Positions 1 through 64,000 of a DNA stretch of 64,000 nt are shown piece after piece (the stretch's first letter is position 1; every line of letters starts with the position of its first letter). The notes under the pieces were generated by a model. The model was not told the DNA's origin. It was given only the letters and a program-made list of their open reading frames with translations, and did not search any database. The translations under genes were made by a program, and so were the position numbers. The stretch is from Candidatus Rokuibacteriota bacterium. GTDB taxonomy: Bacteria > Methylomirabilota > Methylomirabilia > Rokubacteriales > CSP1-6. Location of the stretch: the NCBI GenBank assembly GCA_003220475.1, contig QHSO01000001.1, positions 4,346-68,345 on the forward strand, in the 5' to 3' direction.

Positions 1-450
1 CCGAAGCGAGTCGGTGAGCGCGAGCATCTCGGGAAACTTTCCGAGCCAGAAGTACACGTAGTACAGCCGCTGCAGCACCATCGCGTCGCGCGGCCAGCGC
101 GTCAGGTGCTCGCGCATCAGCGTCTGGGCCGGCGCGACCTGTCCCGAGGTCCACGCCGTCAGCGCGGCCACGTGCGATCGCTCGCGCTCGGTCTGGCCCG
201 CCACCGCCGCGCGCGCCGCCTCCGTCGTCGCCTTGGTCTCCGGAAATCGCTCTTCGAGGAAGAGACAGACGGCGGCGCCGGCGTGCGCGAGCGCCAGCCC
301 GGGATCGCGCTCGATCGCCGCGCGGAAGAGCGCCAGCGCATCGGCCTGCCACGCCTGCAGCGCGCGGACGGCGCGGTCGTAAAGAGCGAGCGCCTCGGGA
401 TCGGCGGTCGAGACAGGCAGGCCGTACGCGTCGGTCGGCATGCGGGTCAT
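1..450 (-). CDS. TPR-like hypothetical protein, N-terminal part (gene continues beyond window start)
   Basis: Minus-strand frame is open from ATG near 448-450 down to position 1, with GC3-rich codons. Ala/Leu-rich helical repeats (ALALYDRAVRALQAWQADALALFRAAIERDPGLALAHAG) look like TPR. Absent from the ORF track because there is no stop inside the window. Confidence 0.4.
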   Translation of the reverse strand, partial: MTRMPTDAYGLPVSTADPEALALYDRAVRALQAWQADALALFRAAIERDPGLALAHAGAAVCLFLEERFPETKATTEAARAAVAGQTERERSHVAALTAWTSGQVAPAQTLMREHLTRWPRDAMVLQRLYYVYFWLGKFPEMLALTDSLR

Positions 451-495
451 GCTAGCAGAGGCGCTCCTCGATCACCGATCGACAGGAACTGGATC

Positions 496-1503
496 TCATG
501 TCGGGGGCCCCGAAATGGCCCCCAAATCCCCAACGCTCGGCAGCGCCCTGGCGGAGCCATGGCGCTCCTCGAAGACGGCCGACAGAAACTCGGCGGCACG
601 ATGCTCGGCCCAGGCGCGCGGCCGCCAGGGCGGTCCGTCCCAGAACCCCACGTGGCCGCCGTGCGCGGTGAACTCGGCCACGATGCTGGGCGAGAGCTCC
701 GAGGGGCTGGGCAGCGCGGCGGGCGGCACGAACGGATCGTCGAGTGCGCTGATCAGCAGCGTGGGCCGCCGCACGCGCGCGAGGTAGGGACGGCACGAGG
801 CGCGGCGCCAGTAATCGCGCTCGTCGGCGAAGCCGTGCAGCGGCGCGGTCACGGCGCGATCGTAGGCGGCGAACGTCCGCGCACGCATGACGGCCGCGAC
901 GTCCACGAACTCGGGAAACGCGCGGGCCTTGTCGCGAACCTTCTCCTTGAACGAGCGCATGAAGGACGCGGTGTACGTCAGCTTCGCGATGCCACGGTCG
1001 AGCACGCGCGTGCAGCGCTCGAGGTCGTACGGCGTCGAGATGCCGACGGCGGCCGCGAGCTGCATCGGCGCGGCATCGCCGTGCTCACCGAGCCACTTGA
1101 GGAGCACGTTGCCGCCGAGCGAGACGCCGACGGCCCCGATGCGCACCAGCGGATCGCGCTCGATGAGCAGCCGAACGACCAGATCGAGATCGTCGGTATC
1201 GCCCGAATGATAGAAGCGCGGCAACCGGTTGGGCTCGCCGCTGCACGATCGGAAGTTCAGCGCGACAGCGCCCCAGCCGGCCGTGCGCGCCAGGCGCAAG
1301 AGGCCGCGCACGTAGTGCGAGTGGCACGAGCCCTCGAGGCCGTGCAGCACCAGCAGCAGCGGCGCTCCGGGCGCCACCGGCCCGTCGTGCCAGTCGAGGT
1401 CGACGAAGTCACCGTCGGGCGTGACGACCCGCTCGCGCCGGGACGGCGGCGCGTCCCGGCGCGTGAACGGGCCCCACACCGTCTGCGCGTGGCGGTTGCG
1501 CAA
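496..1503 (-). CDS. alpha/beta hydrolase, YheT/abhydrolase-1 type
   Basis: C-terminal 335 aa of track ORF 496..2259. Has the HGLEGS and GVSLGGN nucleophile elbow, DDPF, and an N-terminus RNRHAQTVW similar to E. coli YheT NCHLQTM. The only in-frame start after the upstream gene stop (1524) is TTG at 1501-1503. Confidence 0.65.
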   Translation of the reverse strand: MRNRHAQTVWGPFTRRDAPPSRRERVVTPDGDFVDLDWHDGPVAPGAPLLLVLHGLEGSCHSHYVRGLLRLARTAGWGAVALNFRSCSGEPNRLPRFYHSGDTDDLDLVVRLLIERDPLVRIGAVGVSLGGNVLLKWLGEHGDAAPMQLAAAVGISTPYDLERCTRVLDRGIAKLTYTASFMRSFKEKVRDKARAFPEFVDVAAVMRARTFAAYDRAVTAPLHGFADERDYWRRASCRPYLARVRRPTLLISALDDPFVPPAALPSPSELSPSIVAEFTAHGGHVGFWDGPPWRPRAWAEHRAAEFLSAVFEERHGSARALPSVGDLGAISGPPT

Positions 1504-1523
1504 CCACCACGCGGGGCGGAACG

Positions 1524-2057
1524 CTATTCCTGCCCGTTCAGCAGCAGCTTCACGATTGCCGGCACGATCTCGCGTGCGCGTCGGTCGAGCTCCGCATCGC
1601 TGAGATTGGCGATCGGATGCGGCATCGCCAGGAACTTGTAGGAGGTGAGCCCCCACTGCTCGGCCATCGCCCTGCCCGTCTTCTCGAACACGTCGGTCAC
1701 GATCGAGGCCGAGGGGATGCCGTGATGCTCCAGCAGAATTCCGTCGAGCACACTGCCCGACGAGCAGGACCCTCAGTCGCCGATCCCGGCGACCATGACG
1801 TCTGCGGATGTCTTGATCGCCGCGATGATCTCCTCGTGCGCCGGCACGCTGGCGTTGTGCTTGCGGTACATCGTCCATTCCGCGATGCCGTGCTCGGCCT
1901 TGAGGATCTGACCGATCCGCTCGAGCAGCTTGTCGGAGTTGAACTTCGTGTTCTCGATCAGCGCCACCCGCTTGCCCGCGAGCGAGCCCGGCCGCGGCGA
2001 GTACTCGATCGGCCGCGGCGACGCGGGCGTGGTGGGATCCAGGATCTCGATGCTCAT
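1524..2057 (-). CDS. UGSC-motif selenoprotein (Sec encoded by in-frame TGA at 1773-1775), function unknown
   Basis: Track ORFs 1773..2120 and 1524..1751 are in the same frame, separated only by TGA 1773-1775 plus 7 sense codons (GSCSSGS). Joined product reads ...VMVAGIGD-U-GSCSSGSVLDGILLEHHGIPS... and aligns along its length with the N-terminal domain of the 6653..8227 product. Start ATG 2055-2057 (M22 of track ORF) overlaps the partner gene stop 2054-2056. AGGAG sits 8 nt upstream. Confidence 0.75.
1743..1761 (-). promoter_or_regulatory. SECIS-like hairpin 12 nt downstream of UGA (GUCGGGCA-GUG-UGCUCGAC)
   Basis: mRNA reads UGA GGGUCCUGCUC then an 8-bp stem-loop starting GUCG and ending CGAC, with G-U in the apical loop. 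Same spacing and stem ends as the element at 7925..7943. Confidence 0.5.
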
Positions 2058-3034
2058 CGCTTGATCTCCTTCGTAATGGCTGCGGAGGACTTCGCGCTCG
2101 ACCAGCCCGGGATGAAGCACGAGAACGCGCCGGCGCGGCCGCCGGCGGCCACGACGAGGATGTCGTCGGGCGCGGCCACGAGCGGGCGCATCCTGCTCTC
2201 GTCACCCGCCTCCGGCGCGCCCGCCATGCGCTGCGTCCGCTTGAGGTGCGCGTGCGCATTCTGCGTGTGCTCCCAGACGAACTGCCGGATCCGCTTCTTG
2301 TCCCAACCGTCGGCGGCGATCGTCTTCATGTGCTCGCCCGCGAGCACGAGACAGTAGTGCGGCTGCCCCATCACGTTGCCGGAGATGCGCATGCTGTCCG
2401 CCAGCGTGATGAGGACACCCTCGGCCGTGCTCGAGAGCTGGTTGTAGAACTGGTGCGGGCCTTCCGCCGCCATCACGGTGACCGTCGACTGCTCGGGCCG
2501 AAAGCCGCGCTCGACGTGCAGCGGCGTCCACGGGCTCTCCGCCTCGTTCTCGGCGATCACGTACGAGAGCTTGCCGGGATGGCCGACGGTGCCGCGGTCG
2601 AGCAGGCCGGGCATCGAGCCGCACACGTTGCGCATGACCAGGCGCACCGCGCGCCCGATCGTGAGATTCGCGCGCCAGCCGGGACCGAAGAGGTTGTCGC
2701 CCGCGTTGATGTCGAGCTCACGCGCGATCGGTCCGTTGACGATCATCAGCACGGCCGCGCCGGCGGTCGACGTGCCCGGGCCGTGATAACTCCAGCCCTC
2801 GTCGCCGATCCCCTCGACTGCGGCCACCACGACCGGCATGTACTCCGGCTTGCAGCCCGCCATCACCGCGTTGATCGCGACTTTCTCGGCCGTGACCGTC
2901 ACGAACCGATCGCGGATATAGGCGAGCTTGGCATCCGGCGCGAGCCGGACCGCGTCCAGCATGGCGCGCACCGCCGACTCGGTGGGCGGGACGACCGGCA
3001 GTCCGTCGCTCCAGCCTCCCTGGTGCCTGCCCAA
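2054..3034 (-). CDS. conserved hypothetical protein, partner domain of the UGSC selenoprotein (DUF-like)
   Basis: 326 aa. About 55-60% identical to the C-terminal 325 aa of the 6653..8227 product (GWSDGLPVVPPTE, NGPIAxxLxxxxGxNxxGxGxRANxxIGRAxRLV, GHPGKxxYxxAENEAxSPWxPLHVERGF). Stop TGA overlaps the UGSC gene ATG (ATGA). Confidence 0.75.
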   Translation of the reverse strand: MGRHQGGWSDGLPVVPPTESAVRAMLDAVRLAPDAKLAYIRDRFVTVTAEKVAINAVMAGCKPEYMPVVVAAVEGIGDEGWSYHGPGTSTAGAAVLMIVNGPIARELDINAGDNLFGPGWRANLTIGRAVRLVMRNVCGSMPGLLDRGTVGHPGKLSYVIAENEAESPWTPLHVERGFRPEQSTVTVMAAEGPHQFYNQLSSTAEGVLITLADSMRISGNVMGQPHYCLVLAGEHMKTIAADGWDKKRIRQFVWEHTQNAHAHLKRTQRMAGAPEAGDESRMRPLVAAPDDILVVAAGGRAGAFSCFIPGWSSAKSSAAITKEIKR

Positions 3035-3160
3035 ACAGGCGACGCCACGCTACCACCCGCCGCCGCGTCGCCGCAACCGCGCGCCTTGACCGGTGCGGCG
3101 CAGGTGTCGCATACTGCGCGGACTCTCGAACTCAGCCGCCACTGAAGAACGGAGACGCGA

Positions 3161-6100
3161 GTGCGGTGTGCCCGGTGCCAGCACGACAACGCGCCCGGGG
3201 CCAAATTCTGCATGGAGTGTGGCGCGCGCCTGGGCTCGATCGCCGACGCGCCCCGAACCGAGTCGCCTGAGGCCTACACCCCCGCGCACCTCGCCAGCAA
3301 GATCCTGAGCGCGCGCGAAACGCTGGCCGGGGAGCGCAAGCAGGTCACCGTGCTGTTCGCAGATCTCAAGGGCTCGCTCGAGCTTCTCGCCGACCGCGAT
3401 CCCGAGGACGCGCGCGCCCTGCTCGACGCGGTGCTGGAGCGGATGATGGAGGCGGTGCACCGGTACGAGGGCACGGTCAACCAGGTCATGGGCGACGGCA
3501 TCATGGCCCTCTTCGGCGCGCCGGTCGCCCGCGAGGACCACGCGGTGCGCGCGTGCTACGCGGCGCTGCGCATGCACCGCGCCATCGCCCACGACGCGGA
3601 CGACGTGCGTCGGCGGCTCGGCGTCGACGTGCAGATCCGCGTCGGCCTGAACTCGGGCGAGGTGGTCGTCCGCTCGATCGGCAGCGATCTCCGAATGGAC
3701 TACAGCGCCGTCGGCCAGACGACCCACCTCGCGGCGCGGATGGAGCAGCTCACGCGTCCCGGCACCACGCTGATCACCGCGGCCACGCACCGCCTCGCGG
3801 CGCGCTTCATCGACGCCGCGCCGCAGGGGCCGATGCCGGTGAAGGGCCTGCGCGATCCCGTCGAGGTGTGGGAGCTCAAGCGGGCGACGCCGGTCACGTC
3901 GAGCCTCGGCGCCGTCGCCGGACGTGCGCAGACGGCGATGCTCGGCCGCGCCGCGGAGATGGCGACGCTGGCCCGGCTGCTGGCGCGCGCCCGCGAGGGC
4001 CGCGGGCAGCTCGTCACGCTGGTGGGCGAGCCGGGCGTCGGCAAGTCGCGTCTCGTCTGGGAACTCTCGCGCGGGGCCGCTGCCGACGGCTGGCAGATGC
4101 ACGAGGCGGCGTGCGTCTCCTACGGCATGCTCACGCCCTATCTGCCCCTCCGAAATCTGCTGACGAGGTACTTCGACGTCGAGGACGGCGACGACGCGCG
4201 GCGCATCCGCGAAAAGGTGGCGACGCGGATGGTGGCGCTCGACACACGACTCGCCGGCGGCGTCTCGGCGATCCTGGCGCTCGGCAACGTCCCCAACGAC
4301 GACGCCGAGTGGGACGCGCTCGCGCCCACCATGCGACGCCAGCGGATCCTCAAGGCCGTGCGCGAGCTGCTGCTGGCCGAAAGCCGTCGCGCGCCGTTGC
4401 TCCTCGTGGTCGAGAGTCTGGAGTGGGCGGACTCGGAGACGCACGCGCTCGTCGAAGATCTCGCCGCAGGGCTCGCCGAGGCGCGCATGCTCGTGGTCGT
4501 GACGGCGCGGCCCGAGCGCCGGCGCGACTGGTCGAGCACCGGTGACACGACGGAGATCCGGCTCGATCCGCTGGGCGCGGCCAGCGCCGCGGCGCTGGCC
4601 GACGCGATCCTCGGGCCCGCCGACGAGCTGGCGGCGCTCAAGCGACGGCTCGTCGCGCACACCGCGGGCAACGCGTTTTTCATGGAGGAGATCGTGCAGG
4701 CACTCGTCGAGACGCACGCGCTCGCCGGTGAGCGCGGGCAGTATCGCCTCGGCAGACTCGTGGAGGGCCTGCAGATCCCCGATCGCGTGCAGGCCGTGCT
4801 GGCCGCGCGCATCGACCGACTGTCTGGCGAGAGCAAGGCGGTCTTGCAGGCCGGCGCGGCCATCGGCGTCGATGTGCCGGTGGCGCTGTTGCAGGCGGTG
4901 GCCAACGCCTCGTCCGAGGAGGTGCTGCACGCGCTCGCGGAGCTCGAGGCCGCCGACTTCGTGCGGCCGAGCGCGCTGGTGCCCGATCTCGCCTACTCGT
5001 TCAAGCACGCGATCACCCAGGAGGTCGCCTACGCCACGCTGCTGAAAGAGCAGCGCCGCGCGCTGCACGCGCGCATCGTCGCGGCGCTCGAGGCCAGCTA
5101 TCCCGGCGAGCGCCGCGCCGAGCACGTCGAGCGGCTCGCCTACCATGCGCTGCGGGCGGAGGCCTGGCCCACCGCCGTCGGCTATCTGCGCGACGCGGGC
5201 GAGCGCGCGGTGGCGCGCTCGGCCAATCGTGAGGCCGCCGCCTTCTACGAGGACGCGCTGCGCGCGCTGGCGCATCTGCCGGAGAGCCGCGACACGTTCG
5301 CGCTCGCCATCGATCTGCGCCTCGATCTGCGCGTGCCGTTGCTGCAGCTCGGCCGGCTCGACGATCTCCACCGGCTGTCGAAAGAAGCCGAGAGCATGGC
5401 GCAGCACGTCGGCGACGAGGAGCGGCTGGCGCGCGCGTACTCGTATCTCGTGAACTACCACTATCTGCTCGGCGAGCCGGCGCGCGCCGACGAATACGGT
5501 GCACGCTGCCTCGCGATCGCCGGGCGGCGTCGCGATCCCGAGCTGGCGATGCTCGCCCGACGCTACCTCGGCCACAGTCACCACGCGCAGGGCCGGCACC
5601 GCATGGCCATCGAGGTCCTCGACGACAATCTCAGTGCGCTGGTCGCGGAGACCGCGGGCAGCATGGCGGTGGCCCGCACGACGGCCTACGTGGCGTCGGC
5701 GACCTGGCTCGCGTGGGCGCTGGCCGATCTCGGCGAGTTCGAGCGGGCCGATGCGTACCTCGACCGGGCGCGGGCGCAGTCGGATCTCGCGCGGCACCCG
5801 TACAGCCAGGCGATCGCGTGGACGCTCACCGGCGCCGTCTGGTACACGCGCGGTCAGCTCGATCGCGCGATGCCGACGCTGGCGCGCGGCCTCGAGATCT
5901 GCCGAGACGCGAACCTCACCGTGTGGCAGCCGATTCCGACCACGCTGCTCGGCGCGTGCCTGCTCGCGCTCGATCGCAAGGACGACGGTCTGGCGCTGCT
6001 CCGCGATGGCGTCCGCCGCGCCGAGTCGCTCGGCGTCATGGCCTATCTCTCACGCTGGACGCTGCAGCTCGCCGAGGGCCTGCTGGTCACCGGCGACGTC

Positions 6101-6649
6101 GCCGGCGCGCGGGTCACCGCCGATCGCGCGATGGCACTGGCCCTGACGCATGGCGAGCGCGCGCACGAGGCGATGGCGTGGCGCGTGCTCGGCGACGTCG
6201 CGGTGCGGGAACGCGAACTGGAGGCAGCGCGCCAGGCGTACGAGCAGGCGCTGCTGCTGGGCGAAGAGCTGGGGCTGCGCCCGCAGGTCGCGCGCGCCCA
6301 CTTCGACCTCGGCCGACTGGAGCGCCGTCTCGGCCATCTCGACGACGCCGAGGATCACCTCGCGCGCGCGGTCGTGCTCTTCGCCGAGATGGGCATGCGC
6401 GGCTGGCTCGAGCGGTCGCAGCCGGAGCTCAAGGCGCTCGGTCATCTGGTGATCGTGGCGCGCTCGAACATGAACCTCTTCGACTATCTGACGGAAAAGT
6501 TCGCCGGCGACCCCGACGTCAGCGTGATCCTCGATCGGCGCCAGGACGCGCCCATGCGCACGGCCGCGATGGGAACCGCCGAGCGGCGCCATCACACGAC
6601 GGACCAGGCCCTGCGCACGCGCGGACTGGCCGTCGTCGTCCCCGAGTAA
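3161..6649 (+). CDS. adenylate/guanylate cyclase (CHD) - AAA/STAND ATPase - TPR signalling protein with N-terminal double zinc ribbon
   Basis: 1162 aa. N-terminus CARCQHDNAPGAKFCMECG zinc ribbon. Class III cyclase domain (VTVLFADLKGS...GDGIMALFGAP). Walker A GEPGVGKS. Long TPR-like C-terminal region. Confidence 0.85.
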   Translation: MRCARCQHDNAPGAKFCMECGARLGSIADAPRTESPEAYTPAHLASKILSARETLAGERKQVTVLFADLKGSLELLADRDPEDARALLDAVLERMMEAVHRYEGTVNQVMGDGIMALFGAPVAREDHAVRACYAALRMHRAIAHDADDVRRRLGVDVQIRVGLNSGEVVVRSIGSDLRMDYSAVGQTTHLAARMEQLTRPGTTLITAATHRLAARFIDAAPQGPMPVKGLRDPVEVWELKRATPVTSSLGAVAGRAQTAMLGRAAEMATLARLLARAREGRGQLVTLVGEPGVGKSRLVWELSRGAAADGWQMHEAACVSYGMLTPYLPLRNLLTRYFDVEDGDDARRIREKVATRMVALDTRLAGGVSAILALGNVPNDDAEWDALAPTMRRQRILKAVRELLLAESRRAPLLLVVESLEWADSETHALVEDLAAGLAEARMLVVVTARPERRRDWSSTGDTTEIRLDPLGAASAAALADAILGPADELAALKRRLVAHTAGNAFFMEEIVQALVETHALAGERGQYRLGRLVEGLQIPDRVQAVLAARIDRLSGESKAVLQAGAAIGVDVPVALLQAVANASSEEVLHALAELEAADFVRPSALVPDLAYSFKHAITQEVAYATLLKEQRRALHARIVAALEASYPGERRAEHVERLAYHALRAEAWPTAVGYLRDAGERAVARSANREAAAFYEDALRALAHLPESRDTFALAIDLRLDLRVPLLQLGRLDDLHRLSKEAESMAQHVGDEERLARAYSYLVNYHYLLGEPARADEYGARCLAIAGRRRDPELAMLARRYLGHSHHAQGRHRMAIEVLDDNLSALVAETAGSMAVARTTAYVASATWLAWALADLGEFERADAYLDRARAQSDLARHPYSQAIAWTLTGAVWYTRGQLDRAMPTLARGLEICRDANLTVWQPIPTTLLGACLLALDRKDDGLALLRDGVRRAESLGVMAYLSRWTLQLAEGLLVTGDVAGARVTADRAMALALTHGERAHEAMAWRVLGDVAVRERELEAARQAYEQALLLGEELGLRPQVARAHFDLGRLERRLGHLDDAEDHLARAVVLFAEMGMRGWLERSQPELKALGHLVIVARSNMNLFDYLTEKFAGDPDVSVILDRRQDAPMRTAAMGTAERRHHTTDQALRTRGLAVVVPE

Positions 6650-6652
6650 CGC

Positions 6653-8227
6653 TCAGGCCTCGATCCGCTCCGTCACCGAGCGCGTGGCGCCGAACGTCGG
6701 CACGATGGCCGAGTGCTTGCCCGGACCGCCCGCGACGATCACCATCACGTCCTCGGGCTTCGACGCGAACGGCAGCAGCGTGTCGGGGCCCGCGTTCTCG
6801 AACCGCTCGGGATGCGTGAGCTTGAAGCGCGCGATGTTGTCCGCCGAGAACTTCGCCATCGGCACGCGCGCGGCGTCCCAGAAGCGGCTCTGGAAGTCCT
6901 GCTTCGACCAGCCCGACGAGGCGAGCGTCTGCGCGTGCTCGGGGCCGAGGATCACGAGCGGATCGCCAGCCAGATAGATGTTGTTGCTGCCGGTGGTCGC
7001 CGCCGTGCCGGCGAGCGCGGCCATCAGCGTCTCGCCCGTCGTCGAGCCGTGGTCGTTGACGTTGTGGGGAGGCTCGGAGCCGCACACGGTCACCGTGCTG
7101 TCCTCGCGCGCGAAGCCGCGCTCCACGTGCAGCGGCTCCCACGGCGACTGCGCCTCGTTCTCGGCCAGGCAGTACGTGAACTTCCCCGGATGCCCGAGCG
7201 TCGCGCGGTCCTCTCGGCCCGGGCGCGCGCCGCCGACGTTCTGCAGCACCAGTCGCAGCGCGCGGCCGATGACCGCGTTGGCGCGATGGCCGTTGCCGAG
7301 CGCGTTCGGTCCGCCCGCCACGCCGAGCCGCGCCGCGATGGGACCGTTGACGATGACGAGCGGCGAGCACGGATGCGTCGTGCACTGGATCGCGTTGAGG
7401 TTGAACTGCGGCGTGGCCACGGCGCGCACGGCGGCGATGATCACCGGCAGGTGCTCGGGGCCCGCGCCCGCCAGCGCGGCGTTGACGGCGATCGCGTGCA
7501 GCGTCGCGCGACCGTCGAGCGGCATGAGCGTCGAGGCCAGTTCCTCGCCTGCGCGACGGCCGAGGATCTTCGCCACCCGCGCTTCGGTCGGCGGCAGCAC
7601 GGGCAGCCCGTCCGACCACTCCTGCTCCATCGCCCACAGCTGGAACGCGTCGAGATCCTCCGGCGCCTCCACGAGGGTCGGACGGGCCGCCGCCGTGGTC
7701 GCGGGCGGGGTGGGATCCGACGTCAGGCCGCGCAGAACCTCATCGAGGATCGCGTCGGCTTTCGCGCGCGCCGTGTCGGTGGGGATGCCGCCGAGCGGAT
7801 GCGGCACGAGCGCCACCGGCATGTGCGGCAGTCCATGTTTCGCGGACGTCGCCCTCGCGAGCGAGAGAAACGCGTCGGTGCCGAGCACGACGGACGGGAC
7901 GCCCCGCCCTTCCAGCTGCGCCGCGTCGTGGATACTCCACGACGTGCAGGACCCTCAGTCGGCGCTCCCGGTCAGCACGACGTCAGCACCCTTCGCGATG
8001 TCGTCGAGGATCTCGGCCGGCCGCGCCGCACTGGGCTTGCTCCAGCCGCGCACGCCCGCCGCGCCCGTGCGCGCGGCGAGCAGCTCGGCGACCCGATGCA
8101 GGAGCGCGCCGGCGTTCGGCTTGGAATTGTCGAGGACGCCGATGGTGAGACCGGCCAGGCTCGGCTTGCGCGGCGCGAGCCGCCCGATCTTCGCCTGGCC
8201 GCCTGAGAACGGGCTCCAGAGTTTCAT
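6653..8227 (-). CDS. fused UGSC-motif selenoprotein + partner domain (Sec encoded by in-frame TGA at 7955-7957)
   Basis: Track ORF 6653..7888 and the last 90 codons of ORF 7955..9592 share a frame, interrupted only by TGA 7955-7957. Product reads MKLWSPF...VVLTGSAD-U-GSCTSWS...EWSDGLPVLPPTE... About 524 aa. ATG 8225-8227 overlaps the MFS gene stop 8224-8226 (ATGA). Confidence 0.75.
7925..7943 (-). promoter_or_regulatory. SECIS-like hairpin 12 nt downstream of UGA (GUCGUGG-AGUAU-CCACGAC)
   Basis: mRNA reads UGA GGGUCCUGCAC followed by a perfect 7-bp stem with a 5-nt loop containing GU. The core GCAGGACCCTCAGTCG is identical to that at 1764-1779. Confidence 0.5.
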
Positions 8228-9399
8228 GGGCGTGGAGTATAGCGCCACGGAGCCGCGGCGGCGACGGTGGCGAGCACGACCGCAATCGCCGCGGCGAGGA
8301 ACGCCTCGCCGAACGCGGCGGGCAGTCCGACGATGTCGCGCCGCGCCGCGAACAGCCCGGCGAGGCCGAGCACTCCGGTGACGACGCCGAGCGTCCGCGC
8401 CAGGAACGCGAAGCCGCCCGCCATGCCCTGCTGCGCGCCGCCGAACGCGCCCATGATGAGCGCCATGTTGGGAACCTGAAACATGCCCAGACCGAATCCC
8501 GCCGCGAACAGCGCAACGGCGATCATGGGCATGCTCGTCGTCGCGTCCGCGCGGCTCAGCAGGAGCAGGCCGAGCGCCTCGAGCGCGAGCCCGCCGATCA
8601 TCGGGCCACGCGCGCCCAGGCGATCGGCGGCGACGCCGGCGACGGGCGCCGCCGCGGCCGTGCCGAGCGGCGTGAGCGTGAACAGCAGGCCCGCCGTAAG
8701 CGCGTCGAGCCCGCGCACGAGCACGAGATAGAACGGCGCGAGCAGCCAGACCGAGAAGATGGACGCATTCGCGAGGAACGCGAGGGCGCCCGGCGCGAGC
8801 ACGGCGCGACGCACGACGTCGGCGGCGGCCACGAGCCGTGTGGCGGCGCCGCGCGCCGCCGGCAGACCGGCGAGCGCCCAGCCGAACACGCCCAGCGCGA
8901 TCGGAACGCGGACATAGAAGGTAGAACGCCAGCCGAGGTGAGCCACGAGCAGCCCGGCGACGAGCGGCCCGACCGTGAAGCCGACGCCGATGCCCGCATT
9001 GAGGAAGCCGAGCGCGCGGCCCCGCGCCTGGGGCGGCGCGGCGAGCGTGACGATCCCCGGCGCCGTGCCGTAGACGAGGCCACCGCCGAGTCCTTGCAGC
9101 ACGCGCGCGCCCAGCAGCAGTCCAAACGTCGGCGCCAGCGCGCCGAGCGTGAGCGCCACGGCCGTGAGCAGCAGACCAACGCGGAACACGCGCGCGTGAC
9201 CCACACGGTCCGCGAGCGCGCCGCCCGAGAACGCGGTCAGCGCGTAGGTGAAGACGTAGCAGACGATCACCCAGCGCACGCGCTCCGGCGGCTCGGCGAA
9301 CGCCGCCGCCATGGCGGGAAACGCGACGTTGATGATCGAGTCGAGCGAGATGACGCCGGCGCCGGCCGCCGCGATCCAGCGGGTCACGGCTGGTATCAT
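8224..9399 (-). CDS. MFS transporter
   Basis: 391 aa with 12 predicted TM helices and typical MFS loop motifs (GALADRVGHAR, LQGLGGG). Its stop overlaps the start of the downstream selenoprotein gene. Confidence 0.85.
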   Translation of the reverse strand: MIPAVTRWIAAAGAGVISLDSIINVAFPAMAAAFAEPPERVRWVIVCYVFTYALTAFSGGALADRVGHARVFRVGLLLTAVALTLGALAPTFGLLLGARVLQGLGGGLVYGTAPGIVTLAAPPQARGRALGFLNAGIGVGFTVGPLVAGLLVAHLGWRSTFYVRVPIALGVFGWALAGLPAARGAATRLVAAADVVRRAVLAPGALAFLANASIFSVWLLAPFYLVLVRGLDALTAGLLFTLTPLGTAAAAPVAGVAADRLGARGPMIGGLALEALGLLLLSRADATTSMPMIAVALFAAGFGLGMFQVPNMALIMGAFGGAQQGMAGGFAFLARTLGVVTGVLGLAGLFAARRDIVGLPAAFGEAFLAAAIAVVLATVAAAAPWRYTPRP

Positions 9400-9407
9400 G
9401 GCACGCC

Positions 9408-9803
9408 ATGGAGCTGAAGCCCGGAGCCACCAACGAGATCACGTGGACGGTCACGCCAGACAAGACGGCCGACGCCATGGGCAATCGCGGCGTGAAGGTG
9501 TTCGCGACGCCGTGGCTGATCGGGATGCTCGAGGACGTGTGCGGCACGATGATCAAGCCCACGCTCCCGCCCGGCGCCACCACCGTCGGCACGATGGTGG
9601 AGATGCGTCACCTCGCGGCCACGCCGGTGGGCATGAGTGCGCGCGCGAAGGCCACGCTGCTCGAGACCGACGGTCGCCGCTTCCTGTTTTCCGTCGAGGC
9701 CTGGGACGCGAAGGACAAGATCGCCGAGGGACGGCACGAGCGCTTCGTCGTCCCGAATCTCGAGAAATTCCTCGAGCGCGTTATGAAGAAGGGCCAGGGC
9801 TGA
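9408..9803 (+). CDS. hotdog-fold thioesterase (FlK/thioesterase superfamily-like)
   Basis: 131 aa with GVKVFATPWLIGMLEDVC...VGTMVEMRHLAATPVG. Start lies 8 bp from the divergent MFS start. Confidence 0.7.
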   Translation: MELKPGATNEITWTVTPDKTADAMGNRGVKVFATPWLIGMLEDVCGTMIKPTLPPGATTVGTMVEMRHLAATPVGMSARAKATLLETDGRRFLFSVEAWDAKDKIAEGRHERFVVPNLEKFLERVMKKGQG

Positions 9804-10258
9804 TGCCGATCACCCTCGACCGCGCCGTGGTCGGCAAGGCGTTTCCCCCCTACGCCGTGACCGTCGAGCGCGGCAAGATCAAGGAATTCGCGCGCGCGGT
9901 CGGTGATCTCAATCCGTTCTATCTCGACGATCGCGTCGGCGCGGCATCGGAGTGGGGCGACATCATCGCGCCGCCGACGTTCGCCACGACGTTCCGTGAC
10001 GACAGCCTCGATTACACCGCGTTCCTGCGCGAGCTCGGCACCGACATCTCGCGCGTGCTGCACGGCGAGCAGGAGTTCGAGCTGCACCAGCCACTGCAGC
10101 CCGGGCGCACCTACCTGTGTCGCGCGAAGGTCGTCGATATTTACGAGAAGACCGGCAAGAGCGGGCCGATGGGCTTCGTCGTGCGCGAGACGACCGTCAC
10201 CGACGCCGACAACGAGATCGTCGGGACCATGCGCGCGGTGACGGTGGTGCGACTGTGA
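9803..10258 (+). CDS. FAS1-like dehydratase / MaoC N-terminal-type hotdog protein (HadA-like, UPF0336)
   Basis: M165 of track ORF 9311..10258. TGATG overlap with the previous gene. Non-catalytic hotdog fold (GDLNPFYLDD). Confidence 0.7.
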   Translation: MPITLDRAVVGKAFPPYAVTVERGKIKEFARAVGDLNPFYLDDRVGAASEWGDIIAPPTFATTFRDDSLDYTAFLRELGTDISRVLHGEQEFELHQPLQPGRTYLCRAKVVDIYEKTGKSGPMGFVVRETTVTDADNEIVGTMRAVTVVRL

Positions 10259-10689
10259 AATACGCCACGCTCTACGCCGAGGATGTCGACATCGGCGACG
10301 AGCTGCCGTCGCTCGTCAAGGGTCCGATCCAGCAGATCCAGCTCACGCGCTACGCGGGCGCCTCGGGCGACTTCAACCCCATCCATCAGGACGACGAATT
10401 CGCCAAGGCCGCCGGCATGGGCGGCGTCTTCGCCCACGGCATGCTGTCGATGGGTTTCGTCGCGCAGGCACTCAGCGACTGGGCGGGCGCCGGCCGCGTG
10501 CGAAAGCTCGGCGTCCGCTTCGCCGCGCTCGTGCGGCTCAAGGATGTCGTGACATGCCGCGGCCGCATAGTCGGCACATCGTCGAAGGACGACACGCATC
10601 TGGTCGAGGTCGAGGTGTGGGCCGAGAACCAGCACGGCGAGAAGGTCGTCACCGGGCACGCGACGGTGGCGCTGCCGTCACGGGGCTGA
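10255..10689 (+). CDS. MaoC-like (R)-specific enoyl-CoA/ACP hydratase subunit (HadB-like)
   Basis: GTG start overlapping the upstream stop. Catalytic motif DFNPIHQDDEFAKAAGMGGVFAHG. Confidence 0.75.
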   Translation: MKYATLYAEDVDIGDELPSLVKGPIQQIQLTRYAGASGDFNPIHQDDEFAKAAGMGGVFAHGMLSMGFVAQALSDWAGAGRVRKLGVRFAALVRLKDVVTCRGRIVGTSSKDDTHLVEVEVWAENQHGEKVVTGHATVALPSRG

Positions 10690-10713
10690 GCGGGGCGCAG
10701 TGGCGCTCGCGCG

Positions 10714-11256
10714 CTAACCGCCCGGCATCTGGCCGCGCGCGGCGACCCATTCGCGCAGGGCCTCTCGCGTCGACGGAAACGCGAGCGTGTCCCACGGAAT
10801 CTCCGCCGGCGTCACCCATTCCAGCAGGTCGTTCTCCGGGCACGCCGTCAGTGTGCCGCCGACGACGTTCGCGCGATACACGATGATCACCGGCGACCCC
10901 GGATACGAATACACGTTGTGCAGACCCGTCAGCTCGACCTTCAGCCCGGTCTCTTCGAAGGTCTCGCGCATGGCCGCGTCGGTCACGCTCTCGCCGAAAT
11001 CCACGAAGCCGCCGGGAAAGGTCCAGAGCCCCCGACCCGGGTTGATGGAGCGTCGAGTGAGGAGGATGCGGCCGTCCTGCTCCGGAATGGTCCCCGCGAC
11101 GACTTTCGGATTGAGATAGAAGACGAAGCCGCACGCCGCGCACACCGCCTGCTCGCGCAGATCCGGCGGCACCGGCGCGCGACCCAGCGTGCCCGCGCAT
11201 AGCGGGCAGAAGCGGATCGTTCCGGGCGCGAGCACACGCAGAGGGTCGTCGGTCAC
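10714..11256 (-). CDS. NUDIX hydrolase with N-terminal zinc ribbon
   Basis: Zinc ribbon CPLCAG...CAACG. Nudix box GGFVDFGESVTDAAMRETFEETG. Start trimmed to V28 (GTG) and is uncertain. Confidence 0.7.
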   Translation of the reverse strand: MTDDPLRVLAPGTIRFCPLCAGTLGRAPVPPDLREQAVCAACGFVFYLNPKVVAGTIPEQDGRILLTRRSINPGRGLWTFPGGFVDFGESVTDAAMRETFEETGLKVELTGLHNVYSYPGSPVIIVYRANVVGGTLTACPENDLLEWVTPAEIPWDTLAFPSTREALREWVAARGQMPGG

Positions 11257-11286
11257 GGGGTCCAGTCTAAACCACGCCTCCTCGCC

Positions 11287-11315
11287 TTGACCTCCGCGCG
11301 ACGCGATGCTACAAC
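11287..11315 (+). promoter_or_regulatory. candidate sigma70-like promoter for the Liv-type ABC operon
   Basis: TTGACC, then a 17-nt spacer, then TACAAC, about 40 nt upstream of AGGAGG and ATG 11355. Read by eye only. Confidence 0.25.
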
Positions 11316-11354
11316 CTCGCGCGTCGCGACCGTCCAACGCTCAGGAGGTTCCGC

Positions 11355-12623
11355 ATGACGCGCCGTCACCTCGCATTCGCGCTTGCCGCCATTCTCATCA
11401 CGCTCACCGTGCTCGCTGCCGTCACATATGGGCAGTCGGGCGAGTACAAGATCGGCGTGCTGGAGCCGCTGACCGGGCCGCTCGCCGGCGAGGGCAAGCG
11501 GCACCTCGAGGGCTTCGAGATCGTACGAGACATGATCAACGACCGCGGCGGCGTGATGGGCAAGAAGCTGACGTTCGTGGTGGCCGACGCGCCGGATCCG
11601 ACGGCGGCGGCGACCGAGGCGACCCGGCTAGCCACGCGCGAGGGCGTGAAGATCATCACCGGGACGTTCTCGTCGCGGCTCTGCGGGGCGGCCAGCGAGG
11701 CGGCCGCCCGCCAGAACGTCATCTACTGGGAGACCTCGTGCGTGGATCCGCGCTTCAACAAGCGCGGGCTGAAGAACGTCTACCGGACGGAGATCGATGC
11801 GACGGGCTTCGGCTGGTACAACGTCGAGTTCATCGCCAAGCACCTGGCGCCACGGTTCAACAAGAAGCCAAGCGAGCTGAAGATCGCGTTCCTGTCCGAG
11901 GACTCGTCGTACGGCCAGGGCGTGACGGAGTCGGCGCGTGCGCGGGCCAAGAACGAGTTCGGCATGCAGGAAGTGGCGGCGGAGTACTACAACTTCCAGA
12001 CGATCAACGACTTCACGCCGATCATCGTGAAGTTCAAGCAGCTGGCGCCGGACATCGTTCACCACATCGGCTACACCAACGACGCGCCCCTGTTCTGGCG
12101 GCAGGCGCGGGAGCAGAACTTCCTCTTCAAGGCGCACGTGCACGCGGGCGCCACCGGCTACGGCTCGGCGGACTTCGGCAAGGCGCTCGGCAACGACGCC
12201 AACGGCGCGTTCGCGCTGCTCGAGCCGGGGCCCGGGTTCAAGATCGAGTCGCTGAAGCCGGAAGGCCAGAAGATCGAGAAAGACTTCCGGGACGCCGTGC
12301 AGAAGCGGACGGGCTCCTATCCGCTCGGCGGTCACCAGCTCGCCGGCGGCGGGCTGTGGCTCCTCAAGCTCGTCCTCGATCGCGCGAAGAGCGATGACGC
12401 GGACAAGTTCAGGGACGCGGTGATGTCGCTCGATCTGCCGGCGGGCTCGATGATCAACGGCTGGGGCGTGAAGTTCAACCAGGAAGGCCAGAACGCCAAC
12501 GAGCGCGTGCAGCACTACATGCTGCAGTGGCAGAACGGCCAGCTCGTCACGGTGTGGCCCGAGGAATTCACGACCATGCGGGCGAAGTGGATCCCGCTGC
12601 CCGCCTGGGACCAGCGCAAATAG
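11355..12623 (+). CDS. ABC transporter substrate-binding protein, branched-chain amino acid (LivK/Peripla_BP_6) family
   Basis: Signal peptide, then KIGVLEPLTGPLAGEGKRHLEGFEI... typical of the LivK family. Confidence 0.85.
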   Translation: MTRRHLAFALAAILITLTVLAAVTYGQSGEYKIGVLEPLTGPLAGEGKRHLEGFEIVRDMINDRGGVMGKKLTFVVADAPDPTAAATEATRLATREGVKIITGTFSSRLCGAASEAAARQNVIYWETSCVDPRFNKRGLKNVYRTEIDATGFGWYNVEFIAKHLAPRFNKKPSELKIAFLSEDSSYGQGVTESARARAKNEFGMQEVAAEYYNFQTINDFTPIIVKFKQLAPDIVHHIGYTNDAPLFWRQAREQNFLFKAHVHAGATGYGSADFGKALGNDANGAFALLEPGPGFKIESLKPEGQKIEKDFRDAVQKRTGSYPLGGHQLAGGGLWLLKLVLDRAKSDDADKFRDAVMSLDLPAGSMINGWGVKFNQEGQNANERVQHYMLQWQNGQLVTVWPEEFTTMRAKWIPLPAWDQRK

Positions 12624-13501
12624 ACGTCGTCGCGCAGCTCGCGGTCTCGACGCTCCTGCTCGGGGGCATCTATGCCCTCATCGCGGTCGGGCTCACGCTG
12701 ATCTTCGGCATCATGCGCGTGGTGAACTTCGCGCACGGCGAGTTCCTGATGCTCGGCATGTACCTCGCGTTCTTCGCGTTCACGCTGCGCGGCGTCGATC
12801 CCTACCTCGTGCTCATCATCGCGATCCCGATCTTCTACCTCGTCGGCCTGTTCGTCTACGTGCTGGTCATGAGGGGCGTGATCCACGCCTCGCACAACGT
12901 GCAGATCTTCACGACGGTCGGCCTGTCCACGGCGCTGCAGAACATCGCGCTGGTGATGTGGACAGGCGACTTCCGCATCATCCGGCCGTGGGAATCCTCG
13001 GTGGTGCTGCGCGCGGCCGGCACAGCGTTCAATCTGGCGCAGGTCGTCGCCTTCGCGGTCGCCGTCGCGCTCACCGTGGCCCTGATGGCGTTCATGAAGT
13101 GGACGCACACGGGCCGGGTGATGCGCGCGACCGCGCAGGACCGCGACGCCGCCACGCTCATGGGCATCGACACCGATCGCGTCTATCGCCTGACGTTCGC
13201 GATCGGCATCGCCTGCGTCGGCGCGGCCGGCGTGCTCGTGTCGCCGCTCTACGCCGCCTATCCGCAGGCCGGCCTGCAGTTCGTGACGCTCGCGTACGTC
13301 GTCGTCGTGCTCGGCGGCCTCGGCGACATGGCGGGCGCCATGCTCGGCAGCCTCATCGTGGCCGCCGTCGAGGTGGGGGGCTCGTACATCTTCGGCGCCG
13401 CCTGGAAGGAAGTCTTCTACTTCCTGCTCTTCATCGGCGTCCTGGTCTTTCGTCCGGCCGGGTTGCTCGGCCAGCGCGGCGCCGAGACGCTCGGCGCATG
13501 A
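12587..13501 (+). CDS. ABC transporter permease, LivH family
   Basis: IYALIAVGLTLIFGIMRVVNFAHGEFLMLGMY motif. GTG start inferred. Confidence 0.8.
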   Translation: MDPAARLGPAQIDVVAQLAVSTLLLGGIYALIAVGLTLIFGIMRVVNFAHGEFLMLGMYLAFFAFTLRGVDPYLVLIIAIPIFYLVGLFVYVLVMRGVIHASHNVQIFTTVGLSTALQNIALVMWTGDFRIIRPWESSVVLRAAGTAFNLAQVVAFAVAVALTVALMAFMKWTHTGRVMRATAQDRDAATLMGIDTDRVYRLTFAIGIACVGAAGVLVSPLYAAYPQAGLQFVTLAYVVVVLGGLGDMAGAMLGSLIVAAVEVGGSYIFGAAWKEVFYFLLFIGVLVFRPAGLLGQRGAETLGA

Positions 13502-14475
13502 GCCGGCTCGCGCCCGACCGCTGGGCGGCCGTCGCGATGTTCGCGGTCGCGGCGTTGACGCCGCTCGTCGTGCGCGACGCGTTTCTGCTCGACAGCGTCA
13601 TCCTGATTCTGTTGTGGGGCGCGCTGTCCGCGGCCTGGAACGTGGCCGGCGGCTACGCGGGGCAGGTCTCCCTCGGCCACGCCGCGTTCTTCGGGATCGG
13701 CGCCTACGCGGCGGCGCTCATGAGCGCGCGCTATGCGCAGAGCCCGTGGCTCGGCCTGGCCGTCGGCGTCGCGCTCTCGGTCGTCGCCGGCGCGCTCATC
13801 GGTTATCTGTCGAATCGCCTCAAGGGCCCGTACTTCGCGTTGTCGACGATCGCCTTCGCCGAAGTCTTAAAAATCGTGGCGAGCCGCTGGCGCGGCTTCA
13901 CCTCGGGCTCGGAGGGCGTGCCGGTACCGTACCGGCCGGGGTTCTGGACGCTGGGCCTCGGCCACGTCGCGTGGCTCTACCTGATCCTCGTGGTCGCGGT
14001 GGGCTGCTATGCGCTGCAGGTCTATCTCGAGCGCTCGCGCGTCGGCTACCAGCTGGCCGGCGTGCGCGAGGACGAGGATGCCGCCGAGGCGCTCGGTATC
14101 GCCACGCGGCGTCGCAAGGTGCAGGCGATCGTCCTGAGCGCCGCGATGACGTCCGCGTGCGGCAGCCTGTGGGCGCAGTACGTCGGCTTCGTGGATCCCT
14201 CGCACGTGTTCTCGATCGATCTGTCCGTCCGCTTCGCGCTCAACAGCATCATCGGCGGCATCGGAACCGCGCTCGGTCCGTTCCTGGGCTCCCTCCTCAT
14301 CACGTCGCTCGAGACGTACCTGCGCGCCACGTTCTCCGGCGTGGAGGCGAGCTTCACCGGGATCTACCTGATCATCTACGGCGTCGTGTTGATCCTCATC
14401 GTGCGATTCGCGCCCGACGGGCTCACGGGCATCGCCGGCCGGTTTTGGGCGTGGAGGGCGCGTGCTCACGCTTGA
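13498..14475 (+). CDS. ABC transporter permease, LivM family
   Basis: 325 aa tail of track ORF 12958..14475 (AGGYAGQVSLGHAAFFGIGAY). ATGA overlap with the upstream stop. Confidence 0.8.
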   Translation: MSRLAPDRWAAVAMFAVAALTPLVVRDAFLLDSVILILLWGALSAAWNVAGGYAGQVSLGHAAFFGIGAYAAALMSARYAQSPWLGLAVGVALSVVAGALIGYLSNRLKGPYFALSTIAFAEVLKIVASRWRGFTSGSEGVPVPYRPGFWTLGLGHVAWLYLILVVAVGCYALQVYLERSRVGYQLAGVREDEDAAEALGIATRRRKVQAIVLSAAMTSACGSLWAQYVGFVDPSHVFSIDLSVRFALNSIIGGIGTALGPFLGSLLITSLETYLRATFSGVEASFTGIYLIIYGVVLILIVRFAPDGLTGIAGRFWAWRARAHA

Positions 14476-15187
14476 GGCGGTGACCAAACGCTTCGGCGGC
14501 CTCACCGCCGTGCGCGCGGTGAGCCTGGAGGTTCGCGCCGGCGACCTGCTCGGCATCATCGGACCCAACGGCGCCGGCAAGACCACGCTGTTCAACGTCA
14601 TCGCCGGCTATTACCGGCCGGAGGAAGGCCGCGTGCGCTTCGAGGGCCGCGACGTGACCGGTCTGCCGCCACACGCGATCGCGCGCCTGGGGCTGACGCG
14701 CACCTTTCAGATCGTCAAGCCGTTCGGCAACCTCTCCGTCGCCGACAACGTGATGATCGGCGCACTCACGCGCCTGCCCCGCGTGGCGCACGCGCGCGCC
14801 GAAGCCGAGCGCGTCATCGATCTGTGCGGACTCGGCCCTCACCGATACGCGCGCGCCCGCGCGCTGCCCATCGCGCTGCGCAAGCGGCTGGAGGTCGCGC
14901 GCGCGCTCGCCACCCGTCCACGGTTGCTTCTCCTCGACGAAGTGATGGCCGGCCTCAACCCCACCGAGCTCGTCGGCATCGTCGACCTCGTGCGTCGCGT
15001 GCACGCCGAAGGCGTCACGCTGATCGTCATCGAGCACGTCATGGCCGCGATGATGCGGCTGGCGCAGCGCATCGTCATGCTCCACCACGGCGAGAAGATC
15101 GCCGAGGGCACGCCGCAGGAGATCGCCCACGACCGGCGCGTCATCGACGCCTACCTCGGCGACGAGTTCAACCTTGCTGAGGCTTGA
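14462..15187 (+). CDS. ABC transporter ATP-binding protein, LivG family
   Basis: Walker A GPNGAGKTT, signature and Walker B motifs. Confidence 0.85.
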   Translation: MLTLEAVTKRFGGLTAVRAVSLEVRAGDLLGIIGPNGAGKTTLFNVIAGYYRPEEGRVRFEGRDVTGLPPHAIARLGLTRTFQIVKPFGNLSVADNVMIGALTRLPRVAHARAEAERVIDLCGLGPHRYARARALPIALRKRLEVARALATRPRLLLLDEVMAGLNPTELVGIVDLVRRVHAEGVTLIVIEHVMAAMMRLAQRIVMLHHGEKIAEGTPQEIAHDRRVIDAYLGDEFNLAEA

Positions 15188-15878
15188 GGCCGTCGACGCG
15201 TTCTACGGCGATGTGCAGGCGCTCTTCGGCATCTCCCTCGAAGTGCCCGCGGGCGGCATCTTCGCGCTCGTCGGCGCCAACGCCGCCGGCAAGACCACCA
15301 CGCTGCGCGTGGTCTCCGGCCTGGTGGCCCCGCGCCACGGCCGCGTCGTCTTCGACGGCCGCGACCTCGCGCGCGTGCCGGCCGCGCAGCGCGTCGAGCT
15401 CGGGATCGTCCAGGTGCCCGAGGGGCGCCGGCTGTTTCCGTTCATGACGGTGACGGAGAACCTGCTGCTCGGCGCGCATGCCGTGCGGGCGCGCGCCGAG
15501 CGCGACGCGACGCTGCGGTACGTCTATCGGTTGTTTCCCGTGCTCGAGGAGCGCGCGGCGCAGCTCGCGGGCTCGCTGTCCGGCGGCGAGCAACAGATGT
15601 GCGCGATCGGCCGCGCGCTGATGGCGCGGCCGCGGCTGCTCATGCTCGACGAGCCGACGCTCGGCCTGGCGCCCGTGCTCGTGGGGCGCATCTTCGAGAC
15701 GGTCCGCACGATCAACGCCGACGGCGTCACCGTGTTGCTGGTCGAGCAGAACGTCCGCCAGGCGCTCACGCTGGCCACGCACGCGTGCGTGCTCGAATCC
15801 GGCAAGCTGGTGCTCGAGGGCGCCGGCCGCGCGCTGCTCGTCGACGAGCGTCTCAAGCGCGCGTATCTCGGTTTGTGA
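15174..15878 (+). CDS. ABC transporter ATP-binding protein, LivF family
   Basis: GANAAGKTT and LSGGEQQM signature motifs. Confidence 0.85.
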   Translation: MLRLEAVDAFYGDVQALFGISLEVPAGGIFALVGANAAGKTTTLRVVSGLVAPRHGRVVFDGRDLARVPAAQRVELGIVQVPEGRRLFPFMTVTENLLLGAHAVRARAERDATLRYVYRLFPVLEERAAQLAGSLSGGEQQMCAIGRALMARPRLLMLDEPTLGLAPVLVGRIFETVRTINADGVTVLLVEQNVRQALTLATHACVLESGKLVLEGAGRALLVDERLKRAYLGL

Positions 15879-15880
15879 CT

Positions 15881-16411
15881 ATGCCCGTCTATCACGTGCA
15901 TTTCACCTGCGCCGCCGACTACAACGCGCGACGACTGCCGTACCGCCCTGCCCACCTCACCCAGCTCACCACGCTGCGCGACGAAGGCCGCGTCGTCGCA
16001 GGAGGCCCGGAGCCGGATGGCAGTGCCGCGCACATCTTCTATCGCGTCGCGGACCGCGCCGATCTGGATCGGCTCGTCGCGGACAACGAGTTCCAGCGTG
16101 CCGGGCTCTTCGTCGCCCACGCGGCCCGCGCCTTCGACGATTTCGTCGAGCCGATCGAGCGGCTGCCGCCCGACGCAGGCTGGAAGGTCACGCTCGTCGA
16201 GGGAATGCCGACCGATCGTGCCGGCGCCAGCGCAGCGCTGACGAGACTGCGCACCGAGAAGCTCGTGAACCTGGGCGGCTTCTTTGCGGATAGCCGCGGC
16301 CTGGCCGTCGTGCGCCTCTCGGACGCCGCGGCCGCGCTCGCCACGCTGGAGACCGCCGGCGGCTGGGACGCCGCGCGCCTCACGGCGCGTTCCTGGAGCC
16401 AGACGCTCTAG
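15881..16411 (+). CDS. tandem YciI-like domain protein
   Basis: M95 of track ORF 15599..16411. Two repeats of about 85 aa resembling YciI/Dabb (MPVYHVHFTCAAD...). Confidence 0.55.
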   Translation: MPVYHVHFTCAADYNARRLPYRPAHLTQLTTLRDEGRVVAGGPEPDGSAAHIFYRVADRADLDRLVADNEFQRAGLFVAHAARAFDDFVEPIERLPPDAGWKVTLVEGMPTDRAGASAALTRLRTEKLVNLGGFFADSRGLAVVRLSDAAAALATLETAGGWDAARLTARSWSQTL

Positions 16412-16453
16412 TTCTCGGTCGAGCAAGCGTCCACGTTATAGAGTGGAGGGCCC

Positions 16454-17692
16454 ATGAACGCGCCTCGCGAGATCGGCATCGACCGCGCGCGGCTCGAGCA
16501 ATCGATCGACGAGCTCGGGCGCATCGGGGCCACGCCGCGCGGCGGGCTCACGCGGCTGGCGCTGACGGACGACGACAAGCGCGGCCGCGATCTGATGGTG
16601 CGCTGGATGCGCGAGGCCGGGCTGCGCGTCACCGTCGATCAGATGGGCAACATCTTCGGCGAACGCGCAGGCCGCGAGCCGCTGCCGCCCGTCATGATGG
16701 GCTCGCACGTGGACTCCGTTCCTACCGGCGGCAAGTACGACGGCCAGCTCGGCGTGCTGTGCGGGCTCGAGACGATCCGCGCCCTCAATGCCCACGGCAT
16801 CCGGACGCGACACCCGGTGACGCTGGCGATCTTCACCAACGAGGAGGGCGCGCGCTTCCAGCCCGCGATGATCGCCAGCGGCGTGATGGCCGGCAAGATC
16901 GCGCTCGAGGACGCCTACAACGCGTGCGACAAGGACGGCATGCGCCTGGTGGACGAGCTGGAGCGCATCGGCTACCTCGGTGCCGAGCCCTGCGTGCCGC
17001 GTCCGTTTCGCGCCTATCTCGAGCTGCACATCGAGCAGGGGCCGTTGCTCGAAGAGGAAGGCCTCTCGGTCGGCGTCGTCGACGGCATCGTGGCCATCTC
17101 GTGGTCGCGCCTGACGCTGCACGGCGTGCAGGACCACGCGGGCCCGACGCCGATGCGCATCCGGCACGACGCGCTGCTGGCGGCGGCGGAGGTGATCACC
17201 GGCGCGCGCACGATCGCCACCGAGCTCGGCGGCGATCTCGTGACGACGGTCGGCAACCTCGTCGTGCATCCCAACATCGTCAACGCGATCCCCGGGCGCG
17301 TCACGCTCTCCATCGACATGCGCGACCCACGCGACGAGACGCTGGACGTCGCGCGTCGGTGTCTCGACGCGGTCGTCAAGGCGGCGTGCGAGCGTGAGGG
17401 CGTCCGCGCGGAGCTCGAGCACTACTGGCGCGTGCCGTACACGCCGTTCGCGCCGGACGTGGTCGCCGCCGTCGAGCGCGCGGCCAAGGCGGCCGGCGCG
17501 CGCTACCGCCACATCCTCTCGGGCGCCGGGCACGACGCCCAGTACATGGCGGCCATCGGTCCGACGGGGATGATTTTCGTGCCCTCGCGCGGCGGCCGCA
17601 GCCACTGCGAGGAGGAGTTCACGCCGATGGACGACATCGAGCACGGCGCGACGGCGCTCTTCCTCGCCGTCGTCGACCTCGCTGGCGGGTGA
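16454..17692 (+). CDS. M20-family Zn-dependent amidohydrolase (N-carbamoyl-L-amino-acid / allantoate amidohydrolase type)
   Basis: 412 aa with GSHVDSVPTGGKYDGQLGV and LHIEQGPLLE motifs of the AmaB/HyuC/AllC family. Confidence 0.8.
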   Translation: MNAPREIGIDRARLEQSIDELGRIGATPRGGLTRLALTDDDKRGRDLMVRWMREAGLRVTVDQMGNIFGERAGREPLPPVMMGSHVDSVPTGGKYDGQLGVLCGLETIRALNAHGIRTRHPVTLAIFTNEEGARFQPAMIASGVMAGKIALEDAYNACDKDGMRLVDELERIGYLGAEPCVPRPFRAYLELHIEQGPLLEEEGLSVGVVDGIVAISWSRLTLHGVQDHAGPTPMRIRHDALLAAAEVITGARTIATELGGDLVTTVGNLVVHPNIVNAIPGRVTLSIDMRDPRDETLDVARRCLDAVVKAACEREGVRAELEHYWRVPYTPFAPDVVAAVERAAKAAGARYRHILSGAGHDAQYMAAIGPTGMIFVPSRGGRSHCEEEFTPMDDIEHGATALFLAVVDLAGG

Positions 17693-17693
17693 A

Positions 17694-19109
17694 TCACCCT
17701 CGCAATAGCAGCAGCACTCCGAGCGCGGCGGCCACGTTGTTGAGGATGTGCGCCGCCATGTTCGGCAGCAGGCTGCCGGTGCGCTCGTACGCGATCGCCC
17801 ACAGGAGTCCGCTCAGGAACACGCTGCCGAACCCGGCCGCGCCGTAGCCGTGCGCGATCGCGAAGATCGCCGCGCTGAGGGTGGCGGCGATCGGCCACGC
17901 CAGGCGGCGCCGCAGCGTCGCGTACAGCATCCCGCGGAACACGATCTCCTCGAACACCGGCGCGAACACGACGGTGCCGAGGAGACTGGCGCCCGCGATC
18001 AGCGGCCCGCCCCACGCGAGATCCTCGTCGAACCACTCCGTCCAATGGGCCGACATGTGCGTCGCTTCGCTCAAGAAGCCCAGCGCGAGGTCGGTCGCGG
18101 TGCCCATCCCCACGAGCAGCGCGATCGTCCACGCGAGCGCGCGCCAGCCGCCGGGCGCGGGCACCCAGCCGAGTCCGCGGGCAAGCCCGACGCCGGCCGG
18201 CGCGAACAGGCGGCGTCGCGCGAGCCACAGCAGCGGCGCGTACATGAGCGGCATGCTGAGGGTGGCCAGCAGCGGATCGTTGGGGCCTCGCCAGCGGCCG
18301 ACGAAATACACGGCGACGAGCACGAGCACGCCGCCGCCCCCGCCGCGGACGAGCACCACGAGCCCCTCGCCGAGCCGCCACGGCGGCGGCACCAGGGCGC
18401 TGTCCACGCGCACGGGACGGCCGCGGAAGATGATCACGAGACCCGCAAGCCCCAGCCCGAGCACGATGAGCTCGGCGGCCGTCAGCGCGCGCACCCGTCG
18501 AAGCAGCGGCGCGGTCCGCGCGCGCGCTGATGTCACGATCGCCTCGCGCGCGGTCGAGTCGCCGGCGCGGTCGGCGAGGCGTAGGAGGAGCCGGTCGCGG
18601 AACCAGCCGGGCTCGAGCATTCGCGCGGCCGTCTCGCGCAGGCGCCCGAGCGCGCCGTCGAGCGGCGCATCGAGATAGGCCGCCGCCAGCACGTCGGCGC
18701 GCGCGCTATCGCCGCGCGCCCGCCAGCGCTCCACCGTGTCGAGGACCTCGTCGATGCGCCCGGCCTCGCCATAGAGGACCGCGAGCCGGACCTGCACGCC
18801 GGGATCGCCGGGGATGGCGTCGGAGAGCTCCTCGTACCAGGCGATCGCCTCGTCGAGCTCGTTGCGACCGTCGGTCACCGTGAGCTCGTAGAAGCGGCGC
18901 TCCCACATCGCCGCGCGCGTGAGGGCATCGTCGAGATCCATCGTGCGCTCGACGATCAGCGTCAGCGCGCGCGGCGGATCCTCGATGCTGTCGAGACGGC
19001 TGCCGGCCAGATGGACGTGCACCGCGAGCGCGACGAACGCGGCCAGCAGACAGCCGGCGACGCCGGTGACGAGCGCGCCCATCCAGCGTCGCCGTCGCGG
19101 CGTGGCCAC
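17694..19109 (-). CDS. CPBP (CAAX) family intramembrane metalloprotease with N-terminal TM plus helical-repeat extension
   Basis: EEIVFRG, FAIAHG and HILNN motifs in the C-terminal half. N-terminal 200 aa have one TM helix plus an Ala/Leu/Arg-rich domain. Confidence 0.75.
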   Translation of the reverse strand: MATPRRRRWMGALVTGVAGCLLAAFVALAVHVHLAGSRLDSIEDPPRALTLIVERTMDLDDALTRAAMWERRFYELTVTDGRNELDEAIAWYEELSDAIPGDPGVQVRLAVLYGEAGRIDEVLDTVERWRARGDSARADVLAAAYLDAPLDGALGRLRETAARMLEPGWFRDRLLLRLADRAGDSTAREAIVTSARARTAPLLRRVRALTAAELIVLGLGLAGLVIIFRGRPVRVDSALVPPPWRLGEGLVVLVRGGGGGVLVLVAVYFVGRWRGPNDPLLATLSMPLMYAPLLWLARRRLFAPAGVGLARGLGWVPAPGGWRALAWTIALLVGMGTATDLALGFLSEATHMSAHWTEWFDEDLAWGGPLIAGASLLGTVVFAPVFEEIVFRGMLYATLRRRLAWPIAATLSAAIFAIAHGYGAAGFGSVFLSGLLWAIAYERTGSLLPNMAAHILNNVAAALGVLLLLRG

Positions 19110-19145
19110 GACGACGTCGGGGAGCGGCGGCGTGGCGTCCAGACG

Positions 19146-19904
19146 CTACTCGGCCGGCGGAAGCGCGTCGCCCAGGACGTACGGCGCGGCGGCGCGCCGG
19201 CGCACGCGCAGCCGTACCATCACCGGCAGGTGATCGGAGGCGACGCGTGCGAGGCGGCTTCGATGCACGTGAAAGGCCTCGCCCTCGAGCTCGACGTCCC
19301 AATAGATCCGGTCGAGCCGGAACAGCGGGAACATGGCGGGATGGGTCCGGCGCATACGCCGCATCGGCGACTTGAACTCCAGGCGAAGCCCGCGCGTGAC
19401 GGGTCCGCGGTGCCACTCGTTGAAGTCGCCCATCACGACGCGCGGGCCGCCGCACGAGCCGGCGCGGATGAAGCCCGCCAGCAGCTCGAGCTGCGCGCGC
19501 CGCTCGCGGAAGGCGAGCCCGAAGTGGCAGTTGAAGATGTGCAGCGTCACGTCGTCGACCGCGAGATCCACGCGTAGACAGCCGCGCGGCTCGCGCAGGC
19601 CGTGGCTGAGGTCGTGGCGGACGGAGCCGAGCACCGGCAGCCGCGTGAGGATCGCGTTGCCGTACGTGCCGGCGCCGTACGGGCGCGTCTCGCCCATCAC
19701 CAGCTCCATGCCGAGCTTGCTCGCCAGGTACGCCGCCTGATCCGCCATCGGCATGATGTTGCCGTCCTGACGGATGACCTCCTGCAGCCCGATGACGTCA
19801 GGGTTCATCTCGGCGATGACCACGCCGAGACGATCGAGATCGCGGCGGCGATCGAGACCCACACCACGATGGATGTTGTAGGAGGCGATGATGATCGGCG
19901 TCAC
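19146..19904 (-). CDS. endonuclease/exonuclease/phosphatase (EEP) family protein
   Basis: V112 of track ORF. SYNIHRG...IGLQEV...GDFNEW...SDHLPV motifs. GTG overlaps the upstream stop (GTGA). Confidence 0.7.
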   Translation of the reverse strand: MTPIIIASYNIHRGVGLDRRRDLDRLGVVIAEMNPDVIGLQEVIRQDGNIMPMADQAAYLASKLGMELVMGETRPYGAGTYGNAILTRLPVLGSVRHDLSHGLREPRGCLRVDLAVDDVTLHIFNCHFGLAFRERRAQLELLAGFIRAGSCGGPRVVMGDFNEWHRGPVTRGLRLEFKSPMRRMRRTHPAMFPLFRLDRIYWDVELEGEAFHVHRSRLARVASDHLPVMVRLRVRRRAAAPYVLGDALPPAE

Positions 19905-21550
19905 GCCGCGGGCTCGCGCTCGACGTCCTCGACGTAGCGCACGAAGTGCGGATAGAGCTGGATGGGATGGTTGAGCGGCTCCGGCAACCGCACGCCGGGC
20001 GGCGCCACCACGAACGTGTGCAGCTCTTCCGGCGACGGTCCCGCGTGCGCGCCGGCTTCGGCGATGTACGACACGTGCCCGGAGGACGCATCGATGCCGT
20101 AGACGACGAGATCGCCGGCGCTGGGCATCGCCATGAGATCGGCGACGGCGGAGACGACCAGCGGCGCATCGGGGCGTGCCGCGAAGGGGCCGGGCTCGGC
20201 GAGGCTCAGACGGTAGCGTTTGCCGCGCCAGAAGCACACGGGACCGTCAGCACCACGCGTGAGGACATAGCCGACGCCCGGATGGCGCGAGAGATCCTCG
20301 GCCAGTCCGGGCCACCGCTCCTCGATCCGCTCGATGGACAGCGCCTCGGCGTGGTCGACGAAGTAGATGAACGCGTTCGGGCCGGCCGCGATGACGCGGA
20401 CGTTGTCGCGCTCGTGCGCCTCCTTCACCTCGCCGAGGATCCACGGAAAACCATCCTCGATGTAGTTGAAGAATCGCTGGAAGTACCCTGGCGCGCGGCC
20501 CATACGGAGGGCCTTGATGCCGCTGGCGAGGCGGTGGCGCCCGGCCGGACGCTCGGGACTGACGGGGCGGGCCCCGGCGGGTGTGAAGAAGTCCTCGAAG
20601 ATCACGCGCTCGAAGCGCCGCCCGCCGCTGAGCTGGCCGAAGGGCTTGGTCAGCGCCTGCCCGTGATCGGACAGGATATAAAGGTCGTACGCGTGCTCGG
20701 GCACGCGACGGCACACGCGCCAGATCTGCTTGATCGCGTCGTCGATGCGCCGCAGGCTGCGCAGCGCACGCGGATGCCGCGGCCCGTAGGCGTGCGAGAC
20801 GACGTCGTAGTCGAGATAGTTGACGTAGATCGACGGCACGCCGGCATAGACGTCACGCGCGACGGCGAGCGTGAAGAGCTCCCGCACCCAGACCGAGAGC
20901 CCGAGCTTGATGGCCAGCCACTTCCACCCGCGCGCCCACTCGCCCACCGGGTCGGCGAGCAGGCGCAGCACGGCGCGCGCGAGCTCGACGACGGTGATCA
21001 CCGTGCTCTTGAGCGCGACCCAGAGCAGCACGATGATGGCCGATAGCGCCGCGAGCAGGCCGCTGCCGCTCGGCCGCTTCATGATCGCGAACGTGAACAG
21101 GTTCTGCAGAGCGCCGCCGGTGAAAACGCAACCATAGCAGGCGCCGCCCTCGACGATGCCGCGACGACCGCTCGCCTGCGCGCGCTCCACGCGCGCGGCG
21201 TCGCCCGCGCGTGGGAAGTACACGTCCTCGCGCTGCCGCTTGTCGTGATAGTGGAAGCCGGGGATGTCCGGCCGCACGCCGTACATCGCGGCAAGCTGGA
21301 AGGAAGGCGTCGACGAAGGCAGACCGACGAACATCGGATGCACTCGCCAGCCGGCGCGCTCGATCACCCGGCGCAGGAACGGCATGCGCCTCTCCGCCAG
21401 CGCCTGCTCCAGCACGCCGCGCGAGAGTCCGTCGATCTGGACGACGAGCAGGCGGCGGCGTCCCGGGGTAGGCGCACGTCCGCGCCGGGCGCGCCGAACG
21501 AGGCGATCGACGAAACGCTGGAGGGCGAGCACCAGGTCGTCGAGAGGCAT
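19901..21550 (-). CDS. alkaline-phosphatase-superfamily type I phosphodiesterase / nucleotide pyrophosphatase family protein with internal TM segment
   Basis: LDYDVVSHAYGP and YILSDHGQ motifs. Central hydrophobic stretch. Confidence 0.65.
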   Translation of the reverse strand: MPLDDLVLALQRFVDRLVRRARRGRAPTPGRRRLLVVQIDGLSRGVLEQALAERRMPFLRRVIERAGWRVHPMFVGLPSSTPSFQLAAMYGVRPDIPGFHYHDKRQREDVYFPRAGDAARVERAQASGRRGIVEGGACYGCVFTGGALQNLFTFAIMKRPSGSGLLAALSAIIVLLWVALKSTVITVVELARAVLRLLADPVGEWARGWKWLAIKLGLSVWVRELFTLAVARDVYAGVPSIYVNYLDYDVVSHAYGPRHPRALRSLRRIDDAIKQIWRVCRRVPEHAYDLYILSDHGQALTKPFGQLSGGRRFERVIFEDFFTPAGARPVSPERPAGRHRLASGIKALRMGRAPGYFQRFFNYIEDGFPWILGEVKEAHERDNVRVIAAGPNAFIYFVDHAEALSIERIEERWPGLAEDLSRHPGVGYVLTRGADGPVCFWRGKRYRLSLAEPGPFAARPDAPLVVSAVADLMAMPSAGDLVVYGIDASSGHVSYIAEAGAHAGPSPEELHTFVVAPPGVRLPEPLNHPIQLYPHFVRYVEDVEREPAA

Positions 21551-21578
21551 CGGATTTCATTGTACTATCGCATCCGCG

Positions 21579-23702
21579 ATGGACCTCCACCCGAACGTCG
21601 TCGCCGCCGTGCGGCGGTTCGTCGAGGAGGCTGTGCGGCCCGCCGCGCCCGAGCTCGAGCACGCCGACACGTACCCGCACGCCCTGGTCGACCGGATGCG
21701 GGCCCTCGGCCTGTTCGGCGCGCTGGTGCCGCGCGAGTACGGCGGTCTCGGCCTCGACGTCACGACGTACGCCCGCGTGATCGAGGAGCTGTGCCGGGGC
21801 TGGATGTCCCTCGCCGGCGTCATCAACAGCCACACGATGGCCGCGCTGATCGTGCTGTATCACGGCACCGAGGCCCAGCGCCGCCGGCTGCTGCCGCGCT
21901 TCGCCACCGGCGAGGCGCGCGGCGGTCTGTGCCTCACCGAGCCGCACGCGGGCTCGGACGTGCAGGCGATTCGCACGCGGGCGATCCAGCGCGGCGAGAC
22001 CTACGTGATCACCGGCACGAAGATGTTCGTGACCAACGGTCGCGAGGGCAACACGTTCGCGCTGCTGGCCGTCACCGATCCCTTCGCCCAGCCGCGCCAC
22101 CGCGGCATGTCGTGCTTCATCATCGAGAAGGGCGCGCCCGGCCTCGCCGTTGTGAAGTCGATCGGCAAGCTCGGCTACAAGGGCGTCGACACCGCGGAGT
22201 TGGTTTTCGAGGACTTCCCCTGCTCGGCCGCGAATCTCGTCGGCGGCGTCGAGGGACGCGGCTTCGGCCAGGTCATGAGCGGTCTCGAGGCGGGGCGGAT
22301 CAACATCGCGGCACGCGCGGTCGGCGTCGCGCGCGCCGCGTACGAGGAAGCCGCCGCGTGCCGGGCCGGCGCGGCGCGCCTCGAGGACATGGCGGCCCGC
22401 GTGGACGCCGCGCGTCTGCTGACGTATTGGGCGGCGGGCATGAAGGATCGCGCCGAGCGCTGCGACCTCGAAGCCGGCATGGCGAAGCTCTTCGCCTCCG
22501 AAACGGCGCAGGAGGTCGCCCTCGACGCGGTCCGCCTCTGCGGAACCTCCACCGCGATGCTCATCGAGCGCTGCTATCGCGACGCGCCGCTGATGATCAT
22601 CGGCGAGGGCACCAACGAGATCCAGCGCACGATCATCGCGCGCCAGCTCGTCGAGCGGCACGGCGAGCGCGGCGGCGCGCTCGTCTCGCGCGAGGGCGAG
22701 CCCGAGGAGCGCCGGCAGATGCTGCTCGCGGTGCGCCAGGTCGTCGACAAGAGCGTGGCGCCGGTGGCCGCCGAGCACGATCGCGCCGGCGACATCCCGG
22801 ACGAGATCGTCGCCCAACTGGCCGATCTCGGCGTGTTCGCCGCGCTGGTCCCGGCCGCGCACGGCGGTCTCGGACTGGACCCCGCGACGTGGACGATGAT
22901 GATCGAGGAAGTCGCGCGCGTGTGGGCGGCGCCGGCGCTGCTGGCCGTCGAGCAGGGCGCCGTGGCGTATGGCCTCGGCCTCGCGGGTGGCGAGAGCGCA
23001 CGTCAGCTGAGCGCGCTCGCGCGCGCGGAGACGCTCGCCGCCGTCGTGCCGTTGCCCGAGGCGCTCGTCCGGTACGAGGACTCCGCGTGCGTGCTCGACG
23101 GCACCACGCCGCCCATCGCTCACGCTCGACGCGCCGGGCTCCTGGCCCTGGCGCTCGCGGACGGCAGCGCGTGGTGGCTCGTGCCCGCGTCGATGACCGG
23201 CGTCACGCTCGTGGCCGCCGCGGCCGATCTGGGGCTGCGCGGCGCCCCGCCGGCGGCGGTGGCCCTGCGCGGCGTGCGGCTGCCCGTCTCGCGTCCCTCG
23301 GTATCGGCGCCATCCCTGCTCGCCGTGATGGACCTCGGCGTCGGCGCAGTCGCGGTGGGCCTGGGCCAGGCCGCCTTCGAAGCGGCGCTGCGCTACTCGC
23401 AGCAGCGCACCACGTTCGGCAAGGCAATCTGTCAGCACCAGGCCGTGCAGCTCAAGCTCGCCGACATGGCGACGCGGCTCACCGCCGCGCGCCTGCTGGT
23501 CTGTGACACGGCCACGCTGGCGAGCGACGGTCACACGGCGGCGCGCCGCGCGCGGAGCTTCGCGGTCGACGCCGCGATCGGCGTCACGCTCGAGTCCATG
23601 CGCATCCACGGCGGCTATGGCTACACGACGGAGTTCGCCGTCGAGCGCTATTACCGCGACGCGGCCGCGCTGCTGAGCGCGCCGGCGCGCGCCACCGGCT
23701 GA
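21579..23702 (+). CDS. acyl-CoA dehydrogenase with tandem ACAD domains (second domain degenerate)
   Basis: M106 of track ORF 21264..23702. First 380 aa form a complete ACAD (GGLCLTEPHAGSD...IGEGTNEIQR). Residues 390-707 repeat the fold but are divergent. Confidence 0.8.
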   Translation: MDLHPNVVAAVRRFVEEAVRPAAPELEHADTYPHALVDRMRALGLFGALVPREYGGLGLDVTTYARVIEELCRGWMSLAGVINSHTMAALIVLYHGTEAQRRRLLPRFATGEARGGLCLTEPHAGSDVQAIRTRAIQRGETYVITGTKMFVTNGREGNTFALLAVTDPFAQPRHRGMSCFIIEKGAPGLAVVKSIGKLGYKGVDTAELVFEDFPCSAANLVGGVEGRGFGQVMSGLEAGRINIAARAVGVARAAYEEAAACRAGAARLEDMAARVDAARLLTYWAAGMKDRAERCDLEAGMAKLFASETAQEVALDAVRLCGTSTAMLIERCYRDAPLMIIGEGTNEIQRTIIARQLVERHGERGGALVSREGEPEERRQMLLAVRQVVDKSVAPVAAEHDRAGDIPDEIVAQLADLGVFAALVPAAHGGLGLDPATWTMMIEEVARVWAAPALLAVEQGAVAYGLGLAGGESARQLSALARAETLAAVVPLPEALVRYEDSACVLDGTTPPIAHARRAGLLALALADGSAWWLVPASMTGVTLVAAAADLGLRGAPPAAVALRGVRLPVSRPSVSAPSLLAVMDLGVGAVAVGLGQAAFEAALRYSQQRTTFGKAICQHQAVQLKLADMATRLTAARLLVCDTATLASDGHTAARRARSFAVDAAIGVTLESMRIHGGYGYTTEFAVERYYRDAAALLSAPARATG

Positions 23703-24190
23703 TGCCCTACGGGCGGTACTTCGAAGAGTTCAAGGTCGGCGAGGTCATCAAGCACTGGCCCGGCCGCACCATCAACGAGGCGGACTGCACATGGTTCGCG
23801 CTGCTGACGATGAATCAGCATCCGATCCACAACGACGCGCACTATGCGGCAACGCAGACCCAGCACGGCCAGCGGCTCGTGCTCGGCCCGCTCGTGTTCT
23901 CGATCGGCATCGGCATGACCGTGGCCGACGTCTCCGGGAAGGCCATCGCCAACCTCGAGATCGAGAAGATCATCCACGAGGCGCCGACCTTCATCGGCGA
24001 CACACTCTATTCCGAGTCCACCGTGCTCGCCACGCGCGACTCCTCACGCGGCGACCGCGGGACGGTCACCGTCGAGACGCGCGTGCGCAATCAGCGCGGC
24101 GAGCGCGTGATGACGTTCACGCGGACGGCGCTCATCCCCAAGCGCAATCACGCCACCCTGGGAGAGCAAGCGCAGCCGGGACCATCGTGA
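23702..24190 (+). CDS. MaoC-like (R)-specific enoyl-CoA hydratase
   Basis: MNQHPIHNDAHYAATQTQHGQRLVLG motif. TGATG overlap with the ACAD gene. Confidence 0.8.
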   Translation: MPYGRYFEEFKVGEVIKHWPGRTINEADCTWFALLTMNQHPIHNDAHYAATQTQHGQRLVLGPLVFSIGIGMTVADVSGKAIANLEIEKIIHEAPTFIGDTLYSESTVLATRDSSRGDRGTVTVETRVRNQRGERVMTFTRTALIPKRNHATLGEQAQPGPS

Positions 24191-25386
24191 ACAGGCCACC
24201 TCCGTTACAGAATCTGCGCATCCTCGCCGTCTCGCAGTTCGGTGCCGGCCCGTTCGGCACCCAGTTCCTGGCCGACCTCGGCGCGGAGATCATCAAGATC
24301 GAGGATCCCGCCGTCGGCGGCGACGTCGCTCGCCACGTCGGTCCCTACGCCGCCGACGGCGATTCGCTCTATTTCCAGTCGTTCAACCGCGGCACGAGGT
24401 CGATCACGCTCGACCTCAAGCATCCGCAAGGTTTCGCGGTGCTGCGCGACCTCGCCCGCGTCTCGCACGCCGTGTACAACAACCTGCGCGGCGACCTGCC
24501 CGAGACGCTCGGCCTCACGTACGCGGCGCTCAAGGACGCCAACCCCGCGCTGGTGTGCTGCTCGCTCTCGGGCTACGGCCGGACCGGACCACGCGCGGCG
24601 GAGCCGGCCTTCGACTACCTGATCCAGGGCTACGCCGGCTGGATGTCGGTGACCGGCGAGCCCGACGGGCCGCCGGGCAAGTGCGGCGTCTCGGTCGTGG
24701 ACTTCGCGGCCGGCTACGCGTCCATGGCGGCGATGCTCGCGGGACTCTGGGACGCGCAGCGCACCGGCGTGGGGCGCGACATCGAGCTGTCGCTGCTCGA
24801 CACGGCGGTCAGCATGCTCTCCTACTATGCGATCTGGGCGCTGAACCGCGACTGGGAGCCCGCGCGCGTCGAGGACTCCGGGCATCAATCGCTCGTGCCC
24901 GCCCAGAACTTTCCCACCCGCGACGGCTGGATCGTCGTCTTCTGCAACAAGGAGAAGTTCTGGACGAGCCTGATCGAGGCGATGGAGCTGCCGGAGGTCG
25001 CGCGCGATCCGCGCTTCGCGACGTTTGCCGACCGATCGGTGCACAAGGCGGCGCTCGTGCCGATCCTCGGCGCCCGCTTCGCCGAGCGGCCGACGGCGGA
25101 ATGGCTCGCGCGCCTGCGCGGCCGAGTGCCGTGCGCGCCGGTGAACACGATCGCGCAGGCCCTCGCCGACGAGCAGGTCGCCGCGCGCGACATGATCGTG
25201 GAGGTCAAGCACCCGCGCTTCGGCGTGCTGCGCGAAGTCGGCACGCCGGTGAAGACCGAGGGCGCCGTGGCGAATCTGAGCCCGGCACCCGCGCTGGGAC
25301 AGCACACCGACGAGATCCTCGGCGCGCTGTTGCACTACGACGCCGGCCGCATCGCCGCCCTGCGTGCATCGGGCGCGTTGGGCTGA
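24187..25386 (+). CDS. family III CoA-transferase (CaiB/BaiF)
   Basis: V133 (GTG) of track ORF 23791..25386. RILAVSQFGAGPFGTQFLADLGAEIIKIE N-terminal signature. Confidence 0.85.
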   Translation: MNRPPPLQNLRILAVSQFGAGPFGTQFLADLGAEIIKIEDPAVGGDVARHVGPYAADGDSLYFQSFNRGTRSITLDLKHPQGFAVLRDLARVSHAVYNNLRGDLPETLGLTYAALKDANPALVCCSLSGYGRTGPRAAEPAFDYLIQGYAGWMSVTGEPDGPPGKCGVSVVDFAAGYASMAAMLAGLWDAQRTGVGRDIELSLLDTAVSMLSYYAIWALNRDWEPARVEDSGHQSLVPAQNFPTRDGWIVVFCNKEKFWTSLIEAMELPEVARDPRFATFADRSVHKAALVPILGARFAERPTAEWLARLRGRVPCAPVNTIAQALADEQVAARDMIVEVKHPRFGVLREVGTPVKTEGAVANLSPAPALGQHTDEILGALLHYDAGRIAALRASGALG

Positions 25387-25406
25387 GACGTTCGCCGCCC
25401 CGGCCT

Positions 25407-25421
25407 GCCGGCTGCGCCGGC
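25407..25421 (+). terminator. weak candidate terminator hairpin after the CoA-transferase operon
   Basis: GCCGGC-TGC-GCCGGC stem-loop. The T-tract is poor (TTGCCCGCTCACTTAAACTT). Confidence 0.2.
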
Positions 25422-25446
25422 TTGCCCGCTCACTTAAACTTCCCGT

Positions 25447-25734
25447 ATGCCGGAGCGGACGCTTACGGCGCCCGAAGTCGAGGACGCCACCGACGCGGAG
25501 GTGGCTCCGCCGTGGATGACGATCCTGCACAACTGCGACTGTCACACCTTCGAGCAGGTCGTGAAACAGTTACAGAAGGCGATCGCCTGCAGCGAGAGCG
25601 AGGGCTGGGAGATCGCCTGGCAAGTGCACAACACCGGCAAGGCGGTCGTGAAGATCGGGCCCGAGAAGGAGTGCGTGCGCGTCGGCAACATCCTGGCCGC
25701 GATCGGCCTCGTCGTGACCGTCGTCCAGTCCTGA
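25447..25734 (+). CDS. clpS: ATP-dependent Clp protease adaptor ClpS-like protein
   Basis: 95 aa. WMTILHNCDCHTFEQVVKQLQKAIACSESEGWEIAWQVHNTGKAVV fits the ClpS core. Distinctly lower GC than its neighbours. Confidence 0.65.
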   Translation: MPERTLTAPEVEDATDAEVAPPWMTILHNCDCHTFEQVVKQLQKAIACSESEGWEIAWQVHNTGKAVVKIGPEKECVRVGNILAAIGLVVTVVQS

Positions 25735-25752
25735 GCGTTTCGCGCTCGGCCG

Positions 25753-27303
25753 CTACATCACCGGCCCGATGATCCAGGGCGCGAACTCTTCCTCGCCCAC
25801 GCCGCTGAGCTCGCTCTTCGTCCGCTTGCCCGACGCCGCCGCGACGATCTCCTCGAAGATCTGACGGCCGACGACCGGCAGCGGAGTGCCCTCGAGAATC
25901 ACGCCGCAGTTGATGTCCATGTCCTCCGCCATGTGCCGGTACATGAGGGAGTTGGTCGCGAGCTTGATCGACGGCACGGGCTTGCAGCCGAACACCGAGC
26001 CGCGGCCGGTCGTGAAGCAGATCAGATTGCAGCCGCCGGCGACGAGGCCGGTGATCGACACCGGGTCGTGGCCTGGCGTGTCCATGAAGACGAAGCCGCG
26101 GGTCGTGATGGGCTCACCGTACTGGAAGACGTCCATCATCGGCGTCGTCCCGCCCTTGGTGACGCCGCCCAGCGATTTCTCGAAGACCGTCGTGATGCCT
26201 CCCGCCTTGTTGCCGGGCGCCGGATTGTTGTCCATCGCCTCGATGCCGCGGCAGTACCACTCCCACCACTTGTAGCGGTCGATGAGCTTCTTGGCGACGC
26301 CCTCGTTGATGGCCCGTCGGATCAGCAGGTGCTCGGCCCCGTAGATCTCCGGCGTCTCGGCGAGCACGCCGGTGCCGCCGTAACGGACGAGCTCGTCCAC
26401 GGCCCAGCCGAGCGCCGGGTTAGCCGTCATGCCGGAGTTGGCGTCGGAGCCGCCGCAATTGGTGGCCAGGCAGATCTCCGACACCGGCTGCTTCGTGCGC
26501 TTGACGTCGTTGGCAACCGGCAGCAGGCGGGCGACCTCGGCCGCTGCACGCTCGACGGTCTTTCGGATGCCGCCCGCCTCCTGGATGTTGACCAGGTACG
26601 GCTTGCGCTCGGGGTGCCCCGGCACGGACATTTTCTGGCGCTCGACCATCACGGCGGCCTGGTTCACCTCGCAGCCGAGGCCGATCAGGATGTAGGCGGC
26701 GACGTTGGGATGCTTGGCGTAGCCCGCGAGCACGCGCTGCAGTGCCAGATGGTCCTCGCCGAACAGCTTGGTGCCGCAGCCGGACTTGTGCGTGATGGCC
26801 AGGACCCCGTCGATGTTCGGGTAGTCGCGCGAGACGTCGCGGAACTTGTCCTTCACGAACTGGCTCACGCTGGCCGAGCAGTTGACGCCCGAGATGATCG
26901 CCACGTAGTTTCGGGTGCCCACCCGGCCGTCCTCGCGCAGATAGCCGTCGAAGTGACGCATCTTTTCGCGCGGATAGAACTCCACCGGCGTGACGTCGAC
27001 GCCCACCTCGTAGCGGTCGGCGGCAAGCTCGCCGATGTCCAGGTTCTGGGTGTGCACGTGCTCGCCGACCGCGATGTCCTGGGTCGCGAAGCCGATCACC
27101 TGGCCATAGCGTCGTACCGGCTCGCCTCGGCGGACGGCGTGCCGAGCGATCTTGTGACCGGGCTTGATGTCCTGGCGCGCCTCGATGCGGGTGCCGGCGT
27201 CGGCGAAGATGGCGCCTTTGTCGAGGGGGGCCTTGGCAACGGCGACGTCGTCTTCGGGCTTGAGCACGATCGCGCGGTCGGTCAGCGGCATGATGGTAGC
27301 CAT
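25753..27303 (-). CDS. altronate/galactarate dehydratase family protein (UxaA-like, SAF + dehydratase domains)
   Basis: C-terminal 516 aa of track ORF 25753..27771. Start at M157 or M161. Strong UxaA similarity throughout (CGGSDANSGMTANPALG, FVFMDTPGHD). Confidence 0.8.
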   Translation of the reverse strand: MATIMPLTDRAIVLKPEDDVAVAKAPLDKGAIFADAGTRIEARQDIKPGHKIARHAVRRGEPVRRYGQVIGFATQDIAVGEHVHTQNLDIGELAADRYEVGVDVTPVEFYPREKMRHFDGYLREDGRVGTRNYVAIISGVNCSASVSQFVKDKFRDVSRDYPNIDGVLAITHKSGCGTKLFGEDHLALQRVLAGYAKHPNVAAYILIGLGCEVNQAAVMVERQKMSVPGHPERKPYLVNIQEAGGIRKTVERAAAEVARLLPVANDVKRTKQPVSEICLATNCGGSDANSGMTANPALGWAVDELVRYGGTGVLAETPEIYGAEHLLIRRAINEGVAKKLIDRYKWWEWYCRGIEAMDNNPAPGNKAGGITTVFEKSLGGVTKGGTTPMMDVFQYGEPITTRGFVFMDTPGHDPVSITGLVAGGCNLICFTTGRGSVFGCKPVPSIKLATNSLMYRHMAEDMDINCGVILEGTPLPVVGRQIFEEIVAAASGKRTKSELSGVGEEEFAPWIIGPVM

Positions 27304-27363
27304 GAGGTTCAAAATATACTCCCGTGCGTCGGGCCCCGAAGGCCTGCTATAGTCGGGAAGCTG

Positions 27364-28302
27364 ATGACAATCCGTCGAGTCATTTTGGCCGTAGACGACG
27401 ACCCTCGCGTGCTCGACGCTTACCAGGCAATTCTCGAACGTCGTTACGACGTCCTCACCGCTCCCGACGGACGCGCCGCGCTCGAGATCCTCCAGCAGCG
27501 CACCGTGGACCTGGTGCTGCTCGACATGCTCATGCCCGGCCTCAACGGCCTCGGCGTGCTCGAGGCGATGAAACGGCTGAGCATCGAGACGAACGTCGTG
27601 ATGGTGAGCGGCCTGAACGACACGCTGTCGGCCCTCGAAGCGCTGCGGCTGGGCGCGAGCGACTATCTCAGCAAGCCGTTCGATGTGGGCCATCTGTATC
27701 AGGTGATTCGCCGGCTGACCGAGGACCCCGACGCGAGCGAGGCCCCCGGCCGCTCGCGCGCGCTTCCGCACGCGCTGATCGTGACCGAGGACGCCGGCCT
27801 GCGGGCGGGCCTGGCGGTTGCGCTACGCACGCGTGGTCGTGTCGACGCGGTCGCCGACACGAACGCCGCGCTGTCCGTGCTGCAACGCACGCGGCCCGAC
27901 GTCGTGATCGTCTCCGACGAGACGGTGGCCGCCGAGATCGGCACGCACGGGAGTGTGGTACCCATCGTGCTGATCGCCGCCCGGCGCGCCGACTTCGAGG
28001 CCCCGCTGCGGGCGATCATCGATGCGCTCGGTGCGCGCCACGCCGACGTGCGGCCGTTCACCGGTCCGGTGCCGCGCGTGCTCGCGTACGTCGCCGCGCA
28101 GCGCGGCCGCACGTGCGTCGAGACCGTGGCCGCGACCGTCGGCGTCTCCCCGAGACATCTGGCGTGCATCTTCGCGGAGCAGATGGAGATGACGGTCACG
28201 GAATACGTGACGCACGTCAGGCTCGAAGCCGCGCGGCCGCGCCTGGCCAAGATGCTGCGGCGCGAGGTGTTCAGCGTGGCCGCGTCGTACCGCGCTCAGT
28301 AG
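27364..28302 (+). CDS. response regulator: REC domain + degenerate REC-like domain + AraC-type HTH
   Basis: ILAVDDDPRVL...DLVLLDMLMPGLNG is the receiver. C-terminus SPRHLACIFAEQMEMTVTEYVTHVRLEAARPRL is an AraC-type HTH. Confidence 0.75.
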   Translation: MTIRRVILAVDDDPRVLDAYQAILERRYDVLTAPDGRAALEILQQRTVDLVLLDMLMPGLNGLGVLEAMKRLSIETNVVMVSGLNDTLSALEALRLGASDYLSKPFDVGHLYQVIRRLTEDPDASEAPGRSRALPHALIVTEDAGLRAGLAVALRTRGRVDAVADTNAALSVLQRTRPDVVIVSDETVAAEIGTHGSVVPIVLIAARRADFEAPLRAIIDALGARHADVRPFTGPVPRVLAYVAAQRGRTCVETVAATVGVSPRHLACIFAEQMEMTVTEYVTHVRLEAARPRLAKMLRREVFSVAASYRAQ

Positions 28303-28311
28303 CTCTCCGCC

Positions 28312-29217
28312 TCAGCCCTCCGGCGACTTGATCTGCAGCACTTCCGGCGGCGCCGTTTCCAGCTGGATCGTCGTGTGGTCGATCCCGAACCTCGCGTGCA
28401 GCACCGCGTGCAGCGAATCGAGCAGGCGCTCGCTCTCGCGAACGTCGTCGACGACGACGTGGGCGCTCATCGCCTCGCGGCCGGAGGTCAGCGTCCAGAC
28501 GTGCAGGTCGTGTACCCGGCGAACGCCCGGAACCCGAGTGATCGCCTCCTCGATCTCCGTGAGCGACAGATGCGCCGGCGTTCCTTCGAGCAGCACGTTG
28601 ACCGCCTGCCGCAGCAGCCGCCACGTTCGCGGCAAGATCAGCAGCACGATGAGCGCGCTCGCCAGCGGATCGGCGCTCGTCCACCCGGTCGCGATCACGA
28701 TGCCGGCGGCGACCAACGCCGCCAGCGACGAGAGCGCGTCGCCGAGCACTTCGAGATAGGCCGCGCGCACGGTCAGGCTCTCGCTCGCGCCCTGGTGCAG
28801 GAGCCACGCGGCGAGGAGGTTGACGCCGAGCCCCAGCGCGGCCACCGCCGCCATCGGCGCCGCCAACACCGTGGACGGAACGTTCAGGCGATGCCACGCC
28901 TCGACGACGATCGAGCCGGCGACGGCGAAGAGCAACAGCGCATTGGCGAGCGCGGCCAGGATCTCGGCGCGGTAGTAGCCGTAGGTTTTCTCGGGCGTCG
29001 GCGGCCGGGCGGCAAGCCAGGTGGCGATCAGCGCCAGGCCGAGCGCGGTCGCGTCAGTGAGCATGTGACCGGCGTCGGCGAGTAGCGCGAGGCTTCCCGT
29101 CCACAGCCCGGCGACGAATTCGACGACCATCGTGGTGCCGGTCAGGGCGAGCGTGACGAGCAACACGGGCCGCGAGCGCGCGGCGGCGGTGCTGCGATCG
29201 TGGCCGTGCGCGACCAT
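28312..29217 (-). CDS. cation diffusion facilitator (CDF) family metal exporter
   Basis: 301 aa with six TM helices, HMLTDA motif and a C-terminal cytoplasmic domain typical of CzcD/ZitB. Confidence 0.85.
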   Translation of the reverse strand: MVAHGHDRSTAAARSRPVLLVTLALTGTTMVVEFVAGLWTGSLALLADAGHMLTDATALGLALIATWLAARPPTPEKTYGYYRAEILAALANALLLFAVAGSIVVEAWHRLNVPSTVLAAPMAAVAALGLGVNLLAAWLLHQGASESLTVRAAYLEVLGDALSSLAALVAAGIVIATGWTSADPLASALIVLLILPRTWRLLRQAVNVLLEGTPAHLSLTEIEEAITRVPGVRRVHDLHVWTLTSGREAMSAHVVVDDVRESERLLDSLHAVLHARFGIDHTTIQLETAPPEVLQIKSPEG

Positions 29218-29268
29218 CGGCGGGATCGTATCAAGCCCTCGCCGCGGTCGGATGATAGAATCCGCGCC

Positions 29269-29652
29269 ATGGCTCGCGTGCTCGGCATCGTCGCACTGGG
29301 CCTCGTCGGCGTCTGGCTCGTGGCTCACCTGCTCTGGATGGGCCCCGTCGAGGCGGCGGCGGAGACGACGGCGATGTGGGCGCTCGGTCTTCTCACCGGC
29401 GGCGTGGGCGTCGCCGCCGTCGTTCTGCTCGCCGTCGCGCTCTCGGTGGGCGGCACTCAGCCCGCGCTGCTGAAGTTCGCTCGCGGCGCGCGCAACGCGT
29501 CCGCCGTGCTCGGCTGCGCGCTCATCGTGGTAGGCCTCGTCCATTACCGCGCCACAGAGCCGCGTTCGGAGATCCATTGGGTGGTGCTCGGCATGGTCGT
29601 GCTCGCGGGCGCCGTCATCGTGCACTGGTGGCTGACGCGCGTGCAGCGCTAG
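29269..29652 (+). CDS. hypothetical small membrane protein
   Basis: M24 of track ORF. Four hydrophobic helices. No recognisable family. Confidence 0.35.
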   Translation: MARVLGIVALGLVGVWLVAHLLWMGPVEAAAETTAMWALGLLTGGVGVAAVVLLAVALSVGGTQPALLKFARGARNASAVLGCALIVVGLVHYRATEPRSEIHWVVLGMVVLAGAVIVHWWLTRVQR

Positions 29653-29744
29653 GGGTAATCGAGGAGCGCCACGGCTTTGCCGGGGCGCGTGGAAGTGCGA
29701 AGCCGCAGGCCGTTCGACGGCCGAGGCGAGCCTGCGATAAGACG

Positions 29745-30566
29745 TTAGGGGGCTTGGGGGCCGTGTCGGGGCCCCCATGTTCCATGGCGGCCGGCGCCGG
29801 CCGCGAATCGCGCGGCGCCGTCGCGACTCTCGCCCGCATCGATCGTCGCACGGCCCAGCTCGAACTCGCGCCGTAGCGCCACCTCGAGCGGTCCCCCGGC
29901 GCTCTCGTAGGCCGAGCGGCGATCGCTCAGCACGCAACGCGGCGGAAATGCCGCGATCTCCGCGGCCAGCGCCTCGGCGGCCGCGCGCGCGTGTCCCTTG
30001 GCGACGACGCGGTTGGCCAGGCCGATGCGCTCGGCCTCGCGCGCGTCGACGGGACGGCCGGTGAGGATCAGATCGAGGGCGCGCGACAAGCCGATCAGCC
30101 GCGGCAGCCGCACCGTGCCGCCGTCCACGAGCGGCACGCCCCAGCGCCGGCAGAACACCCCGAGCACGGCGTCCTCCTCGAGCACGCGCAGGTCGCACCA
30201 CAGCGCGAGCTCGAGTCCGCCGGCGACCGCGTAGCCGGCCACCGCCGCGATCGTCGGCTTGGACAGCAGCATGCGTGAGGGTCCCATCGGACCATCGCCC
30301 TCGGACTCGAGCCGATTGCCGCGGCCGCTGCCGATCGCCTTCAGATCCGCGCCCGCGCAGAACGTGCCGCCGGCGCCCCACAGCACGGCCACGCGCGCGT
30401 CCACGTCCGCCTCGAAGGCGCGGAACGCGTCGGCCAGCGCGGCGGCGGTTTCGCGGTCGACCGCGTTGCGGGACTCGGGCCGGTCCAGCACGACCGTCGT
30501 AACGGGCCCCGCGCGCTCGACGCGGACGGTTCTGACGGCGCCTGGCCTGTCGGCTGCGGCTCGCAC
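29745..30566 (-). CDS. enoyl-CoA hydratase/isomerase (crotonase) family protein
   Basis: WGAGGTFCAGADLK oxyanion-hole motif. About 270 aa. GTG start inferred after the upstream stop at 30596. Confidence 0.75.
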   Translation of the reverse strand: MRAAADRPGAVRTVRVERAGPVTTVVLDRPESRNAVDRETAAALADAFRAFEADVDARVAVLWGAGGTFCAGADLKAIGSGRGNRLESEGDGPMGPSRMLLSKPTIAAVAGYAVAGGLELALWCDLRVLEEDAVLGVFCRRWGVPLVDGGTVRLPRLIGLSRALDLILTGRPVDAREAERIGLANRVVAKGHARAAAEALAAEIAAFPPRCVLSDRRSAYESAGGPLEVALRREFELGRATIDAGESRDGAARFAAGAGRHGTWGPRHGPQAP

Positions 30567-30595
30567 GGCGGCCCCGCGACGTCCTCCGGCTCGCA

Positions 30596-31252
30596 CTACG
30601 ACCTCTCCCGCAGCGTGCGCGCGGCCTCGGCGCGCATCTGCTGCATCGCGCGTGTCTCCTGGCCGGAGTAGCGCTCTTCGGTCCACGGGTCGGCGTGCAT
30701 GTGGTAGCCGTTCTGCTCCCAGAAGCCCGGCGGATTCACGTCCAGGAACTCGAAGGCGCGCAGCCACTTCGACGATTTCCAGAAATAGAGCCGAGGCAGC
30801 ACGAGGCGCATCGGCCCGCCGTGGTCCGGCTCCAGATCCTTGCCGTTGTGCTTCAGCGCGAGCACCACGTCGTCGGCGAGCAGGTCGGCGAGCGCGGTGT
30901 TGGTCGTGTAGTCGGGGTCCGCGTGCTGCAGCACGAACGTCGCCTCCGGCCGCGGCCGCACGTGCTCGACGATGAAGCGGGCCGAGACGCCCTCCCAAAC
31001 GTTTCCGAGCTTCGACCAGCGGGTGACGCAATGGATGTCGGAGCGTACCGTCACGCGCGGCAACTGCAGGAACTCCGCCCACGTCCACGACGTGGGACGC
31101 TCGACGAGGCCGACGCATCGAAATGTCCAGCGCGCGGGATCGAAGCGCGGGGTGCGGCCGTAGGTGAGGACGGGCCATTTCTCGGTCCTCACCTGGCCGG
31201 GCGGCACCCGGTCGGCGACGGCGGGATCGGGCTTTTTCATGAGGGAAATCAT
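30596..31252 (-). CDS. sulfite-oxidase-family molybdopterin oxidoreductase domain protein (cytoplasmic, short form)
   Basis: M132 of track ORF. Moco-binding motifs (VTVRSDIHCVTRWSK, LALKHNGKDLEPDHGGPMRLVLP). No signal peptide. Confidence 0.7.
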   Translation of the reverse strand: MISLMKKPDPAVADRVPPGQVRTEKWPVLTYGRTPRFDPARWTFRCVGLVERPTSWTWAEFLQLPRVTVRSDIHCVTRWSKLGNVWEGVSARFIVEHVRPRPEATFVLQHADPDYTTNTALADLLADDVVLALKHNGKDLEPDHGGPMRLVLPRLYFWKSSKWLRAFEFLDVNPPGFWEQNGYHMHADPWTEERYSGQETRAMQQMRAEAARTLRERS

Positions 31253-31345
31253 AAACCTCCCCGGGGTGCTCGAACGACGGACATATAATGGAAGCGATCG
31301 AGGCCCCACCCTTGGGAAAGGAGCGCGGATGAAAGGACGACATGG

Positions 31346-32113
31346 ATGAACGGTGAGCGAAAGCTGGCGATGTTCATGGACTTCGAGAACATCGCCCGCG
31401 GCGTCAAGGAAGCGCAGTACAAGCAGTTCGAGCTCAAGCTGGTGCTCGAGCGGTTGCTGGAAAAAGGCAAGATCATCGTGCGGCGCGCCTACGCCGACTG
31501 GAACCGATTCACCGAGTACAAGCGCCCCTTCCACGAGTGGGCCATCGAGCTGATCGACGTTCCTCAGAGCCGCTACAGCGGCAAGAACTCCGCCGACATC
31601 CGCATGGTGGTGGACGCCCTCGATCTCGCCTATGGGAAATCGCACATCGACTCGTTCGCGCTCGTGTCCGGAGACTCTGACTTTTCTCCTCTCGTCTCCA
31701 AGCTGCGAGAGAACGATCGGTATGTGATTGGCCTCGGAGTGAAGTCCTCCTCGTCCGATCTGCTCGTCGGTAACTGCGACGAGTTCATCTTCTATGAGGA
31801 CCTGATCCGCGACACGAAGAAGACGCGGATGCTGTCGGGGTTGCCGGAGAAGAAAGCGGAGGCGATGGCGCAGCTCATCGACGCCATCCAGGCGCTCCAG
31901 CGTGAGAACAAGGAGACGCTCTGGGGGTCGATGGTCAAGCAGACGATGATCCGGAAGAACCCGGCCTTCAACGAGTCGTATTACGGCTACTCGACGTTCA
32001 GCAAGCTGCTCGAGGAGGCCGCCAAGCAGCGGATCGTCACCCTCGAGCGGGACGAGAAGTCCGGCACCTACATCATCACCGCGCTCTCCGAAGACTCCGG
32101 GCGCGCGGCGTAG
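31346..32113 (+). CDS. NYN-domain (LabA-like) protein with C-terminal OST-HTH/LOTUS domain
   Basis: KLAMFMDFENI...ADIRMVVDALDLA...FALVSGDSDFSPLV is a NYN nuclease fold. The C-terminal 90 aa match a LOTUS domain. Roughly 10% lower GC than the window average. Confidence 0.8.
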   Translation: MNGERKLAMFMDFENIARGVKEAQYKQFELKLVLERLLEKGKIIVRRAYADWNRFTEYKRPFHEWAIELIDVPQSRYSGKNSADIRMVVDALDLAYGKSHIDSFALVSGDSDFSPLVSKLRENDRYVIGLGVKSSSSDLLVGNCDEFIFYEDLIRDTKKTRMLSGLPEKKAEAMAQLIDAIQALQRENKETLWGSMVKQTMIRKNPAFNESYYGYSTFSKLLEEAAKQRIVTLERDEKSGTYIITALSEDSGRAA

Positions 32114-32120
32114 CCACGGC

Positions 32121-32648
32121 TCATTCCGGGCCCTGCCCCGGATTCGGCGGCGGCACCACCCTGAGGGTCTGGTTCCAGACCCTCAGGAACGCCGCAACCT
32201 CGGGATCGCCCGTGCGCTTGTCGGGTCCGTAGACGGTCACCTCGTGAGAGCGCTCGTCCATCGTGATGCGCAGGACCAGCGCCGCCGCCGGCGAGACCTC
32301 GAAGGTGTATTCCGGAGCCAGGGAGTGAAAATTCGCCGCCCGCACGACCGCGACGAGCTGCTCGAGCTCGCGCCGCGGCACTTTCACCGAACGCGTGTGA
32401 ATGCCCTTGGGACTGCCGCGGCCGCTTCGCTGAACCTCTTGCACGGCCTTGCCGTCGGCGCTGAGCGTCAGCGTCCAGCGATGCCACTCGCGCGGCGCGG
32501 AGCCCTCCGCGCCCACGGCCGGCAGCGCGGGATAGTACTCGGCCGTCAGCCTGAAATCCCGCGGGACGGCGTCGGCGCCCATGGCGGCGGAGGCGCCGAG
32601 CAAGGCGAGGCTCGCGCAGATCGAAAAGACGACACGGCGGATCAGCAC
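32121..32648 (-). CDS. hypothetical secreted protein
   Basis: Signal peptide (VFSICASLALLGASAAMGADA). No recognised domain. Start trimmed to GTG (V21 of track ORF). Confidence 0.4.
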   Translation of the reverse strand: MLIRRVVFSICASLALLGASAAMGADAVPRDFRLTAEYYPALPAVGAEGSAPREWHRWTLTLSADGKAVQEVQRSGRGSPKGIHTRSVKVPRRELEQLVAVVRAANFHSLAPEYTFEVSPAAALVLRITMDERSHEVTVYGPDKRTGDPEVAAFLRVWNQTLRVVPPPNPGQGPE

Positions 32649-32653
32649 CGAAC

Positions 32654-33016
32654 CTAGGAGATTCGCCGCCAGCGCCCGGCGTCGGACACGAACGCCGTCA
32701 GCACCCACGACACGACGGAGATCACCAGCGCGCCCAGGAACGCGGCGCCGAAGCCGTGGACGGTGAAGCCCGGCACCAGCCGCGAGGTGAGCCAGAGACA
32801 GAACGCGTTGAGCACGAAGATGAACAGGCCGAGCGTGAGGAGCGTGATCGGCAGCGTCAGGAAGATCAGCACGGGACGCACGATCGCGTTGACGAGTCCG
32901 AGCACGAGGGCCGCCAGCAGCGTGGAGCCGACGTCGGCGAGCGTGATCCCGGGGATCAGCGAGGCCGCCACCCAGAGCGCGGCGGCGTTGATCAGCACGC
33001 GGAGCAGAAAGCCCAC
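32654..33016 (-). CDS. DUF360 / Phage_holin_4_2 family 4-TM membrane protein
   Basis: VGFLLRVLINAAALWVAASLIPGI...LVLGLVNAIVRPVLIFLTLPITLLTLGLF fits the family. It stands alone with no phage genes nearby. Confidence 0.55.
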   Translation of the reverse strand: MGFLLRVLINAAALWVAASLIPGITLADVGSTLLAALVLGLVNAIVRPVLIFLTLPITLLTLGLFIFVLNAFCLWLTSRLVPGFTVHGFGAAFLGALVISVVSWVLTAFVSDAGRWRRIS

Positions 33017-33023
33017 GCGATGC

Positions 33024-33485
33024 TCAGTGCGGGCCGAGCGAGAGCCAGATGGCGCGGTCGAGCGACAGGATGCCGGCACCGCCGATGAGGATCGCGAGCG
33101 CCATCGCGATGAGCGCGAGGTTGAACTCGAAGCCCGGCCCCTTGCCCGGGACGCCGAGATTCAGGAAGAAGCCGTGCTTGCCGTGGACCTTGGCAATGGC
33201 CACCAGCATGACCACGATGATGCCGACGGCCGCCGGGCGCGCGAGCAATCCGACGATCATGCCGAGGCCGCCGAGGAACTCGATGAACGCCACCAGCACG
33301 GCCGCCGCCGGCGGCACGCCCATGCCGCGGAACATTTTGACGGTGCCGCCGAGCCCGTGGCCGCCGAACCAGCCCAGCACCTTTTGTGATCCGTGTGCGA
33401 AGAAGATCACGCCGAGCCCGAGGCGCACGACGAGCAGCGACCAGGAGGGAAAGGTGCCGAGCACGGCGTCCAGTGCGCCAGCCAT
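33024..33485 (-). CDS. DoxX family membrane protein
   Basis: 153 aa. RLGLGVIFFAHGSQKVLGWFGGHGLGG... GGAGG lies upstream of the ATG. Confidence 0.8.
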   Translation of the reverse strand: MAGALDAVLGTFPSWSLLVVRLGLGVIFFAHGSQKVLGWFGGHGLGGTVKMFRGMGVPPAAAVLVAFIEFLGGLGMIVGLLARPAAVGIIVVMLVAIAKVHGKHGFFLNLGVPGKGPGFEFNLALIAMALAILIGGAGILSLDRAIWLSLGPH

Positions 33486-33503
33486 GTGGTATCCTCCCCC
33501 GTC

Positions 33504-34142
33504 GTGATCGGTCCGTTCGCGAGCTCTCCGACGCCGCGGCGAGTCTACACCATCACGCTCACGCTCACGATCGCCCTCACGCTCCTCGGCCTCGGCTGCC
33601 ACGCGCCGGCGCCGGGGGCGGCCGACCGTCTCGTCGTCGAGACGCGGATGTCGAAGGGGCCGGCGACGGCGCCGGTGACGATCGTCGAGTTCTCGGATTA
33701 CCAGTGACCGTTCTGCCGACGCGTCCAGCGGTCGCTGGAGCAGATCCTCAGGGAGTACGATGGTCGGGTGCGTCTGGTCTACAAAGACTTCCCCCTGCCG
33801 TCCCACTCCCTGGCCATGCCCGCGCACGAGGCGGCGCGCTGCGCGGGCGATCAGGGCCGGTACTGGGCGTATCACGACGTGCTGTTCGAGCGTCAGCCGC
33901 GCTTCGAGCGTCAGGACCTCGTCGATTACGCGATCAACCTCAATCTCGACCGCGAGCGCTTCGAGCGCTGCCTGGATGGTCACCAGTACCGCGCCGCCGT
34001 CGAGGCGGATTTCGCGGAAGGCCGCGAGCTGGGTGTGCGCAGCACGCCGACGTTCCTCATCAACGGCAAGCCGCTCGTGGGCGCACAGCCCATCGAGAAT
34101 TTCCGCGCCGCCATCGACGAGGCGCTCCGGGTGCGCCGCTGA
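33504..34142 (+). CDS. DsbA-like thiol:disulfide oxidoreductase selenoprotein (U-P-F-C active site; Sec at TGA 33705-33707)
   Basis: Track ORFs 33393..33707 and 33768..34142 share a frame, separated by TGA plus 20 sense codons. Product reads ...VTIVEFSDYQ-U-PFCRRVQRSLEQILREYDGRVRLVYKDFPLPSHSLAMPAHEAARCAG..., i.e. the DsbA signature DYQCPFC with Sec at the first Cys. N-terminal signal or lipoprotein-like peptide. The start is uncertain (GTG 33486 or 33504) because the divergent DoxX gene occupies everything below 33485. Confidence 0.7.
33724..33739 (+). promoter_or_regulatory. candidate SECIS hairpin 16 nt downstream of UGA (UCCAGC-GGUC-GCUGGA)
   Basis: 6-bp stem with a GGUC loop, read directly from the sequence. 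Confidence 0.35.
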
Positions 34143-34468
34143 TGGCCTTCGTGCGTGTCGCCCGCGGCGACGACATTCCCGCCGGGCGCGGCCGGCTCGT
34201 CGAGGCCGGCGCGCATACGCTCGCGGTGTTCAATGGCGGCGACGGTCGCTTCTATGCGGTGAGCGCGTTGTGTCCGCACGAAGACGGGCCGCTCGCCGAC
34301 GGCTGGATCGAAGGCGACGCGGTGGTGTGTCCGTGGCATGGCTTCGACTTCGATCTGGCGACGGGACAGTGTCGCGTGGCCGACGAGCTGTCGATCGGCG
34401 TCTTCCCCACGCGCGTGGTGAACGGCATCGTCGAGGTAGACGTTTCTGACCAACCCCAAAGGTGCTAG
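34142..34468 (+). CDS. Rieske [2Fe-2S] domain protein (NirD-like small subunit type)
   Basis: 108 aa. CPHEDGPL...CPWHGFDFD. TGATG overlap with the selenoprotein gene. Confidence 0.8.
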   Translation: MAFVRVARGDDIPAGRGRLVEAGAHTLAVFNGGDGRFYAVSALCPHEDGPLADGWIEGDAVVCPWHGFDFDLATGQCRVADELSIGVFPTRVVNGIVEVDVSDQPQRC

Positions 34469-34479
34469 GGTAACCAGCC

Positions 34480-34836
34480 ATGGGCGAACGCGCGGTGAAA
34501 CACGTGAGGAAGTTCCTGGGGCAGCGGCTGCGGGCGCTCCGCAAGCAGCGCGCCCTCAGTCAGGAGCGGCTGGGTGATCGCTCCGGTCTCTCCGGGAAGT
34601 TCATCGGAGAGGTCGAGCGCGGCGAGAAGTCGATCTCGATCGACAGCCTGTACCGCGTGTCGGTCGCGCTCGAGATCCCGCTGCGCGAGCTCACGGACGT
34701 GCGGGCCGACAAGCCGTCGGCGGTGCCGAGCGAGGACGCGGAGAAGATCTTCGCGCTCGTCGCCGGTCGTCGGCGGCCGCAGGACATTCGCCGCGCGTAT
34801 CGGGTGCTGCAGGCGATTTTCTGCCGAGCCTCCTGA
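34480..34836 (+). CDS. XRE-family (Cro/C1-type) HTH transcriptional regulator
   Basis: LRALRKQRALSQERLGDRSGLSGKFIGEVERGEKSISIDSLYRVSVAL. Confidence 0.75.
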   Translation: MGERAVKHVRKFLGQRLRALRKQRALSQERLGDRSGLSGKFIGEVERGEKSISIDSLYRVSVALEIPLRELTDVRADKPSAVPSEDAEKIFALVAGRRRPQDIRRAYRVLQAIFCRAS

Positions 34837-34841
34837 GCCGG

Positions 34842-35123
34842 GTGACGACCGACTACATCTGGTTGGGCGTCGGCCTGGTTGGACAGGCCCTGTTCTCGGC
34901 TCGCTTCCTCGTGCAGTGGATCGCGTCCGAGCGCCGCAAGCGCAGCGTGGTGCCGCTGGCCTTCTGGTATTTTTCCGTCGGCGGCGGTGTCACGCTGCTC
35001 GCGTACGCGATCTACCGGCGCGATCCCGTCTTCATCCTCGGGCAGGGCGCGGGCCTCTTCGTCTACGCGCGCAATCTCTGGCTCATCTACCGCGCCTCGC
35101 CGGCGCCGCTCGCCGAGTCGTGA
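34842..35123 (+). CDS. lipid-A-disaccharide synthase N-terminal domain (LAB_N) small membrane protein
   Basis: 93 aa. QALFSARFLVQWIASERRKRSVVPLAFWYFSVGGGVTLLAYAIYRRDPVFILGQ matches LAB_N. Confidence 0.65.
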   Translation: MTTDYIWLGVGLVGQALFSARFLVQWIASERRKRSVVPLAFWYFSVGGGVTLLAYAIYRRDPVFILGQGAGLFVYARNLWLIYRASPAPLAES

Positions 35124-35129
35124 GGTAGA

Positions 35130-36386
35130 ATGAGCGCAATCCGCCGCCAAGGAGAGCATCCCGTGCCGTCGACGATCAACTGGACCCAGGTGCACACGCG
35201 TCCCGTACTCATGATTCCCGGCCCGACCGAGCTGCCGTTCCCCGTCATGCAAGCGATGAATCAGCCGCCGGCCATCCAGTACGACCGCTCGTTCGACGAG
35301 GGCGTGCTCGAGCCGACGACGCTCGGCCTGCGCGATGTGTTCCAGACGCGGAACGAGGTCCTCGTGATGCCGGGATCGGGCCGCACCGCGCTCGAGGCGG
35401 GCGCGGTCTCCGTCATCGAGCCCGGCGATCGCGTGCTCGTCGTCGGCGCCGGTGTCTTCGGCCTGATGATGCGCGAGATCATGAGCCGCGTCGGCGCCGA
35501 CGCCACCGAATTCCCGATCGAATGGGGCGCCCGTCTGGACGTCGAGCGCCTCGCCCGCGAGGCCGAGCGCGTGCGCCCCAAGGCCATCACGCTCGTGCAC
35601 AACGAGACGTCGACCGGGACGACGTATCCGGCGGCCGAGGTGGCGAAGATCGCGCGCTCCGTCGACGCGCTCGTCATGCTCGACACCGTGTCGTCGATCG
35701 CGGGGCTCGACGTGCGCACCGACGAGTGGGGCGTCGATCTCAACATGACGGGCTCGCAGAAGTGCCTGGCGGCGCCGCTCGGCATGGCGCTGGTGTCCGT
35801 CAGCCCGCGCGCGTGGGACGTGATGGAGCGGCGGAAGAAGAAGGCCCAGTCGTTCGCGTACGACCTGCTGCGCTGGCGCACCAACTGGGTGCCCGTCTCG
35901 CGCGGCGGGAAGGTGCCCGACGGCACGCCGCGCAGCCAGCCGATCTCGATCCCGACCCACCTCACCTCCGCGCTGCAGGTGGCCGTGCGGCTGATCCTCG
36001 AGGAAGGGATCGCCAACCGCGCCCGCCGCCACGCCCTCGCCGGCGACGCGCTGCGTGCCGGCGTGGCCGCGATGGGACTGACGATGTTCCCCGATCCGAC
36101 GATCGCCTCGAACACCGTCTCGTGTATCCGGACGCCCACGGGCATCGAGCCCGCGGCCGTCGTCGCGCGCATGCGCGAGCAGTACGGCATCCTGATCGGC
36201 ACCGGTCTCGACAGGATCCGCGCCTCGACGCTGCGGATCGGCACGATGGGAATCACCGCCAGCCCGCACTACGTGCTGCCGACGCTCTCGGCCCTCGAGC
36301 TGGCGCTGCGCGATGTCGGGTACAAGTGCGAGCCGGGCGCCGGCGTCGCCGCCGCGCAGAAGGTTTTCGCGAACGGAGCCGCCTAG
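35130..36386 (+). CDS. class V aminotransferase (serine-glyoxylate / alanine-glyoxylate aminotransferase type)
   Basis: 418 aa. PLP-lysine context NMTGSQKCLAAPLG. Confidence 0.85.
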   Translation: MSAIRRQGEHPVPSTINWTQVHTRPVLMIPGPTELPFPVMQAMNQPPAIQYDRSFDEGVLEPTTLGLRDVFQTRNEVLVMPGSGRTALEAGAVSVIEPGDRVLVVGAGVFGLMMREIMSRVGADATEFPIEWGARLDVERLAREAERVRPKAITLVHNETSTGTTYPAAEVAKIARSVDALVMLDTVSSIAGLDVRTDEWGVDLNMTGSQKCLAAPLGMALVSVSPRAWDVMERRKKKAQSFAYDLLRWRTNWVPVSRGGKVPDGTPRSQPISIPTHLTSALQVAVRLILEEGIANRARRHALAGDALRAGVAAMGLTMFPDPTIASNTVSCIRTPTGIEPAAVVARMREQYGILIGTGLDRIRASTLRIGTMGITASPHYVLPTLSALELALRDVGYKCEPGAGVAAAQKVFANGAA

Positions 36387-37360
36387 TGCCCGATTCCCTT
36401 ATCGTCGTGCCGGACGATTTCCCGAGCGTCTTCGACAAATCCGCGGCCCACGAGACCGCGCGCAAGCTCGGCGAGACGGTCGTCTACCCGGCGCGCGGCG
36501 CGGACGAGGAAGCCGAGCTGATCCGGCGCATCGGTCGTGCGCGCATCGCCATCAACATCCGCGCGCACGCGCGCTTCACCGACGGCGTCTTCGCCGCGTG
36601 CCCGCAGCTCAAGATGGTGTCGATCTGGGGCACGGGCACCGACAACTTCGACCTCGACGCGGCCGGCCGGCGCGGCGTGACGATCTGCAACACGCCCGGC
36701 GTCAACGCCTTCGCCGTCGCCGAGCACGCGCTGACGCTCATGCTGGCCACCGGCCGCAAGCTGGTGCGCATCGATCACGAGATGCGCGGCGGCGCGTGGC
36801 CGCGCGAGATGCTGACCCAGTGCCTGGGGAAGACGCTCGGCGTCTTCGGCACCGGCACGATCGGCGCGCGCGTCGTCGCGCTCGGCCGCGCGATCGGCAT
36901 GGACGTGCTGGCGTGGAGCGCGCGCGGCGACGAGGCCCATGTGCGGGCGCTGGGCGCGCGGCCCGCGTCGAAGGACGAAATTCTCCGCACCGCCGATTTC
37001 GTGTCGCTCCACGTCCGGCTGACGCCCGAGACGCGCGGGTTCCTGGGCCGGCGTGAGCTGTCGCTGATGAAGAAGACCGCGATCATCGTCAATACCGGGC
37101 GCGGCGCGCTCATCGAGCGGGAGGCGCTGCTGGACGCGCTGGCCAACAAGAAGATCGCCGGCGCGGGGCTCGACGTGTTCCACGACGAGCCACTCAAGCC
37201 GGGCGATCCCATTCTCGGCTTGGACGCCGTGGTGCTGTCGCCACACAACGCCGGCCAGACGGCGGAAGTCGTGCGTGACGGGCTGCTGCGCGCGGTGAAG
37301 AACATCGAGAACTACCTGGCTGGCCAGCCGACCGACGTCGTCGTCGCGCCCGTCAAGTAG
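36386..37360 (+). CDS. D-isomer-specific 2-hydroxyacid dehydrogenase (glycerate dehydrogenase / hydroxypyruvate reductase type)
   Basis: 324 aa tail of track ORF 35522..37360. GVFGTGTIGARV NAD-binding motif. GTG start overlaps the upstream TAG. Confidence 0.85.
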   Translation: MPDSLIVVPDDFPSVFDKSAAHETARKLGETVVYPARGADEEAELIRRIGRARIAINIRAHARFTDGVFAACPQLKMVSIWGTGTDNFDLDAAGRRGVTICNTPGVNAFAVAEHALTLMLATGRKLVRIDHEMRGGAWPREMLTQCLGKTLGVFGTGTIGARVVALGRAIGMDVLAWSARGDEAHVRALGARPASKDEILRTADFVSLHVRLTPETRGFLGRRELSLMKKTAIIVNTGRGALIEREALLDALANKKIAGAGLDVFHDEPLKPGDPILGLDAVVLSPHNAGQTAEVVRDGLLRAVKNIENYLAGQPTDVVVAPVK

Positions 37361-37403
37361 CCTCCGCCTGGACAGCCTCCTCCTCAAAGTCGTCGTCACC
37401 CCG

Positions 37404-38132
37404 GTGCTCATCGGCGGCGCCAGCCTCGCGGGCCGGCGCTGGGGGCCGGCGGTCGGCGGCTGGATCGTCGGCTTGCCGCTCACCTCGGCGCCGATCGCCT
37501 TCTTTCTCGCCCGCGACCACGGCCTCGCCTTCGCGGCGGCGGCCGCGGTCGGCATCATGGCCGGCACCGTCTCGCAGGCGGCGTTCTGCGTGGCCTACGC
37601 GCGCACCGCGATGCGCGCGCACTGGCCGCTGGCGACGCTCGCGGGGTCGATCGCCTTCGCGCTCGCGACGCTCGCGCTGCGATGGCTGCCATTGTCGCTC
37701 GTCCCGTTGGCCGCCCTCGCCGTGCTGTCCCTGCTGCTGTCGACGCGGCTGATGCCAGCGCTCGCCGCCGCGCCGCGCGCGGCCGCGCCGCTGCCCTGGT
37801 GGGATCTCCCCGCGCGCATGGTCGTCACGACGGGCTTCGTCGTGCTGCTGACCGGAGTCGCGTCGCTGCTCGGGCCGCGACTCACCGGCCTGGTCACGCC
37901 GTTTCCGCTCTACGGCATGATGCTCAGCGGCTTCACGCACGCGCTCGAGGGACCGGCGCGCGCCGCCGGCGCGCTGCGCGGCCTGCTGCTCGGGCTCTAT
38001 TGCTTCACCGGCTTCTTCTTCGTGCTGGCCGCGCTGCTGGAGCGCGCCGGCGTCGCGCTCGCGTTTACCGCCGCCGCCGCCGTGGCGCTTGCGATTCAGA
38101 GCCTCGCGCTCTGGGCGCTGCGTCGGAGCTAG
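37404..38132 (+). CDS. hypothetical polytopic membrane protein
   Basis: 242 aa, Ala/Leu-rich with 6-7 predicted TM helices. True start may be about 36 nt upstream. Confidence 0.4.
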   Translation: MLIGGASLAGRRWGPAVGGWIVGLPLTSAPIAFFLARDHGLAFAAAAAVGIMAGTVSQAAFCVAYARTAMRAHWPLATLAGSIAFALATLALRWLPLSLVPLAALAVLSLLLSTRLMPALAAAPRAAAPLPWWDLPARMVVTTGFVVLLTGVASLLGPRLTGLVTPFPLYGMMLSGFTHALEGPARAAGALRGLLLGLYCFTGFFFVLAALLERAGVALAFTAAAAVALAIQSLALWALRRS

Positions 38133-39034
38133 CGGCGCCCGCCCTTCCACCACGCGTAGATCTCCTCGCCGGTGGTGAGCCAGACGCCTTTCTTCCGACG
38201 CAGGTAGTCGTAGACCTCCTCGAAATAGCGGATCCGGTGCGGCACGCCGTGGATGTAGGGATGCACGGCGATCGCCATCACCCGCGGATTCTTCGCGCCC
38301 TCGGCGTACAGGCGATCGAACTGGTCGCGGCAGCGCTGCACCCACGCCGACGACTCGTGATGCTGGATCACCATCGTCGGGATGTCGTTCAGCTCGAGCG
38401 TGTAGGGCACGGACACCAGCGGGCCGTGCGCGGTGCGGATCGCGTACGGCTGGTCGTCGTTCACCCAATCGGAGACGTACTCGATGCCCGCCTCGGCGAG
38501 CAGGTCGAGCGTCTCCCACGTTTCGGTGAGTCCGGGGCCGAGCCAGCCCTTCGGCTTCTTGCCCGTGAACTTCTGGATGATCTGGATAGAGTCGCGGATC
38601 ACCGCACGCTGGTCGGGCTGCACGTGCAGCGCGCCCTGCTTGACGCCGTGGCCCATGAATTCCCAGCCCGCGTCGCGCATGGCTTCCGCCACGCGCGGGT
38701 ACGAGTGGCACACGTTCGCGTTGATGGACGTGGTCGCGGGAATCTTGCGACGCACGAGCGCCTCGTGCAGCCGCCAGAAGCCCACGCGCATCCCGTACTC
38801 GTGCCATGCCCAGTTCGGGACGTCGGGGACCGTCGCGACGCCTTGCGGCGCCGTGAGGTACTGGCGCGCCATGGGCTTCTCGATGTCCCACTCCTCGACG
38901 TTGACGATCGTCCACACGGCGATGCGCGCGCCCTTCGGCAGGCGCCAGGGCTTGCGATCGACGATCGCGGAGTAGTCGAAGCGTTCGTGTGGGAGTCTCA
39001 CGGGCGGCTCCTTTTTTATATGCTCGCCTCGCAC
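38129..39034 (-). CDS. polysaccharide deacetylase family protein (possible PuuE-type allantoinase)
   Basis: 301 aa. Deacetylase-fold motifs (TTSINANV...WEFMGHG...AIAVHPYIHG). Confidence 0.6.
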   Translation of the reverse strand: MRGEHIKKEPPVRLPHERFDYSAIVDRKPWRLPKGARIAVWTIVNVEEWDIEKPMARQYLTAPQGVATVPDVPNWAWHEYGMRVGFWRLHEALVRRKIPATTSINANVCHSYPRVAEAMRDAGWEFMGHGVKQGALHVQPDQRAVIRDSIQIIQKFTGKKPKGWLGPGLTETWETLDLLAEAGIEYVSDWVNDDQPYAIRTAHGPLVSVPYTLELNDIPTMVIQHHESSAWVQRCRDQFDRLYAEGAKNPRVMAIAVHPYIHGVPHRIRYFEEVYDYLRRKKGVWLTTGEEIYAWWKGGRR

Positions 39035-39110
39035 GGTGGGGCCCCCAGCCCCACGACGTCCTCCGGCTCGCAGTGCGGGTGGAAGTGGGCTCTATAGTAC
39101 AATCCCGGCC

Positions 39111-40112
39111 GTGGCCGGGCCGGACGCGATCGACGTACACGCGCACTTCTTCCCCGAGCGCTATCTCGATCTCATCGCGCGCGAGGGCGCGCCGTCCCAG
39201 GCGCGCATCGACCGCTCGGACCCGAAGGGTCCCACGATCGTGCTCAAGGAGACGCGCACGGCGCCGCTCGACGCCACGTACTGGGATCTCGACCGCCGAC
39301 GCAAGGCGATGGACCGCGTCGGCGTCGCCGTTCACGCGCTCTCGCTGACGTCGCCGATGGTGTACTGGGCCGACGGCGATCTCGGCCAGCGCCTGGCCGC
39401 CGCGGTGAACGACGCGATGAGCGAGGCACATCGCGCGTACCCCGATCGCTTCGTCGGCTGCGCGACGCTGCCGATGCAGGACCCCAAGCGCGCGCTCGCG
39501 GAGCTCGAGCGCGCGGCCGCCCTGCCGGGCATCCGCGGCGTCTATCTCGGCACCAACATCAACGGCCGCGACCTGTCGGATCCTGCGTTCGCGCCGATCT
39601 TCGCGGGCTGCGAAGCCCGGCGGCTGCCCGTGCTGCTGCATCCGCTCACGGTGATCGGCGCCGGCAACCGCCTCGGCCGCTACTACCTCAACAACTTCCT
39701 CGGCAACCCGTTCGACACGGCCATCGCGGCCGCGCATCTCGTCTTCGGCGGCGTGCTCGATCGCTTCCCGCGCCTCGAGGTCTGCTTGCCGCACGCCGGC
39801 GGCGCCATGCCGTATCTCGTCGGCCGGCTCACGCACGGCCAGAAGGTGCGGCCCGAGACGAAGGGCGTGGCCAAGCGCCCGTTCGACGCGTACCTGCGGC
39901 GCTTCACCTACGACACGATCAGCCACGCGCCGGCCGCGCTGCAATATCTCGTCGGTCTCGTCGGCGCCGATCGCGTGATGATCGGCAGCGACTTCTGTTT
40001 CGACATGGGCCCGGCGCGGCCGCGCGAGATCGTCGTGCGCGGAGCAAAGCTCTCCGCGCGCGACCGGGCCCGCATCCTGTCGGAGAACGCGCGGCGCTTC
40101 CTGCGGCTGTGA
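39111..40112 (+). CDS. amidohydrolase-2 (ACMSD-like) family metal-dependent hydrolase/decarboxylase
   Basis: DVHAHFFPE N-terminal metal site. HPL...HAGGAMPY...IGSDF. GTG start inferred (V26 of track ORF). Confidence 0.75.
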   Translation: MAGPDAIDVHAHFFPERYLDLIAREGAPSQARIDRSDPKGPTIVLKETRTAPLDATYWDLDRRRKAMDRVGVAVHALSLTSPMVYWADGDLGQRLAAAVNDAMSEAHRAYPDRFVGCATLPMQDPKRALAELERAAALPGIRGVYLGTNINGRDLSDPAFAPIFAGCEARRLPVLLHPLTVIGAGNRLGRYYLNNFLGNPFDTAIAAAHLVFGGVLDRFPRLEVCLPHAGGAMPYLVGRLTHGQKVRPETKGVAKRPFDAYLRRFTYDTISHAPAALQYLVGLVGADRVMIGSDFCFDMGPARPREIVVRGAKLSARDRARILSENARRFLRL

Positions 40113-40152
40113 CGGTGGCCGTGCGAGCCGCAGCCGCAGGCGAGGCGAGCCT

Positions 40153-41013
40153 GTGACTCTGGAATTCTGGGTGACCCAAACCTTCAACGGCCTGTCGTAC
40201 GGGGCACTGCTCTTCCTGCTCGCCAGCGGGCTCTCGTTGATCTTCGGCGTGATGCGCGTCGTCAACCTCGCGCACGGCTCGTACTTCATGCTCGGCGGCT
40301 ACGTCGGACTCTCCGTCATCTGGCGCACCGGGTCGTACGTCCTGGCGCTCGTGGCCGGCGCGCTGGCCCTGGCCGTCGTGGGCATCGCGATGGAGCGCAT
40401 GTTCCTGCGACGGTTGGCTGGTCAGACACTGGGCCAGGTGCTGATGACCATCGGCTTCGCGCTGATCTTCCAGGACCTCGCACTGCTGATCTGGGGCGGC
40501 GACCCCTACTCGATTCGGCCGCCGTCGCTGCTGGCCGGCGTCGTCACCGCGGGGCCCGGACGCTTTCCGATCTACCGCATCTTCATCATCGTGATCGCGG
40601 TCGCGGTCGGCGCCGCGCTGTGGCTGCTGCTCGATCGCACGCGGATCGGCGCGATGATTCGCGCCGCGGTGGACGATCCGGAGATGGCGCAGGGCGTGGG
40701 CATTCGCGTGCCCCGCGTGTCGCTCGGCGTCTTCGCCCTCGGCGCTGCGCTGGCCGCCTTCGGCGGCGTCGTCGGCGCCGGATTTCTCGGCGTCTATCCC
40801 GGCCTCGACTTCGAGATCCTGCCCTACGCGTTCGTCGTCGTCATTGTCGGCGGTCTGGGCTCGCTGCCCGGCGCGATGGTCGGCTCGCTGCTCGTCGGCC
40901 TGCTCGACAACTTCGGCAAGGCGCTGTTTCCCGAGCTGTCCTACTTCACGCTCTTCGCGCCGATGGCCCTGATCCTGGCCCTCAAGCCCACCGGCCTCTT
41001 CGGGCGCGCGTGA
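40153..41013 (+). CDS. ABC transporter permease, LivH family
   Basis: GALLFLLASGLSLIFGVMRVVNLAHGSYFMLGGY. Confidence 0.8.
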   Translation: MTLEFWVTQTFNGLSYGALLFLLASGLSLIFGVMRVVNLAHGSYFMLGGYVGLSVIWRTGSYVLALVAGALALAVVGIAMERMFLRRLAGQTLGQVLMTIGFALIFQDLALLIWGGDPYSIRPPSLLAGVVTAGPGRFPIYRIFIIVIAVAVGAALWLLLDRTRIGAMIRAAVDDPEMAQGVGIRVPRVSLGVFALGAALAAFGGVVGAGFLGVYPGLDFEILPYAFVVVIVGGLGSLPGAMVGSLLVGLLDNFGKALFPELSYFTLFAPMALILALKPTGLFGRA

Positions 41014-41930
41014 ATCGCGCGATCCTGCTCGGCATCGGCGCGCTCGTCGCCGCGGCCGCGGTGGCGCCGGCGCTGCCGTCGTATCCGCTGACGCTGCTCA
41101 CACAGGTCGCCATCATGGCCGTGCTCGCCATGAGCCTCGACATCCTGCTCGGCTACACGGGCCTGCCCTCGCTCGGTCACGCCGCCTACTTCGGCGCGGC
41201 CGCGTACGCCGTCGGGATTCTCGCCACCGAGCGGCAGGCGGGCTTCCTCACCTGTCTCGTCGCCGGCGTGCTGCTCGCCACGGTGACGGCCGCGCTGTTC
41301 GGCCTGATCGCGATCCGCGCGACGGGCACGTACTTCTTGATGATCACGCTCGCGCTGGGCATGGTCGTGTGGGGCCTCGCCTTTCGCTGGGTCTCGCTCA
41401 CCAAGGGCGACAACGGGATCGCCGGCGTGCCGCGGCCGGAGCTGCCGCTGCCGTGGTCGCTCTCGGCGCCGCTGCCCTTCTTCTACTTCGCGCTGGTGGC
41501 GACGGCGCTGGCGTGGGCCGCGCTCGGCACGCTGGCGCGCTCGCCGTTCGGCCTCACGCTCAAGGGCATTCGCGAGAGCGAGACGCGCATGCGCGCGCTC
41601 GGCTACGACGTCTGGCTGCACAAGTACCTGGCGTTCGTGATCTCGGGCGCATTCGCGGGGTTCGCCGGCGTGCTGTGGGCCTGGTACAACGGCTTCGTCA
41701 GCCCGGTGGACGTGCAGCTGGTGACGTCCGTGGAGACGCTGCTGATGGTCGCGCTCGGCGGACCCGGCACTCTCGCCGGACCGGCGCTCGGCGCCGCCAT
41801 GATCGTCTTTCTGAAAAACTTCGTCAGCGTCTATACCAAGCGCTGGCTGCTGATCCTCGGCGCGGTGTACATCGGGGTGATCCTCTGGGCGCCCCGCGGC
41901 GTGCTCGGGGCGCTCAGGTCGCAGCGCTAG
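41010..41930 (+). CDS. ABC transporter permease, LivM family
   Basis: V131 (GTG) of track ORF 40620..41930, overlapping the upstream stop. GYTGLPSLGHAAYFGAAAYA. Confidence 0.8.
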   Translation: MNRAILLGIGALVAAAAVAPALPSYPLTLLTQVAIMAVLAMSLDILLGYTGLPSLGHAAYFGAAAYAVGILATERQAGFLTCLVAGVLLATVTAALFGLIAIRATGTYFLMITLALGMVVWGLAFRWVSLTKGDNGIAGVPRPELPLPWSLSAPLPFFYFALVATALAWAALGTLARSPFGLTLKGIRESETRMRALGYDVWLHKYLAFVISGAFAGFAGVLWAWYNGFVSPVDVQLVTSVETLLMVALGGPGTLAGPALGAAMIVFLKNFVSVYTKRWLLILGAVYIGVILWAPRGVLGALRSQR

Positions 41931-41951
41931 CGACGCAAGGAGAGCCAACGC

Positions 41952-43199
41952 ATGAGTCGTGTCCGCATCGTCGCCATCGTCGCCCTGCTCGCGCTCGCAA
42001 CGCCGCTGGCCGCGCCGGTCGGCGTCCCGGCGCAGTCCGCGCCGATCAAGATCGGTTTCCTGGCGCCGCTCACCGGCCCCTTCGCGCAGATCGGCAAGGA
42101 CATGGTCAACGGCAACCAGCTCTACCTCAACGAGATCAACGGCCAGATCGCCGGACGCAAGATCGAGGTCATCGTCGAGGACGACGAGGGCAATCCGGCG
42201 ACCGCCCTCAACAAGGCGCGCAAGCTCGTGGACCAGGACAGGATCGCGATCCTGACCGGCGGCATGCTCGCCAACGTCGGCTACGCGCTGCAGCCCTACA
42301 TCGACGCCCAGAAGATTCCCGCCACGTTCCCGGTCATCGCCGCCGACGACATCACCCAGCGCAAGCCGGCGAAGTGGATCGTGCGCACCGGCTGGGCCAC
42401 CAGCCAGCCGATGCACCCATTCGGTGACTGGGTGCTGAAGAACACCAAGTACCGGAAGATCGCCGCCATCGGCATGGACTACGCGTTCGGCTACGAGATC
42501 ATCGGCGGCTTCCAGCAGGTGTTCGAAGAAGGCGGCGGCCAGATCGTGCAGCGGATCTGGGCCCCGCTCAACACCAACGACTTCGCACCGTTCCTCGCAC
42601 AGATCCGCCGCGATGCCGACGCGGTGCTCGCGCTCTTCACCGGGCGGCTCGCGCTGCAGTTCCTCAAGCAGTACCAGGAGGCGGGCCTGAAAGAGAAGCT
42701 GCCGCTGCTCGGCGGCGGCACGCTCACGGACGAGACGGTGTTGCCGCAGATGGGCGACGAGGCGATGGGCGTCATCACGGCGCTGCACTACTCGCAGGCG
42801 CTCGACAATCCCACCAACGTGAAGTTCAACAAGGCATTCGAGGCCTCGGCCGGGAAGATCGCGTCCTACTACTCGGAAGCGACCTATACGAATGCGCGGT
42901 GGATCGTCGAGGCGATCAAGGCCGCCGGTGGCAAAGTGGAGGATCGCGACGCGATGCTCGCGGCGCTGCGGAGAGTCGACCTCAAAGAGACGGCGCGCGG
43001 GCCGCTGAAGGTCGACGATTTCGGCAATCCCATCCAGAACATCTATATCCGCAAGGTCGAGCGGGTCGGCGGGCGGTTGCAGAACACCGTCATCGCCACG
43101 TATCCCGCCGTGAGCCAGTTCTGGAAGTACAAGCCGGACGAGTACATGAAGCGGCCGCTCTACAGCCGCGACTATCCGGCCTGCAAGTCCTGCCCGTGA
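41952..43199 (+). CDS. ABC transporter substrate-binding protein, LivK/Peripla_BP_6 family
   Basis: Signal peptide then IKIGFLAPLTGPFAQIGKDMVNG. Confidence 0.85.
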   Translation: MSRVRIVAIVALLALATPLAAPVGVPAQSAPIKIGFLAPLTGPFAQIGKDMVNGNQLYLNEINGQIAGRKIEVIVEDDEGNPATALNKARKLVDQDRIAILTGGMLANVGYALQPYIDAQKIPATFPVIAADDITQRKPAKWIVRTGWATSQPMHPFGDWVLKNTKYRKIAAIGMDYAFGYEIIGGFQQVFEEGGGQIVQRIWAPLNTNDFAPFLAQIRRDADAVLALFTGRLALQFLKQYQEAGLKEKLPLLGGGTLTDETVLPQMGDEAMGVITALHYSQALDNPTNVKFNKAFEASAGKIASYYSEATYTNARWIVEAIKAAGGKVEDRDAMLAALRRVDLKETARGPLKVDDFGNPIQNIYIRKVERVGGRLQNTVIATYPAVSQFWKYKPDEYMKRPLYSRDYPACKSCP

Positions 43200-43200
43200 G

Positions 43201-43953
43201 GTGTGTCTGAGCGAGCCGCTCGCGCTGCGCCTCGAGCGTGTCTCCAAGGCGTTCGGCGGGCTGCGCGCCGTGGACGGCGTCGAGCTGGCGGTGCGTCCGG
43301 GCGAGCGCCGCGCGCTGATCGGACCCAACGGCGCCGGCAAGACGACGCTGTTCAACCTGGTGGCCGGCGCGCTGCCCGTGACGACCGGGCGCATCGAGCT
43401 CTTCGGCCGCGACGTCACCCGCATGCCGTCGCATCGGCGCGCGGCGCTCGGTCTCACGCGCACCTTCCAGGTCTCCAACCTGTTCCCGAGCCTCACCGTC
43501 CTCGACAACTGTCTGCTCGCGGTGCAGGCGCCGACGACCGCGAAGTTCGCGATGCACCGGCCGCTGGCGCGTGACCTCGCGCTGCGCGCGCGCGCCGAGG
43601 ACACGCTGGCCGCCGTCGGCCTCGCCGACCGCGCGACCGCCATCGTGCGCAACCTTTCGCACGGCGAGCAGCGCCAGCTCGAGATCGGCCTCGCCCTCGC
43701 GGGCCGGCCTCGGGTGCTGCTGCTCGACGAGCCGACGGCCGGGCTGTCGCCGGCGGAGTCGGCGGCGATGGCGCGGCTGCTCGGCCGCCTCGATCCCGCC
43801 ATCACCGTGCTGATCATCGAGCACGACATGGACATCGCGCTCGAGCTGGCGCGCCACGTCACCGTGCTGCACTACGGCCGCGTCATCGCCGACGGCACAC
43901 GCGACGCCGTGCGCGCCGATCCCACCGTGCGCGAGATCTATCTCGGTGCTTGA
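43201..43953 (+). CDS. ABC transporter ATP-binding protein, LivG family
   Basis: GPNGAGKTT Walker A and LSHGEQRQLEIG signature. Confidence 0.85.
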   Translation: MCLSEPLALRLERVSKAFGGLRAVDGVELAVRPGERRALIGPNGAGKTTLFNLVAGALPVTTGRIELFGRDVTRMPSHRRAALGLTRTFQVSNLFPSLTVLDNCLLAVQAPTTAKFAMHRPLARDLALRARAEDTLAAVGLADRATAIVRNLSHGEQRQLEIGLALAGRPRVLLLDEPTAGLSPAESAAMARLLGRLDPAITVLIIEHDMDIALELARHVTVLHYGRVIADGTRDAVRADPTVREIYLGA

Positions 43954-44635
43954 GCTGGCCGACGTCCACACCTATTACGGTGAGAGCCACGTGCTGCAGG
44001 GCGTGTCACTCGGCGTCCGCCGCAGCGAGGTGGTCGCGATCCTCGGCCGCAACGGCGCCGGGAAGACGACGCTGATCCGCTCGGTGATCGGCTTCTCGCC
44101 GCCGCGCCGCGGCGCCATCCGCTTCAAGGATGCGGACATCACGCGCTGGCCGCCGTATCGCGCCGTCGAGCGCGGCATGGGGCTGGTGCCGCAGGGCCGT
44201 CGCGTCTTTCCCTCGCTCAGCGTCGTGGAGAACCTCGTGGTGGCCCGGCGCGATGGCGGCCGCTTCACGCTCGCGCGCGTGCTCGAGCTGTTTCCGCGGC
44301 TCGCCGAGCGGGCGAAGAGCCGGGCGGGCCGGCTGTCGGGCGGCGAGCAGCAGATGCTCGCCATCGGCCGCGCGCTCATGGGCAATCCCGATCTGCTGCT
44401 GATGGACGAGCCGACGGAGGGGCTCGCGCCGCTGATCGTGCGCGAGGTGGGGCGCATCGTCGCCGAGCTCAAGCGCGAAGGGTTGTCGATTCTGCTCGTC
44501 GAGCAGAACCTGCCGCTCGCGCTGTCCGTCGCCGACACCGTGCACGTGCTCTCGCGCGGCCAGATCGTGCACAGCAGCGCGCCGGCGGCGCTCATGGCGA
44601 ACGAGGCCGTGAAATCGAGGTATCTTGGGGTATGA
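43946..44635 (+). CDS. ABC transporter ATP-binding protein, LivF family
   Basis: GRNGAGKTT Walker A and LSGGEQQMLAIG signature. Confidence 0.85.
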   Translation: MLELADVHTYYGESHVLQGVSLGVRRSEVVAILGRNGAGKTTLIRSVIGFSPPRRGAIRFKDADITRWPPYRAVERGMGLVPQGRRVFPSLSVVENLVVARRDGGRFTLARVLELFPRLAERAKSRAGRLSGGEQQMLAIGRALMGNPDLLLMDEPTEGLAPLIVREVGRIVAELKREGLSILLVEQNLPLALSVADTVHVLSRGQIVHSSAPAALMANEAVKSRYLGV

Positions 44636-45702
44636 CCCGGCTCCGCTTCGGCACGTTTTTCTTCTTCCAGGCCGCGCCCGGTCAGCGCCACGACGACATC
44701 ATCCGCAACGAGCTGACGCAGGTGGAGTGGTCCGAGGAGCTGGGATTCGACGAGGTCTGGTTCACCGAGCACCACTTCATCGATTACGGCCTCTCCGTCG
44801 ATCCGGCCACGCTCGCCTCGGCGGCGGCGGCGCGCACGCGGCGCGTGCGGATCGGCCTGGCGGCGGCCATTCTGCCCTTCCATCATCCGCTGCGACTCGC
44901 CGAGCAGATGGCGCTCGTGGACATCATCTCCGAAGGTCGTCTCGACGTCGGCGTGGGCCGTGGCAACCGCCCGGCAGAATTCGCGGGCTACCGCGTGCCC
45001 CAGCAGGAGAGCCGCGAGCGCTTCGACGAGACCGTCGACGTCGTGCAGCGCGCGTGGACCGAGGAGCGCTTCTCGTATCGCGGACGGTTCTTCACCTTCG
45101 ACGACGTGCGGGTGATTCCCAAGCCTGTGCAGCGCCCGCACCCGCCGCTCTATCAGGTCTGTGTGACCAAGGACGGCATCGAGAACACCGCGCTGCGCGG
45201 GTGGCCGATGCTGAACTCCGTGCTGTTCGGACCGGTCGATCAGCTGCTGACCAACCGCGACACGTACGTGAACACGCTGGAGAAGGCGGGCCGCACGCCG
45301 CCGGAGATCGCCGCGCTGCTCGCGCGCTGGGGCGTGTCGCGGCAGATCTACGTGGCCGACACCGACGCGCGCGCGCTGGAAGAGGCCAAGGCGGCCGAGC
45401 TCTGGTACCAGGAGTCGTTCCGGCGCTTCGTGATTCCCGAGCGCATCGAGGACGCGCACCCGACGCTGCAGCCCGGCTTTCGCGCGATGGCCGATCGCCT
45501 CAAGAGCGTGACGTGGGAGGGATTGGTGAGAGAGACGCTGGCGTTCGGCTCGCCGGACACCGTCGCCCGCCACATCGAATCCATGCGCTCGATCGGCGTG
45601 GGCCAGATCCTCTGCTGGATGAATTTCGGCGGCCTCGCGCAGGAGAGGATCCGCCGCTCGATGGAGCTGTTCGCCCGCGAAGTGATGCCGCGCTTTCGGT
45701 AA
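44632..45702 (+). CDS. LLM-class (luciferase-like) flavin-dependent oxidoreductase
   Basis: 356 aa. FDEVWFTEHHF...VGVGRGN. ATGA overlap with the ABC ATPase gene. Confidence 0.8.
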   Translation: MTRLRFGTFFFFQAAPGQRHDDIIRNELTQVEWSEELGFDEVWFTEHHFIDYGLSVDPATLASAAAARTRRVRIGLAAAILPFHHPLRLAEQMALVDIISEGRLDVGVGRGNRPAEFAGYRVPQQESRERFDETVDVVQRAWTEERFSYRGRFFTFDDVRVIPKPVQRPHPPLYQVCVTKDGIENTALRGWPMLNSVLFGPVDQLLTNRDTYVNTLEKAGRTPPEIAALLARWGVSRQIYVADTDARALEEAKAAELWYQESFRRFVIPERIEDAHPTLQPGFRAMADRLKSVTWEGLVRETLAFGSPDTVARHIESMRSIGVGQILCWMNFGGLAQERIRRSMELFAREVMPRFR

Positions 45703-45799
45703 ACATGGGGGGCCCCGACATGGCCCCCGATGCCTTTTAAGGGAAGGGGCTACGCCCCCTCGGTCTCCCCGGCAACGTTCGGGGTGCCGCGGCGGAGCC

Positions 45800-47047
45800 G
45801 TGGCACCCCTCGATATACTCGGAGCCACCATGATCCGTGCCGTCGCCGTCGTCGTCCTGGTTTTGCTCTTGCTCACGAGTCACGCCGGTGGCGCCGACTC
45901 GATCCGCGTCGGCTATCTCGGGCCACTCACCGGCATCTTCGCCGCGGCGGGCAAGGACATGCTGGATGGGCTGAAGATGGCCTTCGAGCAGATGAACTAC
46001 GAGGTCGCCGGGCGCAAGATCGAGCTGATCGAGGAAGACGACGAGGGCAATCCCGCCACCGCGCAGGCGAAGTACCGCAAGCTGGTCGCGCAGGATCACA
46101 TTCATGTGCTGACGGGCGTGCTGCTGAGCAACATCGGGTATGCGCTCGTTCCCAACATCGAGCGAGACCGGCTGCCGTCCCTGTATCTCACCACGCCGGA
46201 CGAGCTCACCAAGCGCCGGCCCGCGAAATATCTGTTGCGCTCCAACTTCGCGGCGAGCCAACCCATGCACGCGCTCGGCGACTACGCGGCCAAGACGCTC
46301 AAGTACCGGCGCGTCGCGGCCATCGCGATGGACAACAACTTCGGCCATGAGGGCATCGGCGGCTTCCAGCGCGTGTTCGAGGACGCGGGCGGGCGCGTCG
46401 TGCAGAGGACGTGGGTGCCGCTGAACGCGATGGACTTCGCGCCGTATCTCACGCAGGTGCCGCGCGACGTGGACGCCGTCGTGCAGGTGTTCGTCGCCGG
46501 TCAGGCGGTGCGATTCGCCAAGCAATACGGCGAAGCCCTCGGCGGGCGGGTGCCGCTGATCGGTACCGGCGTGTTCACCGATCAGTCGGCGCTCTCCGGC
46601 ATGGGCGACGAGGTCCTCGGTCACATCGGGACGATGATCTGGGCGCCGACGCTCGACAACGCGGCCAATCGCACGTTCATGAAGATCGCCGAGGCCAAGC
46701 TGAAGCGCATGCCATCGTACTTCCACGCCGTGATGTACAGCTCGGGGCGCTGGATCGTCGAGGCGGCGCGTTCGCTTCAGGGCAACGTGGAGGATCGCGA
46801 CCGCTTCCTGGCCGCCCTACGCCGGGCGAGCGAGACCACCGAGGACCCGCGCGGGCCGATCAAGCTCGACGAGTACGGCAACCCGACGGAGAACGTCTAC
46901 ATCGTCCGCGTCGACAAGGTCGCCGGGCGACTGCAGAACACCGTCATCCACACCTACCCGATGGTGTCGCAGTTCTGGACCTACAAGCCGGACGAATTCT
47001 TGAAAACACCGCCGTACGATCGCGCGTACCCGCCCGTCAAGCCGTGA
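45800..47047 (+). CDS. ABC transporter substrate-binding protein, LivK/Peripla_BP_6 family (orphan copy)
   Basis: Signal peptide then IRVGYLGPLTGIFAAAGKDMLDG. Confidence 0.8.
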   Translation: MAPLDILGATMIRAVAVVVLVLLLLTSHAGGADSIRVGYLGPLTGIFAAAGKDMLDGLKMAFEQMNYEVAGRKIELIEEDDEGNPATAQAKYRKLVAQDHIHVLTGVLLSNIGYALVPNIERDRLPSLYLTTPDELTKRRPAKYLLRSNFAASQPMHALGDYAAKTLKYRRVAAIAMDNNFGHEGIGGFQRVFEDAGGRVVQRTWVPLNAMDFAPYLTQVPRDVDAVVQVFVAGQAVRFAKQYGEALGGRVPLIGTGVFTDQSALSGMGDEVLGHIGTMIWAPTLDNAANRTFMKIAEAKLKRMPSYFHAVMYSSGRWIVEAARSLQGNVEDRDRFLAALRRASETTEDPRGPIKLDEYGNPTENVYIVRVDKVAGRLQNTVIHTYPMVSQFWTYKPDEFLKTPPYDRAYPPVKP

Positions 47048-47048
47048 G

Positions 47049-47927
47049 GTGAGCGCGCCGCGGTTCGGTTTTTTCTTCTGGCCGTGGTCACCGGAGTACA
47101 CGGCGCGCATGGCCGGGCTGGCCGAGCGCGACGGCTGGGATCTCGGCGCCGCGGCGGCCGTGGACGCCGTGGCCGGCGGCCGTGTGCGACTCGGCATCGG
47201 CCGCGGCCACAGCGGCGTGGCCAACCTCGGCGCCGCCGCGTCCGCCGGTCCCGCGTTCCGCGACGGCCTCGTGTTCACGCGCGCGCTGCTCGCCGGCGAG
47301 CGCGCGTCGTTGAACGGCACGTCCGCGGTGCAGCTGCCGTCGGGCCGCCGCCGTGTTCCCGTGTATGCCGCCGCGTCGGGACCGGGCGCGCTGCACATCG
47401 CCGGCGCCGTCGCCGACGGCGCCTTCGTGAACTATGGCCTGCAGCGCGAACACGTCGCTCACGCGCTCACGCGGCTCGCGGAGGGCGCGGCGCAGGCCGG
47501 CCGCGACGCGGCGGAGGTCGACACGTGGTGGATCGCGTGTCTCGACTGCGCGCCGACGCGCGAGGCCGCGTACGCCACGCTCGGCAACATCCTCGGCTTC
47601 GTCGGCGCCTACATCCTCGGGCCCGCGCCGGCCGCGCGCGGCGTGCCCGCGGACCTCGTTCCCGCCGTGCACGAGCTGCGCGCGACGTACACGACCCGAC
47701 GCGCGGAGATGGACGCCGGCCTCGTGCGCAGACTCGGGCTCTTCGATCACCTCCGTCGGCGCCTGGCCATCGCCGGCACGCCGGACGACTGCGTGGAGCA
47801 GACGCGCGCCGCGCTCGCGGCGGGCGCCACGCGGCTGATGTTCACGGTGAGTCTCGCCGCCGACCCCGTGCGGACGGTCGAGCTCTTCGGCGCCGAGGTG
47901 CTACCGGCGGTGCGGCGCGGTCGCTGA
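47049..47927 (+). CDS. LLM-class oxidoreductase-like protein, apparently N-terminally truncated/degenerate
   Basis: MSAPRFGFFFWPW... then LGIGRGHSG, but several conserved N-terminal beta/alpha segments seem to be missing. Confidence 0.5.
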   Translation: MSAPRFGFFFWPWSPEYTARMAGLAERDGWDLGAAAAVDAVAGGRVRLGIGRGHSGVANLGAAASAGPAFRDGLVFTRALLAGERASLNGTSAVQLPSGRRRVPVYAAASGPGALHIAGAVADGAFVNYGLQREHVAHALTRLAEGAAQAGRDAAEVDTWWIACLDCAPTREAAYATLGNILGFVGAYILGPAPAARGVPADLVPAVHELRATYTTRRAEMDAGLVRRLGLFDHLRRRLAIAGTPDDCVEQTRAALAAGATRLMFTVSLAADPVRTVELFGAEVLPAVRRGR

Positions 47928-47943
47928 GGGTGGTCGCCGCGCC

Positions 47944-48080
47944 TTACCGGCGGGGCGTCGCGGGCGAGGCGGACAGAGCGGGAGTGTAGGGATAGTCGGC
48001 GATCCGCGCCGTCGCGCGAGACGACGCAACCTCGAGCACACCGAGCGCAAGAACCAACAGCATGAGCATGACTGCGTATA
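47944..48080 (-). CDS. candidate small ORF (45 aa, one TM helix)
   Basis: MRLIYAVMLMLLVLALGVLEVASSRATARIADYPYTPALSASPATPRR ending in TAA, inside a lower-GC intergenic stretch. No clear SD. Confidence 0.2.
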
Positions 48081-48188
48081 TCAGTCGCATAGACGTTTGG
48101 ACGCGGTCGGGGCGCGCCGAGATTCCGGAATCGCGCGAATCCGGCGGCGGCTCCCTGACATCCAAAATTGTGAAGGAGACAAACGACG

Positions 48189-48632
48189 ATGACAGCGAAG
48201 CGAATTCTGGTGCCGCTGGACGGCGACGAGGGCAGCGAGGCCATCCTGCCCGTGGTCGCGGCCGTGGCGCGCGACAGTGGGGCAACGGTTCGCCTGCTCC
48301 GCGTCTATCCGGTGCCCGAGCGGCGCGAAGGGCCGCACGGCCGCACGATCGAATACGTGGACCAGGCGATGAGCCGCCTGACCGGCGAGGCGCGCGACGA
48401 GTTCGCCCGTGACGAGGCACGGCTCGCGGACGTGCCCGTCGAGACGGTCGTGCGGTTCGGCGAGCCGGCCGACGAGATCGCGCTGGAGGCGGAGGCGTTC
48501 GGCGCCGACGTGATCGCGCTGGCCGAGCCGCCGCGCGGTCGCCTGCGCGGCCTGATCACCCCCGGTGTGGCGCAGCGCCTGGCGCGAAAGACGAGCGTTC
48601 CGACGCTCGTGCTCTGGCCGTCGGCCGCTTAA
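48189..48632 (+). CDS. universal stress protein (UspA family)
   Basis: 147 aa. ILVPLDGDEGSEAIL...GADVIALAEPPRGRLRGLITPGVAQRLARKTSVPTLVL. AAGGAG SD. Confidence 0.8.
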   Translation: MTAKRILVPLDGDEGSEAILPVVAAVARDSGATVRLLRVYPVPERREGPHGRTIEYVDQAMSRLTGEARDEFARDEARLADVPVETVVRFGEPADEIALEAEAFGADVIALAEPPRGRLRGLITPGVAQRLARKTSVPTLVLWPSAA

Positions 48633-49483
48633 CGCCGCGCGAACGCGGTGACCACGACGGCGAGATCCTCGCCGCCGTGGCCGGCCGTTTGCGCCGCGGC
48701 ATATAAGCGCTCGGCCACGTCGGTCAGGGGCACGGGCGTCTCGAGCGCGCGGGCCGCGTCCTGGATCAGGTGCAGGTCCTTCATGAAGAGGTCGAGCTTC
48801 ATCTGAGCCGGGAAGTCGCGCTTCACGATCAGCGGTCCGCGCACTTGGAGCATCCGTGACGTGGCCGCGCTGGCCTCGAGCAGCTCGAGGGCCTGGGCCG
48901 CGTCGAGTCCCGCGCGCTCCACCATCGCCAGCGCCTCCGCCGCGGCGGCGCTGTGCAGGGCGACGAGCAGGTTGGCGACCAGCTTGAGCACCATCGCCTG
49001 CCCCGCCGCGCCCACGTGCACGGCGCGCGGCAAGATCGTCTCGAACAGCGGCCGCCAGCGCTCGTAGACGGCGTGCTCCCCGCCGACGAAGATGATGCCG
49101 TCGCCGCGTGCGACCATCCCGCTCGTGCCGCTGATCGGACAGTCGAGGAAATCGACGCCGCGCTGGGCGCACTCGCGAGCCAGGCGCTCGGTCAGCGCCG
49201 GAGAGATCGTGCTCATCTGCACCACGGTGCGGCCGCGTGCCGTCGCCGCCAGCGCATGCACCACGTCTTCGACCGCCGACAGCGACGGCAACACGACGCA
49301 GATCGGATCCGCCGCCTCGGCCACCGCCGCGACCGAAGCCGCGGCGCGACCGCCGATGGCCTCCAGTGCGCGATTGCGCTCGGCCACGACGTCATAGCCG
49401 ATCACCTCGCGGCCGGCCGCGCGCAGGCGCCCGGCCACCGCGGAGCCGAGCAGACCAAGACCGACGACGCCGACGCCCGCCAT
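48629..49483 (-). CDS. NAD(P)-dependent 3-hydroxyisobutyrate / tartronate-semialdehyde reductase family dehydrogenase
   Basis: VGVVGLGLLGSAVAGRL Rossmann motif. 284 aa. Confidence 0.8.
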   Translation of the reverse strand: MAGVGVVGLGLLGSAVAGRLRAAGREVIGYDVVAERNRALEAIGGRAAASVAAVAEAADPICVVLPSLSAVEDVVHALAATARGRTVVQMSTISPALTERLARECAQRGVDFLDCPISGTSGMVARGDGIIFVGGEHAVYERWRPLFETILPRAVHVGAAGQAMVLKLVANLLVALHSAAAAEALAMVERAGLDAAQALELLEASAATSRMLQVRGPLIVKRDFPAQMKLDLFMKDLHLIQDAARALETPVPLTDVAERLYAAAQTAGHGGEDLAVVVTAFARR

Positions 49484-50722
49484 TCAGCAGGCCTTACACG
49501 GCGGGTAGTCGCGCGAGTACGCGGGCGCCTTCAGGAACTCGTCCGGTTTGTAGGTCCAGAACTGCGACACGTTCGGAAAGGTATGCACGACCGTGTTCTG
49601 CAGCCGTCCGTTGACCTTGTCGACGCGGCGCACGTACACGTTCTGCACCGGGTTGCCGAAGTCGTCGAGCTTGATCGGCCCGCGGGGCGCATCCGAGAGA
49701 TCCACGCGGCGGAGCGCGCCCAGGAATTTCTCGACGTTCTCGATGTCGCCGCCGGTGGCGTCGAGCGCCGCCTTGAGCGCGATGCCGGCGACGTACGTTC
49801 CCTCGGAATAGTACGAGGGCACCTGCTTGAACTTGGCCTCGTAGGCGGCGACGAACTTCTTGTTGGCCGGCGTCGCGAGCGCCGCCGAGTAGTGCAGCGC
49901 CGTCACCACGCCTAACACCTCGTCGCCCTGCACGCGGAGCACGTGCTCGTCGGTGAACGTGCCGCCGCCGATCAGCGGCAGCTTCTCCTTCAGTCCCGCT
50001 TCCGCGAACTGCTTGCCGAAGCGCAGCGCGTCGGCGCCCGAGAAGACGGCGTAGATCGCGTCGACGTCGCGGCGCAGCTGCGAGAGGTACGGCGCGAAGT
50101 CGCTGGTCCCCAGTGGCGGCCATACCTTCTGCACGACCTGGCCACCCGCCTCCTCGAACGTGCGCTGGAATCCCGCCGCCACCTCCCAGCCGAACGCGAA
50201 GTCGTAGCCGATCATCGCGATCTTCTTGTACTTGAGATTGTCGACGACCCACTTGCCGAACGGATGTGACGGCTGGCTCGACGCCCACCCGGTGCGAACG
50301 AGATAGGGATTGCGCTTGCGCTGGGTGAGATCGTCGGCGGACACGATGGGATAGATCGCCGGGATCTTCTTCGACTCGATGTAGGGCGAGACGGCGTACC
50401 CCACCGCCGCGCTCAGCGGACCGGTCAGCAGGTGCACCCCCTGGCTCTCGACGAGCCCGCGCGCCTTGGTGATGCCGGTGGCCGGCTTGCCCTCGTCGTC
50501 CTCGACGATGAACTTCACCTCGCGCCCGGCGAGCCGATACTTCTGCTCCTCGAAGAAGAGCTCGAAGCCGTTGATCATGTCCTTGCCGTTCGCCGCCAGC
50601 GGACCGGTCTGCGGCACGAGCATCCCGATCTTGATCGGGCCCTTCTGTGCCGACGACGGTGTCGCGACGACGACGCCGCCGGCGAGCGCGGCCACCACCA
50701 CGAGCGCGAGCAGCTTCTGCAT
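49484..50722 (-). CDS. ABC transporter substrate-binding protein, LivK/Peripla_BP_6 family (orphan copy)
   Basis: Signal peptide then IKIGMLVPQTGPLAANGKDMING. Confidence 0.8.
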   Translation of the reverse strand: MQKLLALVVVAALAGGVVVATPSSAQKGPIKIGMLVPQTGPLAANGKDMINGFELFFEEQKYRLAGREVKFIVEDDEGKPATGITKARGLVESQGVHLLTGPLSAAVGYAVSPYIESKKIPAIYPIVSADDLTQRKRNPYLVRTGWASSQPSHPFGKWVVDNLKYKKIAMIGYDFAFGWEVAAGFQRTFEEAGGQVVQKVWPPLGTSDFAPYLSQLRRDVDAIYAVFSGADALRFGKQFAEAGLKEKLPLIGGGTFTDEHVLRVQGDEVLGVVTALHYSAALATPANKKFVAAYEAKFKQVPSYYSEGTYVAGIALKAALDATGGDIENVEKFLGALRRVDLSDAPRGPIKLDDFGNPVQNVYVRRVDKVNGRLQNTVVHTFPNVSQFWTYKPDEFLKAPAYSRDYPPCKAC

Positions 50723-50763
50723 GTCCCCTCCTTGCTCCGACGCGATCCGGACCGTGCGTGCCC

Positions 50764-51390
50764 TCAGGCCGTGAGCGCCCTGAGGATGTCGTCGTTCGTC
50801 AGCGGCCAGCCCACCGCAGCCGCGATGAGTTTCAGCGCGAACCGGTGCATGTCCTCACCGTCCATCGAGTCGACCGCGTCGGACGCCACCACGACACGGA
50901 AATCGCGGTTCGTCGCCTCGAAGGCGGCGCACAGCACGCACGTCGTCGTGTTGATGCCCGCGAGGATGACGGTGTCCGCGCCGAGGCGCCGGCGCAGGAC
51001 GAACTCCAGATCGGTCGGCGTGAAGACGCTGTAGCGCTTCTTGCTGCGCACGACCATGTCCCGCGCGTCCTGCAGCTCGGCGATGATCTCGGTGCCCACG
51101 CTGCCGGCGAGATTGTGGCCCAGGATTCCGCGACGGTCCTTGGCGGGATCCTCGTGGATCGCCTTCCAGAACGGGTTGGCGCCGATCTCGGCCGCGTCGC
51201 GATACTCGGTCACGACGTGCACCACGGGGATGCCGCGGGCTCGCAGATCGGCGAAGAGCGACGCCGCGCGCTTGATCAGTGGACCGCAGCGCTCGGCGGC
51301 CAGCGGCAGGGTGGCCACGACCGGGTCGAGGTGGCCGCGGTGCATGTCGATGGCGACGACGGCGGTGCGCGCGGCATCGAGGGGGATCAT
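50764..51390 (-). CDS. isochorismatase-family cysteine hydrolase
   Basis: AVVAIDMHRGH...VILAGINTTTCV catalytic Cys context. Confidence 0.8.
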   Translation of the reverse strand: MIPLDAARTAVVAIDMHRGHLDPVVATLPLAAERCGPLIKRAASLFADLRARGIPVVHVVTEYRDAAEIGANPFWKAIHEDPAKDRRGILGHNLAGSVGTEIIAELQDARDMVVRSKKRYSVFTPTDLEFVLRRRLGADTVILAGINTTTCVLCAAFEATNRDFRVVVASDAVDSMDGEDMHRFALKLIAAAVGWPLTNDDILRALTA

Positions 51391-51424
51391 CGGCAGGAAA
51401 GCGTAGTGCCCGTCTTCGGGCGGG

Positions 51425-52006
51425 TCAAGCCGCGTCGCCGCGCTTGATCACGCCGGTCTCGTAGAGCGCCGCCGCCCGCTGGATGAGGCTCGCGACGACC
51501 TGGCCGTAGAACTGCGCCATCGACTCGCCGCCGCCGGCGCTCACCGCAAACGTGCCGCGAGCATCCCGGCCCACGTACTCGCGCGTGAAGTTGCGATCGA
51601 GCAGCGGCTTGACCCACGGGTAGGTCTCTTCGGTCAGCTCGACCACCGTCGCGCCCTTGACCTTTCCGTCCGGCCCGAGGGCGACCGCCACACGCACGGG
51701 TCCGTGGATCGTGAATTCGGTGAGGAACACGGTGGCCGCCACGACGCGGCCCTGGTCGTCGCGGCCGATGTAGAAGCGGTAGAAGTCGTCCTCCGGGGTC
51801 CAGCCTGTCTGCTGCCGGATCGCCTGCTTCTCGGCGGCGGTCAGCCGCACCTCGCGCACGAAGAAGCGGCGCGCGCCCGCGAGGAGACTCACCACCGCGT
51901 CGCGATCCGAGACGAGCACGACCGGCGGCGTGATGTGGGCCCGCGCGGGCGCGACGAGGCAGAGCGAGACGAGCGCGGCCGCGAGCAGGCGGCACGGAAT
52001 CTTCAT
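51425..52006 (-). CDS. hypothetical secreted/periplasmic protein
   Basis: 193 aa tail of track ORF 51425..52549. Sec signal peptide MKIPCRLLAAALVSLCLVAPARA. AAGGAG SD. ATGA overlap with the upstream gene. Confidence 0.5.
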   Translation of the reverse strand: MKIPCRLLAAALVSLCLVAPARAHITPPVVLVSDRDAVVSLLAGARRFFVREVRLTAAEKQAIRQQTGWTPEDDFYRFYIGRDDQGRVVAATVFLTEFTIHGPVRVAVALGPDGKVKGATVVELTEETYPWVKPLLDRNFTREYVGRDARGTFAVSAGGGESMAQFYGQVVASLIQRAAALYETGVIKRGDAA

Positions 52007-52560
52007 GCGAGCCTCTCCTTCCGGAGCCAGAGATCGTAGAGCGCAATGACGGTGATCAGCGCGTAGCCGAGCGCGAACAGCGTGCCGCCGGCGATGACGA
52101 GCACGCTGAGCGACGGCGACACGAACCGCGTGAGCCACATGCCGCCGATGTCGAGCAGCGTGCCGACGAACGGCAGCGCGACGATCAGCGTCTTGATCGA
52201 CTCGCGCACCGAGGCGAACAGAAAGATCAGTCCGAGCAGGCCGGCGATCAGCGTCTGCCCGAACAGGTGCGTGTGGCTGGTCTGGATGAGCAGCGGCGTC
52301 CGGATCCAGACCTTGGCCGCGCTGGAGATCTCGCCGAGCGTGATCTCCTTCTCCCCGCTCATCTGGCCGTGATGCATCTGCATCTGCGTCATCGGCATCT
52401 CGCGAGCCAGACTCGCCTCCACCGCCGTCGGCGAGAGTCCGACGGCGGTGGAGGCCTGCACGAAGGCGGCGAGCGCCCCGCAGCCGATACCGACGAGGAA
52501 CAGCGTGCAGAACACCTTGGCGCTGAGCGGAAGCCTCGACAGCTGCCATCCGTTCATCAT
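52003..52560 (-). CDS. hypothetical 4-TM membrane protein with Met/His-rich loop (MPMTQMQMHHGQM)
   Basis: M108 of track ORF 52003..52881. AGGAG SD. Starts 8 nt after the porin stop. Confidence 0.5.
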   Translation of the reverse strand: MMNGWQLSRLPLSAKVFCTLFLVGIGCGALAAFVQASTAVGLSPTAVEASLAREMPMTQMQMHHGQMSGEKEITLGEISSAAKVWIRTPLLIQTSHTHLFGQTLIAGLLGLIFLFASVRESIKTLIVALPFVGTLLDIGGMWLTRFVSPSLSVLVIAGGTLFALGYALITVIALYDLWLRKERLA

Positions 52561-52568
52561 CACGGCTC

Positions 52569-54038
52569 CTAGTAGTTCACCACGAACTGCACCGTCACCT
52601 GGTGCGCGGTCTCGTCCGCGCTGGTGATCGGGACGCCGGCTTTGGCCGATGAGAACACCGGCTCGTTCGAGTGGTTGAGACGGTATTCGAGCCGCACGTC
52701 CACCCAGTCGACCGGATGCCGTGTGCGCGCATACGCGACGCCGAGCGGCCGAAGATCGGGGATCAAGCGCGAGAGGTGCACGATCGGCGCGATGGTGAAG
52801 GACTGCAGAATCTGGGCGACGCCGGTTCGCGCCCCGTCGAAATCGTTGAAGAGCCCGTACCGGAACGACAGCCCGAGCCACGGCATGATGTCGTAGTGCG
52901 CGAGCGCATAGAGCCCGAGCCAGTTCACGTCACGATCGCGCGCGGCCGCAGCCGGGAATGGCAGGCCGCGGCGCCTGAAGGACACGCCGGACTCGCCGCC
53001 ATAGACGACCTCGGCCGCGAACAGCAGCCGTGCCATCGGTGACCACGTCAGGTCGGCGTCGATGATCCAGCGCTCGTGCTTGCCGTCGTCGTCGCGCTCG
53101 GGTCCCCACCAGCCGCCGATTCCGAAGTTCAGCAGCTGCGCGCCCTGCAGCGGCGTGAACCCGATCCGGGCGCCGAAGCTCTTGTCGCGGTTGTTGTCCT
53201 CGAGCGGATCTTCCGTCGTCTCGTTCTCCCATCGGTTGACGATCCAGGCCATCGCGTCGAGCCACGGCGCGAACTGGTACGCGGCCGTGATGCCCGTCAT
53301 GCTCTGCGGGCGCCCGAACCGCTGGAGCTCCGAGGTCGTTGCCGTCAGGTTGAGCGCCGCGTCGTGGCGCTCGTACCCGAACGGCGTGTCGAAGCGCCCG
53401 AATGACAGCGCCAGGCCGTTGCCGATCGGCGCGATGCCGGTGATGTTGAAGCGGTGCAGGCTCACCTCGGTTTCGATCTCTTCGGTTCCCAACTGCTCCG
53501 TGCAGAGGCCACCGCCTGGACACCCGAAGTCGGGATCGAAGCCATGACTGTGACGTTGGCCGTGCCGCTCGACCTCGAGGCTCGCGCCTGCCGACAGCCA
53601 CGGCGCGAAGGTCTTGAACGCCCCGATGGAGAACTGGTCGAAGCGAAAGTCGGTGCGGCGCGGCTCCGAGGACACGGGAATGCTTCCGGCGAACTCCGGC
53701 ACCATCTGGATGTGCGAGTTGTAGTTGGCCGAGCCGACGAAGAAGCCGGAGATCCGAACGCCGCCGATCTCGGGCTTCGGCAAGCCGAGCACCTCGAGCG
53801 GATGCTCGCGCTCGAGGAGGATCTCGCGCTCGCCCGGTCGCTGGACCAGCACCGGCGCGGGGGTCGGCGCGGCCGGCTGTTGCTGCTGCTCGAGCTTCTG
53901 CAGCCGCTCCTGCATTCGCCGCAGCTCCTGCTTCAGCTGCTCGATCTCCGAGGGCCCCGTCTGGGCAAAGGCCGACGATGCGGCCAGAGCAATCACACTG
54001 ACCGCGATGACGACCGCGGCACGGATAGATCTCCGCAT
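52569..54038 (-). CDS. outer-membrane beta-barrel porin-like protein
   Basis: Signal peptide, coiled-coil segment (EIEQLKQELRRMQERLQKLEQQQQ), alternating beta-strand pattern, and C-terminal ...VQFVVNY aromatic terminus. Confidence 0.6.
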   Translation of the reverse strand: MRRSIRAAVVIAVSVIALAASSAFAQTGPSEIEQLKQELRRMQERLQKLEQQQQPAAPTPAPVLVQRPGEREILLEREHPLEVLGLPKPEIGGVRISGFFVGSANYNSHIQMVPEFAGSIPVSSEPRRTDFRFDQFSIGAFKTFAPWLSAGASLEVERHGQRHSHGFDPDFGCPGGGLCTEQLGTEEIETEVSLHRFNITGIAPIGNGLALSFGRFDTPFGYERHDAALNLTATTSELQRFGRPQSMTGITAAYQFAPWLDAMAWIVNRWENETTEDPLEDNNRDKSFGARIGFTPLQGAQLLNFGIGGWWGPERDDDGKHERWIIDADLTWSPMARLLFAAEVVYGGESGVSFRRRGLPFPAAAARDRDVNWLGLYALAHYDIMPWLGLSFRYGLFNDFDGARTGVAQILQSFTIAPIVHLSRLIPDLRPLGVAYARTRHPVDWVDVRLEYRLNHSNEPVFSSAKAGVPITSADETAHQVTVQFVVNY

Positions 54039-54158
54039 ACTCGCCTCCCGTCAGTACGTACACGTAGGGTTCGTGCCGTCACGTCCGCTCGGAGCGTCAT
54101 GGCGCGCGCAGACACGCGCAGCGGCGAGAGCGGATGACGGCGTGAACGACGCGAGGGG

Positions 54159-54431
54159 CTAGGCGATGGCGGGCGGAGCGCGGGCGCCGGCGGAGCCGGG
54201 ATCGTGGCTGATCGGCTCGGGAGCCGGTGCCGGCGCGACGGTCGCCACTTCCGCCGGCGTCGAGATGGGCGGCGCGGCGTCCGCGGGTATCGCGTGATGG
54301 CGCTCGGCGGCGGCGAGAAACGTGCAGTCGGCCTGGACGTCGTCGTGCTCGAACGCATGATGAACGAGGTGCGGAGCCTGCGCGAAGACGTACGCGACGA
54401 AGAAGACCGCGACAGCGAGCCGGCCGATCAT
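54159..54431 (-). CDS. candidate small membrane-anchored His-rich protein
   Basis: 90 aa. N-terminal TM, then HLVHHAFEHDDVQADC...ERHH, then a Pro/Ala-rich tail. High GC3 supports coding. No SD. Confidence 0.35.
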   Translation of the reverse strand: MIGRLAVAVFFVAYVFAQAPHLVHHAFEHDDVQADCTFLAAAERHHAIPADAAPPISTPAEVATVAPAPAPEPISHDPGSAGARAPPAIA

Positions 54432-54507
54432 GTGCGTGCGAAGGATAACATGGACACCCCGCGCGCCGAGTTGTCAACCGTCCTCATCGCGGCTAGTCTT
54501 GGGCGCG

Positions 54508-55662
54508 ATGCCGTTCGACTTCGACCGCGTGATCGATCGCCGCACCTCGGACAGCAACAAGTGGCGGAAATTCCCGCCCGACGTGCTGCCGCTCTGGGTC
54601 GCGGACATGGACTTTCCCTCCCCGCCCGCGGTCGTGCAGGCGCTGCGCGCACGTGTCGAGCACGGCTTCTTCGGCTACCTCGTCGAGAAGCCGGAGCTGC
54701 AGGAGGTCGTCGCCGAGCGGATGACGAAGCGCTACGGCTGGCGCGTGAGCCCCGAGGCGGTCATGCCCCTGCCTGGCGTCATCGCCGGCTTCAACCTGGC
54801 GCTGCGCGCGCTCACGTCCCCCGGCGAAGGCCTGCTGGTGCAAACCCCCGTGTACCCGCCGATCCTGCGCGCGGCCGGCAACCATGGGCTCACCCGCGAC
54901 GAGCACGCGCTCAGGCGCGGCGACGACGGACGCTACACGGTGGATCTCGACGCGTTCACGCGCGCGCTCGGCCCGCGCACGCGGGCATTCCTGCTGTGCA
55001 ACCCGCACAATCCCGTTGGGCGGGTGTTCGACCGCGCCGAGCTCGAGGGCATGGCCGCGGCGTGCACGCGCCGCGACGTGTGGATCATCGCCGATGAGAT
55101 CCATTGTGATCTGCTGCTCGACGGACGCCGCCACGTGCCGATCGCGACGCTGTCGCCGGAGATCGAGGCGCGCACGGTGACGCTCATGGCGCCGAGCAAG
55201 ACGTTCAATCTTCCCGGGCTCAAGTGCGCGGTGGCAATCGTTCCGAACGCCACCGTGCGCGAGCGGCTCACGGCCACCGTCGCCGACCTCGTGCCGAAGA
55301 TCAATGTGCTCGGCCACACCGCGGCCGTCGCCGCTTACCGCGAAGCCGACCCGTGGCTCGAAGAGCTGGTGCGCTATCTCGAAGGCAATCGCGATTTCCT
55401 GCTCAAAGAGGTGCCGCGCCGGCTCCCCGGCGTCACGCTGGCGGCGCCGGAGGCCACGTATCTCGCGTGGCTCGACTGCCGCGGCGCACGTATCGCCGGC
55501 GGCGATCCGCATACGTTCTTCCTCGAGCGCGCGCGTGTTGCGCTCAACGACGGCCGGCTGTTCGGCGCCGGCGGCGACGGCTTCGTGCGTCTGAACTTCG
55601 GCTGCCCCCGCGCGCTGCTGACCGAAGGGCTCGAGCGCTTGGCCCGCGCGCTCGCCGGTTGA
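54508..55662 (+). CDS. PatB/MalY-type PLP-dependent C-S lyase (class I/II aminotransferase fold)
   Basis: M27 of track ORF. MPFDFDRVIDRRTSDSNKW N-terminal signature. LMAPSKTFNLPGLK PLP-lysine. Confidence 0.8.
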   Translation: MPFDFDRVIDRRTSDSNKWRKFPPDVLPLWVADMDFPSPPAVVQALRARVEHGFFGYLVEKPELQEVVAERMTKRYGWRVSPEAVMPLPGVIAGFNLALRALTSPGEGLLVQTPVYPPILRAAGNHGLTRDEHALRRGDDGRYTVDLDAFTRALGPRTRAFLLCNPHNPVGRVFDRAELEGMAAACTRRDVWIIADEIHCDLLLDGRRHVPIATLSPEIEARTVTLMAPSKTFNLPGLKCAVAIVPNATVRERLTATVADLVPKINVLGHTAAVAAYREADPWLEELVRYLEGNRDFLLKEVPRRLPGVTLAAPEATYLAWLDCRGARIAGGDPHTFFLERARVALNDGRLFGAGGDGFVRLNFGCPRALLTEGLERLARALAG

Positions 55663-55678
55663 GCGCGAGGAGGCGCGC

Positions 55679-56353
55679 ATGAAGCGCTACGTCGATCTCT
55701 CCGTCGCCGTCAACGACGCCACGCTGAGCCCGCCCTCGACGAACATGCGGCTCGAGGTCACGCCGCACCGCCGCGGTCCCGGCTTCTGGCAGGTCTCCAG
55801 CGTCCACCAGAGCCTGCACACCGGCGCGCACATCGACTCACCGCTGCACGTCTTCAGGGACGGCATCACCACGGCGGAGATCGCCCTCGACCAGGTGATT
55901 GGCGAAGCGCTCGTCGTGGATCTCTCGTTCGTCGGCCCCAATCACGAGGTGACGATCGACGACCTCAAGCGCGGGGGCGCCGACGCCGTGAAGCCGGGGG
56001 ACATCGTCCTGCTACGGACGGACTGGACCGACAAGATGTATGGCAAGTGGCCCGACTACTTCACCCAGTCGCCGTACTGTCCGCCGGCGACCGCCGAATG
56101 GCTCGTCGCCAAGGGTCCGAAGAACATCGGCTTCGACTTCTTCGAGGAGTACTGCGCGCGGCTGCCCGACTTTTCGTCCGAAGACTTCCCGATGCACCGC
56201 GTGATCCTCGGTGCCGGCGTCGTGATCATGGAGGGGCTCACCAACCTCGGCGCCCTGCCCCGCCGCCGCGTGGAGTTCGCCGCGCCCTTCTACAAGATCG
56301 CGGGGACGGAGGGCGCCCCCGCGCGCTTCTTCGCGACCCTCGAGGAGCGCTGA
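55679..56353 (+). CDS. cyclase-family protein (kynurenine formamidase KynB-like)
   Basis: HTGAHIDSPLH metal motif. 224 aa. Confidence 0.8.
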   Translation: MKRYVDLSVAVNDATLSPPSTNMRLEVTPHRRGPGFWQVSSVHQSLHTGAHIDSPLHVFRDGITTAEIALDQVIGEALVVDLSFVGPNHEVTIDDLKRGGADAVKPGDIVLLRTDWTDKMYGKWPDYFTQSPYCPPATAEWLVAKGPKNIGFDFFEEYCARLPDFSSEDFPMHRVILGAGVVIMEGLTNLGALPRRRVEFAAPFYKIAGTEGAPARFFATLEER

Positions 56354-56357
56354 GGCC

Positions 56358-57731
56358 GTGGCCGGACAGAGCGTGCGCGACTTCGTGGCTGCGTACGAGC
56401 AGGCCTTCCCGGCCGAGGTCGTTCGCGTCACCGAGCCCGTGACGCTCGAGTACGACGTCATGGCGCTGGTCCTCGAATACGAGCGGCGGCGCCGCTGGCC
56501 CGTGTTGATCTTCGAGAACGTTTCCGGCGCGGACATGCCGATCATCGCCAACGTGGTGGCCAGTCGCCGCGCGCTGGCGTGGGCGCTCGGCGTGCCGGAG
56601 TCGCGGCTCGCGCTGGAGTATGCGCGACGCATCAAGGACACGATCAAGCCCAATGTCGTCGCGCGTGCGCCGTTTCGCGAGCGCCTGCTGACAGGCGCCG
56701 ACCTCGACCTGCGCCGCTTGCCGATTCCGACGTACTTCCCCGGCGACGCGGGCCGTTATCTCACCGCCGGCATGCTCGTCGCGCGCGACCCGGAGACCGG
56801 CGTCGAGACGGAGGGCTATCACCGCTTTCAGCTCAAGGGCGCGGACCGCATGGGCGTCAGCCTGCACTCGCGGCGCCGCATGTTCGAATACCAGCGGCGG
56901 GCGGAGGCGCGCGACGAGCCGCTGCCGTGCGCGATCGCGCTCGGCCTGCATCCGCTCGTGTCGATGGGCTCACTGGCCTACCCGCCGGCCGACGTCGGGA
57001 AGTTCGAGGTCGTCGGCGGGCTGTTCGGCGAGCCGCTCGACGTGGCGCCATGCGCCACGATCGATCTCGCGGTGCCCGCGGCGGCGGAAATCGTGATCGA
57101 GGGCGAGATTCTGCCGCGCGTCCGTGAGCCCGAGGGACCGTTCGGCGAGTTCACCGGATACTTCTCGCGCCGCTCGACCGAGCACGTCTTCCAGGCGAAG
57201 GCCATCTGCATGCGCGAGCGCGCGTGGTTCCAGTCGATTGGCTCGGGCCGCGCAGGTGATCACATCACGACGCTCGGGCTGGTGCGCGAGGCGGAGATCT
57301 GGAATGCGTTGCAGCGCGTGATTCCCAACGTGACCGGTGTCCACGTGCCGCTCTCGGGCACGTCGTCGTTCAGCGCCTACGTCTCCCTCCGGCAGGGCCG
57401 TCCCGGCGAGGCCAAGCACGTCATTCCCATCGTGCTCGGCGTCGACCATTATCTGAAGCTCGTCATCGTCGTCGACGACGACATCGACGTCTTCGACGAG
57501 TCCGACGTGATGTGGGCAGTGGCGACGCGGATGCAGGCCGATCGCGACCTCGTGACGATCGGCGGCAGCCTCGGCGCGATGCTCGACCCGAGCGCCGACG
57601 AGCGTGGCGTCACCGCAAAGCTCGGCATCGATGCGACGCGCCCATTCGGCCAGCCGTTCGGCGAGAAGCTGGTGATGGACCCGGCGAAGATGGCGTGGGC
57701 GCGCGCGCTCGTCGACCGCCTCGGCGGCTGA
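56358..57731 (+). CDS. UbiD-family (prFMN-dependent) decarboxylase
   Basis: 457 aa with UbiD-like topology and motifs (FENVSGADMPIIANV, GPFGEFTGYF). Confidence 0.8.
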   Translation: MAGQSVRDFVAAYEQAFPAEVVRVTEPVTLEYDVMALVLEYERRRRWPVLIFENVSGADMPIIANVVASRRALAWALGVPESRLALEYARRIKDTIKPNVVARAPFRERLLTGADLDLRRLPIPTYFPGDAGRYLTAGMLVARDPETGVETEGYHRFQLKGADRMGVSLHSRRRMFEYQRRAEARDEPLPCAIALGLHPLVSMGSLAYPPADVGKFEVVGGLFGEPLDVAPCATIDLAVPAAAEIVIEGEILPRVREPEGPFGEFTGYFSRRSTEHVFQAKAICMRERAWFQSIGSGRAGDHITTLGLVREAEIWNALQRVIPNVTGVHVPLSGTSSFSAYVSLRQGRPGEAKHVIPIVLGVDHYLKLVIVVDDDIDVFDESDVMWAVATRMQADRDLVTIGGSLGAMLDPSADERGVTAKLGIDATRPFGQPFGEKLVMDPAKMAWARALVDRLGG

Positions 57732-57746
57732 GCGCGCGCGGTCCGC

Positions 57747-58580
57747 TCAGCCCTTCAGATACTTCTCGAACCAGCCGGTGCAGCGCTTCCAGCCGTCCTC
57801 GGCGTCGGCCTTGTTGTAGGACGGCCGGTAGTCCGCGTGGAAGCCGTGGCTCGACTCAGGATAGATGACGATCTCGACATTCTTGTTGCCGTTCTGCTTG
57901 AGCATCTCGCCGAGCTTCTGCGCGTCCTCGGGCTTGGGATTCTGATCCTTGCCGCCGTAGAGCCCGAGGAAGGGGATCTTGATGTCCTTGGCGAGGTCGA
58001 AGCCGGTCACCGGGCCGTTCGCACCCTGATAGGGTCGCGCGGGCGGTCCGTACCAGGCGACCGCCGCTTTCATGTCAGGATTCGTCGCGGCCTCCTGATA
58101 CACGGTCGACCCGCCCCAGCACCAGCCGGTAACACCGACCTTGTTCGCCGCCACGCCTGGCCGAGTCTTGGCCCAGTCGACGGCGGCCTTGAGATCGCCC
58201 AGCGTCTGCTCGCGCTTCTGCGCCAGCACGATCTTGAGCACGTCCTGAACGTTCGGAATGTTCCCCACGCCACCCTCGCGCGCGAAGAGCTCCGGCGCGA
58301 CCGCGTAGTAGCCGGCCTTCGCGAAGCGGCGCGTCGAATCGCGGATGTACTCGTGGACGCCCCAGATCTCGGAGATCACCAGCACGATCGGATGATTGGA
58401 CCCATTCGCCGGTCGTGCCTCGTAGACGGGCACGTCGAAGCCGGCGACCGGAATCTTCTGGTCGCCGGTCACGAGGCCGTCGGTGTCGGTCTTGATCGCC
58501 TGCGCCAGGACGGTGTCGACGCTCAATGCATAGCCGGTGAAGGCCGTGCCGGTGGCGAGCATCTCTCGACGTGTCAGCAT
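57747..58580 (-). CDS. dienelactone hydrolase family protein with Tat signal
   Basis: M128 of track ORF. RREMLATGTAF twin-arginine signal. GVTGWCWGG nucleophile. GGAGG SD. Confidence 0.8.
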   Translation of the reverse strand: MLTRREMLATGTAFTGYALSVDTVLAQAIKTDTDGLVTGDQKIPVAGFDVPVYEARPANGSNHPIVLVISEIWGVHEYIRDSTRRFAKAGYYAVAPELFAREGGVGNIPNVQDVLKIVLAQKREQTLGDLKAAVDWAKTRPGVAANKVGVTGWCWGGSTVYQEAATNPDMKAAVAWYGPPARPYQGANGPVTGFDLAKDIKIPFLGLYGGKDQNPKPEDAQKLGEMLKQNGNKNVEIVIYPESSHGFHADYRPSYNKADAEDGWKRCTGWFEKYLKG

Positions 58581-58855
58581 GCTGGTTGTTCCTCCTGGGG
58601 CATAAACGACGTGATCCGCGCGTGGGTTGCCGACCTCGCTCGTCCATCCTCGCACCTCGGGCAAGGCGACCGGCGCGGTTGGCGGCGCGGCTGCGGGGCG
58701 CCGCCACGCTGAACCGCGGGTCGCGACAGTCTCGCGTAACCGGTTGGATTCGCGAGGAAAGAAGGCGGGATTTGTCGCGAAGAGCCGCGCGGCGCGAATG
58801 ATACTATGACAAAGCGCGCTTGGGGCGCGGGTGTCGGAGGCACGAAGGAGGTGGG

Positions 58856-59341
58856 ATGGATCTCCTGGAGGCCAAGAGCCGCATCGCCGAAGCGTTGGTC
58901 GCGTCGATCTTTCGCCGCGCCCGCTACGACGTGCAGCCCTTCCGCCCCGGCCAACCTCCACTGCGCTTTGGCCGCGAGAACTTCTCGCCCGACTTTCGCA
59001 TCACGCAGCGCCTGGACGATGGTGACGAGCAGAAATATCTCGTCGCCGTGAAGTGCCGGCCCTCCGCCGAGCAGTTCATCTCCGTCGAGAACCAGCGCGG
59101 CAACCGGTCGATCTTTCACATGATGCGCCGCCACTGGCCGACGCTCTACTTCGTGCTCGTCACCGAGCGTCCCGAGGCCGGCCGCTCGTGCTTTCAAGTC
59201 CTCGCGTTCGACACCGTGCGCCAGGGCGAGCCGTTCCGCATGGTGGACCTGGTCGAGATCAAGGAGTTCGGCGTCTTCGCGCACAACGTCGAGGACCACG
59301 AAGCTCTCGCCCGCAGCATCTTCAGCTCGCTCACCGCCTAG
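58856..59341 (+). CDS. hypothetical protein (possible PD-(D/E)xK-like core)
   Basis: M13 of track ORF with GGAGGTGGG ATG. SPDF...DEQKYLVAVKCR could be a PD/ExK motif pair. No firm family. Confidence 0.45.
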   Translation: MDLLEAKSRIAEALVASIFRRARYDVQPFRPGQPPLRFGRENFSPDFRITQRLDDGDEQKYLVAVKCRPSAEQFISVENQRGNRSIFHMMRRHWPTLYFVLVTERPEAGRSCFQVLAFDTVRQGEPFRMVDLVEIKEFGVFAHNVEDHEALARSIFSSLTA

Positions 59342-59350
59342 CCGGCGCCC

Positions 59351-59875
59351 TCACGTCTGAGGCGTGCTGAGCACACGCTCGTACTCTCGGTGCACGGCCG
59401 GATCGAAGGCCACGAGCAGCACACGCGCCGGACACTCCGCGGTGGCGAGCGCGCGCGTGATCTCGTCGAGCGCGATGCGACACGCGCGCGGAATGGGAAA
59501 CCCGTACACGCCGCACGAGATCGCGGGAAACGCCACGCTCGCGAAGCCGCGCTCGGCGGCGAGCCCGAGCGCCTTGCGATAGCACGAGGCGAGCAGCGCA
59601 TCTTCGTCGTGATCGCCGCCACGCCAGATCGGACCGACGGCGTGGATCACCCAGCGCGCGGGCAGCGCGTGGCCGCGTGTCAGGCGCACGTCGCCGGTGG
59701 GGCAGCCGCCGAGCCGACGACACTCCTCGAGCAGCCCTGGCCCCGCCGCCCGATGAATGGCGCCGTCGACGCCGCCGCCGCCGAGCAGGCTCGAGTTCGC
59801 GGCGTTGACGATCGCGTCCACGTCCAGCGTCGTGATGTCTTCACGCACCAGACTCACGCGCGCCGCAGCACTCAC
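59351..59875 (-). CDS. macro domain protein (O-acetyl-ADP-ribose deacetylase / YmdB-like)
   Basis: [26 protein letters not shown]...[16 protein letters not shown] start overlaps the TauE stop. Confidence 0.8.
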
Positions 59876-60606
59876 ACGAGCACGCTGCGCGCGACGAGCC
59901 ACAGGCCGAGCGCGCCGAGCAGCGCGAGCACGGCGCGATTGAACGCGCGCTGGTCGAGGCGGTCCTGGATCCACAGGCCGGCGACGAAGCCGGCGAGCGC
60001 GATGCCGGTGAGCGCGAGCGACGTCGCGGCCAGCCCGCTCGTGAGCAGGCCGTACCACGCGACGGCGGCGATCTGCACGAGCTTGTAGATCAGGAACGTG
60101 AAGGCCGTCGCGGCGAGGAAATCGGCCTTCGACAGGCCGAGCGCGTAGAAGTAGATCGCGAGCGGTGTGCCCGGCACATTCGTCACGCCGCCCACCACGC
60201 CCGCCACGAACCCGGCCAGCGGCCCCGCCCACGGCTCCCACGACGGCGGCAGTCGCGGCGAGAAGCGAGTGGCGTTCAGGGCGACGAAGGCCAGCACGAA
60301 GCCGCCGAGCAGCAGGAGCACGGCGCGCGTCGGCAGCACGACGAGCAGGCGTGTGCCGATGACGGTGCCGACGGCGCCGCCCACGAGCAGCGGCAGCAGC
60401 CGCCGGATGGTGGCCGTCGGCGCGCCACGCCGCGCGAACTGCAGGCCGTCCATCACGATGTTCGGCAGGATCAGCACGACGACCGCGGTCTTCACGTCGA
60501 CGGCCAGGCTCAGCAGCGGCGTCGCCAGCGTGGGGAAGCCGAGACCGGCCGTGCCCTTCACCGTCCCCGCCACGAAGACGGCGAGCAGCGCCCAGAGCGG
60601 AGCCAT
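59872..60606 (-). CDS. TauE/SafE (TSUP) family sulfite/anion exporter
   Basis: 244 aa with 7-8 TM helices and the internal duplicated Gly-rich motifs of the TSUP family. Confidence 0.8.
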
Positions 60607-60858
60607 GGCGCTCGATTATGCCGCGGCGACACGCCGATGTCGTGCGGTCGCGCCATCACGACACCTTCGCCGTGCCGCGCGAACTCCGTTGACAAGCGAT
60701 GGCCGCGACTCCGATCATGGTCGTAACTTTCAGCGTCGTGCCCTGATCGGCTCGGAAGGTGGCATCGCGCCCCACATCCCCAGCCGCGGTCAGCGACGGC
60801 GCGCGCTTCTCCCACCCGCTGGCGTCTGCCTGCCAGCCGCGCTCGGGAGGAGGTTCTC

Positions 60859-62058
60859 ATGATGCGGCGCACGCTCTGGGCTCTGGCTCTCCTGGGTTCG
60901 GCGATCCTTCTCGCCACCGGCGGACACGCCGCCGCGGCCGATATCACGTTCGAGAACACTGCCGGCATGACGCCGATGAGTCCGTTCTTCGACAACACGG
61001 ACGTTCCGCTGGATACGCCGTTCGCCAGCTCACGGCTCGGCACTCAGCTGCAGCTTTCCCACGGTGTGAGCTTCAGCTCCGATGCCGACTATGTCGCCCT
61101 CGTCAATCTGGGTAGCGGGCACGCGACGAGCGGCGGCGCCGGAATCGGCGGCGTCACCGCGGCGAATATCCTCAAGTACCACTCCGCCGTGATCATCACG
61201 TTCACGATGCCTGGTGACCCCACCATCCCCGCCGTCACGGATTCGGTGTCGATTCGAGGCGACAACTTCCCGAACAGCTCCGGCTCTGCGACGATGGAGG
61301 CGTTCGACGTCAATGGCGCCCTCCTGGCGAGCGTCACCGTTCCGGATACAGCCGGCTTTACGCTGAGCATCTCGACCGCGAACATCCATTCGGTCCGCAT
61401 CACACAGACCCTGTCGGACATCGCATTCGACGACCTGCATGTCAACGCGCTCTCGCGCGCCGTGAACGTCGCACCCATCGCCGATGCCGGCCCCGACCAG
61501 GGCGTCTTCGTAGGCGACGTGGTCTCGCTCGATGGCTCGCTGAGCAGCGATCCCGACATCGATCCCCTCACCTTTTCGTGGACGCTCGCCAGGCCGGACG
61601 GAAGTACCGCTGTGCTCACGGGGGACACGACGGCGTCCCCGACGTTCACCGCGGACGTCCCGGGAACTTACACCGCGACCCTGACCGTCGCCGATTCGTT
61701 CGGCGCGACCGCGTCCGATAGCGTCGATGTCTCGGCGATCACGAGCACTCAGTCCGTCGACGCGCTCATTCTGCGTGCGCTCAATCTGATCGGTGCGATG
61801 CCGCGGGAACAGGTCACGACCCGGGGCAATCAGAACGCGCTGCAGAACTTTCTCACCCAGACGCTCGATGCACTGCACCGCGGAGATGTCGAACATGCCC
61901 GCGACAAGCTCGCGAAGAGCATCAACCGGATCGACGGGTGCGCCCTTCGTGGACGGCCCGACGGCGATGGCGACCAACGGGACTGGGTCACCGATTGTGC
62001 CGCCCAGGCCGCCGTGTACCCGCTGTTGACGAACGCCTTCGGCGCGCTCGCTCCATAG
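60859..62058 (+). CDS. secreted hypothetical protein with PKD-like domain
   Basis: Signal peptide. Central segment PIADAGPDQGVFVGDVVSLDGSLSSDPDIDPLTFSWTL...YTATLTVADSFG looks like PKD. Slightly lower GC. Confidence 0.55.
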   Translation: MMRRTLWALALLGSAILLATGGHAAAADITFENTAGMTPMSPFFDNTDVPLDTPFASSRLGTQLQLSHGVSFSSDADYVALVNLGSGHATSGGAGIGGVTAANILKYHSAVIITFTMPGDPTIPAVTDSVSIRGDNFPNSSGSATMEAFDVNGALLASVTVPDTAGFTLSISTANIHSVRITQTLSDIAFDDLHVNALSRAVNVAPIADAGPDQGVFVGDVVSLDGSLSSDPDIDPLTFSWTLARPDGSTAVLTGDTTASPTFTADVPGTYTATLTVADSFGATASDSVDVSAITSTQSVDALILRALNLIGAMPREQVTTRGNQNALQNFLTQTLDALHRGDVEHARDKLAKSINRIDGCALRGRPDGDGDQRDWVTDCAAQAAVYPLLTNAFGALAP

Positions 62059-62124
62059 CGGCGCGCCCGGCGCATGAAGGACGGGGGTTGACAGGTCCGG
62101 CATCCGCCGGGATTCTGGGCCCCC

Positions 62125-62667
62125 ATGCGCCCGCTCATCGCCTTCGACCTCTGGGACTGGATCGCGCGGCACCGCGAGGCCTTCGAGCCGCCCGTCGGCA
62201 ACAAGGTGATCTGGGAGGACTCGCAGTTCACGGCGATGATCATTCGTGGGCCGAACGCGCGGCGCGATTTCCACGTGGATCCGTCCGACGAGATCTTCTA
62301 CATGCTCAAGGGCGACATGGTGCTCGAGTACATGGACGGTGGGCGGCGGCATGAGCAGGTCATCCGCGAGGGCGGCCTGATGCTCGTCCCCGCCCTGACG
62401 CCGCACGCCCCGCACCGGCCGGCCGAAACGTGGGGGCTCGTCGTCGCGATCAAACGCGCGCCCCGGCAGACGGAGTCGCTCGTCTGGTTCTGCGAGCGCT
62501 GCGACGCGCGGATCCACGAGGTGACCATGCCGGTCGGCGACATCGAGAAGGATCTCAAGGCCGCCATCGAGCGCTTCGACGCCAGCGTCGAGCTGCGCAC
62601 GTGCCGCCCGTGTGGCCACGTGCAACCCGAGAAGCCTCCGGTGCCGCAGCGGCCGTCGGGCCTATGA
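62125..62667 (+). CDS. 3-hydroxyanthranilate 3,4-dioxygenase (cupin) with C-terminal rubredoxin-like Cys4 site
   Basis: DFHVDPSDEIFYMLKGDMVLEY...GGLMLVPALTPHAPHRP, then FCERCD...CRPCG. Confidence 0.85.
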   Translation: MRPLIAFDLWDWIARHREAFEPPVGNKVIWEDSQFTAMIIRGPNARRDFHVDPSDEIFYMLKGDMVLEYMDGGRRHEQVIREGGLMLVPALTPHAPHRPAETWGLVVAIKRAPRQTESLVWFCERCDARIHEVTMPVGDIEKDLKAAIERFDASVELRTCRPCGHVQPEKPPVPQRPSGL

Positions 62668-63713
62668 GCGCGCTCGCGGGCAAGGCTCTGACCGTGCTCG
62701 GCGCCATCGACGCCGAGACGATGGGCGTCACGCTGCCCCACGAGCACCTGCTGATCGATTTCGCGGTGATGTTCAGGGAGCCGGCCGCCGCGAGCGACAA
62801 GGCGCTCGCTCACGAGCCGGTGAGCCTTGCGAATCTCGGCTGGGTCCGCCAGAACTTCAACGCGAATCTCGACAATCTCCGGCTGCTCGACGAGCAGACC
62901 GCGCTCGACGAGATCATGCTGTTCCGGCGCGCGGGCGGACAGACCGTCGTCGATCCGACGAACGTGAGCCTGGCGCGCGATCCGCTGGCGCTGACGCGCC
63001 TCTCGCGCATGACGGGCCTGCACATCGTCATGGGCGCGGGCTACTACGTCGCCGCCGCCCACCCCGCCGACATGGACCGGCGCAGCGAAGAGTCCATCGT
63101 CGCCGAGATCGTGCGCGAGGTCACCCTTGGCGTGGGCGACACGGGCGTGCGGGCCGGCCTCATCGGCGAGATCGGCAACAGCTGGCCGTGGACGGACAAC
63201 GAGAAAAAGGTCGTCCGCGCCGCCGTCGAGGCGCAACGACAGACGGGCGCGCCGTTGATGATGCATCCGGGACGCGACGAGCGGGCGCCGATGCAGATCG
63301 CGGAGCTCATCGACAAGCATGGCGGCGACCTGCGGCGAACGGTCATGTGTCACATCGATCGCACCATCGCCGACGAGCGTCACCTCGACGACCTCGCGGC
63401 CACCGGCATGTGGCTCGAGTACGACCTGTTCGGGCTGGAGAACTCCTACTATCCATACAATCCCGACTTCGACATGCCCAACGACGGCGGCCGCATGGCG
63501 CAGATCCTCCGGCTCATCGCGCGCGGCCGCCAGGGCCAGATCCTCATGTCGCACGACATCGCGTACAAGAGCTCGCTCACGAAGTACGGCGGCTACGGCT
63601 ACCACCATCTGCTCGTGAACGTGGTACCGCGCTTGCGACGCAAAGGCGTGGACGACGCGGGACTCCGGCAGCTACTGGTCGACAACCCGCGCCGCGCATT
63701 TACGTTCGTGTAG
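62664..63713 (+). CDS. phosphotriesterase-family (PTE/PHP) amidohydrolase-fold protein
   Basis: M79 of track ORF. ATGA overlap. GVTLPHEHLLIDF metal-binding N-terminus. Confidence 0.8.
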   Translation: MSALAGKALTVLGAIDAETMGVTLPHEHLLIDFAVMFREPAAASDKALAHEPVSLANLGWVRQNFNANLDNLRLLDEQTALDEIMLFRRAGGQTVVDPTNVSLARDPLALTRLSRMTGLHIVMGAGYYVAAAHPADMDRRSEESIVAEIVREVTLGVGDTGVRAGLIGEIGNSWPWTDNEKKVVRAAVEAQRQTGAPLMMHPGRDERAPMQIAELIDKHGGDLRRTVMCHIDRTIADERHLDDLAATGMWLEYDLFGLENSYYPYNPDFDMPNDGGRMAQILRLIARGRQGQILMSHDIAYKSSLTKYGGYGYHHLLVNVVPRLRRKGVDDAGLRQLLVDNPRRAFTFV

Positions 63714-63716
63714 ACG

Positions 63717-64000
63717 CTAGGCGCGGACGCGGGTGGAGCGCGGATCGTACGGCGGCTCGAGATGCGCGGTCGCGGCGAAGCGCTCCAGGGCGATCTCGAG
63801 CTCCCAGCGTCCGCCGCGCACGAAGGCCGCGTCGACGCCGTCGGCGTGGGCGACGTAGCCCATGCCCACCGAGCGCCCGAGCGTGTGCCCGTACGCACCC
63901 GACGTGATGCGTCCGATCAGCGTGCCGTCGCGATAGATCGGCTCGTCGCCGAGCAACAGCGGCGCCGGGTCGTCGAGCGTGAACATCACCAGCCAGCGTG
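63717..64000 (-). CDS. GcvT-family (aminomethyltransferase-like) protein, C-terminal part (gene continues beyond window end)
   Basis: Tail GRITSGAYGHTLGRSVGMGYV...RWELEIALERFAATAH matches the GCV_T C-terminal barrel. The frame is still open at 64000. Confidence 0.55.
   Translation of the reverse strand, partial: RWLVMFTLDDPAPLLLGDEPIYRDGTLIGRITSGAYGHTLGRSVGMGYVAHADGVDAAFVRGGRWELEIALERFAATAHLEPPYDPRSTRVRA

What the first reader, a model, noticed from the sequence alone, without database searches (positions are those of the whole stretch)
1524..3034. Two-gene module: conserved unknown partner protein translationally coupled to a UGSC-motif selenoprotein (TGA = Sec at 1773-1775)
Two track ORFs on the minus strand (1773..2120 and 1524..1751) share a frame. 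They are separated by a single TGA and 7 sense codons. Read through, they give one 177-aa protein with the motif D-U-G-S-C. A SECIS-like hairpin follows the UGA at bacterial spacing. The gene has an AGGAG SD, and its ATG overlaps the stop of the 326-aa upstream gene (ATGA). I recall a 'UGSC-containing' selenoprotein family of unknown function from marine metagenome selenoproteome surveys, but I cannot confirm membership here without a search. The partner protein has no domain I can name.
Basis: partly seen in the sequence, partly recalled or inferred. Interest (0 to 1): 0.85.

Follow-up and report, generated by a model that had tools for sequence, protein, structure and literature searches.

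The report
UGSC selenoprotein and its partner gene
This is a genuine selenocysteine-encoding gene of the known but functionally unexplained "UGSC" family, and in dozens of bacterial lineages it sits next to, or is fused to, one large uncharacterised protein family, which gives a concrete lead to what this selenoprotein does.

Summary
On the minus strand, ATG 2057 to TAG 1524 reads through one TGA (1775-1773). The 177-aa product scores above the curated cut-offs of NCBIfam NF041046 and Pfam PF24696 (UGSC family). Full-length homologues have Cys (GDCGSC) at the TGA position. A hairpin 14-33 nt after the UGA pairs in 67/67 distinct sequences from more than 60 species, shows compensatory changes and has an invariant GU loop. 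It decays in Cys forms.

The upstream partner belongs to a large family (5,226 clusters at 50% identity) with no Pfam or NCBIfam model and no solved structural relative. In 65 of 80 species-level genomes a UGSC gene lies within 1 kb on the same strand (61 Sec, 4 Cys).

New points:
- The window holds a second copy, a 524-aa UGSC-partner fusion selenoprotein (8227-6653).
- The stand-alone partner gene has lost its ribosome-binding site, ATG and 25 codons through an 82-bp deletion. All 12 near-identical contigs lack this deletion.
- Other family members carry thioredoxin-fold CxxC domains in place of UGSC.
- Cys-type loci carry a thioredoxin-reductase-like gene.

Most likely reading: a dedicated Sec/Cys redox subunit serving an unknown reductase. 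The selenoprotein family is known; the substrate is not.

The parts
1524..2057 (-). UGSC-family selenoprotein gene, 177 codons including Sec; ATG 2057-2055, stop TAG 1526-1524
   Evidence: Read-through translation. NF041046 145 bits against cut-off 125, and PF24696 197 bits over residues 4-173.
1773..1775 (-). In-frame TGA read as selenocysteine (GD-U-GSC)
   Evidence: Cys aligns here in full-length homologues. TGA sits at this position in 61 of 65 linked genes from other species.
1741..1763 (-). SECIS-type hairpin, nt +13 to +35 from the U of UGA; conserved core is +15..+22 paired with +26..+33, apical loop GUG
   Evidence: Fold. Alignment A7 and pair counts: core 5 bp paired in 67/67, compensatory changes at 3 pairs, G23 and U24 invariant. 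The hairpin is degraded in Cys forms.
2066..2071 (-). AAGGAG Shine-Dalgarno sequence of the UGSC gene, 8 nt before the ATG
   Evidence: Read from the sequence.
2054..3034 (-). Partner gene, 5'-truncated remnant (homology 2054-3022); the stop TGA overlaps the UGSC ATG
   Evidence: 100% identical to 345-aa P0001/P0002 except at the N-terminus. No Pfam or NCBIfam hit.
3018..3019 (.). Junction of the window-specific 82-bp deletion that removed AGGAGG, ATG and codons 1-25 of the partner gene
   Evidence: Alignment with L001/L002. All of L083-L092 carry the intact 345-aa gene.
6653..8227 (-). Second copy: a 524-codon fusion selenoprotein. UGSC domain 8227-7709, linker, partner domain 7684-6656.
   Evidence: Translation. 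NF041046 126 bits and PF24696 164 bits. Partner domains are 37% identical, E 8e-68. HMM coordinates.
7955..7957 (-). In-frame TGA (Sec) of the fusion gene (SAD-U-GSCTSW)
   Evidence: Sequence. Database homologues all begin after this codon, 411-425 aa.
7924..7944 (-). SECIS-type hairpin of the fusion gene (CGUCGUGGA-GUA-UCCACGACG), in the same register as the first copy, with compensatory differences from it
8224..9438 (-). MFS transporter gene whose TGA stop overlaps the ATG of the fusion gene (ATGA); start codon not fixed
   Evidence: PF07690 160 bits. Overlap read from the sequence.
496..1503 (-). Alpha/beta-hydrolase gene about 20 nt downstream of the UGSC gene. Same-strand neighbour in the close relatives (Rokubacteria) only.
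   Evidence: PF00561. Same synteny in L002 and L083-L092. Not among the conserved neighbours in other phyla.

Best explanation
Shown:
- Gene 2057-1524 encodes a UGSC-family selenoprotein. Its UGA is decoded as selenocysteine with the help of a SECIS hairpin immediately downstream.
- Across many phyla this gene forms a conserved pair with the upstream partner family. The pair is often fused into one polypeptide, as in the second copy at 8227-6653.
- In an AlphaFold model of a Cys-type fusion relative (P0431, 45% identical to the window's fusion protein), the UGSC domain is a flavodoxin-like alpha/beta domain. The U-G-S-C motif lies between a beta-strand and the following helix, and the domain packs against the partner with high model confidence.

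Inferred mechanism:
- UGSC is the dedicated redox subunit of a two-component, or fused, reductase.
- The partner, which has a fold with no solved relative, binds the substrate through its invariant Asp/Asn/Arg/Glu residues and its two conserved cysteines (Cys80 and Cys178 in P0002 numbering).
- The Sec-x-x-Cys centre either reduces the oxidised partner cysteine(s) or attacks the bound substrate directly, and ends as a selenenylsulfide.
- That centre is re-reduced by a thioredoxin-reductase-type flavoprotein or by the cell's thioredoxin system.

The substrate is unknown. Recurrent CoA-transferase, acyl-CoA and transporter neighbours hint at a small organic acid or CoA ester.

In this window the fused copy is probably the functional one, because the stand-alone partner gene has lost its translation start.
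For: Identity:
- Curated-profile hits span the UGA.
- Cys aligns at U in homologues.
- TGA occupies the same codon in 61 of 65 linked genes.
- The hairpin covaries and has an invariant GU loop.
- The hairpin, and the AGU codon that supplies the GU, are lost in Cys forms.
- A third selenoprotein gene (DsbA-like, U-P-F-C) lies in the same window.

Pairing:
- 65 of 80 species-level loci have a same-strand UGSC within 1 kb. In 58 the order is partner then UGSC, with a median gap of about 75 nt.
- Fusions occur in both orders.
- Paralogous modules within one genome each keep their own UGSC (window, L005, L053).
- Distance matrices of adjacent pairs correlate at r = 0.84, against a permutation maximum of 0.08.
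- The fusion model has pLDDT 94.7 and pTM 0.93.

Redox role:
- The motif is UxxC or CxxC.
- In other family members the N-terminal UGSC domain is replaced by AhpC/TSA-Redoxin or CPTC thioredoxin-like domains.
- The partner keeps Cys80 and/or Cys178 in 236 of 237 sequences.
- A TrxB-like gene with a CATC motif lies in 4 of 4 bacterial Cys-type loci and in 2 Sec-type loci.
Against: - There is no experimental datum for any member, and the substrate is unknown.
- Neither partner cysteine is strictly required. The window's stand-alone copy has Val at 178 and the fused copy has Ala at 80.
- Some fusions have lost both cysteines of the UGSC motif (P0380, P0447, P0449).
- Fourteen of 80 partner loci show no UGSC within 6 kb. 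Three of these are cut contigs.
- TrxR-like and CoA-transferase neighbours occur in a minority of loci (6 and about 11 of 95 loci held).
- The mirror-tree correlation is confounded by species phylogeny.
- The Sec machinery was not found in the window.
Confidence: 0.6

Rival explanations
1. UGSC is the catalytic selenoprotein itself, in the manner of GrdB/PrdB or GrdA of the glycine and proline reductases. Sec attacks a substrate held by the partner, cleaves a C-N, C-S or C-X bond to form a selenoether, and Cys resolves it. The partner is the substrate-activating subunit rather than a thiol enzyme.
For: - Sec is strongly preferred over Cys: 61 to 4 here, and 255 Sec against 21 Cys forms in GOS (PMC2398784). 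This is typical of families in which Se is the nucleophile.
- Neither partner cysteine is indispensable.
- A UGSC profile aligns its CGSC / GIPSA / HPI segment with CPVC / GIPTV / PLG of GOS GrdB/PrdB-like reads (hhalign E 3e-4, probability 40%).
- From general knowledge, not checked here: grd operons carry trxB. TrxR-like genes occur near some UGSC modules.
Against: - The hhalign probability is below 50% and the GrdB/PrdB profile is thin (6 reads).
- UGSC does not hit PF07355 even at E <= 10.
- The partner shows no similarity to PrdA/GrdE-type proproteins in the profile or PDB searches run here.
- Thioredoxin-fold CxxC domains can take UGSC's place in fusions. That fits a generic reductant better than a specialised nucleophile.
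Confidence: 0.25
2. The TGA is a true stop. The locus encodes two small proteins (94 aa and 75 aa), or it is a decaying pseudogene.
For: - Public gene calls split the gene into 94-aa and 75-aa 'hypothetical proteins'.
- No tRNA-Sec, selA, selB or selD lies in the 64-kb window.
- The neighbouring partner gene carries a disabling deletion.
Against: - One Pfam or NCBIfam domain spans both halves.
- Cys-containing homologues are single 177-190-aa proteins.
- The TGA is kept at exactly this codon in 61 genes from many phyla, with a covarying hairpin behind it.
- Only 7 codons separate the TGA from the GTG of the second ORF, and no SD motif was noted there.
- The split gene calls are what gene callers produce at any Sec codon.
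Confidence: 0.03
3. The pair handles a metal, a metalloid, or selenium or sulfur itself (binding, trafficking or detoxification) through the U/CxxC motif, rather than acting as a reductase for an organic substrate.
For: - UxxC/CxxC motifs also occur in Mer- and Cu-ATPase-type selenoproteins listed beside UGSC in the reviews.
- An MFS transporter gene overlaps the start of the fusion gene.
- Weak sequence matches to the metal-binding domains of the PacS copper-transporting ATPase (E 0.7-1.7).
Against: - Those PDB matches are not significant.
- No metal-resistance genes recur next to the module.
- The recurrent neighbours are CoA-transferase III, SDR, flavin-dependent oxidoreductases and TrxR-like genes.
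- The partner's invariant residues are Asp, Asn, Arg and Glu, not a metal-binding Cys/His cluster.
Confidence: 0.07

Closest known systems
UGSC family (seleno)protein: NCBIfam NF041046, Pfam PF24696; the 'UGSC-containing protein' of Zhang & Gladyshev
   Same: - Scores above both curated cut-offs.
- Has the same U/C-G-S-C motif at the same profile position.
- The Sec form predominates.
- A fusion to an unnamed conserved domain ('Unknown_1') was already noted in 2008 (PMC2398784).
   Different: - The 2008 paper suggested a thioredoxin-like fold. The model made here is flavodoxin-like.
- Systematic operon linkage to one partner family, replacement of UGSC by thioredoxin-fold domains, and TrxR-like neighbours were not mentioned in the UGSC passages I read.
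- I could not confirm that 'Unknown_1' is this partner, because its figure is an image.
Glycine/sarcosine/betaine and D-proline reductase selenoproteins (GrdB/PrdB, PF07355; GrdA)
   Same: - A Sec-x-x-Cys motif directly after a hydrophobic beta-strand, followed by a helix and a G-I-P-[ST]-[VA] strand.
- The Sec form is nearly obligatory.
- The selenoprotein works with a second, substrate-specific protein.
- The thioredoxin system serves as reductant. For Grd/Prd this is established knowledge. Here it is suggested by TrxR-like neighbours.
   Different: - No significant profile hit: PF07355 is not matched and hhalign probability is only 40%.
- The partner is unrelated in sequence to GrdE/PrdA or GrdC/D.
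- The host lineages found here (soil Rokubacteria, Burkholderiales, marine Dehalococcoidia/SAR202) differ from the amino-acid-fermenting anaerobes that, to my knowledge, carry Grd/Prd.
Thiol-dependent reductases with a dedicated redoxin (Msr-Trx fusions, peroxiredoxin-redoxin pairs, ArsC-Grx/Trx) and the TrxR-Trx relay
   Same: - A catalytic protein with one or two conserved cysteines, paired or fused with a CxxC/UxxC domain.
- Alternative redoxin domains occur in different lineages.
- An NAD(P)H flavoprotein disulfide reductase gene lies nearby.
   Different: - The redoxin here has a flavodoxin-like fold, not a thioredoxin fold.
- The substrate is unknown.

Membership tests
UGSC family (NF041046 / PF24696) | Whole-protein score above the curated cut-off of the family profile | tested here: met
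   Stand-alone gene: NF041046 145 bits (cut-off 125) and PF24696 197.4 bits (cut-off 25). Fusion gene: 126.1 and 163.7 bits.
UGSC family (NF041046 / PF24696) | U/C-G-S-C motif at the conserved position, with Cys in non-Sec homologues | tested here: met
   The window has GD-U-GSC and AD-U-GSC. Ten full-length homologues have GDCGSC in the same column. The same holds in alignment A8.
Bacterial selenoprotein gene (SelB/SECIS-dependent UGA recoding) | In-frame UGA with coding conservation on both sides | tested here: met
   A single Pfam stretch covers residues 4-173 across the UGA. TGA is retained in 61 linked genes of other species.
Bacterial selenoprotein gene (SelB/SECIS-dependent UGA recoding) | Stem-loop starting about 11-15 nt after the UGA, with a conserved G/U in the apical loop | tested here: met
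   The hairpin pairs columns 15-22 with 26-33. The core pairs form in 67/67 sequences, with compensatory changes at 18-30, 19-29 and 21-27, and G23/U24 are invariant. It is weakened in 3 of 5 Cys forms. No Rfam family matched.
Bacterial selenoprotein gene (SelB/SECIS-dependent UGA recoding) | selA, selB, selD and tRNA-Sec present in the genome | not testable with these tools
   There is no tRNA in the window, and no Sel-type families among the 30 window ORFs scanned. The rest of the genome is not available. Indirect support comes from a third Sec gene (DsbA-like) in the window.
Thioredoxin-fold oxidoreductase (as proposed for UGSC in 2008) | Thioredoxin fold carrying the CxxC/UxxC motif | tested here: not met
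GrdB/PrdB selenoprotein B (PF07355) | Significant match to the family profile | tested here: not met
   No PF07355 hit for UGSC or the partner at E <= 10. Only a weak profile-profile match to the Sec-loop segment of GOS GrdB/PrdB-like reads (probability 39.6%, E 3e-4).
Partner family (unnamed; possibly 'Unknown_1' of PMC2398784) | Full-length homology, including the DGLPVVPPT, NAVMAGC, RANxTIGR and AENE motifs | tested here: met
   The window ORF matches the family HMM over positions 26-350 (E 1e-136) and the fusion over 7-349. The invariant columns are listed. The first 25 residues are missing from the stand-alone copy.

The most novel reading that the evidence does not exclude
UGSC plus its partner is a previously unrecognised, widespread selenium-dependent two-component enzyme, found in at least 596 species-level genomes across bacteria and at least one haloarchaeon. 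Its catalytic subunit has a fold with no solved relative. Electrons flow from NAD(P)H through a TrxR-type flavoprotein to the Sec-x-x-Cys centre of a flavodoxin-like subunit, and then to the substrate on the partner. The chemistry would be comparable to glycine or proline reductase but would occur in aerobic soil and ocean bacteria, possibly on organic-acid or CoA-ester substrates.
Probability: 0.35. Interest if true: 0.75.

Novelty: new member of a known kind. Interest (0 to 1): 0.5.

Why it matters
UGSC is one of the most abundant selenoprotein families in ocean and freshwater metagenomes (255 Sec sequences in GOS, PMC2398784). A 2026 review still lists it without a function (PMC13188914).

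This analysis shows four things that turn an orphan selenoprotein into a testable two-protein system:
- UGSC is almost always encoded beside, or fused to, one large unnamed family.
- That family also fuses to ordinary thioredoxin-fold domains.
- Cys-type versions exist in cultured Burkholderiales (Advenella, Paraburkholderia, Candidimonas), next to a TrxB-like gene.
- Those culturable strains give tractable organisms in which to find the substrate.

It also flags that public records split these genes at the Sec codon and label the pieces hypothetical.

Tried and rejected
- Whole-segment folding z-scores for the SECIS were uninformative in 70% G+C DNA. I replaced them with covariation analysis.
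- Rfam at gathering thresholds found nothing in the window.
- PDB sequence searches gave nothing for the partner. For UGSC they gave only a match to the Ika8/Ika4 entries, over a 47-residue stretch, which I judged spurious.
- The AFDB fold library was unavailable.
I modelled a 45%-identical Cys-type fusion (P0431) instead.
- Model coordinates could not be read, so no Sec-to-Cys distances were obtained.
- Fig. S1A of PMC2398784 ('Unknown_1') is an image, and the sequence dataset is truncated. Identity of Unknown_1 with this partner therefore stays unproven.
- A search for a third universally conserved neighbour failed. The most frequent were SDR (20 loci), LLM flavin oxidoreductase (13) and an NHL propeller (13), mostly within Dehalococcoidia.
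- Reading TGA as a general sense codon was rejected, because many genes here, including the partner and the MFS gene, end in TGA.
Full report
**1. What is in the sequence**

On the minus strand, ATG 2057-2055 opens a frame that runs to TAG 1526-1524 and is interrupted only by TGA 1775-1773.
- The read-through product is 177 residues with ...VMVAGIGD-U-GSCSSGSVLDG...
- AAGGAG (2071-2066) precedes the ATG by 8 nt.
- The ATG overlaps the TGA stop of the upstream ORF (ATGA).

**2. Family membership**

I replaced U by C for the profile searches.
- The protein scores 145 bits against NCBIfam NF041046, 'UGSC family (seleno)protein' (curated cut-off 125).
- It scores 197 bits against Pfam PF24696, in one stretch over residues 4-173, that is, across the UGA.
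- A database search found 111 relatives. The full-length ones (177-190 aa) include proteins that NCBI names 'UGSC family (seleno)protein' in Paraburkholderia sediminicola, Advenella kashmirensis and Janthinobacterium lividum. They carry GDCGSC with Cys in the column of the window's U.

The family has been in the literature since 2007-2008 as a selenoprotein of unknown function and one of the commonest in ocean metagenomes, with 255 Sec and 21 Cys forms (PMC1976440; PMC2398784). Reviews from 2022 and 2026 still list it as uncharacterised.

**3. SECIS**

A hairpin follows the UGA in both copies in the window. Whole-segment folding z-scores are not significant in this 70% G+C DNA, so I used comparative evidence.
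- From 80 related genomic loci I extracted the 63 nt starting at the UGA of every linked UGSC gene.
- I aligned 68 of these segments without gaps (A7).
- For the helix pairing columns 15-22 with 26-33, the five core pairs form in 67 of 67 distinct sequences.
- Three core pairs show compensatory changes: G-C to C-G, U-A to G-U or A-U, and C-G to G-C.
- G23 and U24 of the apical loop are invariant.
- The covariation score is 0.197 against 0.057 in shuffles (0 of 500). Slid registers score far lower.
- The RNA constraint is visible in codon choice. The Ser or Cys codon that supplies the loop GU is always AGU or UGU in Sec forms.
- In five Cys-type genes that codon is UCG, ACC or UGC. The hairpin drops to 2-5 of 8 pairs in three of them, with local MFE of -4 to -6 against a mean of -11.7 kcal/mol.

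The position and the GU loop match what I know of bacterial SECIS elements. That comparison rests on general knowledge, and no Rfam family matched.

**4. Sec use by the organism**

The window has no tRNA gene. None of the 30 ORFs scanned is selA, selB or selD, so that test remains open.

The window does hold two further Sec genes.
- One is the fusion described in section 5.
- The other is a DsbA-like lipoprotein gene (33504-34142, + strand) with TGA 33705-33707 in a U-P-F-C motif.
- Its read-through product hits Thioredoxin_4 (127 bits) and DSBA (90 bits) across the UGA, and a hairpin with a GGUC loop follows.

**5. A second, fused copy**

About 5 kb away on the same strand, ATG 8227-8225 opens a frame with TGA 7957-7955 (…TGSAD-U-GSCTSW…). 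It continues to 6653 and gives a 524-residue protein.
- Its N-terminal 170 residues are a UGSC domain (NF041046 126 bits, PF24696 164 bits).
- Its C-terminal 340 residues are 37% identical to the stand-alone partner (E 8e-68).
- Database relatives are all 411-425 aa, which means they were called from just after the UGA.
- Its ATG overlaps the stop of an MFS transporter gene.
- Its SECIS hairpin differs from that of copy 1 by paired substitutions.

**6. The partner**

The partner has no Pfam or NCBIfam match even at E <= 10 and no PDB sequence relative.
- An exhaustive search found 5,226 cluster representatives at 50% identity with E <= 1e-3, and 1,229 with E <= 1e-30.
- Sources name them only 'hypothetical protein', mostly from Rokubacteria/Methylomirabilota for the closest ones. 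This identifies the window's organism.
- Lengths fall into four classes: about 345 aa (stand-alone), 410-470 aa (preceded by the post-UGA half of UGSC), 530-560 aa (full fusions) and about 715 aa.
- Pfam confirms UGSC-partner fusions (P0371, P0380, P0399, P0422) and a partner-UGSC fusion in the opposite order (P0357).
- It also shows AhpC/TSA-Redoxin-partner (P0433) and CPTC thioredoxin-like-partner fusions (P0435, P0445, P0492).
- An AlphaFold model built from 66 sequences is very confident (pLDDT 95.5, pTM 0.93).
- Conserved features are DGLPVVPPT, NAVMAGC, RANxTIGRA, N155, AENE and W188.
- Two cysteines are conserved. Both are present in 201 of 237 sequences, Cys80 only in 26, Cys178 only in 9, and neither in 1.

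**7. Linkage**

The lineages include Methylomirabilota, Burkholderiales, Dehalococcoidia/SAR202, Poribacteria, Binatia, Acidobacteriota, Actinomycetota, Alphaproteobacteria, Entotheonella and the haloarchaeon Natrialba asiatica.
- In the 80 loci fetched, my HMM scan finds a same-strand UGSC gene within 1 kb in 65.
- The order is partner then UGSC in 58 and UGSC then partner in 7.
- Sixty-one are TGA forms and 4 are Cys forms.
- Of the 14 loci with no UGSC hit, 3 are cut contigs, 6 are a shorter Poribacteria variant and 5 are Dehalococcoidia.
- Genomes with several modules keep one UGSC per partner (window, L005, L053).
- The ...TSW... UGSC subtype goes with the upstream or fused arrangement in 8 of 10 cases.
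- Distance matrices of 70 adjacent pairs correlate at r = 0.84, against a permutation maximum of 0.08. Species phylogeny contributes to this value.
- No third gene is universally conserved.

**8. Fold and electron donor**

A model of a Cys-type fusion (P0431, 45% identical to the window's fusion) has pLDDT 94.7 and pTM 0.93, which implies a defined packing of the two domains.
- The UGSC domain is a beta-alpha-beta sandwich, with the motif between strand 86-90 and helix 95-110.
- Its structural neighbours are flavodoxins, azoreductases, B12-binding domains, CheY-like domains and Mmp7/McrC.
- No thioredoxin-fold protein appears among the listed hits, contrary to the 2008 suggestion.

In cultured Burkholderiales the Cys-type pair (with overlapping genes) is followed by a small CxxC protein, and a TrxB-like gene with the CATC motif lies beside it (L093, L094).
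- TrxB-like genes also occur in L040 and L046 (Cys types), L072 (Sec type, directly downstream) and L061.
- CoA-transferase III genes occur in about 11 loci, four of them directly downstream of UGSC.

**9. Mechanism**

The best-supported reading is a dedicated Sec/Cys redox subunit serving a reductase of unknown substrate, recharged by a TrxR-type system.
- Shown: the identity of the selenoprotein, the SECIS, the linkage, the fusions and the alternative redoxin domains.
- Inferred: the direction of electron flow, the role of the partner cysteines and the substrate class.

The main rival is that Sec is itself the catalytic nucleophile, as in GrdB/PrdB.
- The strong Sec preference favours this rival.
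- So does a weak profile match of the Sec-loop segment to GOS GrdB/PrdB-like reads (hhalign probability 40%, E 3e-4).
- That match is a lead, not a demonstration of homology.

**10. The deletion**

Relative to 12 contigs that are 98.8-99.8% identical, the window alone lacks 82 bp at 3018/3019.
- The missing stretch carries AGGAGG, the ATG and codons 1-25 of the partner. This includes the first helix of the model, residues 15-24.
- The remaining ORF has only a TTG, with no Shine-Dalgarno motif that I could see upstream.
- This is either a real strain variant, with the stand-alone module decaying beside an intact fused paralogue, or an assembly error. Read mapping would decide.

**11. Verdict**

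The finding is real and correctly interpreted. The gene is a new member of a known selenoprotein family.

The added value has two parts. One is the generality of the partner linkage. The other is the clues to an electron-transfer chain, which make the function of an abundant orphan selenoprotein testable.

Noticed in passing
window 33504-34142 (+), TGA at 33705-33707: A third selenoprotein gene: a DsbA-like lipoprotein (signal peptide ending LLGLGC) with a U-P-F-C redox motif. The read-through product hits Thioredoxin_4 (127 bits) and DSBA (90 bits) across the UGA. A hairpin with a GGUC loop follows the UGA.
   Followed up: partly
window 3018/3019 (minus-strand partner gene start): An 82-bp deletion unique to this window removes the SD, the ATG and 25 codons of the partner gene. 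All 12 near-identical public contigs are intact. It is either a real variant or an assembly error.
   Followed up: yes
window 479: A single-base insertion relative to all related contigs that cover this position, in the intergenic spacer between the alpha/beta-hydrolase gene and the next (TPR) gene.
   Followed up: partly
window 3161-6649 (+): A 1,162-aa zinc-ribbon / adenylate-guanylate cyclase / AAA_16 / TPR regulator lies between the two UGSC modules on the opposite strand. The same arrangement is present in related contigs (L001, L086-L091). Any regulatory link to the modules is untested.
   Followed up: no
L093 4569-4826 and L094 4552-4827: A small 85-91-aa protein with a C-E-D-C-L-V-P-K motif and no Pfam family overlaps the end of the Cys-type UGSC gene in Advenella and Paraburkholderia. 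It is not found in the other loci.
   Followed up: partly
P0380, P0447, P0449 (fusion relatives): Some UGSC-partner fusions have lost both cysteines of the UGSC motif (EIGGS, DIGAA, WSGVY) while the partner domain keeps Cys80 and Cys178. The UGSC domain may be only structural there.
   Followed up: no
P0354, P0364, P0370, P0374, P0412, P0426 (about 710-740 aa): Family members of double length match the partner profile in two or more stretches and hit no Pfam family. They look like tandem duplications of the partner domain.
   Followed up: no
window 21252-23702 (+): One stop-free 816-codon frame holds two complete acyl-CoA dehydrogenase units (each Pfam domain matched twice). These are either two adjacent same-frame genes or a fusion.
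   Followed up: no
L007 1348-1410 and L080 190-252: Two divergent UGSC-like genes next to divergent partner copies have atypical motifs after the TGA (U-G-A-C-A-T and U-G-S-C-T-P) and different hairpins. I left them out of the SECIS alignment.
   Followed up: no

Follow-up and report, generated by a model that had tools for sequence, protein, structure and literature searches.

Two genes in the stretch of DNA analyzed here (64,000 nucleotides, hereafter the window) carry a TGA codon in frame within their coding sequence, and the nucleotides around and just downstream of these codons are nearly identical. Is this shared element a SECIS, that is, an RNA hairpin through which SelB directs the decoding of UGA as selenocysteine (Sec), or is it what a conserved peptide looks like when written in the codons of a GC-rich genome? 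The first-pass annotation held that protein constraint could not be separated from RNA constraint by eye. Homologues do separate them, through a comparison of synonymous sites between genes that contain the UGA (Sec genes) and genes that contain a cysteine codon in its place (Cys genes). We conclude with high confidence that each hairpin is a bacterial SECIS within a UGSC selenoprotein gene and that both UGAs are recoded to Sec in a SelB-dependent manner.

Two UGSC genes with internal TGA codons

Gene 1 (2057-1524, minus strand) is predicted to encode a UGSC family selenoprotein of 177 amino acids with Sec as residue 95, and gene 2 (8227-6653, minus strand) a fusion of a UGSC domain to a C-terminal domain, 524 amino acids in length, with Sec as residue 91. 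The UGSC domain of gene 2 spans approximately residues 1-170 and is followed by a C-terminal domain of approximately 340 amino acids. The in-frame UGA of gene 1 lies at 1775-1773 in the motif G-D-U-G-S-C and that of gene 2 at 7957-7955 in the motif A-D-U-G-S-C (both on the minus strand). Thus, D-U-G-S-C is common to both genes, and in both the UGA specifies the first residue of the U-G-S-C motif. A relaxed search for motifs without the preceding D yielded spurious matches only. With U replaced by C, the product of gene 1 scored 145 bits and that of gene 2 126.1 bits against NF041046, the "UGSC family (seleno)protein" model (curated cutoff, 125), and the corresponding scores against PF24696 were 197 bits (2.6e-58) and 164 bits (5.8e-48; cutoff, 25). 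The window is syntenic with a contig of a metagenome-assembled genome (MAG) of Methylomirabilota, at 83-87% nucleotide identity.

The family to which these genes belong is a documented one. The "UGSC-containing protein" was one of the selenoprotein families best represented in the GOS metagenomes, with 255 Sec and 21 Cys forms, and the 2008 report also describes a fusion of UGSC to an unknown domain ("UGSC/Unknown_1") and suggests a thioredoxin-like fold (Zhang and Gladyshev 2008, PMC2398784). A 2026 review lists the family with NF041046. The genes of the window are new members of it, from a Methylomirabilota-like soil genome, and gene 2 is likewise a domain fusion. Publication of the bacterial SECIS model, like that of the UGSC family, dates back years; the feature is of an ordinary and already known kind, and finding it here adds nothing new on the mechanism of recoding.

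We assembled the DNA of homologues from one genome scan, one metagenome scan, and look-ups of exact proteins, which together covered the region of the motif in 151 distinct sequences of the TGA type and 19 of the Cys type, the Sec count being inflated by relatedness in that most Sec sequences come from a single phylum, Methylomirabilota. The excess of Sec over Cys forms in this set (151 to 19) resembles that in the GOS data (255 to 21), and in the metagenome scan, in which Sec forms were dominant, 11 of 80 loci were of the Cys type. The hosts of the Sec forms are mostly Methylomirabilota/Rokubacteria and include Burkholderiales, other Betaproteobacteria, Entotheonella, and one organism of 44% GC. 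We refer to homologues that resemble gene 1 as type 1 and to those that resemble gene 2 as type 2.

Could the TGAs be genuine stops, as in split genes or pseudogenes, with any downstream hairpin serving some other purpose such as transcript stability or attenuation? Automatic gene callers do end the proteins at ...GD, as this reading would have it, but several observations speak against it. On the minus strand the frames are open and coding-like on both sides of the TGA, and high third-position GC runs across it; in about 150 loci the frame downstream of the TGA stays open and its protein sequence is conserved; and a single HMM match covers both sides of the UGA in gene 1 as well as in gene 2. 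Moreover, the TGA column aligns precisely with the redox Cys (TGC or TGT) of the 19 Cys homologues, and the hairpin, described below, is not followed by a U-tract. We consider genuine termination at these codons extremely unlikely. Nor do the internal UGAs point to a different genetic code: TGA is the commonest ordinary stop in the window, and the terminator of gene 2 itself is a TGA. Since there is thus no global reassignment of the codon, a local signal must mark the internal UGAs.

These observations matter chiefly for annotation: each of the two genes ought to be annotated as one continuous selenoprotein open reading frame, with the UGA as Sec. Our protein search recovered full-length Cys forms (...GDCGSCSSG[S/T]VLDG...) together with many broken gene calls, and the broken calls among public annotations end at ...GD (P0079, P0082, P0084, and others), shift frame through the site, or read the UGA as W.

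A hairpin 11 nucleotides downstream of each UGA

The element that drew attention to the two genes is a 16-mer, GCAGGACCCTCAGTCG, of which the window has two copies and no more, one at 1764-1779 and the other at 7946-7961 (0.07 matches were expected by chance, and at least two copies were found in 0 of 100 shuffles). Both copies span the minus-strand TGA, and both mRNAs read CGAC UGA GGG UCC UGC. The first-pass annotation had reported GAC UGA GGG UCC UGC at both sites, as we do, and had placed the first copy correctly; its position for the second copy, 7943-7958, was 3 nucleotides off. It had also described the mRNAs as identical for 11 nucleotides after the UGA, which overstates the agreement by one: 10 of the 11 positions of the spacer are the same (GGGUCCUGC[U/A]C), the first nine nucleotides being shared, the tenth being U in one and A in the other, and a common CGUCG following.

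Exact identity over 16 nucleotides at two loci on the same strand and 6 kb apart could be taken as the mark of a recent duplication or of gene conversion between the paralogues of this genome. The two UGSC domains, however, are only 32% identical in amino acid sequence, the nucleotide identity ends 9 nucleotides after the UGA, and the stems that follow differ at two pairs. Furthermore, both types of gene, each with its own version of the hairpin, co-occur in many other genomes (L011, L033-35, L044, L047, L050, L051, and L056). A recent copying event therefore has next to no probability as an explanation for the resemblance.

What, then, accounts for the 16-mer? Its wobble positions vary freely among Sec homologues (GAC/GAT, GGG/GGC/GGA, and TCC/TCG/TCA/TCT/AGC), and the shared 16-mer is for this reason ascribed to the D-U-G-S-C motif plus codon usage. 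The RNA-constrained element is the 18-nucleotide hairpin core that lies downstream, and not the 16-mer. Hence, of the proposal that the near-identical element represents a shared SECIS, the part concerning the hairpins stands and the part concerning the 16-mer itself does not.

The hairpins are found where the first-pass annotation had put them, as 19-nucleotide structures that begin with GUCG, end with CGAC, and expose G-U in the loop. Hairpin 1 (GUCGGGC-AGUGU-GCUCGAC) occupies 1743-1761 and hairpin 2 (GUCGUGG-AGUAU-CCACGAC) occupies 7925-7943, both on the minus strand and both corresponding to +15 to +33 of the mRNA (numbered from the U of the UGA), such that in both genes the hairpin starts 11 nucleotides after the UGA. 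In hairpin 1 the invariant core of 7 bp plus the GUG loop corresponds to 1744-1760, and the pairs C14-G34 and U13.G35 can extend the structure to 1741-1763; in hairpin 2 the core corresponds to 7926-7942, or to 7924-7944 when lengthened as far as the C14-G34 pair. The consensus of the alignment gives a stem of 7 bp, and folds of single sequences give one of 8-10 bp. The loops are A-GUG-U in hairpin 1 and A-GUA-U in hairpin 2, that is, 3 nucleotides, or 5 if the A-U pair is left open. It had been suggested that the loops differ while the stem ends are conserved. The stem ends are indeed conserved, but the stem differs more than the loop: two stem pairs change on both sides between the hairpins, and a single loop nucleotide differs.

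Folding bore out the expectation of a stable hairpin at this distance from each UGA. Hairpin 1 folds at -10.2 kcal/mol (z = -3.4; 1 of 200 dinucleotide shuffles as good) and hairpin 2 at -11.1 kcal/mol (z = -4.3; 0 of 200 as good), and the mean over the 151 Sec homologues is -10.0 kcal/mol. When 53 nucleotides are folded together, the energy is within the range expected of a sequence of 70% GC (z about -1.3), and thermodynamics alone would therefore not prove function.

How do these hairpins compare with known SECIS elements? A consensus exists for bacterial elements (bSECIS), namely, the model of Zhang and Gladyshev used by bSECISearch. It specifies a loop of 3-9 nucleotides, an upper stem of 4-16 bp, and a minimum free energy no higher than -7.5 kcal/mol; a G at one of the first two loop positions, in the form N1(0-1)-G-[G/U]-N-N2(0-1) with N1/N2 pairing; and 16-37 nucleotides between the UGA and the loop (PMC13188914). 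Both hairpins agree with the model in every one of its sequence and structure requirements. They lie directly downstream of an in-frame UGA and inside the coding region; the loop is 3 nucleotides (or 5) and the upper stem 7-9 bp; the loop sequence A-G-U-R-U fits N1-G-[G/U]-N-N2 in both elements; the distance from A3 of the UGA is 19 nucleotides to G23 and 18 nucleotides to A22; and the energies of -10.2 and -11.1 kcal/mol are below the limit. As would be expected for such an element, the structure is kept in Sec homologues and is dispensable in Cys homologues. The bSECIS elements of different genes usually have no sequence in common (PMC13188914), and by comparison the UGSC element is unusually invariant, its 18-nucleotide core being the same across several phyla.

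A more specific comparison can be made with the fdhF gene of E. coli. Its SECIS has a minimal upper stem-loop of 17 nucleotides located 11 nucleotides after the UGA, with G23 and U24 in the loop and a bulged U17, and the roles of G23/U24 and of U17 are established in the E. coli literature. We confirmed the fdhF SECIS sequence in 5419 E. coli genomes. When the elements are aligned from the U of the UGA, the UGSC hairpins share with fdhF the 11-nucleotide spacer, the start of the hairpin at G15, the G23-U24 of the apical loop, the U26-G27-C28 of the 3' side, and the A-U pair that closes the loop. They differ from it in three respects. First, the UGSC stem is continuous and lacks the bulged U17, the sole irregularity being a G19.U29 wobble in type 1, which is U-A in type 2. 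Second, the UGSC loop has 3 nucleotides (GUG or GUA), whereas the loop of fdhF is GGUC. Third, the UGSC elements have a longer stem of greater stability (-10 to -11 kcal/mol, as against -4.2 for the minimal hairpin of fdhF).

Rfam contributed no match of this kind: no SECIS family was found at the gathering threshold in the whole window or at E <= 10 in the two 101-nucleotide regions around the elements, for which permissive scans returned only chance matches below threshold. The UGSC element is a family-specific SECIS without representation in Rfam 15.

Constraint on the RNA and constraint on the protein

The stem withstands sequence change. RNAalifold applied to 72 distinct rows returned a 7-bp stem (+16 to +22 with +26 to +32) and a 3-nucleotide loop, with no core pair broken. 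In a structure of 9 pairs, 95.5% of cells are paired, and the fraction drops to 29-46% when the register is slid; the covariation score was matched in 0 of 500 shuffles. The covariation that the first-pass annotation had proposed looking for is thus present, as compensatory changes at three pairs. Pair 19-29 is G.U in type 1 and U-A in type 2; pair 21-27 switches between C-G and G-C, not only from one paralogue type to the other but also, independently, within type 1 (L080); and pair 15-33 is G-C or, in a type 2 locus (L011), A-U. In addition, pair 21-27 is U.G in L161, from the organism of 44% GC, as a result of a one-sided change of C to U that keeps the pairing; the rest of the core in L161 retains its GC-rich codons (TCG...GTG CTC GAC). 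The independent compensatory events are few, about three or four (type 1 versus type 2, L080, L011, and the one-sided change in L161), and as support for the structure, conservation weighs more than covariation.

The hairpin also encodes a peptide, S-S-G-S-V-L-D in type 1 and T-S-W-S-I/V-H-D in type 2. Cys homologues keep the type 1 peptide as S-S-G-[S/T]-V-L-D, and it follows that the protein is constrained at the hairpin regardless of Sec. This raises the question of whether the hairpin has any function as RNA, or whether both it and the 16-mer are by-products of a conserved peptide and a GC-rich codon bias. Of the seven stem pairs, four to six already follow from the peptide SSGSVLD, which is why Cys genes look half-paired, and part of the hairpin can accordingly be attributed to the protein sequence. 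The peptide of the Cys homologues, in which the hairpin-encoded residues are followed by G (SSG[S/T]VLDG), and the freedom of the wobble positions of the 16-mer, which is evidently a matter of protein and codon usage, fit the same reading.

The synonymous sites tell otherwise. In 141 distinct type 1 Sec genes the third-position entropy of codons +5 to +10 (TCG GGC AGT GTG CTC GAC) is 0-0.06 bit, whereas the codons of invariant residues on either side (G+1, S+2, S+4, G+11, I+12, E+15, P+20, T+26, A-5, G-4, G-2, and D-1) have third-position entropies of 0.4-1.5 bit in the same genes, and codons +5 to +10 of 12 Cys genes have entropies of 0.65-1.5 bit. Thus, six consecutive codons are synonymously frozen, and they are frozen only in TGA genes. 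For the serine at +7, which lies in the loop, all 151 Sec genes have AGT, a codon other than the preferred one for serine, even though they use TCG or TCC elsewhere, and 18 of the 19 Cys genes have instead TCG (Ser) or ACC/ACG (Thr). All seven core pairs and a G-U-R loop are present in every one of the 151 Sec sequences, but among the 19 Cys sequences all seven pairs are present in two and a GU loop in one. The core of hairpin 1 is invariant in the 141 distinct type 1 homologues, and hairpin 2 is conserved in nine of type 2. Two further observations are hard to reconcile with a mere by-product, namely, that the 44% GC organism keeps TCG...GTG CTC GAC and that the paralogue types differ in their peptides (G to W, VL to IH) and yet preserve the pairing. 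We conclude that there is selection on the hairpin at the level of RNA and that this selection is specific to UGA-containing homologues; an absence of any RNA function is very unlikely. Homologues that keep the protein without the pairing of the stem, which the first-pass annotation had named as evidence against its proposal, were seen solely among genes of the Cys type. More generally, setting the synonymous sites of Sec genes against those of Cys genes offers a clean way to tell, within coding sequence, what is constrained as RNA from what is constrained as protein.

Two homologues with other codons at the site deserve mention. L163, a Cys homologue with TGT, and L171, from a MAG contig with CGA (Arg), keep the exact core of the hairpin. 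Both look like recent losses of the UGA.

Probable selenocysteine decoding and a possible partner protein

Taken together, agreement with the bSECIS model, the register shared with fdhF, and conservation specific to Sec genes support the original reading of the hairpins as SECIS elements of the SelB-binding type. By analogy with the E. coli and Moorella systems, we infer that SelB binds the hairpins, that G23/U24 play their known role, and that Sec is actually inserted; the machinery for Sec would then be present in this organism. With the in-frame UGA in the ribosomal A site, the hairpin would be held by its 11-nucleotide spacer at the point where mRNA enters the ribosome. Coverage by the ribosome reaches about 11 nucleotides downstream, which leaves the hairpin free for SelB (PMC4513850). 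The small apical loop of the 7-bp hairpin would then present G23-U24, and SelB with Sec-tRNA(Sec) would bind the apical part of the hairpin and deliver selenocysteine to the UGA. As a result, the UGA would be decoded as the U of the U-G-S-C redox motif and termination would be avoided. The ordinary TGA stops of neighboring genes and the terminator of gene 2, which have no such hairpin context, would terminate translation.

Might the UGAs instead be read through without SelB or Sec, by a tRNA that is near-cognate or acts as a suppressor (Trp, Cys, Arg, or Gly), the hairpin being only a generic stimulator? In favor of this, no Sec machinery was seen in the window: selA, selB, and selD were absent among about 25 larger open reading frames scanned in the 64 kb, and ARAGORN found no tRNA, and hence no tRNA-Sec, in the same 64 kb. 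The CGA of L171 and the TGT of L163, each with an intact hairpin, can be cited on the same side. However, in position, in size, and in its G-U loop the hairpin agrees exactly with the SECIS model of the SelB type and with the fdhF numbering; selenoproteins are already documented in this family, which has a Sec/Cys pair at a UxxC redox motif; and the window contains a second kind of candidate selenoprotein gene, a DsbA-like gene with UPFC. Read-through of this sort is accordingly an explanation to which we assign very little weight, and SelB-dependent insertion of Sec remains the reading that we favor.

The DsbA-like gene, the third gene of the window with an internal TGA to be considered here, was located through contiguous segments of high third-position GC. 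It has U-P-F-C in place of CPFC, and its in-frame TGA is followed by a hairpin with a GGUC loop. This candidate selenoprotein gene is consistent with a Sec-decoding organism. A generic scan of the window for an in-frame TGA with open flanks and a hairpin of at least 6 bp passed about 60 of 297 candidates, and such a scan is unspecific at 70% GC.

Gene 1 does not stand alone. Directly upstream of it is a gene that we call X (2054-3034, minus strand; 326 amino acids), whose TGA stop overlaps the ATG of gene 1 (ATGA); gene 2 likewise begins within the stop of another gene, one for an MFS transporter. X lies outside the RNA element and serves here as its genomic context. It has a homologue in gene 2, whose C-terminal domain shares 37% identity with it (E = 2e-68), and the order X then UGSC was found in at least 73 of 109 type 1 loci as judged by a strict test for a GHPGK motif. 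X matched no family in Pfam or NCBIfam, and a sequence-profile search with it gave no significant match in the PDB. UGSC may work with this protein of some 330 amino acids as a partner, whose gene is adjacent and translationally coupled in type 1 and fused in type 2.

A search of PDB sequences with the UGSC profile gave nothing significant. Modeling of a Cys homologue with AF2 (pLDDT 90.9) gave a flavodoxin-like alpha/beta sandwich, as opposed to the thioredoxin-like fold suggested in 2008, and Foldseek with the UGSC model returned weak flavodoxin-like or Rossmann-like matches in the PDB (TM <= 0.47). In the AF2 model, the C/U-G-S-C motif sits at the N-terminus of a helix. SSGSVLD forms the first turns of the helix that follows U-G-S-C. 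Because this peptide is almost invariant in Cys homologues as well and supplies 4-6 stem pairs under any choice of codons, the family may be pre-adapted to a SECIS. If so, pre-adaptation would explain the dominance of Sec forms (in our own sample, with its excess of related Methylomirabilota sequences, as well as in the GOS counts) and the "fossil" hairpins that persist after loss of Sec in L163 and L171. The combined proposal, in which UGSC is pre-adapted to a SECIS through the near-invariant SSGSVLD and UGSC together with X is a two-part selenoenzyme, is one that we put forward tentatively, as somewhat more doubtful than probable.

Finally, we note that in Cys-type loci of Burkholderiales, X and UGSC are found together with a small open reading frame of 82-91 amino acids. 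The neighbors of this trio include genes for an acyl-CoA dehydrogenase, an acyl-CoA synthetase, TctC, and GntR.

Partner protein X and the starts of the UGSC genes

The ORF located directly upstream of UGSC gene 1 (window 2054-3034, minus strand) encodes an uncharacterised protein of 326 amino acids, designated X, for which no relative was found in Pfam, NCBIfam or the PDB sequences. An X-homologous domain (6656-7699, minus strand; 37% identity to X, E = 2e-68) forms the C-terminal part of the fusion encoded by UGSC gene 2, and in most related loci too X is adjoining or fused to UGSC. Motifs kept in X are WSDGLPVxPPTE and GHPGKxxYxxAENExxSPWxPLHVERGF. X may correspond to the "Unknown_1" domain of the description of the UGSC family in the GOS dataset (Zhang and Gladyshev 2008, PMC2398784). 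The ATG of UGSC gene 1 overlaps the TGA stop codon of X (ATGA, 2054-2057), and that of UGSC gene 2 overlaps, in the same manner, the stop codon of the preceding MFS transporter gene (ATGA, 8224-8227). These overlaps suggest that both UGSC genes are translationally coupled to the gene before them. A Rokubacteria contig (L053) carries two copies of a UGSC gene like gene 1, at 6274 and 10565 (about 4.3 kb apart), and the sequence around the Sec codon is identical between them.

Homologues with cysteine codons, possible relict hairpins and public gene calls

In Burkholderiales-like genomes in which UGSC is of the Cys type (TGC or TGT at the column of the Sec codon), the gene order X (about 345 amino acids), UGSC and a small ORF (82-91 amino acids, no Pfam match) is conserved, as judged from five loci (L164, L166, L167, L168 and L170; positions about 1900-3830). 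The genes flanking the trio encode acyl-CoA dehydrogenases, among them a double ACAD of 745 amino acids, as well as an AMP-binding acyl-CoA synthetase, TctC, a CoA-transferase, ETF and a GntR/FCD regulator. A double ACAD is present in the window too (21252-23699, plus strand), but 13-19 kb distant.

Two homologues lack the TGA and retain the exact SECIS core, TCGGGCAGTGTGCTCGAC: the Cys homologue L163 (567-640), with TGT (Cys), and L171, a Rokubacteria MAG contig (46-90), with CGA (Arg). In both, the Sec codon seems to have been lost recently through one nucleotide change, with the hairpin left as a "fossil", although for L171 the CGA may rather be an artefact of assembly or a sequencing variant.

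Public gene predictions mishandle the Sec locus (P0072-P0075, P0079-P0096, P0093 and P0110). Many calls end at ...GD, one reads the UGA as W, and several cross the Sec site out of frame to yield the same nonsense peptide, ATEGPARRAVCSTESCW, which indicates that the nucleotide sequence there is highly conserved.

Predicted fold of the UGSC protein

An AF2 model (m456b4f190f17; pLDDT 90.9, pTM 0.86) was built on P0001, a Cys homologue 63% identical to UGSC gene 1. Whereas a thioredoxin-like fold was proposed in 2008, the predicted fold is three-layer alpha/beta and flavodoxin-like. Its top PDB matches were weak (flavodiiron flavodoxin domain, WrbA and FtsZ; TM <= 0.47). In the model a beta-strand leads into a helix with the C/U-G-S-C motif at its N-terminus, and the first turns of this helix consist of the peptide that the SECIS hairpin encodes.

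A DsbA-like candidate selenoprotein gene

A third candidate selenoprotein gene is a DsbA-like/Thioredoxin_4 ORF (about 33540-34142, plus strand), which matched PF13462 (2.9e-37) and PF01323 (6.4e-25) when U was replaced by C for scoring. Its in-frame TGA (33705-33707, plus strand) would create a U-P-F-C active site where CPFC is expected, and is followed by a hairpin, UCCAGC-GGUC-GCUGGA (33724-33739, plus strand; -9.5 kcal/mol, z = -3.9). The GOS dataset (PMC2398784) includes DsbA-like selenoproteins with ...FQUP.C.

Follow-up and report, generated by a model that had tools for sequence, protein, structure and literature searches.

A gene on the minus strand of the 64-kb stretch of DNA analysed here (the window) is best explained as encoding a two-domain selenoenzyme, in which a UGSC selenoprotein domain is fused to a partner domain of an unnamed family. 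We judge this explanation, including the redox cycle proposed below, to be moderately probable. The partner domain accompanies UGSC in other genomes, which suggests that the two modules form one redox enzyme.

Structure of the fused gene

The fused gene is read in a single frame from the ATG at 8227..8225 through 90 sense codons, the TGA at 7957..7955 and a further 22 sense codons to the GTG of ORF 6653..7888, and ends at the stop TGA 6655..6653 (Table 1). GC3 is 0.93 on the 3' side of the in-frame TGA, so the frame is coding there. This minus-strand reading agrees throughout with the preliminary description, which had proposed an in-frame fusion through the TGA with a product of about 524 aa. 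The overlap of the start codon with the stop of an MFS transporter gene, also claimed there, is read at 8227..8224, the MFS stop (TGA 8226..8224) sharing the four nucleotides ATGA with the ATG of the fused gene. The order of the parts needs amending: it had been given as UGSC domain, then U, then partner, whereas U is residue 91 and lies in the middle of the UGSC domain (residues 15–169), not between the domains.

The window holds the same two modules at a second locus, copy 1, where they are separate genes in the opposite order. The partner gene comes first, and the ATG of the UGSC gene lies over the partner stop in an ATGA overlap at 2057..2054. Pairwise alignment bears out the kinship proposed for the two loci: the UGSC parts are 35% identical (E 6e-26) and the partner parts 38% identical over 332 residues (E 8e-69), a match far beyond chance. 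The copy 1 UGSC protein carries the motif GD-U-GSC and scores 197.4 bits against Pfam PF24696 and 145 bits against NCBIfam NF041046.

Table 1. Features of the fused locus and of copy 1, in window coordinates
Feature	Position	Strand	Remarks
MFS transporter gene, 391 aa	8224..9399	-	Pfam MFS_1 PF07690, E 1e-46
Fused selenoprotein gene	6653..8227	-	524 codons including Sec at codon 91, plus TGA stop
UGSC domain, residues 15–169	7721..8185	-	Pfam PF24696, E 6e-48; model spans the TGA
In-frame TGA, read as selenocysteine codon 91	7955..7957	-	Aligned column TGA/Cys
SECIS-like hairpin, 8–9-bp stem, GUA loop	7924..7944	-	10–11 nt spacer after UGA; predicted fold
Pro/Ala/Thr-rich interdomain linker, about residues 170–186	7670..7720	-	Sequence; low-pLDDT segment in homologue model
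Partner domain, about residues 187–524	6656..7669	-	Unnamed family
Copy 1 partner gene, 326 aa from TTG 3034 (start uncertain)	2054..3034	-	
Copy 1 UGSC selenoprotein gene, 177 codons	1524..2057	-	Sec TGA 1775..1773; SECIS-like hairpin 1763..1741

Selenocysteine decoding

Comparison across genomes predicts that the fused gene is a real selenocysteine-containing gene that reads through TGA 7957..7955. Among 80 genome loci, the Sec column holds TGA at 72 and Cys at four, one of them archaeal. The loci with TGA come from Proteobacteria, Chloroflexota, Methylomirabilota, Binatia, Actinobacteria and Bacilli, and Cys also replaces Sec in full-length database homologues of the fused protein. Natural Cys versions occur in the cultured strain Natrialba asiatica DSM 12278 (L082) and in a Sphingomonas MAG (L015), and Sec versions in Robertmurraya sp. 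2P01SA and Vineibacter terrae. Protein-level conservation extends over the 22 codons that separate the TGA from GTG 7888. The fused gene itself stops at a TGA, showing that TGA has not been globally reassigned.

The predicted SECIS-like hairpin follows the UGA at a spacing of 11 nt, which is that of the E. coli minimal SECIS. In this sequence of 70% GC, single-hairpin MFE z-scores against shuffles did not reach significance; support for the putative SECIS is comparative. Across 65 distinct sites the hairpin corresponds to columns 15–33 after the UGA, with 96.3% of cells paired and with G23 and U24 of the apical loop invariant. Compensatory changes were found in six of the eight pairs, and the observed score was reached by none of 500 shuffles. 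This covariation, the TGA/Cys column and the extension of the Pfam domain across the TGA uphold the earlier claim of a read-through selenoprotein. No selA, selB, selD or tRNA-Sec was found within the 64-kb window (no tRNA and no Rfam match). The window also contains a third Sec-type TGA, at 33705, in a DsbA-like FSDYQ-U-PFC sequence (U-x-x-C).

The UGSC domain and its relation to GrdB/PrdB

The N-terminal domain of the fused protein lies above both curated cutoffs for the UGSC family, scoring 163.7 bits against Pfam PF24696 (cutoff 25) and, barely above the cutoff of 125, 126.1 bits against NCBIfam NF041046. As in known members, it is accompanied by the U-G-S-C motif and a SECIS-like element. 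The motif, SAD-U-GSC, occupies residues 88–94, and Sec91-Gly-Ser-Cys94 opens a helix. The two-domain structure was modelled with AF2 on a natural Cys homologue (P0152, 44% identical; pTM 0.94), and the window's own partner domain was modelled separately. The UGSC domain is predicted to have a flavodoxin-like alpha/beta fold instead of the Trx-like fold proposed for it in 2008 (PMC2398784). A phmmer search of the PDB with UGSC returned a designed repeat protein as its sole match, a spurious low-complexity hit.

Profile–profile comparison (hhalign) aligned UGSC with GRDB (PF07355) at a probability of 80.9% (E 1.3e-5) over 91 columns, placing DCGSC on NCPVC; the reversed-template control gave 0.3%. 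This predicts a remote homology between UGSC and the region of GrdB/PrdB selenoprotein B that carries Sec, the U-x-x-C motifs aligning in register. The two share a strand, the U-x-x-C, a helix, 'LExxGIPTV' and a 'PLG' motif. The Pfam GRDB model gave no match at E≤0.01 in either UGSC protein of the window, and the UGSC HMM scored 8.8 bits against four GOS GrdB/PrdB reads, a value that is not meaningful alone.

GrdB and PrdB, of the glycine/sarcosine/betaine and D-proline reductases, need a second catalytic subunit and a thioredoxin-type electron supply. UGSC resembles them in being paired with a second subunit and in its thioredoxin-type links. It differs in that the Pfam GRDB model misses it and only about 90 columns align, and in that its partner is unrelated to GRDB (hhalign probability 0.6%). 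Nor was a pyruvoyl subunit found: the Pfam PrdA/GrdE models matched none of 113 partner members, and no such gene was found in the neighbourhood. Moreover, whereas the hosts of GrdB/PrdB are Stickland fermenters, those of UGSC are mostly aerobic or soil/freshwater lineages.

Pairing of UGSC with the partner domain

Pairing was counted in two independent samples, 80 genome loci gathered from the partner side and 80 metagenome loci from the UGSC side. UGSC was present at all 77 partner loci having upstream DNA. The partner lay on the same strand at 65 of the 80 metagenome UGSC loci, the 15 exceptions all being short-flanked, and no UGSC locus without it was found among those with at least 1.5 kb on both sides. 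The partner precedes UGSC at 38 metagenome loci and follows it at 20, and the two are fused at five. Partner–UGSC fusions of the reverse order were found elsewhere, such that each order is represented both among separate genes and among fusions. From these counts the pairing looks obligate. The preliminary description had drawn a Rosetta-stone inference of joint function from the two loci of the window; the co-occurrence of the two domains in other genomes, universal in both samples and seen in every order, supports it strongly.

The partner domain comprises about 335 residues, with near-invariant D206, N249, R322, D340, C353, E356 and W363. Its family numbers approximately 6,100 clusters at 50% identity and has neither a Pfam nor an NCBIfam model, its fold is without a solved relative, and the source names of 10 representative proteins were all 'hypothetical protein' or unnamed. 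Searched against Pfam at E≤5, 113 members gave only UGSC matches, which came from fused members. About 91% of members have C255 and about 91% have C353, and at least one of the two is present in every member sampled. The fused protein has Ala at the near-invariant Cys255 and retains Cys287, which is present in 10 of 11 A255 variants; the copy 1 partner has the Cys255 equivalent and Val at the Cys353 position. Either partner cysteine can be lost, as one is in each copy of the window, unlike what a single fixed catalytic Cys would show. Fusions with a degenerate UGSC motif (neither U nor C) keep both cysteines, so the partner may function independently of the redox centre in UGSC.

Redox fusions and a proposed catalytic cycle

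In other organisms the partner is fused to redox modules: Pyr_redox_2, which is thioredoxin-reductase-like (P0199), FeThRed_B, the ferredoxin:thioredoxin-reductase-beta domain (P0146 and P0217), and AhpC/TSA-like CxxC domains (P0214 and P0223). A Sec-UGSC gene directly precedes P0199 and P0146. A Trx-fold–partner fusion has no UGSC alongside, suggesting that UGSC and Trx-fold modules are interchangeable. In alphaproteobacterial loci the gene immediately upstream is TrxR-like, such neighbours occurring at only 5–9% of loci. These arrangements resemble Trx/TrxR/FTR relays fused to their clients, for example peroxiredoxins and methionine sulfoxide reductases, in having the same (U/C)-x-x-C at a helix N-terminus and a Cys-containing client, with a flavoprotein disulfide reductase or FTR-beta sometimes also fused to the partner. 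They depart from them in that the UGSC module, as modelled, is not a thioredoxin fold and the client domain is without known fold or activity.

We read the UGSC–partner pair as a probable selenol/thiol reductase, for which the following chemistry, electron flow and substrate class are proposed. A ribosome meeting the UGA at codon 91 would insert Sec, the SECIS 11 nt downstream recruiting SelB and Sec-tRNA(Sec). The partner domain would be the obligate second subunit, supplying the substrate-binding and catalytic part of the pair. In the first step the selenol would attack the partner-bound substrate, or an adduct or disulfide of a partner Cys; an Se–S bond would then form with Cys94, and would finally be re-reduced by a thioredoxin-reductase-like flavoprotein, an FTR-like Fe-S protein or thioredoxin. 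In other organisms, donors of these kinds adjoin the partner or are fused to it. A small organic acid, or a compound related to one, is the probable substrate, and would here be carried by the co-transcribed MFS protein.

Gene neighbourhood and alternative explanations

The MFS gene had been described as a dedicated, co-translated transporter. The four-nucleotide overlap in the window stands, and relatives retain the transporter gene (90% and 70% identical), although a variable extra ORF separates it from the fused gene there. The notion of a dedicated transporter does not extend to the pair at large: no homologue of this MFS protein was detected by tblastn (E≤1e-8) at the 80 genome and 80 metagenome loci carrying the pair, a looser blastp search (E≤1e-6) adding a single distant relative, about 3.5 kb off, in L082. 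We therefore rejected the MFS protein as a general partner; its link to the pair is lineage-specific. TctC-type receptors hold the corresponding position in Betaproteobacteria. TctC adjoins the pair at 29 of 80 loci, and SDR, enoyl-CoA hydratase, CoA-transferase and MmgE/PrpD are further neighbours. The neighbourhoods are heterogeneous, so gene context defines no substrate.

These observations bear on efflux-coupled detoxification, in which a toxic oxyanion or electrophile would be reduced, as arsenate is by Trx-coupled ArsC, and the product exported by a drug:H+-antiporter-like MFS protein. This would be a variant of the redox reading in which the physiological role differs. The transporter's NCBIfam matches are exclusively of DHA2/efflux type, all below threshold and none reaching a subfamily cutoff; it is translationally coupled to the fused gene in the window and retained among close relatives, and another MFS gene adjoins a Trx-fold–partner fusion. 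The failure of tblastn (E≤1e-8) to detect a homologue of the transporter at the 160 other pair loci argues the other way, as do the uptake receptors and catabolic CoA-ester enzymes found there instead, and no metal or arsenic resistance genes lie nearby in the window. We consider detoxification unlikely.

A pure redox relay draws on the same fusions and adjacencies as the two-domain enzyme. UGSC would be a thioredoxin-like reductant of a regulatory or structural disulfide and the partner a sensor or binding protein, not an enzyme; the conserved partner cysteines and the ability of a Trx-fold domain to stand in for UGSC are consistent with this. Set against it, the near-invariant polar D206, N249, R322, D340 and E356, together with W363, are typical of an active site, and the partner occurs in catabolic gene clusters with no DNA-binding or signalling domain found by domain search. 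A relay is, to our minds, about as improbable as detoxification. A shared metal or Fe-S site, with Sec/Cys-x-x-Cys and the partner cysteines as interface ligands and Sec not acting as a redox nucleophile, appears more doubtful again. That the TGA truly terminates translation, or arose by sequencing error, leaving a 90-aa fragment and a separate 411-aa protein from GTG 7888, is scarcely credible, since the agreement of public gene calls, which all end there, and the lack of tRNA-Sec and sel genes in the window are outweighed by a Pfam domain that would be halved, protein-level conservation of the 22 codons beyond it, a column holding TGA at 72 of 80 loci and Cys at others, a covarying hairpin and the further U-x-x-C TGA of the DsbA-like gene.

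Significance for the UGSC family

UGSC was described as a selenoprotein family without known function (PMC1976440) and is still listed as uncharacterised in a 2026 review (PMC13188914), although in metagenomes from oceans and freshwater it belongs to the top five families of selenoproteins (PMC2398784). A 'UGSC/Unknown_1 fusion' was reported from GOS reads by Zhang & Gladyshev in 2008 (PMC2398784). Both the family and that fusion were thus published in 2007–2008, and the present locus adds another member. The 2008 fusion likewise joins UGSC to a conserved domain; we do not equate Unknown_1 with the partner domain, and the portion of the 2008 Dataset S1 consulted contains no DUGSC or GHPGK sequences. 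The obligate pairing, reverse-order fusions, redox-donor fusions and GrdB/PrdB relation were not found in the UGSC literature examined. All public entries examined are truncated at the TGA, a systematic annotation error across the family; the entry for the fused protein itself (P0001) is the 411-aa ORF that starts after it.

Three leads on the function of UGSC emerge: its pairing with the partner, the thioredoxin-system fusions of that partner and a distant kinship with GrdB/PrdB. We tentatively propose, as a possibility we would not yet favour outright, that UGSC and its partner constitute an obligate Sec-dependent reductase of an undescribed kind, two-component or fused, built on a GrdB/PrdB-like Sec module together with a catalytic subunit of a fold lacking any solved relative, and served by TrxR/FTR-like donors. 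The natural Cys and Sec versions named above are open to expression and assay. If the proposal is true, an abundant aquatic selenoprotein family, unsolved since 2005–2007, would gain a reaction class and a defined partner.

Layout and domains of the fused gene

The frame of the fused gene runs through 90 sense codons to TGA 7957..7955, then through 22 further sense codons to the GTG of ORF 6653..7888, and closes at TGA 6655..6653. It is a single frame throughout, and read-through yields a product of 524 residues. Minus-strand reading returned the same frame and ends, so the coordinates and codon counts of the preliminary description are correct. The window derives from a genome of Rokubacteria/Methylomirabilota type. 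GC3 downstream of the internal TGA is 0.93 in a window of 70% GC; this frame is therefore coding. The closest database entry, 'hypothetical protein DMD85_00185 [Candidatus Rokuibacteriota bacterium]', corresponds to the ORF of 411 aa beginning past the TGA.

Domain searches were run with Cys in place of the in-frame stop. The UGSC domain also matches NCBIfam NF041046, 'UGSC family (seleno)protein', with a score of 126 bits where the cutoff is 125. The selenocysteine, in the motif SAD-U-GSC, is residue 91 and hence falls in the middle of this domain, not between the two domains where it had been placed. The partner domain by itself has no Pfam or NCBIfam match, and 113 members of its family gave none at E<=5.

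Features of the window and domains of the fused protein
Feature	Position	Strand	Remarks
UGSC gene, copy 1	2057..1524	-	TGA 1775..1773; ATGA overlap with partner gene
Partner gene, copy 1	3034..2054	-	Upstream of UGSC gene
Zinc-ribbon / adenylate-guanylate cyclase / AAA_16 / TPR protein, 1,162 aa	3161..6649	+	Between the two UGSC-partner copies
Fused gene, copy 2	8227..6653	-	
UGSC domain of fused protein	residues 15-169	-	Pfam PF24696, E 6e-48
Linker of fused protein	residues 170-186	-	Pro/Ala/Thr-rich
Partner domain of fused protein	residues 187-524	-	C-terminal
MFS gene	9399..8224	-	Stop TGA 8226..8224
DsbA-like ORF	33540..34142	+	TGA 33705..33707 in FSDYQ-U-PFC (U-x-x-C); third candidate selenoprotein in window

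Copy 1 carries the modules as separate genes, partner then UGSC, the reverse of the order in the fused gene. Pairwise alignment confirmed that these are the same two modules, permuted, with 35% identity between the UGSC sequences (E 6e-26) and 38% between the partners (E 8e-69). Its 343-344-aa partner orthologues at L001-type and L003 loci, from relatives of the window, begin with ~17 residues (first helix) that are missing from the partner of copy 1. Within 3034..3160 the sole candidate start is TTG 3034, with an in-frame TAG 5 codons 5' of it; this is a tentative start, and the gene may not be intact.

Decoding of the in-frame TGA

The best 120 database proteins (68-100% identity) are all 384-429 aa long, and gene callers have halted at the same TGA in each. 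Genomes scanned with the profile of the family yielded 80 loci, spanning Beta-, Alpha-, Gamma- and Deltaproteobacteria, Chloroflexota, Methylomirabilota, Binatia and Actinobacteria, together with one Bacillaceae isolate and the archaeon Natrialba. These loci have TGA at the U position of the HMM in 72 cases and Cys in 4, with 3 cut by a contig end and 1 partial; full-length database homologues carry CGSC at the position.

An 8-9 bp hairpin lies 3' of 67 UGSC TGAs (columns 15-33), with a 3-nt loop in which G23 and U24 are invariant. Its cells are paired in 96.3% of cases, compensatory changes occur in 6 of 8 pairs, and its covariation score was reached by none of 500 column shuffles; slid registers pair in only 18-48%. 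The 11-nt spacer and GU loop agree with those of the E. coli minimal SECIS. The predicted decoding of the UGSC TGA as selenocysteine, as first proposed from the sequence, is well supported by this comparison of TGA loci, Cys homologues and the covarying hairpin.

The fused gene itself terminates on TGA; the genetic code has therefore not undergone a global reassignment. Neither sel genes nor tRNA-Sec were found within the 64-kb window. Use of selenocysteine by the organism is supported by the third Sec-type TGA, in the DsbA-like ORF, which shows coding-type GC3 on both flanks.

All public gene calls of the family (P0001-P0120, L001-L004, L085-L089) are split or shortened at the Sec codon. The fragments, of ~90 aa and 75-83 aa or beginning past the TGA, are all named 'hypothetical protein'.

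Pairing of UGSC with the partner

A profile built from the two window copies matched 6,099 clusters (50% identity, E<=1e-3), 1,871 of them at E<=1e-30. Among the top 150 matches the majority are stand-alone partners of ~340-370 aa. The others are UGSC(C-terminal half)-partner proteins of 405-450 aa, which are Sec forms shortened by annotation; full-length UGSC-partner proteins with CGSC or degenerate motifs; partner-UGSC proteins, fused in the opposite order and ending exactly one residue short of U; and tandem partner-partner proteins.

From the partner side, UGSC is fused or adjacent in all 77 loci with upstream DNA (of 80 genome loci). The UGSC side was sampled independently of the partner, by scanning metagenome contigs with a DNA pattern of Sec site plus hairpin, and all 80 resulting loci fall within UGSC domains. 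A same-strand partner is present in 65 of these, in 64 at ~250-830 nt from the TGA. The 15 loci that lack one all have a flank shorter than 1.5 kb on one side and therefore offer no counter-example. Separate genes in the order partner then UGSC account for 38 metagenome loci, separate UGSC then partner for 20 and the UGSC-partner fusion for 5; copy 1 is thus the commonest arrangement and copy 2 a minority fused form. Pairing from both sides, in several arrangements, strongly supports the Rosetta-stone proposal that the two modules work together.

The tandem partner-partner fusions (P0122, P0137, P0150, P0194 and P0250) are ~710 aa long. One such locus, L091, has no UGSC in the DNA searched and an SBP_bac_5 solute-binding protein gene directly upstream. 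A Chloroflexi locus (L025, MAG JACPQD010000044.1) has three same-strand UGSC Sec sites within 4 kb (6229, 8298 and 9992), which suggests that the system has been amplified in tandem here, possibly in the form of fused paralogues; further copies lie on other contigs of the same MAG (L044, L051, L052).

Genomic context

The whole block is kept in relatives L001 (90% identity) and L003 (70% identity). In order, it comprises a branched-chain-type ABC transporter, NUDIX, two MaoC-like dehydratases, an FlK-type thioesterase (found in L001 but not in L003), MFS, the fused gene, the cyclase-AAA-TPR gene in opposite orientation, partner then UGSC, an alpha/beta hydrolase and a TPR protein. The cyclase-AAA-TPR gene (3161..6649), syntenic at 90% and 70% identity, could encode a regulator of both UGSC-partner operons.

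The proposal of a dedicated, co-translated MFS transporter is not supported as it was put. On sequence reading the ATG of the fused gene (8227..8225, -) does overlap the MFS stop as ATGA, but the transporter link was overstated, and a dedicated MFS is no general feature: tblastn (E<=1e-8) found no homologue of the window MFS in any of 160 loci (80 genome, 80 metagenome), and looser blastp gave a single distant relative, ~3.5 kb away in Natrialba (L082). In L001 (7174..7680) the interval between MFS and fused gene holds an ORF for a predicted membrane protein of 168 aa, and in L003 (3525..3920) it holds one for an ankyrin-repeat protein of 131 aa. The window has no such variable ORF at the junction (8224..8227), and the direct ATGA coupling is therefore lineage-specific. 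Just 8 bp separate the MFS ATG 9399 (-) from the divergent thioesterase ATG 9408 (+). The same gap is 71 bp in L001, where MFS is 8 residues shorter; translation of the window MFS may therefore begin further downstream.

TctC receptors recur near the pair (29/80 genome loci, mostly Betaproteobacteria), as do SDRs, enoyl-CoA hydratases, family III CoA-transferases, MmgE/PrpD and DUF6282. The pair may plausibly be linked to the uptake or export and the catabolism of small organic acids.

Structure and proposed role

With AF2 we modelled P0152, a natural full-length homologue that has Cys and shares 44% identity with the window protein. Its pLDDT of 95.3 and pTM of 0.94 imply a defined interdomain arrangement, and the U/C-x-x-C motif follows a beta-strand at the start of a helix. 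Foldseek gave only flavodoxin-type matches, all at E>1e-3, which leaves the Trx-like fold suggested for UGSC in 2008 unsupported. In profile-profile comparison UGSC matched GRDB (PF07355), the glycine/sarcosine/betaine/D-proline reductase selenoprotein B family, over 91 columns (probability 81%, E 1.3e-5), with U-x-x-C, 'LExxGIPTV' and the 'PLG' motif in register. Controls scored 0.3% (reversed template) and 0.6% (partner against GRDB).

In P0199 the partner is fused to a thioredoxin-reductase-like flavoprotein domain, and in P0146 to the beta chain (catalytic) of ferredoxin:thioredoxin reductase (FTR); a Sec-UGSC gene directly precedes both. P0217 has the layout UGSC-partner-FTR-beta, and in P0214 and P0223 the partner is joined to AhpC/TSA-type CxxC domains. 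The Trx-fold-partner fusion has no adjoining UGSC, which suggests that UGSC and a CxxC module of Trx fold can replace each other. In alphaproteobacterial loci a TrxR-like gene lies directly upstream; overall it occurs in 7/80 genome and 4/80 metagenome loci.

Within the partner, cysteines 255 and 353 (window numbering) are near-invariant, with each found in ~91% of members; R322 is invariant, and D206, N249, D340, E356 and W363 are near-invariant. Every sampled member keeps at least one of the two cysteines; in the window, the fused copy carries Ala255 and copy 1 carries Val353. Cys287 occurs in 10 of 11 Ala255 variants against 17 of 115 other sequences; the sequences compared are not phylogenetically independent.

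Combining redox fusions, neighbours, conserved residues and the GRDB relation, the most economical reading is that UGSC and partner form a selenol/thiol reductase, whose chemistry and substrate we infer. UGSC would be a GrdB/PrdB-like Sec module, the partner would be the catalytic, substrate-binding subunit, and electrons would come from a thioredoxin-type system.

A UGSC-containing protein was described in 2007 as a selenoprotein of unknown function (PMC1976440); a 'UGSC/Unknown_1' fusion was later noted and a Trx-like fold guessed (PMC2398784), and reviews of 2022 and 2026 still list UGSC without a function (PMC9312934, PMC13188914). The window genes are new members of this known family, and their fusion very probably belongs to the known type; the preliminary reading of a fused selenoprotein with functionally coupled modules was right. 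In the published UGSC papers and reviews examined we found no mention of obligate pairing with the partner, both fusion orders, redox-donor fusions of the partner, a flavodoxin-like fold of UGSC, remote GrdB/PrdB homology or the partner's lack of any fold relative. The fused gene itself would not surprise a selenoprotein specialist. The analysis gives the UGSC family, long of 'unknown function', a testable two-subunit reductase hypothesis.
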